Shown here: piece by piece, positions 1 to 16,616 of the stretch
Layout: each line of letters starts with the position of its first letter
How positions within the stretch are numbered: the first letter of the stretch is position 1
Virus genome (UHGV): UHGV-0224311
DNA length: 16,616 nt
Origin: a virus
Reading direction: 5' to 3' (one strand)
The notes under the pieces: generated by a model
Seen by the model: the letters and a program-made list of their open reading frames with translations, nothing else
Database searches by the model: none
Told to the model about the DNA's origin: nothing
Program-made: the position numbers and the translations under genes

Positions 1-286
1 TCTCGCGGCAAAGGAACAAGGCATCGGGGCAATCCTTGCGTTTGCAATGGCGTACCTTCGCGGCAGATATAATGGCGGTGCGTTTACAAAAACAGTAATC
101 GACGCAACGATGTGCGCCATTATCGCCTGGTTCATTCGTGACCTTCTCGACTTCGCCGGACTAAGTAGCAATCTCGCTTATATAACGAGCGTGTTCATCG
201 GCTACATCGGTACTGACTCGATTGGTTCGCTTATCAAACGCTTCGCTGCTAAAAAAGCCGGAGTAGAAGATGGTGGAAATCAATAA
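1..286 (+). CDS. S: Lambda-type class I holin S, 5'-truncated by the window edge
   Basis: Reading frame is open from position 2 and translates [48 protein letters not shown]..., which I recognise as near-identical to the C-terminal part of lambda S. The listed ORF 47..286 starts at an internal Met; the true start lies upstream of the window. The stop overlaps the start of R. Confidence 0.9.
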
Positions 287-746
287 TCAACGTAAGGCGT
301 TCCTCGATATGCTGGCGTGGTCAGAGGGAACTGATAACGGACGACAGAAAACCAGAAATCATGGTTATGACGTCATTGTTGGCGGAGAGCTATTCACTGA
401 TTACTCCGATCACCCTCGCAAGCTTGTCACGCTAAACCCCAAACTCAAATCAACAGCCGCCGGGCGTTACCAGCTTCTTTCCCGTTGGTGGGATGCCTAT
501 CGTAAGCAGCTTGGCCTGAAAGACTTCTCTCCGAAAAGCCAGGACGCTGTGGCACTGCAACAGATTAAAGAACGTGGCGCTTTACCGATGATTGATCGCG
601 GTGATATTCGTCAGGCAATTGACCGTTGCAGCAATATCTGGGCTTCACTTCCGGGCGCTGGTTATGGTCAGTTCGAGCATAAGGCTGACAGCCTGATTGC
701 AAAATTCAAAGAGGCAGGCGGAACGGTCAGAGAGATTGAGGTATGA
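270..746 (+). CDS. R: Endolysin, lambda R-type lytic transglycosylase
   Basis: The 158-aa product ([35 protein letters not shown]...) is recognised as essentially lambda R. It overlaps S at its start and Rz at its end (ATGA at 743-746). Confidence 0.93.
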
Positions 747-1180
747 GCAAAGTAACCGCGATTATCTCCGCTCTGGTTATCTGCATCATCGTTTGCCTGT
801 CATGGGCTGTTAATCATTACCGTGATAACGCCATCGCCTACAAAGAACAGCGCGATAAAGCCACATCCACAATCGCTGACATGCAGAAGCGTCAACGTGA
901 TGTAGCAGAACTCGACGCAAGATATACAAAGGAACTTGCTGATGCTAACGCGACTATCGAAAGTCTCCGTGCTGATGTTTCTGCTGGGCGTAAGCGCCTG
1001 CAAGTCGCCGCCACCTGTGCAAAGTCAACGACCGGAGCCAGCAGCATGGGCGATGGAGAAAGCCCAAGACTTACAGCAGATGCTGAACTCAATTATTACC
1101 GTCTCAGAAGTGGAATCGACAGGATAACCGCGCAGGTTAACTACCTGCAGGAATACATCAGGACGCAATGCCTTCGATGA
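743..1180 (+). CDS. Rz: Spanin inner-membrane subunit (i-spanin) Rz
   Basis: The 145-aa product has a lambda-Rz-like N-terminal transmembrane segment ([30 protein letters not shown]), then a diverged coiled-coil periplasmic region ending in QC-R. Its start is coupled to the R stop, and Rz1 is embedded in the +1 frame. Confidence 0.88.
942..1127 (+). CDS. Rz1: Spanin outer-membrane lipoprotein subunit (o-spanin) Rz1, wholly embedded in Rz in another frame
   Basis: An ATG at 942 is preceded by AAGGA (928-932). The product [36 protein letters not shown]... has a lipoprotein signal peptide with lipobox V-S-A-C and a proline-rich mature part, as in lambda Rz1. The listed ORF start at 936 is a TTG; the ATG at 942 is preferred. 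Confidence 0.75.
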
Positions 1181-1353
1181 TAGCGATAATTTTACTCATC
1201 ATCCTTCATATCTGGCTCTGTAGACAGAGTGGTGATCACTTCTGGAGTAAATCCAGATTAAACATCTCATTGCTGATGCTTGATATTGAGCATCTGGCGC
1301 GCGGTAAGGGGCTGCGTTGAGATAAGAGCCATTCATCACAAACACCAGGATTT

Positions 1354-1379
1354 AGCCCCGCATTCGCGGGGCTTTTTTA
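1354..1379 (+). terminator. Rho-independent terminator downstream of the lysis cassette
   Basis: Perfect 8-bp GC-rich stem agccccgc / gcggggct with a 4-nt loop (attc), followed directly by tttttt. Confidence 0.6.
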
Positions 1380-1523
1380 CATCTGCAGTAAACCGCGCAT
1401 CGCAGCGCGTAACAATCCCGAGTCTTTCAGAAAGCTGAGCCTGAGAACTGCCGTATATGGTGGCGACCATCTCGGGGCGGCTTTTCTGTGCGAACAGGCT
1501 CATCTTTCTAAAAGGTAAACGCT

Positions 1524-2009
1524 ATGAATAACTTTGTTGAAATTACCTCAAGAATTGGTCGCATGTACCAAGATTTTCTTATAAGTGGAAAGGGGTCTGG
1601 CGACATCATAGAGGAAATTGACAAGCTAAGTGCAGAGCTGAGAAGGAATGGGTGTGTTAATTCTATCTTTTTTGAAACGTTGCTAAAGCAAGGCTTCATG
1701 TTTGACATGATTAATTACAACAAAGTCGCACCCAGTGCTTCGCAAAAATCATATGTGTACGTTCTGCATGCTGAAGATAGTGGGCTAACAAAAATAGGGT
1801 TTAGTCGCAGGGTTAATAAACGGATTTCAGAGATATCTCGCATGAGTGGTGGGAAGCTAAATCTAATTGCAAAGATTCCGGCCGATAGAGAGCTTGAAAC
1901 CAAATTGCACCAAAAATATTACAACTATAGGTCGCACGGGGAGTGGTTTAGTCTCAATCGTTGTCATTTGAAAGAGCTAAAAGAAATGCCTGGTAACGAA
2001 CTGAAATAA
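1524..2009 (+). CDS. Accessory (moron) protein of 161 aa: N-terminal region of unknown function plus C-terminal T5orf172 / GIY-YIG-like predicted nuclease domain
   Basis: ATG at 1524 with AAAGG 8 nt upstream. The C-terminal half carries YVYVLHAEDSGLTKIGFSRRVNKRISEISR ... KLHQKYYNYRSHGEWFSL, which fits the T5orf172 (GIY-YIG-like) pattern as I recall it (YVYVL...KIG...R...E...H...GEWF). The gene is visibly AT-rich with frequent AGA/AGG/ATA codons, unlike its neighbours. Confidence 0.7.
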   Translation: MNNFVEITSRIGRMYQDFLISGKGSGDIIEEIDKLSAELRRNGCVNSIFFETLLKQGFMFDMINYNKVAPSASQKSYVYVLHAEDSGLTKIGFSRRVNKRISEISRMSGGKLNLIAKIPADRELETKLHQKYYNYRSHGEWFSLNRCHLKELKEMPGNELK

Positions 2010-2256
2010 TCCCCGGACTCACTAATTAACGGCAGTACAGCGAAACAACCCAAGCCAGTAAGTGGGGAAATAACACTGGCAGCCACTGAAAGATGAACCT
2101 CCAGCCTTATGGCAAAAAAGATTCTTTGTGGTGGCGGACTGATGGAAAGACATCGGTTATTGCAGAGGCCATTCAATGAGTGGTCTCGACAATGGCTTAT
2201 ACCCTACACGGGATAACTTAACTGATATCCCTTTTAACGGATAAACGGAGCCAACA

Positions 2257-2499
2257 ATGGCAGAGATTATTCCCATGACTGAAGAACAGAAATTCCAGTT
2301 AGAGATTTACAAGCTGGTCATGAACCAGAACGCAGCCGCAGAGGAAGCGTTTCAATTCATTGGCACTGACGAGCTGAAGCTTGAGCTATTCAAAATTCAC
2401 TTCCAGTCAGGTGGCGCTAATTCAGATATCACGATCCGCACATTCGAAGCGGTGCGTAAATCGAAGGAAGCGTTAGACCTGTTCACTACCGGAGCATGA
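2257..2499 (+). CDS. Small acidic hypothetical protein of 80 aa immediately upstream of terS, resembling the P22 orf80 position
   Basis: ATG at 2257 preceded by GGAG. Codon usage matches the phage backbone. The size and the position just upstream of the small terminase gene match the conserved small ORF of P22-like late operons. Confidence 0.7.
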   Translation: MAEIIPMTEEQKFQLEIYKLVMNQNAAAEEAFQFIGTDELKLELFKIHFQSGGANSDITIRTFEAVRKSKEALDLFTTGA

Positions 2500-2534
2500 T
2501 GCTCAACCTGAAATAACAACTAAGTGAGATGAAT

Positions 2535-3023
2535 ATGGCAGCACCAAAGGGCAACCGATTTTGGGAGGCCCGCAGTAGTCATGGGCGAAATCCTAAATTC
2601 GAATCGCCTGAGGAGCTGTGGGCTGCTTGTTGTGAATACTTCGAGTGGGTTGAAGCTAACCCGCTATGGGAGATGAAGGCGTTCTCGTATCAGGGTGAAG
2701 TGATACAAGAGCCTATCGCCAAGATGCGAGCGATGACCATTACCGGCCTCACTCTGTTCATTGATGTGACGCTTGAAACATGGCGCACGTATCGCCTGCG
2801 AGAAGATTTATCTGAAGTCGTTACGCGAGCAGAGCAGGTCATCTACGACCAGAAATTCTCTGGCGCAGCCGCTGACCTTCTCAACGCTAACATCATCGCC
2901 CGTGATTTGGGCCTCAAAGAGCAGTCGCAAGTTGAAGACGTGACACCTGATAAGGGAGATCGCGATAAGCGGCGCTCTCGTATCAAGGAGCTATTCAACC
3001 GTGGAACTGGACGCGATTCTTGA
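2535..3023 (+). CDS. 3: Terminase small subunit, P22 gp3-type
   Basis: Product [47 protein letters not shown]... is recognised as P22 gp3-like at 162 aa. The ATG at 2535 is preferred over the listed 2529 because it reproduces the gp3 N-terminus. The 3' end overlaps terL by 23 nt. Confidence 0.9.
2803..2824 (+). other. pac: Candidate P22-type pac site (headful packaging initiation site) inside terS
   Basis: The sequence aagatttatctgaagtcgttac lies within terS, encoding ...[11 protein letters not shown].... From memory it matches the asymmetric ~22-bp P22 pac site that lies inside gene 3. Not verified by alignment. Confidence 0.5.
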
Positions 3024-4503
3024 TAACCTGAGCGACGAAGAGCAAATCGAATTGCTCGAGCTACTCGAAGAAGAAGAAAACTACCGGAACACACACCTGC
3101 TATATGAATTTACGCCATACAGCAAACAGCGTGAGTTCATCGACGCCGGGCATGACTATCCAGAGCGCTGTTTTATGGCTGGTAACCAGCTTGGTAAGTC
3201 ATTTACTGGTGCTGCTGAAGTCGCGTTTCACCTTACCGGGCGTTACCCGGGAACAAAAGGCTATCCGGCTGATGGTAAATATGGTGGGGAGTGGAAAGGT
3301 AAGCGTTTCTATGAGCCTGTTGTCTTCTGGATTGGCGGCGAGACAAACGAGACTGTAACCAAAACGACTCAACGCATCCTGTGCGGTCGTATCGAAGAGA
3401 ATGACGAGCCGGGCTACGGTTCCATACCGAAAGAGGACATCATTAGCTGGAAGAAGTCTCCTTTCTTTCCGAACCTTGTTGATCACCTTCTGGTTAAGCA
3501 TCACACGGCTGATGGCGTTGAAGATGGCATTTCAATCTGCTACTTCAAGCCATACTCGCAAGGCCGTGCTCGCTGGCAGGGTGACACAATCCACGGCGTG
3601 TGGTTTGACGAAGAGCCACCATACAGCATTTATGGCGAAGGTCTTACCCGTACCAACAAATACGGGCAATTCTCAATTCTGACGTTTACCCCGCTGATGG
3701 GGATGTCTGACGTTGTTACCAAGTTCCTGAAGAACCCCAGCAAGTCGCAGAAAGTGGTCAACATGACCATCTATGACGCTGAGCACTATACCGACGAGCA
3801 GAAAGAGCAAATCATCGCATCCTATCCAGAGCATGAGAGAGAGGCGCGTGCTCGCGGTATTCCTACGATGGGTAGCGGTCGAATCTTCCAGATACCGGAA
3901 GAGACGATTAAGTGTCAGCCGTTCGAGTGTCCGGATCACTTCTACGTAATTGGCGGGATGGATTTCGGATGGGATCACCCTCAGGCGCAGGTTCAGCTTT
4001 GGTGGGATAAGGACGCAGACACAATCTACGTTTCACGCGTGTGGAAGGCGAAAGAAAAAACAGCCGTTCAGGCGTGGGGAGCCGTTAAATCATGGGCGCA
4101 TAAAGTGCCAACAGCATGGCCTCATGACGGAAACCAGCATGAGAAGGGCGGCGGTGAGCAGCTCAAAGGGCAGTATGCAGACGCTGGTTTTATGATGTTG
4201 CAGGAGCATGCGACATGGCCTGATGGCGGTAATGCTGTTGAGCCTGGAATCACTGAATTGCGCGACATGATGCTTGATGGTCGCTTCAAAGTATTCAACA
4301 CCTGTGAGCCATTCTTTGAGGAGTTCCGCCTCTATCACCGTGATGAAAACGGGAAAATCGTCAAGCTTAACGACGACGTGCTATCCGCCGTTCGCTATGC
4401 ATACATGATGCGCCGCTTCGCCAAAATGATGCGCGACATCAAAAAACCAAAAGAGAAAAAGATACCAGCCCCAATCAGGCCCATCGCACGGTCAACAAGA
4501 TAG
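3001..4503 (+). CDS. 2: Terminase large subunit, P22 gp2-type
   Basis: The 500-aa product starts [37 protein letters not shown], recognised as P22 gp2. It carries an ATPase Walker A-like GNQLGKS and C-terminal nuclease-fold acidic motifs. Confidence 0.95.
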
Positions 4504-4512
4504 ATACTGTTG

Positions 4513-5013
4513 TTACGGCTTGAGAAATTCAGAGGCAGCGGAATTCAGAGCGTTAATAAATGCTACCTTATGCTTGTATGCATCTAATGCTGTAGCGAAT
4601 CCGCTTTTTGTGTATTTCTTGCCTTCTACCACAAATTGCCACATGTAGTTATTTGTGTCCTTGCGATAGGAAACTCCTTTGTATCCAGTTGAATTGTCGC
4701 AATCCATGCCACGGTTTAGTCCGTTCAACTGCTTATTGGCATCTCTAAGATTACAGATGCGGTTATCAGCACGGTTTCCGTTTATGTGATCTACTGCTTC
4801 GGGCCAGTAACCATAGTAGTGCGCAAAACAAATTCTGTGCACGTAGTACAGTTTTTTACCAAGCCTTACATCAAGGTATCCGTTTCCATGCTGGCACCCA
4901 ACGGGCTTGCCGTTAAGGTCTGTCCTCCTTGTGCGATTAGCCGCGTACAAAATTCCGGTTTCAGCATCGTATGTGAAATTTTTCCTTATATCTTCTATAG
5001 ATGGATGGCTCAC
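4513..5013 (-). CDS. Free-standing HNH homing endonuclease with C-terminal AP2-type DNA-binding domain
   Basis: Minus-strand ORF of 166 aa with a GTG start at 5013 preceded by AGGAG. It carries an HNH motif (HRICFAHYYGYWPEAVDHINGNRADNRICNLR) and an AP2-like segment (GYKGVSYRKDTNNYMWQFVVEGKKYTKSGFATALDAYKHKV). The gene is AT-rich and antisense to the operon, placed between terL and portal. Confidence 0.85.
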   Translation of the reverse strand: MSHPSIEDIRKNFTYDAETGILYAANRTRRTDLNGKPVGCQHGNGYLDVRLGKKLYYVHRICFAHYYGYWPEAVDHINGNRADNRICNLRDANKQLNGLNRGMDCDNSTGYKGVSYRKDTNNYMWQFVVEGKKYTKSGFATALDAYKHKVAFINALNSAASEFLKP

Positions 5014-5063
5014 AATAGAATCTCCTGTTGAAGTTGTCCCATTGATTTTATCACGGTAAAGTT

Positions 5064-7232
5064 ATGACTGACAACGCAGAGCGATTAAATAAGATACTGC
5101 AAGCATTCGATGTTGATTGGATGTCTTCCGACGAGGCGAGAACAGAAGCTTCTAACGATTTATACTTCAGTCGCATAAGCCAATGGGATGACTGGCTATC
5201 AAACTACACCACCCTGCAATATCGCGGACAATTCGATGTTGTTCGCCCGGTGGTCAGGAAACTGGTCGCAGAGATGCGCCGGAACCCTATCGACGTACTC
5301 TTCCGACCCAAAGACGGCGCTAATCCTGATGCTGCCGATGTGTTGATGGGAATGTATCGTACTGATATGCGCCATAACACGGCAAAGATTGCCGTTAACG
5401 TTGGCGTTCGTGAGCAGATAGAGTCCGGCGTTGGTGCATGGCGTCTGGTCACCCAGTACGAAGACAACGACCCAACAAGCAACAATCAGGTAATCCGACG
5501 CCTGCCAATCCATGAAGCCTGCTCACACGTCATATGGGACGCCAACAGCAAGCAGATGGATAAGAGCGACGCTAAGCACTGCACGGTGATTAACGCTTTG
5601 TCACGCAATGGCTGGAAAGAGTTCGCAGAGGATTACGGTATTGATCCGGACACCTTGCCATCTTTCCAGAATCCGAACGATACATGGCTGTTTCCGTGGG
5701 TATCGAATGATGTCGTCTACGTTGCTGAGTATTACGAGGTAGAAGAGAAGAAGGAGAAGGTCTTCATCTACCGCGACCCGCTGACAGGTGAGCCGGTCAG
5801 CTATTACCAGCAGGATATCAAAGACGTCATCGACGACCTGGCTAATCGTGGATTCATTAAGGTAGCAGAGCGTAAGGTCAAGCGTCGGCGTGTGTATAAG
5901 TCGATCGTCACCTGCACGCAGATACTGAAAGACCGCGAGAAGATAGCCGGAGAGCATATCCCAATCGTTCCTGTGTACGGCGAATGGTCATTCGCTGGTG
6001 ACAAGGAGTGCTACGAGGGCGTGGTAAGGCTGACGAAAGACGGTCAACGCCTTCGTAACATGATCATGTCATTCAACGCCGATATTGTTGCTCGTTCACC
6101 GAAGAAGAAACCGACCTTCTTCCCTGAGCAAATCGAAGGCTACGAATACATGTACGGTGGAAATGATGACTATCCGTACTATCTCCAGAACAGGACTGAT
6201 GAAAACGGTAACGACCTGCCGATTGGTCCAATCTCCTACATGGAAAACCCTGAAGTGCCGCAAGCCAACGCTTACATGCTTGAGGCTGCCACCAACGCAG
6301 TGAAAGAGGTGGCCAGTCTTGGCGTTGATGCGCAGGCGGCAAATGGTCAGGTCGCTTTCGATACCGTCAATCAACTGAACATGCGGGCAGACCTTGAGAC
6401 ATACGTGTTTCAGGATAACCTGGCTACCGCAATGCGACGTGATGGCGAGATTTATGCCTCAATGGTCAACGATATTTATGACGTTCCTCGTCATGTAACG
6501 CTGACACTTGAAGATGGAAGCGAGAAAGACGTTCAACTCTACGCGCAAGTTGTAGATTACCAGTCCGGTAATGTGGTCACACTCAACGACATTCGCGGTC
6601 GCTATGAGTGCTATACAGACGTTGGGCCATCCTTCCAGAGCATGAAGGAACAGAACCGCGCAGAGATTCAGGAATTGCTCACTAAGGTTCCGCAAGGTAC
6701 TCCAGAGTTCCAGATGCTGATGCTGCAATACTTCACGCTGCTTGACGGTAAAGGCGTCGAGATGATGCGAGAGTACGCTAACAAGCAACTGGTGATGATG
6801 GGGCTGAAGAAACCAGAAACACCTGAAGAGATGGAGATGGTACAGCAGGCTCAACAGCAGCCGCAGCAGCCATCAGCAGAGCAAATTCAGGCGCAGGGTA
6901 TCCTTCTGCAAGGTCAGGCTGAATTGCTCAAGGCAGAGAACCAACAGGCGCAGATTCAGGTTGAAGCCGCCAAGGTTGAAGCCCAAAACCAACTCAACGC
7001 CGCGAAGATTGCAGAAATCTTCAACAATATGGACCTCGACAAGCAGGCAGAACTGCGTGAGTACCTCAAGCTCGTAGGTCAATTACAGCAACAGCGCAGC
7101 AAAGATGCTCGTGCTAACGCTGAGCTGCTTCTTAAAGATGCAGACCAGACTCATTCACAACGCATTGATTTCGCGAATCTTATGCGTCAAGTTCAAATCC
7201 CCTCCGGCGGAGTAGCCGAGACACCTCAATAA
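5064..7232 (+). CDS. 1: Portal protein, P22 gp1-type
   Basis: The 722-aa product has conserved blocks recognised from the P22 portal ([28 protein letters not shown]; [23 protein letters not shown]; [15 protein letters not shown]). The C-terminus is a Gln-rich predicted coiled coil. Confidence 0.95.
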
Positions 7233-7245
7233 GAGAGAGTTAATC

Positions 7246-8157
7246 ATGGACCAAACCACCGACATTCAGGCTTCTGAAGAATTAACCCTGCCCGGCAATC
7301 ATGCAGCGGCATCTGCTGATGGCTTAGTTGTCGATAATGCCAACGACAGCGCAGGTCAGGAAGAAGGCTTTGAGATTGTCCTGAAAGACGATGAGAAACC
7401 AAAACAAGACCCGGCAACTAATGCTGAATTTGCCCGTCGCCGCATCGAACGCAAACGCCAGCGTGAGCTTGAGCAGCAGATGGAGGCGGTTAAGCGTGGA
7501 GAGTTGCCGGAGCACCTGCGGGTGAACCCTGAGTTACCGAAACAACCAGACCCTAACGATTATCTTTCCGAAGATGCACTGGCTAAGTACGACTATGACC
7601 AGAGCCGCGCACTGGCTGCCTTCCAGCAGGCAAACAGTGAATGGCAGATCAAGGCTATGGACGCACGAAGCCAGGCTGTCGCCGAGCAGGGGCGCAAAAC
7701 TCAGGAGTTCACCCAGCAATCAGCGCAATACGTCGAGGCAGCCCGTAAGCACTACGACGCAGCGGAAAAGCTCAATATCCCTGACTATCAGGAGAAAGAG
7801 GACGCATTCATGCAACTTGTGCCGCCAGCAGTCGGTGCCGACATCATGCGCCTCTTCCCGGAGAAATCCGCTGCTCTCATGTATCACCTTGGTGCTAATC
7901 CTGAGAAAACACGCCAGTTGCTGGCGATGGACGGGCAATCCGCGCTGATTGAACTCACTCGACTGTCAGAACGTTTAACTCTCAAGCCTCGAGCAAAGCC
8001 TGTTTCAGAAGCCCCGTTACCTGATGAACCCATTCAGGGACATGCTGTTGCTGCAAATATCTCTGCGATTGAAAAGCAGATGGAGGCGGCAGCAAACAAA
8101 GGGGATGTAGAGACGTACCGCAAGCTCAAGGCGCAACTGAATAAAGGAATTCGATAA
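7246..8157 (+). CDS. 8: Scaffolding protein, P22 gp8-type
   Basis: The 303-aa product is recognised as gp8-like ([50 protein letters not shown] ... [18 protein letters not shown]). RBS GAGAG upstream; its stop overlaps the coat start (TAATG). Confidence 0.93.
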
Positions 8158-9452
8158 TGGCATTAAATGAAGGTCAACTGGTCACGTATGCTCTGGATGA
8201 AATCATCGAAACCGTCCAGAACCTGACGCCAATGGCGTCCAAAGTGACAAAATACACCCCTCCGGCAGAATCCATGCAGCGTTCAAGCAACACCGTGTGG
8301 ATGCCTGTTGAGCAGGAAGCGCCAACTCAGACTGGCTGGGATTTAACTGGCAACGCAACCGGGATTCTGGAGCTGTCCGTGAAATGCAACATGGGCGATC
8401 CGGATAACGATTTCTTCGAGCTTCGTGCAGATGACCTGCGTGATGAGCGTTCTTACCGTCGCCGCATCCAGGCATCCGCCAAAAAACTGGCGAATAACAT
8501 TGAGTCAGCAATTGCCAAACAGGCAACTGAAATGGGCTCGCTTGTTGTTCACGATACCCGCGCAATTGGTCCATCTACTGGCCTGTCTGGCTGGGATTTT
8601 GTGTCTGATGCAGAGCGCCTGATGTTCTCCCGTGAGCTAAACCGCGATATGGGCATCAGTTACTTCCTGAACCCTGACGATTACCGCAAAGCAGGCCGCA
8701 ACCTGGTAGATGGTGACATCTTTGGGCGCGTTCCTGAAGAAGCGTATCGCAACGGTACTATTCAGCGTCAGATTGCTGGCTTTGATGAAATTCTTCGCTC
8801 ACCGAAACTTCCTGCAGTTACCAAGTCAACCGCTACTGGTGTAACTGTGACTGGAGCGCAGAAGTTTAAGCCGCAGGCATACACCCTTGATACCGATGGT
8901 AACAAGGAGAACGTCGACAACCGTGTTGCAACGGTGACCGTATCCTCCACCACCGGGTTTAAGCGCGGCGACAAAATCAGCTTCACTGGTGTGAAATTCC
9001 TGTCTCAGATGGCGAAGAACGTGCTGACTGATGATGCAACTTTCTCAATCACCCGTGTGATCGATAGTACTCACATCGAAATCACGCCGAAGCCGATTGC
9101 GCTGGATGACGCGTCACTGACAAAAGAAGAGAAGGCTTACGCTAACGTAAACACCTCTCTTGCTAATACCACTCCGGTAAACGTTCTGAACGTGGCAACA
9201 ACCACCGCTAACGTGTTCTGGGCTGATGACTCAATCCGTCTGCTGTCTCAGCCGATCCCGGTAACCCATGAACTGTTTGCTGGCATGAAAACGTCTTCCT
9301 TCAGCATTCCTGGCATTGGTGTTAACGGCATCTTCGCAACGCAGGGTGATATCAACACTCTGTCTGGTAAGTGCCGTATTGCTGTGTGGTATTCAGCATG
9401 TGCTGTACGACCAGAGGCAATTGGTGTTGGTCTGCCTAACCAGACTGCGTGA
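8157..9452 (+). CDS. 5: Major capsid (coat) protein, P22 gp5-type
   Basis: The 431-aa product is recognised as P22 coat-like ([20 protein letters not shown]...; NPDDYRKAG; [29 protein letters not shown]). Confidence 0.95.
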
Positions 9453-9458
9453 TAACCA

Positions 9459-9482
9459 GAGGGAGCTTCTGCTCCCTTTTCT
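9459..9482 (+). terminator. Probable rho-independent (partial) terminator just after the coat gene
   Basis: Stem gggagc / gctccc with loop ttct, followed by ttttct, beginning 7 nt after the coat stop codon. Confidence 0.5.
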
Positions 9483-9495
9483 ATTGGAGATACCA

Positions 9496-10095
9496 ATGAG
9501 CGTAATGATTTTTCAGGCTGGCGGAGATACCAAAATCTGGGGACGCAAACTGAAAACGAAAACCGTTGATCCTGATGATGTAGCTGTGCACTTAGCAAAT
9601 GGCTGGTATAAGCACCCTGACGATGTTCCTGATGATCCTCTTGTTGGTGATCAAATTGGGAGTGTTGGCGGAGGTGAAACTTCCCCAGTTGATATGGGCG
9701 AAGTGTCCGACGGTTATCACACTTTTAACGAGCTTTACGCTCACCGAGTGCGCCTCTTCTCATCGCTGATGCATGCTTACGCTGAGCTTTCGTGGTGGTC
9801 TCGCAAACACAGTGACGGTGAAGAGTGGGATGGCTGGATCATTGCTGGTATCACCACTCCAGAAGGCGAAATCACTTATCACCTACCTGTTGAAGAAATC
9901 GAGTTCCTTCCTGAAGGTACTGAGCTTGAGTTCGGGAAAGAGTGGGATGGTCATGAAGCAAATGATGTTCTTGGACGACTCCTGAGTTTGCGTCCGGCTA
10001 TTGCAGAGCCAGAGCCAGAGCCAGAAGAAAAACAGCGTAAAAAGCCTGGTCGAAAACCTAAGGCGGCAGCAGATGAACCTGACAACGAAGGGTGA
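9496..10095 (+). CDS. Hypothetical acidic protein of 199 aa inserted between coat and gp4; function unknown
   Basis: ATG at 9496 preceded by GGAGA (9486-9490). The listed ORF start at 9316 would overlap the coat gene and its terminator, so it is rejected. The product is Asp/Glu-rich with a Trp-rich core ([32 protein letters not shown]) and a C-terminal [20 protein letters not shown] tail. Its 3' end overlaps the gp4 start by 23 nt. Confidence 0.65.
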
Positions 10096-10573
10096 TTTAG
10101 TCCTTGCGGCATTACGTAAGCTCGGTGTGGCATCAAATGCCACGTTAACAGATGTCGAACCGCAGTCTATGGAAGACGGCGTCAACGACCTTGAAATGAT
10201 GATGGCTGAATGGCTTGGCGGTGATGCGTCACCTGGTATCAACGTTGGCTACATTTTTGCTGATGCAGATGTTGCTCCGGATCCGGGCGATGAGCACGGC
10301 TTATCAAATAACGCTATCAATGCCGTCATTTTCAACCTTGCCTGCCGCATTGCACCGGATTATGCGCTGGAAGCGCCTGCAAAACTTATAACCACTGCCA
10401 GATACGGGAAAGAGCGACTCGTCAAACTGTCTGCAATGGACAGAGCAAAAGCCGCTAAATGTAAGTCCGGTTATCCAAACCGTATGCCTGTTGGTAGCGG
10501 TAACCAGTTGGCGAAGTGGAACGGTTGGAATTACTTCCACCGAAAGGAACCTTGCGATAACGGGAGCGAATAA
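10073..10573 (+). CDS. 4: Head completion / tail accessory protein, P22 gp4-type
   Basis: Starting at the ATG at 10073 gives a 166-aa product beginning [33 protein letters not shown], recognised as gp4-like. The listed ORF start at 10001 is an upstream in-frame extension. Confidence 0.88.
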
Positions 10574-11991
10574 TGCCGATTCAGCAACTTCCGCTTATGA
10601 AAGGTGTCGGAAAAGACTTTCGAAACGCCGACTATATCGACTATCTGCCAGTGAATATGCTGGCTACGCCCAAAGAAATCCTGAACAGCAGCGGATATCT
10701 TCGCTCATTCCCGGGCATTGCCAAACGTTCTGATGTGAATGGTGTATCGCGCGGTGTCGAGTACAACATGGCGCAGAATGCTGTTTATCGCGTTTGCGGT
10801 GGCAAGTTGTATAAGGGCGAAAGCGAGGTCGGTGATGTTGCCGGAAGTGGTCGCGTATCAATGGCGCATGGTCGAACATCTCAGGCGGTAGGCGTTAATG
10901 GTCAACTGGTCGAGTATCGCTATGATGGCACGGTTAAAACAGTCTCAAACTGGCCTACAGACAGCGGATTCACTCAGTATGAGTTAGGTTCAGTCCGCGA
11001 CATTACACGCTTACGTGGGCGTTATGCGTGGTCAAAAGACGGCACGGATTCATGGTTTATCACTGACCTTGAAGACGAATCGCATCCTGACCGTTACAGC
11101 GCACAATATCGCGCAGAATCGCAGCCGGACGGTATCCTCGGCATCGGAACATGGCGAGACTTCATCGTCTGCTTTGGTTCATCGACGATTGAATATTTTT
11201 CCCTGACAGGTGCAACCACTGTTGGTGCCGCTTTGTATGTCGCACAGCCATCGCTGATGGTGCAGAAAGGCATTGCTGGAACCTACTGCAAAACGCAGTT
11301 CGCTGATTCGTATGCGTTCATCAGCAATCCGGCAACAGGTGCGCCGTCTGTGTATATCATCGGCTCTGGTCAGGTATCACCAATCGCCAGCGCGAGCATT
11401 GAGAAAATACTACGCTCCTACACTGCTGATGAACTGGCTGATGGTGTGATGGAATCGCTGCGGTTTGATGCTCATGAGTTGCTGATTATCCATCTTTCGC
11501 GTCACGTTCTCGTGTACGACGCATCTTCAAGCGCCAATGGTCCGCAATGGTGTGTGCTGAAAACAGGCCTGTATGACGATGTGTACCGCGCTATCGACTT
11601 CATTTACGAAGGCAATCAGATAACGTGCGGCGATAAGCTGGAATCGGTGACCGGGAAATTGCAGTACGACATCAGCAGCCAGTACGACAAGCAACAGGAA
11701 CACCTGCTGTTTACTCCGTTGTTCAAAGCGGATAACGCCAGAGTGTTCGACCTTGAGGTGGAATCATCCACTGGCGTAGCTCAGTACGCCGACCGCCTGT
11801 TCCTCTCTGCAACCACTGACGGCATCAATTACGGGCGTGAGCAGATGATTGAGCAGAATGAACCGTTCGTTTATGACAAACGTGTTTTGTGGAAGCGAGT
11901 CGGGCGCATCAGGAAAAATGTCGGCTTCAAATTGCGCGTTATCACGAAGTCACCTGTCACTCTGTCTGGCGCTCAGATAAGGATTGAGTAA
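10573..11991 (+). CDS. 10: Tail accessory / packaged-DNA stabilisation protein, P22 gp10-type
   Basis: The 472-aa product is recognised as gp10-like ([49 protein letters not shown]...). Its start is coupled to the gp4 stop (TAATG). Confidence 0.93.
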
Positions 11992-12839
11992 TGGCGGATT
12001 CGAATCTCAATGTGCCGGTAATCATCCAGGCTACGCGGCTCGATACATCAGTTCTTCCACGCAATATCTTCTCGCAGTCGTATCTGCTTTACGTTATCGC
12101 ACAGGGCACTGATGTTGGTAACGTGGCTAACAAGGCCAACGAGGCCGGACAGGGCGCTTATGACGCACAAGTCAGGAACGATGAGCAGGATGTGATTCTC
12201 GCTGACCATGAGCAGCGAATTTCTGCTGCGGAAGCAACGCTTGTTAATCATGAGGAGCGAATCAGCCAGGCAGAATCAACTCTTCAGGACCATGAAACGC
12301 GAATCGCTCAGAATGAAAGCGATATTGCGTCGCTTGATACCAGAGTTCAGTCGCTGGAGTCGCAGGTTTCAGACCATGAAACGCGCATTGATGCTCTGGA
12401 GCATGCAACCACACGCAAGAAGTCAGAGGTTGTTTACTCTGGCGTATCAGTAACCATCCCGACAGCGCCGACCAACCTTGTTAGCCTGCTGAAAACGCTC
12501 ACGCCGTCATCCGGGACGTTGGCACCATTCTTCGACACTGTTAACAACAAGATGGTTGTGTTCAACGAGAACAAAACCTTGTTCTTCAAGCTGTCGATTG
12601 TCGGGACGTGGCCCAGCGGAACCGCCAACAGGTCAATGCAGCTAACATTTTCCGGTTCTGTTCCTGACACACTGGTAAGCAGTCGCAACTCGGCGACAAT
12701 AACCGACAACATCCTGTTAGCTACGTTCTTCAGCGTGGATAAAGACGGCTTTCTTGCCACAAATGGCAGTACGTTAACCATTCAGTCAAATGGGGCGGCG
12801 TTTACTGCCACAACCATCAAAATCATTGCGGAGCAGTGA
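11991..12839 (+). CDS. 26: Tail needle (cell-puncturing plug), P22 gp26-type, with extended C-terminal knob-like domain
   Basis: The N-terminus [41 protein letters not shown] is recognised as gp26-like. A central 14-residue-period coiled coil follows. The ~140-residue C-terminal region makes the protein longer (282 aa) than the P22 needle as I recall it. Confidence 0.88.
12204..12413 (+). repeat. Five imperfect tandem 42-bp repeats (14-codon units) encoding the needle coiled coil
   Basis: The motif gaccatga[gr]... recurs at about 12204, 12246, 12288 and 12372, encoding [14 protein letters not shown] / [14 protein letters not shown] / [14 protein letters not shown] / [14 protein letters not shown] / [11 protein letters not shown]. 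Confidence 0.5.
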
Positions 12840-13294
12840 TGATTCAGTTCAAACCAACGCGAAACATCGACCTGATCGAAGCAGTAGGAAATCACCCTGA
12901 CATTATCGCCGGGAGCAACAACGGTGATGGATACGACTACAAACCTGATTGCCGTTACTTTGAGGTGAACGTGCACGGGCAGTTCGGCGGCATTGTTTAC
13001 TATCAGGAGATTCAGCCGCTGACATTCGATTGCCACGCCATGTACCTGCCAGAGATTCGCGGCTTCAGCAAGGAAATCGGGCTGGCGTTCTGGCGATACA
13101 TTCTGACTAACACCACCGTTCAGTGCGTCACATCGTTCGCCGCACGCAAATTCCGCCACGGGCAGATTTACTGCGCAATGATTGGCCTTAAGCGTGTCGG
13201 AACCATCAAGAAATACTTTAAAGGCGTGGATGACGTGACTTTTTACAGCGCAACACGCGAAGAACTAATCGACTTCCTGAATCACGGGAGATAG
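12836..13294 (+). CDS. 14: Head/tail assembly protein in the P22 gene 14 position
   Basis: The 152-aa ORF has its start overlapping the needle stop (ATGA at 12836-12839). The assignment is by synteny between needle and ejection genes; I am less sure of the sequence-level recognition. Confidence 0.6.
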
Positions 13295-13296
13295 CC

Positions 13297-13989
13297 ATGT
13301 TATATGCATTTAAGCTGGGCAGAAAACTGCGCGGCGAGGAACCTTATTGCCCTGAAAAGGGTGGGAAAGGTGGCAGTTCTGATAAAAGCGCAAAGTATGC
13401 CGCAGAAGCTCAGAAGTATGCAGCAGACCTGCAAAATCAGCAGTGGCAGACGATCATGAAAAACCTTGCTCCGTTCACGCCTCTTGCGGAGCAGTATGTT
13501 AACCAGTTGCAGAATCTTTCCAGTTTAGAAGGTCAGGGGCAGGCACTTAATCAGTATTACAACTCTCAGCAGTATAAAGACCTTGCAGGTCAGGCGCGTT
13601 ACCAGAGTCTTGCTGCTGCGGAGGCGACGGGTGGACTTGGTTCGACAGCCACAAGCAATCAACTGGCTACGATCGCGCCGACACTCGGTCAGTCTTGGTT
13701 ATCAAACCAGATGAGCAATTACAACAATCTGGCAAACGTTGGGCTTGGTGCGCTGCAAGGTCAGGCAAACGCCGGGCAGACGTACGCCAACAACATGAGC
13801 AGCATTGCACAGCAAAGCGCAGCTCTTGCCGCTGCTAATGCCAATAAACCATCAAGTCTTCAGACTGCAATTAGCGGTGGCACGTCTGGTGCGATTGCCG
13901 GTGCAGGTCTTGCCAGCCTTTTGGGAACATCAACGCCTTGGGGCGCTGGCATTGGTGCTGGTATCGGATTGCTTGGCTCGTTGTTTTAA
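13297..13989 (+). CDS. 7: Ejection (injection) protein, P22 gp7-type
   Basis: The 230-aa product starts MLYAFKLGRKLRGEEPYCPEKGGKGGSSDKSAKYAAEAQKYAADLQNQQ, is Gln/Ala-rich in the middle, and ends in a Gly/Ala-rich hydrophobic C-terminus. It sits first in the ejection-gene trio. Confidence 0.8.
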   Translation: MLYAFKLGRKLRGEEPYCPEKGGKGGSSDKSAKYAAEAQKYAADLQNQQWQTIMKNLAPFTPLAEQYVNQLQNLSSLEGQGQALNQYYNSQQYKDLAGQARYQSLAAAEATGGLGSTATSNQLATIAPTLGQSWLSNQMSNYNNLANVGLGALQGQANAGQTYANNMSSIAQQSAALAAANANKPSSLQTAISGGTSGAIAGAGLASLLGTSTPWGAGIGAGIGLLGSLF

Positions 13990-13998
13990 GGGGTAATC

Positions 13999-15330
13999 AT
14001 GGCTACTTGGCAAGGAACAAACGGCGGATTGTTGGCTGGTATCGGCGGCGTCAACTCAAACGCTCCGAGCGTAAATGACATCGGCAATACGCTTCAGCTT
14101 ATCAGGCAGAACAATGATATTGAGCGTTCAGGCGCTAACAATGTTGGGCTGACTGCTTTGCAAGGTCTTTCAGGTATTGCGGGTGTTTTTCAGCAGGAAA
14201 AGCAGGCTCAGCGGCAGAAAGAATTTCAGCAGGCGTACGCTAATGCTTATGCGTCTGGTGATCGCGGTGCTTTGCGTCAGTTGGCTACTCAATATCCAGA
14301 CCAGATTGAATCCGTTCGTAAAGGCATGGGATTCATTGATGAAGAGCAGCGTAATTCTATCGGCACCTTAGCGGCTGGCGCACGCCTTGCGTCATCGTCT
14401 CCAGAAGCAATGCAATCATGGCTGCAAAACAACGCCGGTGAGTTAGCTCGTGTTGGCGTTAATCCTCATGACGTCGCTCAGATGTACCAACAGAACCCGC
14501 GGCAGTTCGGCGAATTTGTCGATCACCTGGGGATGAACAGTCTCGGGCCCGAAAAATACTTTGACCTACAGGATAAAATGCAGGGTCGCCAGGTTACCAT
14601 GCGCGGTCAGGATCTGGATTCGCAAACCGCCGCTCGGAATCAGGCAATCACAATGCGCGGACAAGATATCCAGGCGAATTTAGGTCAGCAGCGCATTAAT
14701 CTGGACGCAGAAACAAACCGCATTAACAACGAAAATAAGCGCCTTGACCGGATGCTATCAGCAGAAACTAACGACCTGAAGCGCCAGGAAATACAGAGCC
14801 GCATAGCAGCCAACAACCAGCAGTTGCAGCAGAATCAGCAAGCGCTAAATGATGGCTACAAAGACGGCATCAACACCCTCACAACCAGCATGTTCACTCT
14901 GAACGATATCGTTAGTTCTCCTTCACTTAAGAGCATTACAGGCTTACGTGGAGTAATCCCCAACGTTCCAGGCTCACAGGCTGCAGACACTCAGGCACGA
15001 CTTGATACCTTTAAATCACAAGCATTCCTGACAGCGGTTCAGGCCATGCGAGGCATGGGCGCACTTTCTGATGCCGAGGGCAAAAAGCTCGACCAGGCTG
15101 TTGGTTCGCTGCAGAACTCGCAGAGCGAGGAGTCCTTTCGTCGCAACGCTGGCGTCATCCTGAACACGCTCAACCAGAAGCGTAATGAGGCGGTTGGTAA
15201 GTACGTTCAGCAAAACGGTATCAAGCGAGTGGAAGCGCCTCAGGCTTCTATAGATTACCTGAAGCAGCACCCCGAGCTGTCAATCGACTTCATTAATCGC
15301 TACGGATATCTTCCATCTTTGGGGCAGTAA
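13999..15330 (+). CDS. 20: Ejection (injection) protein, P22 gp20-type
   Basis: The 443-aa product is Gln/Asn-rich with predicted coiled-coil segments. RBS AAGGGG upstream; second in the ejection-gene trio. Confidence 0.78.
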   Translation: MATWQGTNGGLLAGIGGVNSNAPSVNDIGNTLQLIRQNNDIERSGANNVGLTALQGLSGIAGVFQQEKQAQRQKEFQQAYANAYASGDRGALRQLATQYPDQIESVRKGMGFIDEEQRNSIGTLAAGARLASSSPEAMQSWLQNNAGELARVGVNPHDVAQMYQQNPRQFGEFVDHLGMNSLGPEKYFDLQDKMQGRQVTMRGQDLDSQTAARNQAITMRGQDIQANLGQQRINLDAETNRINNENKRLDRMLSAETNDLKRQEIQSRIAANNQQLQQNQQALNDGYKDGINTLTTSMFTLNDIVSSPSLKSITGLRGVIPNVPGSQAADTQARLDTFKSQAFLTAVQAMRGMGALSDAEGKKLDQAVGSLQNSQSEESFRRNAGVILNTLNQKRNEAVGKYVQQNGIKRVEAPQASIDYLKQHPELSIDFINRYGYLPSLGQ

Positions 15331-16616
15331 ATGGCTAATTACCGTGATTTGTTAGAGCAGGCTGGCGCACGTTACGGTGTGCCAGAAGGGTTGATGACTG
15401 CACTGGGTGCCAAGGAGTCTTCTTACAACCCTGCCGCAGTAAGCTCCGCCGGGGCTGTAGGATTGACTCAGGTCATGCCTGGGACATGGCGTGATATGGG
15501 TTATACCGATGAGCAAATGCAAAACCCCGAATATCAGGCTGACGCTGGCGCACGCTATCTGGCAAAGATGTACCAGCAGTTTGGTAACTGGCGTGACGCT
15601 CTTCAGGCTTATCACGACGGTCCAGGCAACGTTATGAAGGCAAAGCGTGGTGAATATACGCCAGGACCTGAAGGCCGCGGTTACGTTGATGATCGCTTTG
15701 CTCAATGGGCGGGTGACCCGGTGACAGACTCAACAGTCGAACAGCGCGCCACCTCTGCAAAGGTACATCCTCAGCAAGACCCTAACAACCCGTTTGCACA
15801 ACTGGAAGCACAGTCATCCGAACAAGTATCGGCATCAGGCGTGCAGTCAGACCCAAATAATCCATTTGCTCAGATTGAGCAGCAGGCAGCCAGTCAGCAG
15901 CCGCCTCAACCCGTAAGTTCTGTCGCACCGAAACCTGTTCAGCAGCAAGGCGGAATAATGTCTGACCTTGGTAATGGACTTGCTGAAACCGGGCGCGGCT
16001 TACTACAGGCAGGAATCAACGTAGCGAACATACCTGCTGAACTCACTGATGCTGTAACAAGCGCGGCGGCTTGGGCTGGCGGTAAACTCGGTATTGGCGA
16101 TGGTACATATCAACCAGCACCACGAGTAACAACGCAGGGATTAGAGCAGGACTTTGGCCTTAAGCAAGGCGCGCTGACTCCACAAACGACAGAGGGAAGG
16201 GTATTTGCTGAAGCATTGCCTTACCTCACTCCCGCTGGCATTGAGAGAGCGGCAACACAGGCACCAACACTTGCTGGTCGAATTGCTCAGGGGGCAACTC
16301 GCCTTCTAGCAGAAAACGCAGTTGGATCACTTGCTGCAAATAGTGCGAAAGATGATGCGGAAGCACTCGCCACCGATTTAGGCGTTGGTGTACTTGCTGG
16401 CGGTGCTATTAACGCTGCCGGACGTGGATTAGGTGCTGCTTATCGTGGCGTTCGTGGTGCTATCGCGCCAGAAGCGCAGCAGGCTATCAGATTTGCAGAG
16501 CGTGAAGGAGTTCCTCTGCACACCACAGACCTGTTACAGCCTACTTCCCGCGTCGGGAAATTGGCGCAGACGACAGCGGAAAATATCCCCCTAGCTGGCA
16601 CAAGCGGAATGAGAGC
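15331..16616 (+). CDS. 16: Ejection protein in the gp16 position with N-terminal SLT lytic transglycosylase domain; 3'-truncated by the window edge
   Basis: ATG at 15331 directly follows the preceding stop. The N-terminal ~110 residues carry SLT-domain motifs (KESSYNP with the catalytic Glu-Ser, GLTQVMPGTW, AYHDGPGN). The reading frame stays open to the end of the window. Confidence 0.75.
   Translation, partial: MANYRDLLEQAGARYGVPEGLMTALGAKESSYNPAAVSSAGAVGLTQVMPGTWRDMGYTDEQMQNPEYQADAGARYLAKMYQQFGNWRDALQAYHDGPGNVMKAKRGEYTPGPEGRGYVDDRFAQWAGDPVTDSTVEQRATSAKVHPQQDPNNPFAQLEAQSSEQVSASGVQSDPNNPFAQIEQQAASQQPPQPVSSVAPKPVQQQGGIMSDLGNGLAETGRGLLQAGINVANIPAELTDAVTSAAAWAGGKLGIGDGTYQPAPRVTTQGLEQDFGLKQGALTPQTTEGRVFAEALPYLTPAGIERAATQAPTLAGRIAQGATRLLAENAVGSLAANSAKDDAEALATDLGVGVLAGGAINAAGRGLGAAYRGVRGAIAPEAQQAIRFAEREGVPLHTTDLLQPTSRVGKLAQTTAENIPLAGTSGMR

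What the first reader, a model, noticed from the sequence alone, without database searches (positions are those of the whole stretch)
1381..2256. AT-rich accessory gene encoding a T5orf172 / GIY-YIG-like protein between lysis and packaging genes: candidate single-gene defence or exclusion module
The gene at 1524-2009 follows a strong terminator and has its own RBS. It is far more AT-rich than its neighbours (by eye roughly 40% G+C against about 50%; not computed) and uses AGA, AGG and ATA codons that the backbone genes avoid. Together these mark a recently acquired accessory gene. Its C-terminal half fits the T5orf172 GIY-YIG-like predicted nuclease pattern; the N-terminal ~75 residues match nothing I recognise. 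The slot between Rz and terS is variable in P22-like phages, and prophage-encoded nuclease-domain proteins at such loci often act in superinfection exclusion or anti-phage defence. A selfish homing-type nuclease is the main alternative. The architecture (unknown N-terminal domain plus T5orf172) is not one I can tie to a characterised system.
Basis: partly seen in the sequence, partly recalled or inferred. Interest (0 to 1): 0.85.

Follow-up and report, generated by a model that had tools for sequence, protein, structure and literature searches.

The report
RNA-gated phage nuclease cassette, not defence
This is a swappable accessory gene of P22-like phages that encodes a small GIY-YIG nuclease fused to a helper domain borrowed from a neighbouring phage gene family; it lies behind a conserved RNA hairpin that hides its ribosome-binding site, so it looks like a tightly controlled weapon or selfish element of the lytic cycle, not a prophage immunity gene.

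Summary
ORF 1524-2009 (161 aa) follows a strong terminator, is the lowest-GC stretch of the window (39.3% vs 50.5%), over-uses AGA/AGG/ATA/CTA, and passes the Pfam thresholds for MUG113 and T5orf172. A model of the domain matches SLX1, I-TevI and PD-T4-3, and Tyr79/Arg100/Glu140 are conserved.

The gene is already public: it is identical to epsilon34 gp68, which RefSeq names "GIY-YIG nuclease family protein". No function has been tested.

Three things are new:
- **N-terminal domain.** The "unknown" N-terminus is homologous to HK620 HkbL (phrog_875), a small protein that follows KilA-N genes in this same slot.
- **Exchangeable slot.** The slot carries GIY-YIG, KilA-N, Rha or Tad2-like genes, or is empty, between conserved flanks.
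- **Structured leader.** The 5' flank is a conserved RNA hairpin (1423-1515) that pairs the Shine-Dalgarno sequence. Covariation is strong (23 of 28 pairs; 0 of 500 shuffles reach it). It corresponds to the published P22 small RNA P22F, and the 3' flank corresponds to P22G.

The defence reading is poorly supported: there is no promoter, the RBS is sequestered, the gene is co-oriented with the late operon, and there is no defence-system HMM match. The best reading is a late-expressed chimeric nuclease, homing-like or Odn-like. This is a new variant of a known kind, of moderate interest.

The parts
1354..1379 (+). Intrinsic terminator after Rz and the small ORF 1168-1320 (stem 1354-1373 plus T-run). 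It forms the left edge of the slot in several comparators.
   Evidence: Annotated as a rho-independent terminator in epsilon34 and HK106. Homology to HZ41 ends at 1377.
1394..1409 (+). Small hairpin CGCGC-N6-GCGCG in the leader, with apparent compensatory changes in the Klebsiella and Duffyella versions. Not tested formally.
   Evidence: Alignment A7; MFE fold.
1420..1526 (+). Conserved structured leader RNA, of the same family as P22 sncRNA 'P22F'. The long hairpin spans 1423-1515. The lower stem pairs UCUUU (1423-1427) with the Shine-Dalgarno AAAGG (1511-1515). A 7-nt asymmetric loop GUGCGAA lies at 1488-1494. The element ends at the start codon.
   Evidence: Fold z = -2.5. Ten of 11 divergent homologs fold the same way; all 11 have z between -1.8 and -4.3. 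CM R1 hits sit directly upstream of the first slot gene. Covariation: 97.9% of cells paired, 23/28 pairs changed on both sides, 0/500 shuffles reach this, slid controls 43-54%. No frame is open across variants. No Rfam family. P22F reported in PMC13397905.
1524..2009 (+). Accessory gene encoding a 161-aa protein, identical to epsilon34 gp68 / g341c gp64 (phrog_4284).
1524..1733 (+). N-terminal three-helix domain (residues 1-70), HkbL-like (phrog_875). Net charge about zero; conserved Y15, L39, G43, G57.
   Evidence: AF2 helices 3-21, 25-41, 47-68. phrog_875 E = 1.4e-6. A profile search of 1.84e9 proteins gave only 21 hits, including stand-alone 86-107-aa proteins. BLASTP to P0122: 32% identity, E = 4e-11. 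HkbL position in HK620.
1752..1985 (+). GIY-YIG-fold nuclease domain (T5orf172/MUG113; residues 77-154). Putative catalytic residues: Tyr79 (1758-1760), Arg100 (1821-1823), Glu140 (1941-1943). Also conserved: K90-I-G92, E125, H129, R136, H138.
2010..2256 (+). Conserved non-coding 3' flank of the slot. 2007-2172 is homologous to P22 sncRNA 'P22G'. All comparators rejoin the window within 2007-2031.
   Evidence: Right junctions: 2007 (P22), 2019/2020 (HZ41, HK106, HK620, HK022), 2029 (IME10, E212), and 2029-2031 (empty-slot L020: blastn 2029, alignment 2031), at 94-98% identity. 98.2% identity to P22G. Fold z = -3.6, 0/200 shuffles.
2257..2499 (+). DUF2560 gene (HK620 hkbM / P22 ORF80 homolog). 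It is the conserved right neighbour and travels with the cassette in most loci.
   Evidence: Pfam E = 2.6e-42. Homology tracts end at ~2494-2501 in most viral loci.

Best explanation
Window 1381-2256 is one allele of an exchangeable accessory slot at the lysis-packaging junction of lambdoid late operons. The layout is: terminator, about 95 nt of structured leader RNA, variable gene(s), then a conserved structured 3' non-coding RNA. The gene in this allele encodes a chimeric nuclease. An HkbL-like three-helix domain, native to this locus where it normally follows a KilA-N gene, replaces its basic tail with a catalytically intact T5orf172/MUG113 GIY-YIG domain. The gene has no promoter of its own, so it is transcribed only as part of the Q-antiterminated late transcript. 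Its translation is held down, or made conditional, by the leader hairpin that pairs the Shine-Dalgarno sequence. I infer that the protein cuts DNA during lytic growth. The N-terminal domain would supply partner or target selection, as in the ICP1 chimeric T5orf172 nuclease Odn. The payoff would be selfish or competitive: cutting co-resident or co-infecting related phage, prophage or satellite DNA that lacks the cassette, which stimulates recombination at the conserved flanks (homing-like spread or marker exclusion). It is not an immunity function expressed by the lysogen. Shown here: anatomy, homologies, fold, conserved catalytic residues, slot exchange, RNA structure and covariation. Inferred: nuclease activity, timing of expression, the target, and the fitness role.

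For: Chimera: the N-domain matches phrog_875/HkbL. HkbL lies in the same slot after KilA-N in HK620, HK022 and L021.

Precedent: Odn is an N-terminal captured DNA-binding domain plus a C-terminal T5orf172 domain, with catalytic Arg and Glu retained (PMC8263062).

Position: T5orf172 homing endonuclease genes are most often in terminase neighbourhoods (35%), and the tape-measure gene is among those frequently interrupted by homing endonucleases (PMC10448857). This family sits at the lysis/terminase junction in at least 5 phage backbones, or next to tail/tape-measure genes.

Mobility: the protein is 99-100% identical across about 30 viral contigs with different backbones and terminase types. It is present in 56 of 5,426 E. 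coli genomes while the flanks occur in 2,658. An empty-slot allele exists.

Decay: dead or decayed alleles exist, namely E140G in P0019 and the fusions and frameshifts P0005, P0014, P0035 and P0038. This fits the life cycle of a selfish element.

Late, gated expression: no promoter, upstream terminator, SD-sequestering covarying hairpin. The P22 homolog of the leader is an RNA seen only in infected cells.
Against: There is no precise homing footprint. Homology tracts end at sequences shared by many lambdoid phages: the Rz end, the leader, 2007-2031, about 2154-2178 and the DUF2560 end. Ordinary mosaic recombination explains this without a nuclease.

The N-domain is a neutral helical bundle. 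It has none of the Zn-finger DNA-binding repeats found in 87% of T5orf172 homing endonucleases (Pfam finds none). Sequence-specific DNA targeting is therefore unproven.

The slot is usually occupied by another gene and is rarely empty, which is unlike a classical presence/absence homing site.

No target site has been identified, and nuclease activity and expression timing are untested. A widespread natural E140G allele could also mean that the function does not need catalysis.
Confidence: 0.4

Rival explanations
1. Prophage-encoded single-gene defence or superinfection exclusion. The lysogen would express the nuclease, which would cut incoming phage DNA, as PD-T4-3 does.
Against: No promoter. 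A terminator lies immediately upstream. The RBS is buried in a conserved hairpin. The gene is co-oriented within the late operon. No PADLOC model of an established system matches it. Sister phages carry phage-offence genes such as Tad2-like in the same slot. The RNA from the homologous leader is detected only during infection.
Confidence: 0.12
2. Late-phase counter-defence or takeover nuclease. It would degrade host, plasmid or satellite (PICI/P4-like) DNA, or cleave a host defence component's nucleic acid, to protect packaging. This would be analogous to ICP1 Odn acting against PLE.
For: The slot holds anti-defence genes in relatives: Tad2-like in HZ41 and IME10. The Klebsiella member is followed by an overlapping non-specific Endonuclease_NS gene. 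The Odn precedent applies. The position immediately upstream of terS/terL, the genes that satellites hijack, also fits.
Against: No known target. The N-domain comes from a phage protein (HkbL), not from a recognisable satellite or host protein. The gene is rare (about 1% of E. coli genomes) and often decayed. That pattern suits a selfish element better than a generally useful counter-defence.
Confidence: 0.2
3. Regulatory or antirepressor-type module. The protein would be a functional equivalent of the KilA-N/Rha(+HkbL) cassettes it replaces. It would work mainly through the HkbL-like domain, by binding a partner protein or DNA. The GIY-YIG domain would act as a nucleic-acid-binding or domesticated module, like PLE CapR.
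For: It is mutually exclusive with KilA-N and Rha cassettes behind the same leader RNA. In tail islands it overlaps an upstream Rha gene or precedes a KilA-N gene, amid Arc/Bro-N antirepressor genes. The natural E140G allele is widespread (P0019, 114 member sequences). CapR is a domesticated relative of T5orf172 endonucleases (PMC8096241 and PMC10448857).
Against: The full catalytic constellation is invariant or nearly invariant across 60 diverse homologs, which argues that catalysis is selected. No DNA-binding motif was detected in the N-domain, whose net charge is about zero.
Confidence: 0.15

Closest known systems
ICP1 Gp88 / Odn (origin-directed nuclease; T5orf172 chimera), PMC8263062
   Same: Both have a C-terminal T5orf172 GIY-YIG domain with Arg and Glu retained. 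Both have an N-terminal domain captured from another protein of the same conflict locus. Both are single genes carried by the phage in an accessory locus, and Odn's neighbours are rha-like/bro_N gene pairs.
   Different: Odn's N-domain is a RepA_N DNA-binding domain with a known target, the PLE origin. Here the N-domain is a 70-aa neutral helical bundle (HkbL-like) with no known ligand. Odn belongs to a lytic vibriophage, whereas this gene sits in temperate lambdoid late operons behind a structured leader.
Free-standing T5orf172 homing endonuclease genes (Barth, Dunham & Seed 2023, PMC10448857) and T4 Seg / I-TevI GIY-YIG homing endonucleases
   Same: The nuclease fold and motifs are shared. 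It is a free-standing gene next to terminase or tape-measure genes. Its distribution is sporadic, its GC is low, and it sits at the boundary of exchanged segments.
   Different: It lacks the CapR/DUF723/DUF4397 Zn-finger repeats or I-TevI-type DNA-binding modules. At 161 aa it is much smaller. No homing site or co-conversion gradient was demonstrated. The alternative alleles carry other genes and are rarely empty.
HK620 HkbK/HkbL cassette (KilA-N-ORF11CD3 plus an 85-aa protein, phrog_875) and P22 ORF201 (Rha-ORF11CD3)
   Same: The slot, leader RNA and 3' flank are the same. The N-terminal domain is homologous to HkbL.
   Different: HkbL ends in a short, highly basic tail where this protein has a nuclease domain. 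No KilA-N or Rha gene accompanies it here.
PD-T4-3 (E. coli GIY-YIG defence nuclease; PDB 9u75)
   Different: There is no sequence-level match and its PADLOC model is not hit. The architecture and genomic context are different.
P22 sncRNAs P22F and P22G (PMC13397905, 2026)
   Same: P22F is the P22 copy of the leader hairpin. P22G is the conserved 3' flank, 98% identical to window 2007-2172.
   Different: The paper lists them as small RNAs of unknown function. It does not describe the covarying structure, SD sequestration, or the association with an exchangeable KilA-N/Rha/GIY-YIG slot across lambdoid phages, all of which were derived here.

Membership tests
GIY-YIG nuclease superfamily | Three-stranded beta-sheet/alpha-helix GIY-YIG fold | tested here: met
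GIY-YIG nuclease superfamily | Conserved catalytic Tyr (GIY), Arg (helix 1) and metal-binding Glu | tested here: met
   Y79 and R100 are invariant, and E140 (in HGEWF) is nearly invariant, in the 26- and 60-sequence alignments. Assignment of roles is by motif order, not by superposition.
GIY-YIG nuclease superfamily | Mg2+-dependent DNA cleavage | not testable with these tools
   Needs biochemistry.
Pfam T5orf172 (PF10544) / MUG113 (PF13455) | HMM score above the gathering threshold | tested here: met
   MUG113 50.1 bits (cut-off 22.3); T5orf172 39.2 bits (cut-off 20).
T5orf172 homing endonuclease genes (sensu Barth et al. 2023) | Associated sequence-specific DNA-binding module (CapR/DUF723/DUF4397 Zn-finger repeats in 87% of cases) | tested here: not met
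   Pfam finds no domain other than the nuclease domain at E <= 10. The N-domain is an all-helical bundle with no CxxC motifs. The custom CapR HMM was not available.
T5orf172 homing endonuclease genes (sensu Barth et al. 2023) | Free-standing gene adjacent to essential genes (terminase, tape measure) with sporadic presence among close relatives | tested here: met
T5orf172 homing endonuclease genes (sensu Barth et al. 2023) | Cleavage of the cassette-less allele and biased inheritance (homing) | not testable with these tools
   Breakpoints coincide with generally conserved linkers, so sequence alone is inconclusive.
Known anti-phage defence systems (PADLOC-DB v2) | Significant match to a model of an established system | tested here: not met
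   Only PDC-S57 (a candidate, E = 4e-4, covering just 79 of 212 profile positions, i.e. the nuclease domain) and PDC-M64B (E = 0.034).
Moron (independently expressed insert in a phage operon) | Own promoter and own terminator | tested here: not met
   No sigma-70-like promoter in 1100-2600 under strict or relaxed rules. No terminator downstream of the gene. The only terminator lies upstream. Other promoter types are not covered by the scans.
Moron (independently expressed insert in a phage operon) | Atypical composition and presence/absence among relatives | tested here: met
HkbL-like proteins (phrog_875) | Homology of the ~70-aa helical domain | tested here: met
   phrog_875 E = 1.4e-6 over residues 2-60. 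Profile hits to P0122-P0126 and P0131 at E = 1e-12 to 8e-7. BLASTP E = 4e-11.
P22F-type leader RNA (defined here; no Rfam family) | Full-length covariance-model match directly upstream of the first slot gene, with covarying helices | tested here: met
   Window 1420-1526 scores 115.8 bits, but this sequence was used to build the model. Independent divergent hits: P22, HK022, L014, L021, L051/53, L062. Covariation statistics; the alignment is model-fitted, which inflates pairing somewhat, but alignment-free folds agree.

The most novel reading that the evidence does not exclude
The lysis-packaging junction of lambdoid phages is a dedicated, RNA-bracketed 'weapon slot'. A previously unrecognised family of covarying leader RNAs (P22F-type) makes translation of toxic DNA-targeting cargo (KilA-N, Rha or the GIY-YIG chimera) conditional, for example on RNase III processing or on a phage or host trigger. 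The HkbL::T5orf172 fusion would then be an Odn-like guided nuclease that uses the HkbL domain to find rival lambdoid phages or satellites, for example those whose KilA-N/HkbL system or DNA site it recognises. That would be a new mode of phage-versus-phage interference encoded in about half of E. coli genomes' prophage flanks.
Probability: 0.2. Interest if true: 0.8.

Novelty: new variant of a known kind. Interest (0 to 1): 0.5.

Why it matters
The gene itself is an uncharacterised member of a known nuclease family. If it stood alone it would be a routine 'hypothetical GIY-YIG' annotation.

The context raises its value. Pieces of the slot's flanks occur in about half of complete E. coli genomes. 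The slot exchanges KilA-N, Rha, Tad2-like and nuclease genes. At least the KilA-N, Rha and nuclease cargoes share one strongly covarying leader RNA that hides the ribosome-binding site. That gives a concrete, testable handle on three questions:
- How do temperate phages keep toxic late accessory genes in check?
- What do the long-mysterious KilA-N/Rha/HkbL cassettes do?
- What are the newly reported P22 small RNAs P22F and P22G for?

The HkbL::T5orf172 fusion parallels the Odn story in ICP1. It suggests that domain capture by T5orf172 nucleases is a general route to new specificities in phage conflicts.

Tried and rejected
- A profile search against PDB sequences found no relative.
- NCBIfam gave no hit.
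- Rfam gave no family at gathering thresholds, and only a chance-level AbsR28 hit (E = 0.75) at permissive thresholds.
- RNAalifold on a MAFFT alignment of all 15 divergent leaders lost the helix because of register errors. I replaced it with alignment-free folding and a CM-guided alignment.
- The first CM alignment (A11) was contaminated by weak reverse-strand hits and was discarded.
- 'HEG island' idea, with GIY-YIG and the HNH gene at 4513-5013 bracketing terS/terL as a mobile unit: rejected. The HNH gene occurs in only 2 of 5,426 E. coli genomes. The one of those two examined in detail has an empty GIY-YIG slot, and GIY-YIG-positive prophages lack the HNH gene.
- The idea that the leader is conserved because of the minus-strand ORF 1336-1503 or plus-strand ORF 1280-1438: rejected. 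No frame is open across variants, and the G-U pairs are strand-specific.
- The epsilon34 genome paper does not discuss gene 68.
- Literature searches for hkbK/hkbL and for ORF11CD3 found no functional work.
Full report
**1. The observation**

The window is the late operon of a P22-like phage or prophage. It runs holin, lysozyme, Rz, the slot, DUF2560, terS (GP3_package), terL, portal, scaffold, coat, and head-completion and injection proteins.

ORF 1524-2009 (+) encodes 161 aa. It lies 150 nt downstream of a strong intrinsic terminator at 1354-1373.

Its composition is foreign:
- G+C is 39.3% against 50.5% for the window, and the lowest-GC 486-nt window of all 16.6 kb lies on this gene.
- AGA/AGG supply 6 of 11 Arg codons against 11% in the backbone (p = 8e-4).
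- ATA supplies 4 of 13 Ile codons against 9% (p = 0.03).
- CTA supplies 6 of 15 Leu codons against 5%.

Pfam places residues 77-154 in MUG113 (E = 4e-13) and T5orf172 (E = 1e-9), both well above their gathering scores.

**2. The gene is already public but uncharacterised**

The identical protein is gp68 of Salmonella phage epsilon34, gp64 of g341c, and a hypothetical protein of NM-3. RefSeq names it "GIY-YIG nuclease family protein". It belongs to phrog_4284, of unknown function. The epsilon34 genome paper does not discuss it.

About 30 viral contigs encode a 99-100% identical protein. Fifty-six of 5,426 complete E. coli genomes carry the cassette, while 2,658 carry pieces of its flanks.

**3. 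The nuclease domain**

A 26-member full-length family (epsilon34-type, HK106-type at about 31% identity, and more distant members) has these positions invariant: Y79, K90-I-G92, R100, E125, H129, R136, H138-G139 and W141-F142. E140 is nearly invariant. The same positions are invariant or nearly so in 60 broader T5orf172 homologs.

The full-length AlphaFold model (pLDDT 89) has a three-helix N-domain (residues 3-68) and a beta-beta-alpha-beta-alpha-beta-alpha core. Whole-model fold searches were uninformative.

- then R.Eco29kI, UvrC and T4 EndoII

No solved structure is detectable by sequence.

**4. The N-terminal domain is not an orphan**

PHROGs matches residues 2-60 to phrog_875. A profile of the N-domain, searched against 1.84 billion representative proteins, finds only 21 proteins. 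These are the 161-aa family plus stand-alone proteins of 86-107 aa, which consist of the same helical domain followed by a very basic tail. Pairwise BLASTP gives 32% identity over 66 residues, E = 4e-11.

The stand-alone proteins are HK620 HkbL and its homologs in HK022, HK97, mEp phages, Stx phages and Klebsiella phages. They are encoded immediately downstream of a KilA-N gene whose C-terminal domain is ORF11CD3 or P63C; in HK620 and L021 the two ORFs overlap. This is the same Rz-to-DUF2560/terS slot.

The window protein is therefore a chimera: a locus-native HkbL-like domain fused to a T5orf172 nuclease domain. The domain is electrically neutral and its conserved positions are mostly hydrophobic or Gly. 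It looks more like an interaction or oligomerisation module than a classical DNA-binding domain. It is unlike the Zn-finger repeats of most T5orf172 homing endonucleases.

**5. The slot**

BLAST of window 1100-2600 against comparators shows gene-sized replacement between conserved flanks.

| Comparator | Homology to the window stops at | Resumes at | Slot content |
|---|---|---|---|
| E212 | 1530 (6 nt into the ORF) | 2029 | KilA-N-ORF11CD3 |
| HK620 | 1528 | 2020 | hkbK + hkbL |
| HK106 (HK97-like siphovirus) | 1528 (81% identity) | 2020 | a 31%-identical GIY-YIG paralog |
| P22 | 1171 (the Rz end) | 2007 (the stop codon) | Rha-ORF11CD3 (ORF201) |
| HZ41, IME10 | 1377 (HZ41), 1173 (IME10) | 2019 (HZ41), 2029 (IME10) | Tad2-like anti-Thoeris genes |
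| E. coli prophage L020 | about 1331-1342 | 2029-2031 | empty (lacks about 1331-2030) |

Among about 30 loci with the identical gene, homology tracts end at about 1145, 1366, about 2154-2208 or about 2497, and the downstream terminase types differ. L038 combines an HK620-type leader with the epsilon34-type gene.

This is typical lambdoid mosaicism at conserved linkers. It is compatible with nuclease-stimulated exchange but does not prove it.

Divergent family members keep the lysis/terminase position in at least five backbones: P22-like, HK97-like, a Duffyella prophage, a Klebsiella prophage and the P0031 type. Others sit in tail-gene islands beside Arc, Bro-N, Rha, KilA-N and Imm_superinfect genes. 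All are co-oriented with the late genes.

**6. A conserved structured leader RNA**

The 150 nt between the terminator and the ATG are conserved at 65-97% DNA identity upstream of unrelated first genes.

- The window sequence folds into a long hairpin (1423-1515) with z = -2.5.
- Folded independently, 10 of 11 divergent homologs adopt the same architecture (z -1.8 to -4.3): a lower stem, a 6-7-nt purine-rich asymmetric 3' loop, upper stems and an apical region. The HK022 MFE fold differs. In 7 of the 11 the lower stem pairs the Shine-Dalgarno AAAGG/UAAGG; in L062 it is partly paired.
- A covariance model built from five sequences finds full-length plus-strand matches ending at the start codon in every lysis/terminase-junction GIY-YIG locus, and in HK620, E212, HK022, L021 and P22. 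It finds none in the Tad2-like, empty or tail-island loci.

On 31 distinct sequences:

| Measure | Observed | Shuffled | Partners slid |
|---|---|---|---|
| Cells paired | 97.9% | 82.0 +/- 0.7% | 43-54% |
| Pairs changed on both sides (of 28) | 23 | 13.3 | 2-7 |
| Double-change cells | 123 | 26.7 +/- 4.2 | 3-14 |

None of 500 shuffles reaches the observed values on any measure.

The alignment is fitted to the model, which inflates pairing. The alignment-free folds and the size of the effect make the structure convincing all the same. Frequent G-U pairs on the plus strand, and the absence of any frame open across variants, point to a sense-strand RNA element. No Rfam family matches.

A June 2026 paper lists a P22 small RNA, P22F: 89 nt, with its 3' end 6 nt from the rha start, and of no known function. 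Its sequence lies exactly inside the P22 hit of the model. The same paper's P22G is 98.2% identical to window 2007-2172, the conserved 3' flank, which itself folds with z = -3.6. Both RNAs were seen only in infected cells.

The asymmetric-loop hairpin resembles phage RNase III processing sites. That is an inference from general knowledge and was not tested.

**7. What this implies for function**

There is no sigma-70 promoter between the terminator and the gene, under strict or relaxed rules. Transcription therefore has to come from the Q-antiterminated late transcript. Translation is attenuated or conditional because the SD is paired.

This is the opposite of what is expected for a lysogen-expressed immunity gene. 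PADLOC gives only a weak, domain-level hit to an unvalidated candidate.

The conserved catalytic constellation argues for a working nuclease. The nearest functional precedent is ICP1 Odn: a T5orf172 nuclease whose N-terminal domain was captured from its target's replication protein, and whose locus also contains rha-like/bro_N gene pairs. Barth et al. report that T5orf172 homing endonuclease genes cluster by terminase genes, and they list the tape-measure gene among those frequently interrupted by homing endonucleases. Those are the two neighbourhoods where this family sits.

Rarity, near-identity across different backbones and frequent decay fit a selfish or competitive element. The decayed alleles are E140G in the widespread P0019 allele, and fusions with Rz or DUF2560 and frameshifts.

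I therefore favour a late-expressed, RNA-gated, chimeric nuclease acting on rival or co-resident DNA, either homing-like or Odn-like (confidence about 0.4).

**8. Verdict**

The protein is a new architectural variant of a known nuclease family and is already in the databases without a function. The added value lies in three things: the identification of the N-domain, the definition of the exchangeable slot, and the covarying SD-sequestering leader that links to the published but unexplained P22F and P22G RNAs. Interest is moderate (0.5).

Noticed in passing
window 4513-5013 (-): An HNH_3 endonuclease gene (166 aa, Pfam E = 2e-13, GC 43.5%, rich in AGA/AGG/ATA) is inserted on the opposite strand between terL (3001-4503) and portal (5064-7232). 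It is absent from the closest phages (IME10, HZ41, APC_JM3.2 and others) and present in only 2 of 5,426 complete E. coli genomes. It is probably a free-standing homing endonuclease gene. It is independent of the GIY-YIG gene.
   Followed up: partly
L020 (E. coli 19451123 prophage) 8679-9194 (-): The same prophage that shares the terL|portal HNH gene carries a second HNH gene between the scaffold and coat genes, and its GIY-YIG slot is empty.
   Followed up: no
window 2007-2256; P22 AF217253 21,873-22,076: The conserved 3' flank of the slot is 94-98% identical across P22-like podoviruses and HK97/HK022-like siphoviruses. It folds much better than shuffles (z = -3.6) and corresponds to the published P22 small RNA P22G. 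It is too conserved for a covariation test, and its function is unknown.
   Followed up: partly
L005 (P22) 1752-1858 vs annotated ORF201 start at 1787: The P22 copy of the leader RNA (P22F) overlaps the first ~23 codons of ORF201 (Rha) as annotated. The element ends at an internal ATG (L005 ~1856), and the Rha Pfam domain starts at residue 48. The annotated ORF201 start is probably too far upstream.
   Followed up: partly
L007 (HZ41) 1902-2381; L004 (IME10) 1759-2259: In these close relatives the same slot holds a Tad2-like (PF11195, Thoeris anti-defence) gene. It lacks the P22F-type leader. IME10 also carries an Sf6 gp66-like gene (PF13876) there.
   Followed up: partly
window 1394-1409: A small GC hairpin (CGCGC-N6-GCGCG) lies between the terminator and the main leader hairpin. 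Compensatory changes are apparent in Klebsiella (CGCAC/GTGCG) and Duffyella (GCGCC/GGCGC). It was not included in the covariance model.
   Followed up: no
P0019 (Salmonella; 114 member sequences), P0005, P0014, P0035, P0038: Natural variants of the family include a widespread allele with the catalytic Glu replaced by Gly (HGGWF), in-frame fusions to DUF2560 or to the Rz N-terminus, and frameshifted N-domain-only remnants.
   Followed up: partly
L014 (Klebsiella variicola prophage) 5001-6187: The GIY-YIG homolog is followed by a non-specific DNA/RNA endonuclease gene (Endonuclease_NS, E = 3e-38) that overlaps it. So two nucleases lie in tandem between the lysis and packaging genes.
   Followed up: no
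L011-L013 (metagenome) 2538-5918; L010 (Oceanisphaera) 5001-9327: Distant family members sit in tail-gene islands between the tail chaperone and the tape-measure gene, together with Arc-type repressors, Bro-N, Rha, KilA-N-P63C and an Imm_superinfect gene. One overlaps the upstream Rha gene by 4 nt. None has a P22F-type leader.
   Followed up: partly
window 1168-1320 (+): A small hydrophobic ORF of 50 aa ([18 protein letters not shown]...) overlaps the Rz stop. It is conserved and annotated in epsilon34 (gp67), Sf6 (gp65) and E. coli prophages. No Pfam family matches, and it may be a small membrane protein of the lysis cassette.
   Followed up: no
L019 = NZ_CP026085.1 1452967-1465968: An assembly labelled E. 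coli DH5alpha (4.83 Mb) carries a complete P22-like prophage with this gene at 99.1% identity. That is unexpected for DH5alpha and suggests a mislabelled strain or a lysogenised stock.
   Followed up: no

Follow-up and report, generated by a model that had tools for sequence, protein, structure and literature searches.

A probable homing endonuclease cassette with a candidate promoter of its own and a recoded portal start at the terminase-portal junction of a P22-like phage

Among the known architectures of homing endonucleases is the fusion of an HNH_3 nuclease to an AP2 domain (PMC5714182, PMC10448857). Such HNH-AP2 enzymes occur in phages, in cyanobacteria and in protists (Magnani et al. 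2004, PMC520932, as cited in PMC5714182), the 'IPA-HNH' genes of phage ICP1 are likewise HNH-AP2 homing endonucleases (PMC10448857), and an insertion at the terL-portal junction of phage SEN22 has already been published as a homing endonuclease (PMC5261728). I-HmuI, from the Bacillus phage SPO1, is an HNH nicking endonuclease encoded by a group I intron. Phage T4 encodes SegF and SegG, free-standing enzymes that act by 'intronless homing' and bring about localised marker exclusion.

Here we describe a comparable locus in a 16,616-nt stretch of viral DNA (UHGV virus genome UHGV-0224311), which was analysed as a whole and is called the window below. A preliminary description, made from the letters and a list of open reading frames, had proposed that a free-standing homing endonuclease gene was inserted at its terL-portal junction. 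We compared the gene, its protein product and its flanks with those of relatives that carry or lack it.

The nuclease gene and its product

The window covers the late region, from lysis to virion assembly, of a P22-like Lederbergvirus phage or prophage. It contains the lysis gene Rz (743-1180), the gp3-type small terminase gene terS (2529-3023), the large terminase gene terL (3001-4503, plus strand; Pfam Terminase_6N, 1.3e-47, and Terminase_6C, 3.3e-28), with its TAG stop at 4501-4503, and the portal gene (5064-7232, plus strand; Pfam P22_portal, 5.5e-161), together with genes for scaffold, coat, gp4, gp10, the tail needle, and gp7 and gp20-like ejection proteins. Between terL and portal, the listing of open reading frames places a 166-aa minus-strand gene with a GTG start (4513-5013), which leaves a spacer of 9 nt on the terL side (4504-4512) and of 50 nt on the portal side (5014-5063), and which has AGGAG as its Shine-Dalgarno sequence, 8 nt ahead of the GTG (5022-5026, minus strand; the plus strand reads CTCCT). 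The preliminary description had the gene, its GTG start, the AGGAG and both spacers right, and it was also right about the gene being AT-rich: GC is 0.425 over 4504-5063 versus 0.508 elsewhere in the window, placing this interval 16th lowest among 803 overlapping segments of 560 nt. The terL and portal ORFs are intact and separate, the nuclease gene lies outside any intron or intein, and an Rfam search of the window, group I and II introns included, found no family.

Elsewhere in the window, the plus-strand ORF at 1524-2009 (161 aa), located between the lysis genes and terS, matches the T5orf172 and MUG113 (GIY-YIG-like) domains at 4.2e-13 and 1.1e-9, and no part of the window is more AT-rich (39% GC). 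The Salmonella phages epsilon34 and g341c have the same ORF at 98% identity, under the name 'GIY-YIG nuclease family protein'; in other P22-like phages this slot holds Rha or KilA-N genes, and the ORF may be a second homing-endonuclease-like gene. The ~520 nt that separate it from terS (2010-2528) contain no ORF of at least 90 aa, and the matching region in relatives carries annotated small DUF2560 and hypothetical genes.

The HNH motif attributed to the 166-aa protein was borne out by an HMM search, in which HNH_3 (PF13392) matched aa 56-98 with E=2e-13 (50.1 bits versus a cut-off of 24.8); PHROG_99, 'HNH endonuclease', matched at 4.7e-50. The N-terminal part (aa ~1-100) comprises a beta domain and an HNH_3 His-Me finger bearing D75, H76, N88 and N97, and the protein displays a beta-beta-alpha metal-finger fold with a catalytic His and Asp/Asn metal ligands. 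When the PDB was searched with the sequence, the sole match was I-HmuI (1U3E), with the catalytic D-H...N...N positions in register (D75, H76, N88 and N97 corresponding to D74, H75, N87 and N96 of I-HmuI). Across an alignment of 76 homologues, D75, H76 and N88 are invariant and N97 nearly so. Because both fold and catalytic positions match, the protein likely shares the chemistry of I-HmuI.

The AP2 domain that had been proposed alongside the HNH motif stood up only in part. On the protein's own sequence, Pfam AP2 (PF00847) fell below the cut-off (aa 109-141; E=0.083, 13.6 versus 33.3 bits), and a profile of the close clade alone, run against the PDB, retrieved I-HmuI as its sole match and no AP2 structure. 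Of the 76 aligned homologues, 54 match Pfam AP2 individually, the close clade of the window not being among them. A profile of the whole family did retrieve AP2 crystal structures from the PDB (WRI1, 2e-9; TEM1, 3.5e-6; ERF096, 1e-3), as well as I-HmuI (7e-8), and the close-clade profile aligned with a profile of the AP2-positive homologues over 152 columns, aa 108-148 included, with 100% probability and E=7.5e-52. The C-terminal part (aa ~109-155) appears AP2-like, with three strands and a helix: an AlphaFold model (pLDDT 93.8) places strands at 114-117, 122-129 and 132-139 and a helix at 142-155, although the alignment behind the model took in AP2-positive homologues, so that this fold evidence is not independent of them. 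Profile comparison and predicted fold thus support a divergent AP2 domain whose own sequence is sub-threshold. As judged from these comparisons, the protein joins an HNH_3 nuclease of I-HmuI type to a divergent AP2 domain.

Its relatives in the databases fall into two tiers, namely nine close clusters at 66-99% identity and a large set of proteins (160-180 aa, identity no higher than 44%), the majority of which carry precomputed HNH_3 and AP2 annotations. RefSeq labels the E. coli copies 'HNH endonuclease signature motif containing protein', and an NCBIfam search gave no match. A link to a known defence system was considered and set aside, PADLOC having returned nothing beyond a weak match to its 'homing endonuclease' model (9.9e-5).

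Boundaries, recoded portal start and promoter of the cassette

To define the inserted unit, the window was compared with cassette-free relatives, as the preliminary description had suggested. Eight records from six phages (HZ41, IME10 in three records, Louie, APC_JM3.2, Dewey and CurroJimenez) lack ~566 nt at this place while being 97.6-98.8% identical to the window on both sides. In these relatives, among them IME10, HZ41 and Louie, the terL stop abuts the portal ATG, IME10 reading ...ACGGAGAACTTAAATGGCC... Identity of the window to IME10 and HZ41 stops after ...CGCACGG, at a left boundary of ~4493, so that the last three to four terL codons differ (...ARSTR* in the window versus ...ARRT* in IME10) and the interval 4493..4512 holds a new terL stop, followed by the 9 nt that separate it from the stop codon of the endonuclease. 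On the right, identity returns at 5181..5201 with the conserved CAATGGGATGACTGGCTATCA (plus strand, QWDDWLS). IME10 is thus 97.7% identical to the window over 3001-4492 and 97.1% from 5181 on, yet only ~63% over portal nt 1-117 (5064-5180), with changes that are mostly synonymous and a protein that is largely kept. A global alignment of the window with IME10 scattered this divergent tract, and the comparison was therefore made gene by gene.

A second, independent pair, SEN22 and phage L, gave a similar result: identity runs through the terL stop, the TAATGGC of the old portal start is retained, and identity returns exactly at portal nt +118, again with CAATGGGATGACTGGCTATCA. The left boundary is shifted by ~10-15 nt between the two pairs and the right boundary, at +117 of portal, is identical in both. 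Boundaries were defined in these two pairs and in a comparison of two cassette-bearing loci, L004 and L005 (see below); megablast of the L004 junction against GenBank phages for a cassette-free partner found no match, and that of the L007 junction found portal matches of ~79% identity only. Because the identity patterns agree in the two pairs, the inserted unit, as delimited by alignment, spans ~4493-5180 and is made up of the gene, the spacer of 50 nt and an alternative version of portal nt 1-117. The insertion thus does not fill precisely the gap at 4504-5063, as first proposed, but extends beyond it on both sides, taking the place of ~10 nt at the 3' end of terL and of the 117 nt with which portal begins. 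For annotators, this means that the first 39 portal codons here belong to the mobile element and not to the phage backbone. We also observed that CACGG recurs at either end of the insert, at 4488-4492 and at 5052-5056.

The recoded AT-rich portal start (5064..5180, plus strand) recurs throughout the clade. When eight diverged cassette variants were compared with 14 diverged cassette-free junctions, the attached portal tract was always exactly 117 nt long, and its GC was 0.38-0.43 in 8/8 variants versus 0.49-0.56 in the 14 cassette-free alleles, downstream portal GC being equal in both classes (~0.5). None of the eight cassette-bearing portals starts with ATGGCCGAC (Met-Ala-Asp), whereas all 14 cassette-free alleles start with Met-Ala-Asp or a close variant of it (Met-Ala-Asn or Met-Met-Ala-Asp). 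Moreover, at several third-codon positions all cassette-free alleles agree and 8/8 variants differ from them, for example in GAAGCCAGAACCGAGGCG and AGCCGGGTG; we infer these discriminating positions to be candidate recognition or immunity positions, and the 117-nt tract as a whole to be a candidate immunity tract and possibly the target region. The cassette-associated tracts cluster only weakly (mean identity 0.69 among cassette-bearing alleles versus 0.63 between classes), since synonymous sites are saturated, and the clearer features they have in common are base composition and the fixed length of 117 nt.

The preliminary description had asked how a gene lying antisense within a long late transcript could be expressed, and a promoter scan offers a candidate answer. 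On the minus strand, at 5074..5045, TTGTCA is followed after 18 nt by TGaTAAAAT (10/12 matches plus TG). The -35 element (5074-5069) is the reverse complement of portal codons 2-4, the extended -10 lies at 5053-5045, and the portal ATG falls inside the 18-nt spacer; because of this overlap, the portal start must travel with the gene. By itself the match is not above chance (two sites found, 2.2 expected). Yet nine diverged cassette variants (9/9) all keep TTG in the -35, a spacing of 18 nt, and T1, A2 and T6 in the -10, whose versions are TAAAAT, TAATAT and TAGAAT, and the TG is present in eight of the nine; the block ...TGGGA after the promoter is also conserved, and an SD-like element lies at the matching place in the other cassette variants. 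This conservation is meaningful because the coding sequence on both sides is saturated at synonymous sites. We infer a dedicated sigma-70-type promoter for the endonuclease gene, able to fire independently of the late operon. It would likely be occluded once late transcription crosses it, and the endonuclease is probably made before, or independently of, late transcription.

At the other end of the gene, the scan found a weak terminator-like hairpin of five pairs with a T-run on the minus strand (4481..4467), inside the 3' end of terL and ~30 nt downstream of the endonuclease stop; the GenBank record of phage L has a minus-strand terminator annotated at the equivalent place. One might speculate that this hairpin ends the antisense transcript. 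Another terminator-like hairpin, followed by TTTTTT, lies on the plus strand at 4835-4851, within the antisense gene, where late transcription running from terL to portal has to cross it; under late antitermination it is probably irrelevant.

The insertion also changes the surroundings of the portal start. In cassette-free phages, the terL stop and portal start codons abut or overlap, and the portal Shine-Dalgarno GGAG lies within ...CACGGAGA... in the last terL codons (L001, L031 and L112-L132); the insertion removes both the GGAG and the stop-start arrangement. Upstream of its portal ATG the window reads ...ATCACGGTAAAGTT (CACGGTAAAGTTATG), where no clear Shine-Dalgarno sequence is seen.

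Distribution, movement and constraint

The gene is rare among related phages. It occurs in 2 of 5426 complete E. coli genomes, while the terL of the window is found in 258 of them at megablast level (~200 at 95% identity or more). Among more than 115 GenBank phage records with a P22-type terL-portal region, SEN22 is the sole carrier, and in IMG/VR ~20 cassette loci stand against ~470 related portal loci. A scan of genome contigs with the close-clade alignment gave 47 pattern matches, of which tblastn confirmed none, probably because that collection holds one genome per species. All close-clade members lie antisense at the terL-portal junction, beside either a P22-type or an Sf6-type terL, two types that are ~44% identical. 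Presence is thus sporadic among near-identical genomes and always at one site, as is expected of a homing endonuclease, and the view of this junction as a recurrent landing site holds for the close clade. In its patchy distribution, foreign composition and HNH_3 plus AP2-like make-up, the gene agrees with the earlier designation as a free-standing phage homing endonuclease; neither a protein lacking HNH and AP2 matches nor a universally present gene of backbone-like composition, the two outcomes then named as speaking against it, was what we found.

Two loci illustrate transfer between terL types. L004, with an Sf6-type terL, and L005, with a P22-type terL, have ~795 nt in common with a single mismatch (binned alignment), running from the final 56 nt of terL through the gene and the spacer to portal nt 190; outside this stretch, the terL genes are unalignable and the portals ~90% identical. 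Their TerL proteins (485 and 502 aa) end in the same 18-19 residues, KEKKAPAPIRTMVGTGARR, encoded by identical DNA contiguous with the cassette, and the TerL C-terminal tail thus appears to have been transferred together with the endonuclease and the portal start. The different terL types all conserve a KEKKxPAPIR motif, which may provide the homology for recombination on the left.

A similar picture emerges within the variant carried by the window. In each of the eight loci with this variant, the terL and portal flanks are closer to a cassette-free haplotype than to other carriers; the terL of L036, for instance, is one SNP from that of the cassette-free L045 and at least 17 SNPs from that of every other carrier. 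Over these eight loci, nucleotide diversity is 0.0031 in the cassette versus 0.027 in terL and 0.021-0.032 in portal, i.e., ~8-fold below the flanks, with an abrupt change at the right boundary. Low cassette diversity and the pattern of the flanks would fit repeated homing, for which they are supportive and not decisive; the low diversity could also have arisen if the cassette was acquired once and its flanks were then exchanged with those of cassette-free phages by ordinary homologous recombination.

Homologues (163-166 aa) free of frameshifts and stops are present in more than 20 loci. Across the clade pN is ~0.2 versus a pS of ~0.8, with synonymous sites saturated, and dN/dS is 0.065 for the sole unsaturated pair. 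Being intact in this many loci with pN well below pS, 4513-5013 is not a chance ORF, and by these substitution patterns the cassette clade is old and its protein under purifying selection.

Related genes were seen in other settings. Some cassette-bearing P22-like phages contain a second HNH_3 gene (L007, 296-844, plus strand; L017, ~316-795), antisense between scaffold and coat, whose 182-aa product is ~31% identical to the window protein; the window is without this insert, its scaffold and coat abutting at 8157. Distant homologues of 156-158 aa that have the GCPHGNGYLDVR motif in common (L027, 3911-4387, 47% identity; L028, 1624-2094, 37% identity) fill the terL-portal junction co-oriented with the operon, beginning right after the terL stop and overlapping the portal start. 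Their host phages belong to a different phage group, with portals ~38% identical to that of the window, and their terL types differ (489 versus 531 aa) while ending in the same TerL C-terminal tail, ...P(R/K)PLKTMGR.

Interpretation and comparison with known homing systems

Taken together, the structure of the gene, its domains and fold, its catalytic residues, its purifying selection, the boundaries, the patchiness and the near-identical cassettes in divergent backgrounds make it very probable that 4513-5013 and the attached tract form a free-standing ('intronless') homing endonuclease cassette. Site specificity would come from the N-terminal beta domain and the C-terminal AP2-type DNA-binding domain. 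When a carrier phage or prophage meets a cassette-free relative, the enzyme would nick or cut the naive allele where the terL stop meets the portal start or close to it, possibly in the initial ~117 nt of portal. Repair by recombination with the carrier genome would then copy the gene into the naive allele, along with its putative promoter and the recoded portal 5' end. At ~63% identity, the recoded tract would be too divergent to be lost by recombination, and it presumably protects the carrier from its own enzyme. Transcription would run against the late operon from the candidate sigma-70-type promoter that straddles the portal start codon.

The preliminary description had also raised the possibility that the protein assists packaging, and its place directly beside terL would suit an accessory that works with the terminase in packaging, as HK97 gp74 does in cos cleavage, and is kept there on that account; terminase-stimulating HNH proteins are indeed known (discussed in PMC10448857). 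We nevertheless rejected this role and regard it as very improbable, given that the gene is absent from more than 95% of the phages that have this terL and portal, among them the viable isolates IME10, HZ41 and Louie, whose terL and portal are 97-99% identical to those of the window. Furthermore, the gene occurs beside unrelated terL types with no co-variation with the terminase, and its HNH_3 plus AP2 make-up is that of homing endonucleases. A packaging HNH protein of the HK97 gp74 type would be expected in all relatives, as part of the packaging module and co-oriented with the terminase genes, and the gene in the window, antisense to the packaging operon, departs from this on both counts. 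P22-like phages, for their part, use headful packaging from a pac site and not cos cleavage, which also counts against this role. Still less probable, and likewise rejected, is a decaying relic that cuts no DNA and retains at most an AP2 regulator binding DNA: the divergence of the AP2 region, sub-threshold in Pfam and without an AP2 structure among the matches of the close-clade profile, would suit it, but all catalytic positions are kept, the >20 uninterrupted loci, the dN/dS of 0.065 and the low pN relative to pS speak of continued function, and the occurrence of near-identical cassettes in distinct backgrounds points to movement in the recent past.

Two further readings leave the homing reaction in place. 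Marker exclusion is known for the T4 Seg enzymes, and the gene might have been domesticated as a nuclease that, expressed from the prophage, cuts superinfecting or co-resident P22-like phages without the recoded portal tract, gene copying being a by-product. The putative promoter, which is separate from the late operon and kept in 9/9 variants, the age of the clade and its purifying selection, which suggest long-term retention, and the faint PADLOC signal are compatible with such a use; on the other hand, a strong competitive benefit might have raised the gene above the ~1-5% of related phages in which it is found, and exclusion relies on the same cutting reaction as homing, adding a selective interpretation and not a different mechanism. 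We consider it unlikely. Somewhat less unlikely, though still doubtful, is that the cassette could both drive module swapping among P22-like phages, in which the same portal is found with unrelated terL types, and modulate portal expression. Swapping would be promoted by breaks exactly at the terL/portal boundary and by a recoded portal start that does not recombine; portal expression would be altered by the loss of the GGAG and of stop-start coupling, and by a convergent promoter across the portal start.

Read as a homing endonuclease cassette, the locus has its nearest described counterpart in SEN22_3, the 'homing endonuclease' of Salmonella phage SEN22 (KT630648 / NC_028696), a phage of the same genus. 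SEN22_3 also occupies the terL-portal junction, is antisense and encodes 166 aa, and its cassette has the same layout, with the conserved promoter block and the 117-nt recoded portal start. It differs in being ~70% identical (70.8%; ~70% in both DNA and protein, with synonymous sites saturated), in starting with ATG where the gene in the window starts with GTG, and in its host, the variant of the window being found in E. coli prophages. I-HmuI matches the protein in its N-terminal beta domain, HNH_3-type His-Me finger and D-H...N...N positions, at ~23-26% sequence identity, but it is intron-encoded where the gene in the window is free-standing, and it binds DNA through C-terminal helices and a helix-turn-helix in place of an AP2-like module. 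With the HNH-AP2 homing endonucleases the gene has in common an N-terminal HNH, a C-terminal AP2 domain, small size and a position of the kind these genes often take, beside essential phage genes including terminase; its clade is set apart by a more divergent AP2 domain and by its specificity for the P22-like terL-portal junction. The T4 SegF and SegG genes resemble the cassette in lying between two essential genes, in being inherited together with neighbouring sequence unlike the naive allele and in their patchy distribution. They encode GIY-YIG and not HNH-AP2 enzymes, and the co-inherited tract in the window differs from theirs in ending sharply at a fixed point, portal nt +117, and in carrying part of the putative endonuclease promoter.

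The annotation is in itself routine, with a homologue already published at the same site in SEN22. Its modest value lies in providing a clean natural example, with sharp boundaries, cassette-free relatives ~97-98% identical in the flanks and eight diverged variants, in which a conserved promoter and a recoded segment of an essential gene open the target site, the mechanism of immunity and the part of such nucleases in phage mosaicism to direct tests in a phage group amenable to genetics. Thus, to a gene ~70% identical to a published member, and to the established preference of HNH-AP2 enzymes for sites beside essential genes, we add the exact make-up of the cassette, with its gene, its conserved promoter and a portal start recoded over 117 nt, together with evidence of its movement at the population level, and homologues of 37-47% identity that occupy the same junction, in sense orientation, in another phage group.

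Follow-up and report, generated by a model that had tools for sequence, protein, structure and literature searches.

The coat-to-gp4 slot of P22-like phages and a WDGH domain with possible anti-defence function in its long form

Between the coat and gp4 genes of UHGV virus genome UHGV-0224311 (the window, a stretch of 16,616 nucleotides analysed as a whole) lies an ORF encoding 199 amino acids. Comparison with relatives shows it to be the long form of a small slot protein, with an autonomous 100-residue domain, WDGH, placed between its N-domain and a spacer. The gene itself is already a catalogued family member (WDGH domain; ST64T/L orf186) and hence is not new. The explanation that fits best overall, which we favour but hold to fall somewhat short of an even chance, is that of a late slot gene in its long form, carrying a candidate WDGH anti-defence module.

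Gene organisation between coat and gp4

The upstream neighbour of the ORF is the coat gene (Pfam P22_CoatProtein, E 3e-165), which stops at 9452. Next to its stop codon stands the post-coat element 't-coat' (9460..9485, + strand), composed of the stem-loop AGGGAGC-UUCU-GCUCCCU at 9460–9477 and a U-run that reads UUUUCUAUU. The hairpin has a folding energy of -20.5 kcal/mol in its 56-nt context (z = -3.4). An equivalent GC-rich hairpin with U-run precedes the slot in 27 of 28 distinct upstream sequences, including those of P22, Sf6, APC_JM3.2 and the Salmonella types; the stems differ in sequence and the tetraloop is mostly UUCG. Only in L078 are both stem and U-run broken. The annotations of P22, Sf6 and L call the element a putative terminator or stem-loop and, judging from its geometry, it may reduce or stabilise read-through transcripts.

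The 199-aa ORF (9496..10095, +) has its own Shine-Dalgarno sequence, GGAG (9486..9489, +), 6 nt 5' of the ATG at 9496, and either GGAG or GAGG is found at the equivalent position in every slot variant compared. Although the ORF listing stretches the frame back to a TTG at 9316 within coat, ATG 9496 was taken as the start because the Shine-Dalgarno spacing and all homologue N-termini (MSVM.../MGVM...) agree on it; translation would thus initiate at the ORF's own GGAG. As the gap between coat and the ORF holds no sigma-70-like promoter, the reading as a prophage-expressed moron was dropped.

At the other end, the first 23 nt of the gp4 homologue, the head-tail adaptor (10073..10573, +; start ATG 10073; Pfam P22_Tail-4, E 4e-58), overlap the 3' end of the ORF. 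The gp4 Shine-Dalgarno sequence AAGGCGG (10060..10066, +) lies within the K-P-K-A codons of the ORF and is kept as DNA in all distinct tail sequences but one, P22 and Sf6 included; the exception, L067, has AAGGTAG. A longer form around it, CCTAAGGCGG, is also kept in most of them. Among 23 distinct junction variants, drawn from 80 fetched loci plus P22, APC_JM3.2 and Sf6, the overlap measures 17–26 nt with the exception of L038, whose start was probably called too far upstream by the automatic procedure. Since dS is 0.19 and dN/dS 2.4 in the ORF frame of the overlap region, the constraint there is that of gp4. Ribosomes that end the ORF would cross both the gp4 Shine-Dalgarno sequence and the gp4 ATG, and gp4 translation would in this way be coupled. 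The initial annotation of this DNA had described the hairpin, the ribosome binding site, the 199-aa ORF and the 23-nt overlap, all of which are present, and the arrangement of the 3' end for translational coupling that it proposed recurs across the junction variants.

The encoded protein and the selection acting on it

The protein has a pI of 4.65, a net charge of about -20 and seven Trp, five of which belong to the core domain, in agreement with an earlier description as strongly acidic with a Trp-rich core. It has 1,381 database homologues. Over eight diverged relatives the synonymous sites are saturated, while the WDGH domain (dN/dS 0.06), the N-domain (0.19) and a basic patch near the C-terminus (0.17) are under strong purifying selection at the protein level; the linker reaches 0.41. 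Homologues, dN/dS and family matches together show, at the level of sequence and well beyond chance, a genuine late-operon gene that is separately initiated and conserved in phages, as had been suggested for this gap.

Could the ORF nevertheless be merely a leader that brings ribosomes to the gp4 start, its product being irrelevant? The ORF end, the gp4 Shine-Dalgarno sequence and the ATG do overlap in all variants examined, and very different slot bodies are tolerated (61 aa in Sf6, 69 aa in P22, 199 aa in the window). This reading, already disfavoured, is hardly credible in view of the protein-level selection just described and of the wide occurrence of WDGH as an autonomous domain.

A small slot protein in short and long forms

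Contrary to the initial annotation, the coat gene of P22 is not followed almost directly by gene 4: P22 has the 69-aa orf69 there, and phages L and ST64T have orf186. The comparison of loci shows the coat-to-gp4 gap to be a conserved slot in those of the examined P22-like phages that have the orf69-type N-domain. P22 orf69 sits behind the same type of hairpin and overlaps gene 4 by 17 nt, and BLASTP finds it homologous to residues 1–41 (N-domain, E 2e-8) and 176–193 (tail, E 0.01) of the window protein. It shares N-domain, basic patch, acidic end, hairpin, Shine-Dalgarno sequence and gp4 overlap with the window gene, as do the 72–88-aa forms of IME10 and APC_JM3.2, the latter with an identical tail; all of these are without any WDGH domain. 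This short form, laid out as N-domain, acidic or (EP)n disordered spacer, KKPG[RP]KPKA patch and acidic end overlapping the gp4 start, is the commoner one. A profile search with the N-domain gave 402 matches, and the 120 listed are all proteins of 44–82 aa, from Enterobacterales where named; the complete proteins inspected among these 120 end in the same type of tail. Sf6 gene 6 shares position and tail with the slot protein and nothing else; homology between its N-part and the orf69 N-domain was not demonstrable (hhalign 0.6%).

The long form is represented by orf186 of ST64T and L, with relatives in the Salmonella P22-like phages ST104 (ORF54) and SE1 (orf56). Slot, hairpin, gene 4 overlap and the order of N-domain, linker, WDGH and basic tail are the same as in the window, and residues 1–165 are 61–62% identical. 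What sets the window protein apart is that it is an allele of the E. coli lineage, has an (EP)n spacer and ends differently; EP repeats are absent from orf186, whose last residues are ...KKPGPKPKAESDADKD. A literature search on orf69 or orf186 with P22 returned only the phage L genome paper, which ascribes no function to orf186 (PMC8022706).

The window protein starts with the orf69-type N-domain (aa 1–44; 9496..9627, +; phrog_1175, E 2e-14), in which G9, G36, W37 and P41 are invariant. AF2 predicts a beta-hairpin (strands 3–14 and 17–24) followed by a helix (26–34) with a pLDDT of about 83. Pfam holds no family for the N-domain or for the short forms P22 orf69 and Sf6 gp6, and gives only low-complexity (EP)n matches, far under threshold, for the 88-aa form of APC_JM3.2. 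An acidic linker follows (aa 45–65; 9628..9690, +), which varies in sequence and length among relatives and is predicted to be disordered, with an AF2 pLDDT below 50 at residues 48–63. Behind the WDGH domain comes the (EP)n spacer, whose codons form a 6-nt microsatellite (CAGAGC x 3.7 in TRF; 10004..10025, +); alleles that are >96% identical have 1 to 5 EP units, and the resulting ORFs are 195–203 aa long.

The basic patch (aa 179–191; 10030..10068, +) follows the consensus KKPG[RP]KPKA whether the form is long or short. This Lys-rich string is the conserved feature here and displaces an earlier likening to an AT-hook: the AT-hook core RGRP occurs in two of 50 long and none of 120 short relatives (2/170), and the protein itself has K-P-G-R-K-P-K. 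The protein continues for 10 residues past the C-terminal string quoted in support of that likening. At a dS of 1.03, P22 and Sf6 use Arg codons (CGN) where others use Lys, which argues that the constraint on the patch acts on the protein and not on the mRNA only; on the same two observations we rejected the idea that the tail is Lys-rich simply because the gp4 leader is A-rich.

Such an ORF occupies the slot in all P22-like phages examined, and this points to a function linked with the assembly operon. The protein might be an assembly or DNA-packaging chaperone like lambda gpFI, that is, a non-virion, non-essential helper encoded right after the major capsid gene, to which WDGH would be an add-on. 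The gpFI gene, like the slot ORF, adjoins the major capsid gene and precedes the head-completion gene (lambda E - Fi - Fii versus P22-like coat - slot ORF - gp4). Both proteins are small and non-core, and both combine a small folded domain, a flexible, disordered charged linker and a second interacting element. To our knowledge, P22 genetics has never found an essential gene at the slot, which is to be expected of a helper; the initial annotation had likewise placed the protein outside the core P22 assembly set, where it stays. However, homology to gpFI was rejected (no sequence similarity, hhalign probability 0.4%), and gpFI has neither a WDGH-like domain nor a basic C-terminal patch. The N-domain is moreover taxonomically narrow, and a chaperone role leaves unexplained why a domain common to phages of Listeria, Bacillus and Streptococcus, and fused to immune sponges, was inserted. 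We regard such a role as quite unlikely.

A domain exchanged as a cassette

How did WDGH come to be part of the slot protein? In blastn comparisons with APC_JM3.2 and Louie the window is 97–98% identical on either side, up to 9490 and onward from 10004, and the stretch between gives no match. Relative to these nearest E. coli phages, which have only the short form between their 97–98% identical flanks, the exchanged cassette (9491..10003, +) comprises N-domain, linker and WDGH. As the alignments show, the gene body was exchanged by recombination, the boundaries being the Shine-Dalgarno sequence behind the hairpin on the left and the (EP)n microsatellite on the right.

The WDGH domain spans aa 66–165 (9691..9990, +). 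Pfam PF25311 matches residues 68–165 over model positions 1–97 of 97 (134.8 bits against a cut-off of 27, E 1.4e-39), and the protein as a whole is phrog_3769 (E 1e-100); RefSeq already labels it "WDGH domain-containing protein". The protein had initially been assigned to no known family, a statement superseded by these two matches and by its correspondence to ST64T/L orf186. The eponymous motif is present as W150-D151-G152-H153, and so are all invariant residues of the family. The conserved polar residues are D72, H75, E79, Y81, H83, R84, S102, H105, D107, Y128, H129, D151, H153, D157 and R161. Modelled alone, the domain reaches an AF2 pLDDT of 94.9; its net charge is -15.

The HMM searches that the initial annotation had proposed as a check delivered the PF25311 and phrog_3769 assignments. 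The other searches brought no further family: NCBIfam profiles gave no match, PADLOC models no family at E <= 1, and PDB sequences no match to either the protein or a 95-sequence profile, while Foldseek against BFVD returned only other WDGH proteins. None of the matched PHROGs has an assigned function. For PF25311 members we found no described function or solved structure, and a literature search on WDGH or PF25311 returned no relevant paper and no experiment on any WDGH protein.

The family (phrog_3769, 3392, 21846 and 16023), which the window protein matches over its full length with high score, comprises 4,483 clusters at 50% identity; among the best 150 of these about one third are 109–150 aa long. 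Most members stand alone or have partners other than those of the window protein. WDGH occurs in 196 phage records (phages of Listeria, Bacillus, Streptococcus, Lactococcus, Klebsiella and Erwinia) with 45–50% identity to the window protein. Its carriers include myo-, sipho- and podoviruses that infect Gram-positive as well as Gram-negative hosts, and the gene frequently lies away from structural modules: in Pavtok it is in the early region, in other phages in accessory arrays. One stand-alone WDGH gene has an Acb2/Tad1-hairpin gene at a distance of 3.3 kb, and another shares a block with three orphan DNA methyltransferases. Judged by this distribution, WDGH appears to be a phage-restricted, modular domain.

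These observations also bear on the proposal that the protein is associated with the virion, as a capsid decoration or as an internal protein that enters the head along with the DNA and is perhaps injected, its basic tail touching DNA or the inside of the capsid. The gene does lie within the structural module, with coat on one side and gp4 on the other, and purifying selection acts on the basic patch. In addition, virion preparations of phage L contained 22 phage proteins, nine of which are only partly named in the text of that study. The text names the known P22 virion components, Dec, scaffold and small terminase, and orf186 is not among the proteins named in it. We know of no orf69- or orf186-type protein assigned in the high-resolution virion structures or gel analyses of P22, Sf6 and L. 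The WDGH body is missing from phages whose coat and gp4 are 97–98% identical, so the capsid has no need of WDGH, and the domain is widespread across phage types, often in non-structural contexts of unrelated phages. The capsid and injection roles put forward initially thus find no support here, and a virion protein seems very unlikely.

Fusions to immune sponges

Some WDGH proteins are fused to further domains, and the annotated partners are Tad2, Sequestin, Lar and DUF551. P0102 has the architecture Tad2-WDGH-Sequestin; X-WDGH-Sequestin occurs with three different X domains (P0108, P0077 and P0082), X-WDGH-Tad2 in P0380, and the Lar restriction-alleviation domain is fused to WDGH in two cases. 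An almost identical copy of the P0102 flanks exists without the insert as P0371, a Tad2-Sequestin protein of 160 aa (BLASTP best segment 99% identity). By alignment, WDGH thus appears in P0102 as a cassette set exactly in the linker between the sponges, the same design as in the window protein. Sponge fusions form a small minority, seen in four proteins among the 120 closest homologues and in three among 65 long representatives, and most partners are unannotated. Acb4-like N-terminal domains were suspected in P0108 and P0380, for which Pfam gives no support.

Tad2 (PF11195) and Sequestin (PF21825) are verified sponges of Thoeris signals, and Sequestin was itself found as a 3'cADPR sponge through its fusion to Tad2 and Acb4 (bioRxiv 10.1101/2025.07.12.664507). 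WDGH resembles both in being short, phage- or prophage-restricted and modular, and it is fused to sponges in several independent architectures, the very feature that revealed Sequestin. It differs from them in sequence and fold: in an hhalign comparison of the WDGH alignment with a Tad2-Sequestin protein the match was confined to columns from fused members, outside WDGH. Acidic and with an invariant set rich in His and Asp, WDGH looks closer to an enzyme than to a sponge.

Its restriction to phages, its strongly conserved His/Asp/Arg/Tyr set and its repeated fusion to Tad2 and Sequestin point, by guilt of association, to an anti-defence role. We consider it possible, if clearly short of probable, that WDGH serves the phage as a counter-defence module, binding or cleaving an immune signal of nucleotide type, or a metabolite related to one, of the Thoeris or CBASS kind. 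The module would be produced along with the capsid proteins, at the time when a Thoeris TIR system that is reported to sense phage capsids (PMC12578639) would fire. This agrees with the suggestion in the initial annotation of an accessory factor relevant to defence-carrying hosts. Multi-domain anti-defence proteins may join modules with unrelated targets, so the target of WDGH need not be a nucleotide signal. Identity with two other phage families was considered: Lockin is ruled out, being beta-rich, hexameric and absent from INPHARED, and Acb5, found mainly in actinophages, is not evident.

Besides the rarity of sponge fusions, three features run against an anti-defence role. The WDGH domain is strongly negative, whereas the pockets of known sponges are positively charged. 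Known sponges are seldom expressed late. The window protein contains neither a Tad2 nor a Sequestin domain, WDGH being its sole Pfam match at E <= 1.

The same conserved residues could serve a phage enzyme or binding module with a nucleotide, nucleic-acid or host-takeover role outside immunity, in which the polar set would provide a site for catalysis or for a metal. Tethering to DNA or RNA would fall to the Lys-rich tail, which we liken to nucleic-acid-binding peptides of the H1/SPKK type. In favour of such a function are some 15 residues (D, H, R, Y, S and E) within 100 aa that are invariant or nearly so, the low dN/dS of WDGH and the 45–50% identity retained between phages of different phyla, and positively charged pockets frequently have non-immune nucleotide roles (Tal et al.). 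The four annotated fusion partners speak against it: a function is described for three of them and is anti-defence in each case, and none is metabolic. We therefore judge a role outside immunity to be unlikely, though less so than that of a chaperone.

Implications for P22-like phages

The anti-defence reading can be extended to a broader picture, about which we are more doubtful. WDGH would be a new, very large counter-defence family whose targets are immune signals of nucleotide type or the precursors of these; the invariant His/Asp/Arg/Tyr set makes an enzyme plausible. It would spread as a cassette entering the flexible linkers of small phage proteins, having come to lie between Tad2 and Sequestin in one lineage and within the orf69 slot protein among the P22-like phages, where it would be co-expressed with coat.

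For the P22-like phages, the gap between coat and gp4 is accordingly a conserved slot and no bare junction: a hairpin is followed by the gene of a small protein whose N-domain and basic tail are under selection, with an arrangement for coupling to gp4. Through the sponge fusions of WDGH a large phage family becomes open to direct tests by established assays in P22, L and the E. coli P22-like phages. If the broader picture were true, the coat protein co-expressed with WDGH would be the kind of capsid protein that one TIR system is reported to sense.

The late region and its accessory genes

The window represents the late region of an Escherichia coli prophage that is P22-like (Lederbergvirus). 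Its genes run from lysozyme, Rz, the small and large terminase subunits, a minus-strand HNH gene, portal and scaffold to coat (8157–9452), and continue with the ORF studied here, gp4 (10073–10573, plus strand), gp10, the tail needle, a DUF2824 (gp14-like) gene, a 230-residue ORF placed by position only, where P22 has gene 7, and gp20. The virion module is mosaic: the knob domain of the needle (11991–12839) is of the Sf6 type (PF16532, E 5e-116), whereas the Pfam families matched by coat, gp4 and gp20 are named after P22.

Two accessory genes interrupt this layout. The HNH_3 endonuclease gene (4513–5013, 166 residues, Pfam E 2e-13), which lies on the strand opposite to the operon between large terminase and portal, looks like a homing-endonuclease-type insertion into the late operon. 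In phages Louie and Dewey the junction with an HNH gene is a different one, scaffold/coat. A 161-residue protein with T5orf172 and MUG113 (GIY-YIG-like) domains is encoded at 1524–2009 (plus strand), with the Rz spanin gene on one side and the DUF2560 and small-terminase genes on the other, and is a further accessory insertion.

A genuine gene between coat and gp4

The sequence features reported for the coat-to-gp4 gap in the initial annotation were all found as described. A GC-rich 7-bp hairpin (AGGGAGC-UUCU-GCUCCCU, 9460–9477, plus strand) stands 3' of the coat stop codon and is followed by UUUUCUAUU. A Shine-Dalgarno sequence (GGAG, 9486–9489, plus strand) then precedes a 199-residue ORF (9496–10095, plus strand, ATG at 9496), which stops 23 nt inside gp4 (ATG at 10073) and encodes an acidic, Trp-rich protein (pI 4.65, seven Trp). 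Judging from this geometry, the hairpin may attenuate or stabilise transcripts, and gp4 translation would be coupled to termination of the ORF.

This ORF is a genuine gene under purifying selection rather than a chance reading frame. It has 1,381 database homologues, and of 5,426 complete E. coli genomes 42 contain the full gene, which RefSeq names "WDGH domain-containing protein". The signals at both of its ends are conserved along with those of gp4: the hairpin and U-run are kept in 27 of 28 distinct upstream sequences (the exception is locus L078), even though the stems differ among relatives (GGGGC/GCCCC versus GGGAGC/GCUCCC, with a mostly UUCG loop), and GGAG or GAGG occurs in all 28. Nearly all downstream junctions share a 17–26-nt overlap and a gp4 Shine-Dalgarno sequence, AAGGCGG, within the K-P-K-A codons. 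A codon analysis of eight diverged relatives gave dN/dS values of 0.19 for the N-domain, 0.41 for the first linker, 0.06 for the core domain, 0.27 for the EP spacer and 0.17 for the basic patch (dS about 1). These data rule against a pure leader, for which we see hardly any room. Over the last seven codons, which overlap gp4, dN/dS is 2.4 and dS 0.19; here the constraint is owed to the gp4 frame.

Because the gp4 Shine-Dalgarno sequence is embedded in the basic tail, conservation of the tail is partly at the nucleotide level. At the same time, the third positions of its Pro and Gly codons are free to vary and CGN Arg codons replace Lys in P22 and Sf6, so that positive protein charge, not an A-rich leader, is selected. 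The tail had been likened to an AT-hook, a comparison that does not hold among relatives: the RGRP core appears in only 2 of 50 long and 0 of 120 short forms, while at least four K/R within nine residues are found in 47 of 50 and 112 of 120, respectively.

Domain architecture and family

The protein has a five-part architecture. In an AlphaFold2 model based on a 95-sequence alignment, the N-domain comprises strands 3–14 and 17–24 and helix 26–34 (pLDDT about 83), followed by a disordered acidic linker (residues 48–63, pLDDT below 50), a compact α/β domain (residues 66–165, pLDDT 95–97; 94.9 when modeled separately) and a tail disordered from residue 170 on. Although the protein had been considered unassignable to any known family, HMM searches matched residues 68–165 to the full Pfam model PF25311 "WDGH domain" (E 1.4e-39), the whole protein to phrog_3769 (E 1e-100) and residues 1–44 to phrog_1175. 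Across 95 relatives D72, H75, Y81, H83, R84 and S102 of the WDGH domain are invariant, and E79, H105, D107, Y128, H129, D151, H153, D157 and R161 are at least 90% conserved.

Every P22-like phage examined has an ORF in the gap. P22 itself had been described as passing almost directly from coat to gene 4, but in its curated record a stem-loop precedes orf69 (69 residues; MKIAIYKPGGSIMVWGVMAQMKVIDSSELPEYVKDGWLDHPSKLLPVEADDVKPRKGRKPKAVSDADKD), which overlaps gene 4 by 17 nt and aligns with residues 1–41 (E 2e-8) and the basic tail of the window protein. Like the latter, orf186 of phages L and ST64T is a long form, 61–62% identical over residues 1–165; its function in phage L is given as unknown (PMC8022706). 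In APC_JM3.2 and IME10 the form has 88 residues, and (EP)9 joins the N-domain to a tail that matches the window's exactly. Sf6 gene 6 (61 residues) has the same hairpin and overlap and a KRGRKA tail; homology of its N-terminal part to the N-domain was not demonstrable. An N-domain profile matched 402 proteins, of which the 120 listed are 44–82 residues long, the named ones from Enterobacterales; complete matches inspected read N-domain, (EP)n or acidic spacer, KKPG[RP]KPKA and acidic end. The short form thus predominates, and the WDGH form is its variant. The window protein belongs to the orf69/orf186 family and to Pfam WDGH. Its gene is catalogued; it is neither a novel insertion new to P22 biology nor an AT-hook protein.

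Some relatives have a disrupted ORF. In Louie (L002, 2415–2552) an annotated 45-residue ORF overlaps the end of coat and is followed by the N-domain reading frame, and a 61-residue homologue (P0135) joins a truncated window-type N-domain to an unrelated C-terminus. In two Salmonella enterica prophages (L089, L090; 6001–6560) the orf186 homologue has broken into pieces of 120 and 81 residues that both match WDGH, which looks like a frameshift or a pseudogene; at least some lysogens can therefore do without the gene.

A recombination cassette

The body of the ORF is a recombination cassette. The window is 97–98% identical to APC_JM3.2 and Louie up to 9490 and again from 10004, with no match in between, so the exchanged unit is N-domain, linker and WDGH. 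Its edges are the Shine-Dalgarno sequence on the left and, on the right, an (EP)n microsatellite (CAGAGC × 3.7, a 6-nt unit, 10004–10025, plus strand). Alleles more than 96% identical (loci L008–L042) vary between one and five EP units, with ORFs of 195–203 residues; more diverged relatives reach about seven, and APC_JM3.2 has nine.

WDGH beyond P22-like phages

The protein had been proposed as a capsid decoration, internal or injected protein. This reading is disfavoured and the protein is probably not a capsid component, as near-identical coat and gp4 occur in phages without the WDGH domain, the domain recurs across unrelated virion types and outside structural contexts, and the text of the phage L virion proteomics study does not name orf186. 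An exhaustive HMMER search (E ≤ 1e-3) found WDGH in 4,483 clusters at 50% identity; about a third of the best 150 are 109–150 residues long. It occurs in 196 sequenced-phage records, from Listeria P100-like, Bacillus, Streptococcus, Lactococcus, Staphylococcus, Klebsiella and Erwinia phages, with 45–50% identity to the window domain even in Gram-positive phages. Its genomic context is not consistently structural: in a pneumococcal phage its neighbours are portal and minor head protein, in Erwinia phage Pavtok it is part of a 405-residue early-region protein, and elsewhere it lies in small-ORF arrays upstream of terminase, once 3.3 kb from an Acb2/Tad1-hairpin gene and once among three orphan DNA methyltransferases. 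For the short chassis, a packaging helper like lambda gpFI is attractive given the parallel in gene position, but sequence support is absent and WDGH would be left unexplained.

Among homologues, the Pfam-annotated fusion partners of WDGH are Tad2-like (PF11195), PF21825 (crAss001_48 in an older Pfam copy, "Sequestin" in newer annotation), the Lar restriction-alleviation domain (two representatives) and DUF551 (one). One Serratia prophage protein (P0102) reads Tad2-WDGH-Sequestin; three further homologues (P0108, P0077, P0082) place three different uncharacterised N-domains before WDGH-Sequestin, and P0380 has an uncharacterised N-domain before WDGH-Tad2. A 160-residue Tad2-Sequestin protein, also from a Serratia prophage (P0371), is nearly identical to the P0102 flanks (best BLASTP segment 99%), and the WDGH block of P0102, ending in LLSLDGVS, falls precisely into the linker that joins the two sponges. 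The window protein has the same design, with WDGH in the linker of an orf69-type protein. At the corresponding locus (L088, 6001–6798) the Tad2/Sequestin gene belongs to a phage whose portal is of the P22 type, and is flanked by the lysis cassette on one side and by the terminase and portal genes on the other. P0108 (residues 1–85) and P0380 (1–92) share an N-terminal domain (KKPV.IEA.QF...GDWII.GVK.E.YPCKPDIF..TY) ahead of WDGH; this domain matched nothing in Pfam at E ≤ 0.01, and it could be a further uncharacterised anti-defence module.

Tad2 and Sequestin are experimentally verified sponges of Thoeris TIR signals; Sequestin was found as the most frequent unknown domain fused to Tad2 and Acb4, and fused sponges function independently in one polypeptide (Tal et al., bioRxiv 10.1101/2025.07.12.664507). 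We found no mention of WDGH in that work; an identification with Lockin was rejected, and no link to Acb5 was found. By association, WDGH may tentatively be read as a counter-defence module that would bind or cleave a nucleotide-type immune signal, a possibility we hold at somewhat worse than even. With its invariant His, Asp, Arg and Tyr residues and its very low dN/dS, the domain seems closer to having an active site than a sponge pocket. That WDGH is instead a non-immune enzyme or nucleic-acid-binding module seems unlikely. A staphylococcal Thoeris system is reported to sense phage capsids (Nature Microbiology, PMC12578639), which would provide a rationale for a counter-measure co-expressed with coat.

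The window protein offers a concrete candidate, open to testing, for a new and large family of anti-defence proteins, and it points to an unstudied conserved protein encoded between coat and gp4 in P22-like phages.

What the first reader, a model, noticed from the sequence alone, without database searches (positions are those of the whole stretch)
15331..15900. SLT lytic transglycosylase domain and a duplicated DPNNPFAQ peptide at the start of the last ejection protein
The N-terminal ~110 residues carry the SLT motifs ES, GLTQVM and AYHDG, so this virion ejection protein probably cuts peptidoglycan locally during genome delivery. I do not recall whether the canonical P22 gp16 has such a domain, so this may be a distinct ejection-protein type. 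Downstream, the peptide DPNNPFAQ(L/I)EQQ occurs twice, 72 bp apart (about 15778-15813 and 15850-15885). The two copies differ largely at synonymous positions, which argues for selection on the peptide rather than a recent DNA duplication.
Basis: partly seen in the sequence, partly recalled or inferred. Interest (0 to 1): 0.55.

Follow-up and report, generated by a model that had tools for sequence, protein, structure and literature searches.

The report
Peptidoglycan-cutting head on phage ejection protein
The last of the three proteins that this P22-like phage shoots into the cell carries a swappable front end, made of a cell-wall-cutting enzyme domain followed by two copies of a short, strongly conserved peptide; the enzyme part is already annotated in databases, while the peptide pair appears undescribed and its partner is unknown.

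Summary
The ORF starting at 15331 is the third ejection protein of an IME10-like P22-like phage and runs off the window end. Residues 7-110 match Pfam SLT (E=1.5e-25). Glu29 aligns with the catalytic Glu478 of E. coli Slt70 and is invariant in 76 homologues. DPNNPFAQLEAQ (15778-15813) and DPNNPFAQIEQQ (15850-15885) differ by 7 synonymous-only codons and 2 replacements.

New here:
- Residues 1-207 form a mosaic cassette joined to at least three different gp16 bodies (Sf6-, Sf101- and HK620-type). It is always inherited with the C-terminal part of gp20.
- The peptide is a conserved linear motif, N-x-F-[A/D]-[Q/E]-hydrophobic. Every complete SLT-headed relative examined has exactly two copies. 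P22-like prophages carry both after the SLT domain. Sortsne-, Murray-, Skarpretter-, Hungariovirus and Kosakonia phages carry one at the extreme N-terminus and one after it.
- Across eight diverged lineages the motif codons show 212 synonymous against 36 replacement differences. The rest of the linker shows 194 against 531.

The likely function is local peptidoglycan cleavage during DNA delivery, as for T7 gp16. The motifs are probably docking peptides, but the partner is unknown and a link to the T7 "tape" failed a statistical test. The SLT domain is already annotated (Sf101, PGAP). Interest is moderate.

The parts
15331..16616 (+). 5' part (428 codons) of the third ejection-protein gene (gp16 position). 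It is truncated by the window end; the full length in the near-identical phage IME10 is 797 aa.
   Evidence: Translation. 98.4% nt identity to IME10. 797-aa ORF in L001. Synteny behind gp7 and gp20.
15331..15711 (+). SLT lytic transglycosylase domain, aa 1-127 (Pfam match aa 7-110 = 15349-15660).
   Evidence: PF01464 E=1.5e-25. AF2 pLDDT 91-98 over aa 1-110, with helices to aa 127. Foldseek top hits are Slt70, LtgA, Slt, MltE, MltC and MltF; T7 ejectosome chain 7k5c_B at E=9.5e-4.
15415..15417 (+). Codon of Glu29, the predicted catalytic acid (E-S motif).
   Evidence: Aligns with Glu478 of Slt70, counted from the HMMER alignment. Invariant in the 11-sequence alignment that includes T7 gp16 and in 76 homologues.
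15712..15951 (+). Q/P/S-rich linker, aa 128-207, predicted largely disordered. It carries the two motif copies and ends at the recombination joint with the body.
   Evidence: pLDDT 52-71. Similarity to Sf6 resumes at 15943. An exhaustive phmmer search finds this linker only in its own family.
15778..15813 (+). Motif copy 1, DPNNPFAQLEAQ (aa 150-161).
   Evidence: Conserved as DP[NDS]NPFAQ[LIV]E in 8 diverged lineages. AF2 places a short helix at 154-163 with low confidence.
15850..15885 (+). Motif copy 2, DPNNPFAQIEQQ (aa 174-185).
   Evidence: AF2 places a short helix at 178-187 with low confidence.
15952..16616 (+). Start of the Sf6-type gp16 body (aa 208-428 within the window).
   Evidence: IME10 aa 208-797 is 97% identical to Sf6 gp13 aa 76-665. 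There is no Pfam family and no PDB sequence relative for this part.
14536..15942 (+). Mosaic cassette relative to Sf6. It comprises the C-terminal ~265 codons of gene 20 plus the SLT/motif head of gene 16, inherited as one block.
   Evidence: blastn of window against Sf6: 94.9% identity up to 14535, 91.8% from 15943, and essentially nothing between. The gp20 C-tail type tracks the gp16 head type.
13999..15330 (+). gp20-like ejection protein (Inj_translocase). Its C-terminal tail ...IDFINRYGYLPSLGQ is specific to SLT-headed systems.
   Evidence: Pfam. Tail comparison.

Best explanation
The gene is the third ejection (E) protein of a P22-like (Lederbergvirus, IME10-like) phage, and it is a chimera. 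Residues 1-207 form an exchangeable head. The head consists of a family-1 SLT lytic transglycosylase domain with catalytic Glu29, followed by an ~80-residue flexible Q/P/S-rich linker that carries two copies of a conserved short linear motif (core N-x-F-[A/D]-[Q/E]-hydrophobic, here DPNNPFAQ[L/I]E). From residue 208 onward it is an ordinary Sf6-type gp16 body.

Inferred mechanism: the protein is packaged in the capsid and expelled through the tail at infection. The SLT head then cuts glycan strands locally, so that the gp20 tube and gp16 can reach and cross the inner membrane. This is the role shown for the SLT head of T7 gp16.

The two motifs are most likely docking peptides, short helices that fold on binding. 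They would tether the head to another component of the ejection machine. The preferred candidate is the gp20 tube, whose C-terminal half always travels with this head.

Shown here: domain identity, conservation of the catalytic residue, the mosaic structure, purifying selection on the motif, and the two-copy rule. Inferred only: enzymatic activity, the timing of action, and the binding partner.
For: SLT domain:
- Pfam E=1.5e-25.
- Glu29 aligns with Slt70 Glu478 and is invariant, including in T7 gp16.
- The AF2 model is confident, and Foldseek hits are all lytic transglycosylases plus the T7 ejectosome chain 7k5c_B.

E-protein identity:
- The gene follows P22_gp7 and Inj_translocase genes.
- The body is 97% identical to Sf6 gp13.

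Cassette:
- An identical head (aa 1-206) is joined to a different body in Sf101.
- It is joined to three body types in IMG/VR: 33 Sf6-type, 6 Sf101-type and 3 HK620-type.
- The DNA breakpoints against Sf6 lie at 14535 and 15943.

Motif:
- Exactly two copies occur in every complete relative, with different placement in temperate and virulent lineages.
- Motif codons show 212 synonymous against 36 replacement differences; the linker shows 194 against 531.
- No other protein of the window carries the motif.

gp20 link:
- A YG[YF]LP tail accompanies all SLT heads except those of the Kosakonia phages and L076, and an SLWGD tail accompanies all 80 Sf6-type heads.
- There are 0 mixed junctions against at least 120 native ones in IMG/VR.

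Precedent: the T7 gp16 SLT head is followed by a segment (residues 157-228) that binds gp15 (review PMC8954989).
Against: - No activity data exist.
- P22-like virions already have a reported muralytic protein, gp4 (review PMC5380687). A gp4 homologue is present at 10001-10573, so the SLT head may be dispensable, as it is absent from P22 and Sf6.
- A position-specific score matrix (PSSM) built from the motif does not find the T7 tape (best T7 hit 3.2 bits, shuffle p=0.95).
- The motif variant does not co-vary with the gp20 tail variant. Kc259 shares NPFAQF with the window but has a different tail.
- Co-inheritance of the gp20 3' end and the gene-16 5' end could be plain physical linkage, because the two are adjacent.
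- AF2 gives only low confidence for the motif helices.
Confidence: 0.6

Rival explanations
1. The motifs are capsid-incorporation signals. They would bind scaffold, portal or another procapsid component so that the protein is packaged, in the manner of the N-terminal capsid-targeting sequence of T4 internal proteins. They would play no role after ejection.
For: In the virulent relatives one copy sits at the very N-terminus, directly after Met-Ala (MANVFDQFDQ...), which is where targeting peptides usually sit. The motif is independent of the body type. The T4 precedent comes from general knowledge and was not tested here.
Against: Sf6 gp13 has the same body at 97% identity and similar virion proteins, yet is packaged without any such motif. 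In the window protein neither copy is N-terminal. No motif-like sequence occurs in the other E-proteins, which must also be packaged.
Confidence: 0.15
2. The motifs bind a host envelope protein or peptidoglycan-associated factor in the periplasm, positioning the enzyme or hijacking a host machine. This would resemble the way disordered colicin N-termini carry TolB or TolA boxes. The NNPF of the window recalls the NNPW of the colicin E9 TolB box, but that comparison is from memory.
For: The motif lies in a disordered linker, is bivalent, and is under strong purifying selection. All hosts of the family are Enterobacterales or close relatives.
Against: The NNP part is not conserved in relatives (GGNVFDQF, SGNFFDQF), so the resemblance to the colicin box does not extend to the family. 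No partner is identified. P22 and Sf6 infect the same hosts without the motif.
Confidence: 0.1
3. The repeat is a functionless leftover of a tandem duplication within a low-complexity linker.
For: The linker is compositionally biased. The 24-residue units share a few residues outside the motif.
Against: Seven of 12 codons differ only synonymously. Across lineages the motif is nearly invariant while the spacer diverges (212/36 against 194/531). The same motif recurs at non-homologous positions in distant relatives.
Confidence: 0.03
4. The SLT domain is not used for entry. It would be either catalytically dead ballast or would act late, for example by helping lysis.
For: P22 and Sf6 do without it. 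Truncated copies exist in prophages (151-576 aa).
Against: All catalytic-site motifs are intact and invariant. The phage has its own holin, endolysin and Rz cassette at 47-1180. The domain is fused to a virion ejection protein, and T7 provides a tested precedent for a role in entry.
Confidence: 0.07

Closest known systems
Phage T7 gp16 (internal virion protein D)
   Same: It is the third gene of the ejection triad. It has an N-terminal SLT lytic transglycosylase with a catalytic Glu (E37 in T7, E29 here), followed by an extended segment. The fold match to 7k5c_B has E=9.5e-4. The enzyme is ejected into the periplasm (PMC8954989).
   Different: Identity over the SLT domain is only 22-28%. There is no similarity in the remaining ~1100 residues. 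A PSSM scan with the motif does not detect the T7 'molecular tape' (p=0.95). The body here is P22/Sf6-type.
Sf6 gp13 and P22 gp16 (canonical P22-like third ejection proteins)
   Same: They occupy the same gene position. Sf6 gp13 aa 76-665 is 97% identical to the body. The gene sits in the same virion gene cluster.
   Different: Their N-terminal 60-75 residues are unrelated and carry no enzyme domain: MAKAWKD... in Sf6 and HK620, MKVTANG... in P22, with no Pfam hit. Their gp20 ends in ...SLWGD (Sf6, HK620) or ...IKFTVE (P22) rather than ...YGYLPSLGQ.
Sf101 gp13 'transglycosylase'; IME10, Huey, Dewey, APC_JM3.2 and phiKp_30 homologues; E. coli prophage 'lytic transglycosylase domain-containing protein'
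   Same: The head is identical (aa 1-183, 100%). In IME10 the whole protein is nearly identical. The head is present in 70 of 5426 complete E. coli genomes.
   Different: Sf101, Huey and Dewey join the head to a different 911-aa body. None of these records mentions the motif pair. The IME10 record does not annotate the gene at all.
Third ejection proteins of Sortsnevirus, Murrayvirus, Skarprettervirus, Hungariovirus and Kosakonia phages (~1000 aa, annotated 'transglycosylase' or 'DNA transfer protein')
   Same: They share the SLT head at 50-63% identity, the same gene order, the same motif in two copies, and, except in the Kosakonia phages, a gp20 tail ending in YG[YF]LPEG[LI].
   Different: One motif copy is at the extreme N-terminus and one lies after the SLT domain, instead of both after it. 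The linkers are longer, the bodies are different, and the phages are virulent.
E. coli Slt70 catalytic domain (PDB 1QSA/1QTE)
   Same: It is the best solved relative by sequence (E=4.8e-10) and by fold. The E-S, G-L-x-Q and A-Y-N/H-x-G motifs align.
   Different: It is a cellular periplasmic enzyme with a large superhelical U-domain, and it has no ejection-protein context.

Membership tests
SLT / GH23 family-1 lytic transglycosylase domain (Pfam PF01464) | Profile match above the curated threshold | tested here: met
   89.5 bits against a cut-off of 21.3, E=1.5e-25, aa 7-110.
SLT / GH23 family-1 lytic transglycosylase domain (Pfam PF01464) | Catalytic Glu in the E-S motif, at the position of Slt70 Glu478 | tested here: met
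   KESSYNP aligns with QESAWNP of Slt70. E29 and S30 are invariant in 76 sequences.
SLT / GH23 family-1 lytic transglycosylase domain (Pfam PF01464) | Lysozyme-like all-alpha fold | tested here: met
   AF2 pLDDT above 90 over aa 1-110. All of the top 50 Foldseek PDB hits are lytic transglycosylases.
SLT / GH23 family-1 lytic transglycosylase domain (Pfam PF01464) | Muralytic activity producing 1,6-anhydro-muropeptides | not testable with these tools
   Requires a zymogram or HPLC of digestion products.
P22-like ejection protein gp16 (Sf6 gp13 type) | Third gene after the gp7 and gp20 homologues in the late operon, upstream of the tailspike | tested here: met
   gp7 at 13297-13989, gp20 at 13999-15330, and this ORF from 15331. 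The tailspike follows in IME10.
P22-like ejection protein gp16 (Sf6 gp13 type) | Sequence homology of the body to Sf6 gp13 | tested here: met
   97% identity over 590 aa via IME10. Window DNA is 91.8% identical to Sf6 from 15943 onward.
P22-like ejection protein gp16 (Sf6 gp13 type) | Presence in virions and release at infection | not testable with these tools
   Inferred from the Sf6/P22 homology only.
T7 gp16 family (internal virion protein D) | N-terminal SLT domain on the third ejection protein | tested here: met
T7 gp16 family (internal virion protein D) | Post-SLT 'molecular tape' (T7 residues 157-228) that binds the gp15 tube | tested here: inconclusive
   BLAST extends through this region in some T7-likes (PNEPFAK against PNNPFAQ). 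However, a motif PSSM finds nothing in T7 (p=0.95). Binding was not testable.
T7 gp16 family (internal virion protein D) | Homologous ~1100-residue C-terminal part | tested here: not met
   tblastn matches to T7-like phages cover only aa 2-181 at most. There is no PDB sequence hit outside the SLT domain.

The most novel reading that the evidence does not exclude
The N-x-F-[A/D]-[Q/E]-hydrophobic peptide would be a previously unrecognised docking motif of podovirus ejection proteins. Two copies per chain would clamp the enzyme head onto the hexameric gp20 periplasmic tube, or onto a host envelope protein. The head-plus-gp20-C-terminus block would be a co-adapted interaction module that phages exchange as a unit. 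If true, this would give the first sequence-level handle on how P22-like E-proteins recognise each other.
Probability: 0.3. Interest if true: 0.6.

Novelty: new variant of a known kind. Interest (0 to 1): 0.4.

Why it matters
[quoted passage not shown] This window, together with about 1% of complete E. coli genomes, shows that a subset of P22-like phages does carry it, as an exchangeable head.

That offers a natural experiment. The same gp16 body exists with an SLT head (IME10) and without one (Sf6). This makes it possible to test what a virion-borne wall-cutting enzyme contributes to infection.

The strictly conserved two-copy motif, and its co-inheritance with the C-terminal part of gp20, give concrete residues to mutate when mapping how the trans-envelope conduit of P22-like phages assembles. 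No structure of that assembly is available. Practically, the 127-residue SLT head is a compact candidate virion-associated lysin.

Tried and rejected
1. Homology of the linker to the T7 gp16 'molecular tape'. By eye, T7 AKPFAKDFWE and Klebsiella T7-like APNTPYAKDFWE resemble DPNNPFAQ, and BLAST extended through the region. An unbiased PSSM from 23 motif instances scored the T7 site below noise (best hit elsewhere at 3.2 bits; p=0.95 for the full length and 0.35 for aa 141-300). I keep it only as an analogy.

2. The DNA-level tandem repeat. TRF finds nothing at score 30, and the repeat finder lists only chance-level pairs.

3. Whether the linker or motif is attached to other heads elsewhere. 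An exhaustive phmmer search of aa 128-207 against 1.84 billion representatives returned only its own family, plus four unrelated repetitive proteins.

4. Direct co-variation between motif variant and gp20 tail variant. None was seen.

5. AF2 of a gp20-C/gp16-N fusion to probe docking.

6. Literature search for the motif strings. It returned only irrelevant hits. Casjens & Thuman-Commike 2011 and Swanson 2021 are not held. I therefore cannot exclude that the SLT-headed gp16 type was described there.

7. The species-representative genome scan gave only 3 loci (E. coli, Shigella flexneri and one MAG phage contig). The head therefore seems confined to Escherichia/Shigella prophages and a group of virulent enterobacterial podophages.

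8. The colicin TolB-box resemblance (NNPW against NNPF) was rejected as a family feature, because relatives lack the NNP.

Full report
**What the window is.** The 16.6-kb window is the late operon of a P22-like phage.
- The gene order is holin, lambda-R-like endolysin, Rz, small and large terminase, portal, scaffold, coat, gp4, gp10, an Sf6-type needle (gp26), gp14, gp7, gp20, and then the ORF in question.
- The last 3.4 kb is 98.4% identical to Enterobacteria phage IME10 (Lederbergvirus).
- gp7 (13297-13989) matches Pfam P22_gp7, and gp20 (13999-15330) matches Inj_translocase.
- The ORF at 15331 therefore occupies the position of P22 gene 16, the third ejection protein. It runs off the window end after 428 codons. 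In IME10 the same ORF is 797 aa long and is not annotated in the record.

**Checking the observation.**
- The translation shows KESSYNP (E29), GLTQVM and AYHDG.
- Pfam SLT matches aa 7-110 at E=1.5e-25.
- The best solved relative by sequence is E. coli Slt70. The HMMER alignment places E29 opposite the catalytic Glu478.
- E29 is invariant in an alignment that includes T7 gp16 and in 76 database homologues.
- An AlphaFold2 model is confident over aa 1-110 (pLDDT 91-98). Its structural neighbours in the PDB are all lytic transglycosylases, led by Slt70, with the T7 ejectosome chain 7k5c_B also significant.
- The two peptides lie at 15778-15813 (DPNNPFAQLEAQ) and 15850-15885 (DPNNPFAQIEQQ).
- Of the 12 codons, 3 are identical, 7 differ only synonymously and 2 are replacements.
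- No DNA tandem repeat is detectable.
- No 8-residue exact repeat arose in 5000 shuffles of the product.

**A mosaic head.** Comparison with relatives shows that the protein is a chimera.
- IME10 aa 208-797 is 97% identical to Sf6 gp13 aa 76-665. The first 207 residues have no counterpart in Sf6, whose 75-residue N-terminus (MAKAWKDV...) is unrelated and carries no enzyme domain.
- Sf101 has the identical head (aa 1-206) on a quite different 911-aa body.
- In IMG/VR the head is joined to Sf6-type (33 loci), Sf101-type (6) and HK620-type (3) bodies.
- P22 gp16 and Sf6 gp13 have no Pfam domain at all.
- At the DNA level the window matches Sf6 up to 14535 and again from 15943. The divergent block therefore contains the C-terminal ~265 codons of gene 20 plus the head of gene 16.

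**The repeated peptide is a family-wide motif.**
- The next tier of relatives has a head 50-63% identical. These are the ~1000-aa third ejection proteins of the virulent Sortsne-, Murray-, Skarpretter- and Hungarioviruses and of the Kosakonia phages. They share the gp10-gp26-gp14-gp7-gp20 gene order.
- Each carries the motif N-x-F-[A/D]-[Q/E]-[F/Y/L/I] exactly twice. One copy lies directly after Met-Ala at the N-terminus, for example MANVFDQFDQ or MANPFAQFADP. The other lies about 40 residues after the SLT domain, for example GGNVFDQFGDY or SNNPFAQFSDG.
- Two apparent exceptions simply use GTG starts.
- Hungariovirus has a one-residue-shifted variant, again present twice.
- In the P22-like prophage lineage the N-terminal copy is missing and a second copy lies 24 residues downstream of the first.
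- In eight diverged members of that lineage (72-94% identical heads) both copies and their spacing are kept while the spacer changes.
- Pairwise codon differences are 212 synonymous against 36 replacement in the motif columns. In the rest of the 60-residue stretch they are 194 against 531.
- A motif matrix finds no comparable site in any other protein of the window.
The number of copies appears to matter more than their placement.

**What the motif might bind.**
- AF2 predicts short helices starting at the Pro-Phe of each copy (154-163 and 178-187). Confidence is low (pLDDT 52-59) and there is no confident packing on the SLT domain. That pattern is typical of a peptide that folds on binding a partner.
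- The attractive analogy is T7. There, gp16 residues 157-228, just after the SLT domain, act as a 'molecular tape' that binds gp15 and stabilises the periplasmic tunnel (PMC8954989; PMC13128918).
- T7-like proteins have a conserved P-N-x-P-[FY]-A-K-D-F-W-E in that segment, and BLAST aligned it with the window motif. However, an unbiased matrix built from 23 motif instances scores nothing in T7 above noise (p=0.95). I therefore treat homology as unsupported and keep only the functional analogy.
- Independent, indirect support for a gp20 link comes from co-inheritance:
  - All ~50 P22-like loci with the SLT head have a gp20 ending ...NRYGYLP[SP][LI]G[QG].
  - The virulent relatives end ...[KW][YFA]G[YF]LPEG[LI]. 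The Kosakonia phages and the related IMG/VR locus L076 are the exception.
  - Sf6, HK620 and all 80 sampled loci with the MAKAWKD head have a gp20 ending ...FSSLWGD, even where the preceding gp20 sequence differs.
  - Degenerate-pattern scans of 2.9 million viral contigs found no junction combining one tail type with the other head type. The native Sf6-type junction was found at least 120 times.
- Two cautions apply. The two segments are adjacent in the DNA, so linkage alone could explain the co-inheritance. The motif variant also does not track the tail variant, since Kc259 has NPFAQF but a different tail. The partner therefore remains open.
- Genetic work in P22 hybrids shows that gp16 and gp20 must come from the same phage to function (PMC10461980). 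This is compatible with a co-adapted module.

**How it most likely works.**
- Shown: an intact SLT active site sits on a protein whose body is an established virion ejection protein.
- Inferred: the head is expelled into the periplasm and cleaves glycan strands locally, easing passage of the conduit. This is the role demonstrated for T7 gp16, which matters mainly when the wall is highly cross-linked.
- P22 virions are reported to carry a different muralytic protein, gp4 (PMC5380687). The window encodes a gp4 homologue. The SLT head is therefore probably an accessory that improves entry under some conditions, not an essential part. That fits its presence in only a minority of P22-like phages: about 50 loci with the SLT head against 403 with the Sf6 head in IMG/VR, and 70 of 5426 complete E. 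coli genomes.

**Comparison with what is known, and novelty.**
- The SLT domain is already annotated: 'transglycosylase' in Sf101 and 'lytic transglycosylase domain-containing protein' by PGAP. That part is not new.
- It does contradict the generalisation in a 2022 review that the transglycosylase function is absent from P22-like phages.
- The protein is a member of the SLT domain family and of the Sf6-type gp16 family. It works like T7 gp16 but is not a member of that family, because there is no similarity beyond the SLT domain.
- I could not find the following described: the two-copy linear motif, its alternative placements, the strength of selection on it, and the head-plus-gp20-C-terminus cassette. 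The key comparative paper on P22-like virion genes is not in the library.
- Overall this is a new variant of a known kind and is of moderate interest. The value lies in the clean natural comparison (same body with or without the head) and in a short, mutable motif that may report on how the conduit assembles.

Noticed in passing
window 4513-5013 (- strand): A 166-aa HNH_3 endonuclease ORF lies on the opposite strand, wedged between the large terminase and portal genes. These genes are adjacent in P22, so this is probably a homing-endonuclease insertion.
   Followed up: partly
window 1524-2009: A 161-aa ORF with MUG113/T5orf172 (GIY-YIG-like) domains lies between the lysis cassette and the terminase genes.
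   Followed up: partly
window 9496-10095: A 199-aa WDGH-domain ORF is inserted between the coat gene and gp4. Its C-terminus overlaps the start of the gp4 ORF as listed.
   Followed up: partly
window 15328-15333: The TAA of gene 20 is followed immediately, and in the same reading frame, by the ATG of the SLT gene. IME279, Lumpael and C130_2 have the same geometry, whereas Sf6, Skarpretter and Kc166B overlap by 1 nt. This is therefore not a conserved read-through arrangement.
   Followed up: partly
window 15697-15708 (aa 123-126): A third F-A-Q-W element (RFAQW; RF[A/D/N][Q/E][W/F] in all relatives) closes the last helix of the SLT domain. It resembles the core of the repeated motif (PFAQL/PFAQI). 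This may hint at the origin of the motif or at a helix-mimicry mechanism.
   Followed up: no
L001 5632-8025 (IME10, NC_019501): The 797-aa gene-16 ORF is not annotated in the IME10 records. In Kosakonia phage Kc166B the gene is split into 310-aa and 734-aa ORFs (L004). The Sortsne record annotates fragments although one 1015-aa ORF is open (L013).
   Followed up: partly
L063 (IMG/VR), protein aa ~188-295: One lineage carries an extra ~105-residue segment inserted right after motif copy 2 ([29 protein letters not shown]...) before the Q/P linker resumes. It has no Pfam match. The linker can evidently host additional cargo.
   Followed up: partly
L015 (T7 gp16 aa 1-9) against L006/L010 aa 1-13: T7-like gp16 N-termini (MDKYDKNVP) resemble the second half of the N-terminal motif of Sortsne/Murray-type proteins (MANIFDQFDQNMP). 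This is suggestive of a shared N-terminal peptide upstream of the SLT domain, but it was not tested statistically.
   Followed up: no
L003, L008 and L167-L246 (gp20 C-termini): The Sf6/HK620-type gp20 always ends in [N/G]FSSLWGD, even when the preceding 20 residues differ. It is always followed by the MAKAWKD-type gp16 head. This is a second tail/head pairing parallel to the SLT one.
   Followed up: partly
window 270-746: The 158-aa endolysin looks like the lambda R transglycosylase (identification from memory) but gave no Pfam hit at E<=1e-3. If it is R-like, the phage encodes two unrelated lytic transglycosylases, one for exit and one for entry.
   Followed up: no
L066, L055, L038, L047/L048 (IMG/VR): Truncated versions of the SLT-headed gene (151, 293, 569 and 576 aa) occur in several prophage-derived contigs, consistent with decay in defective prophages.
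   Followed up: no
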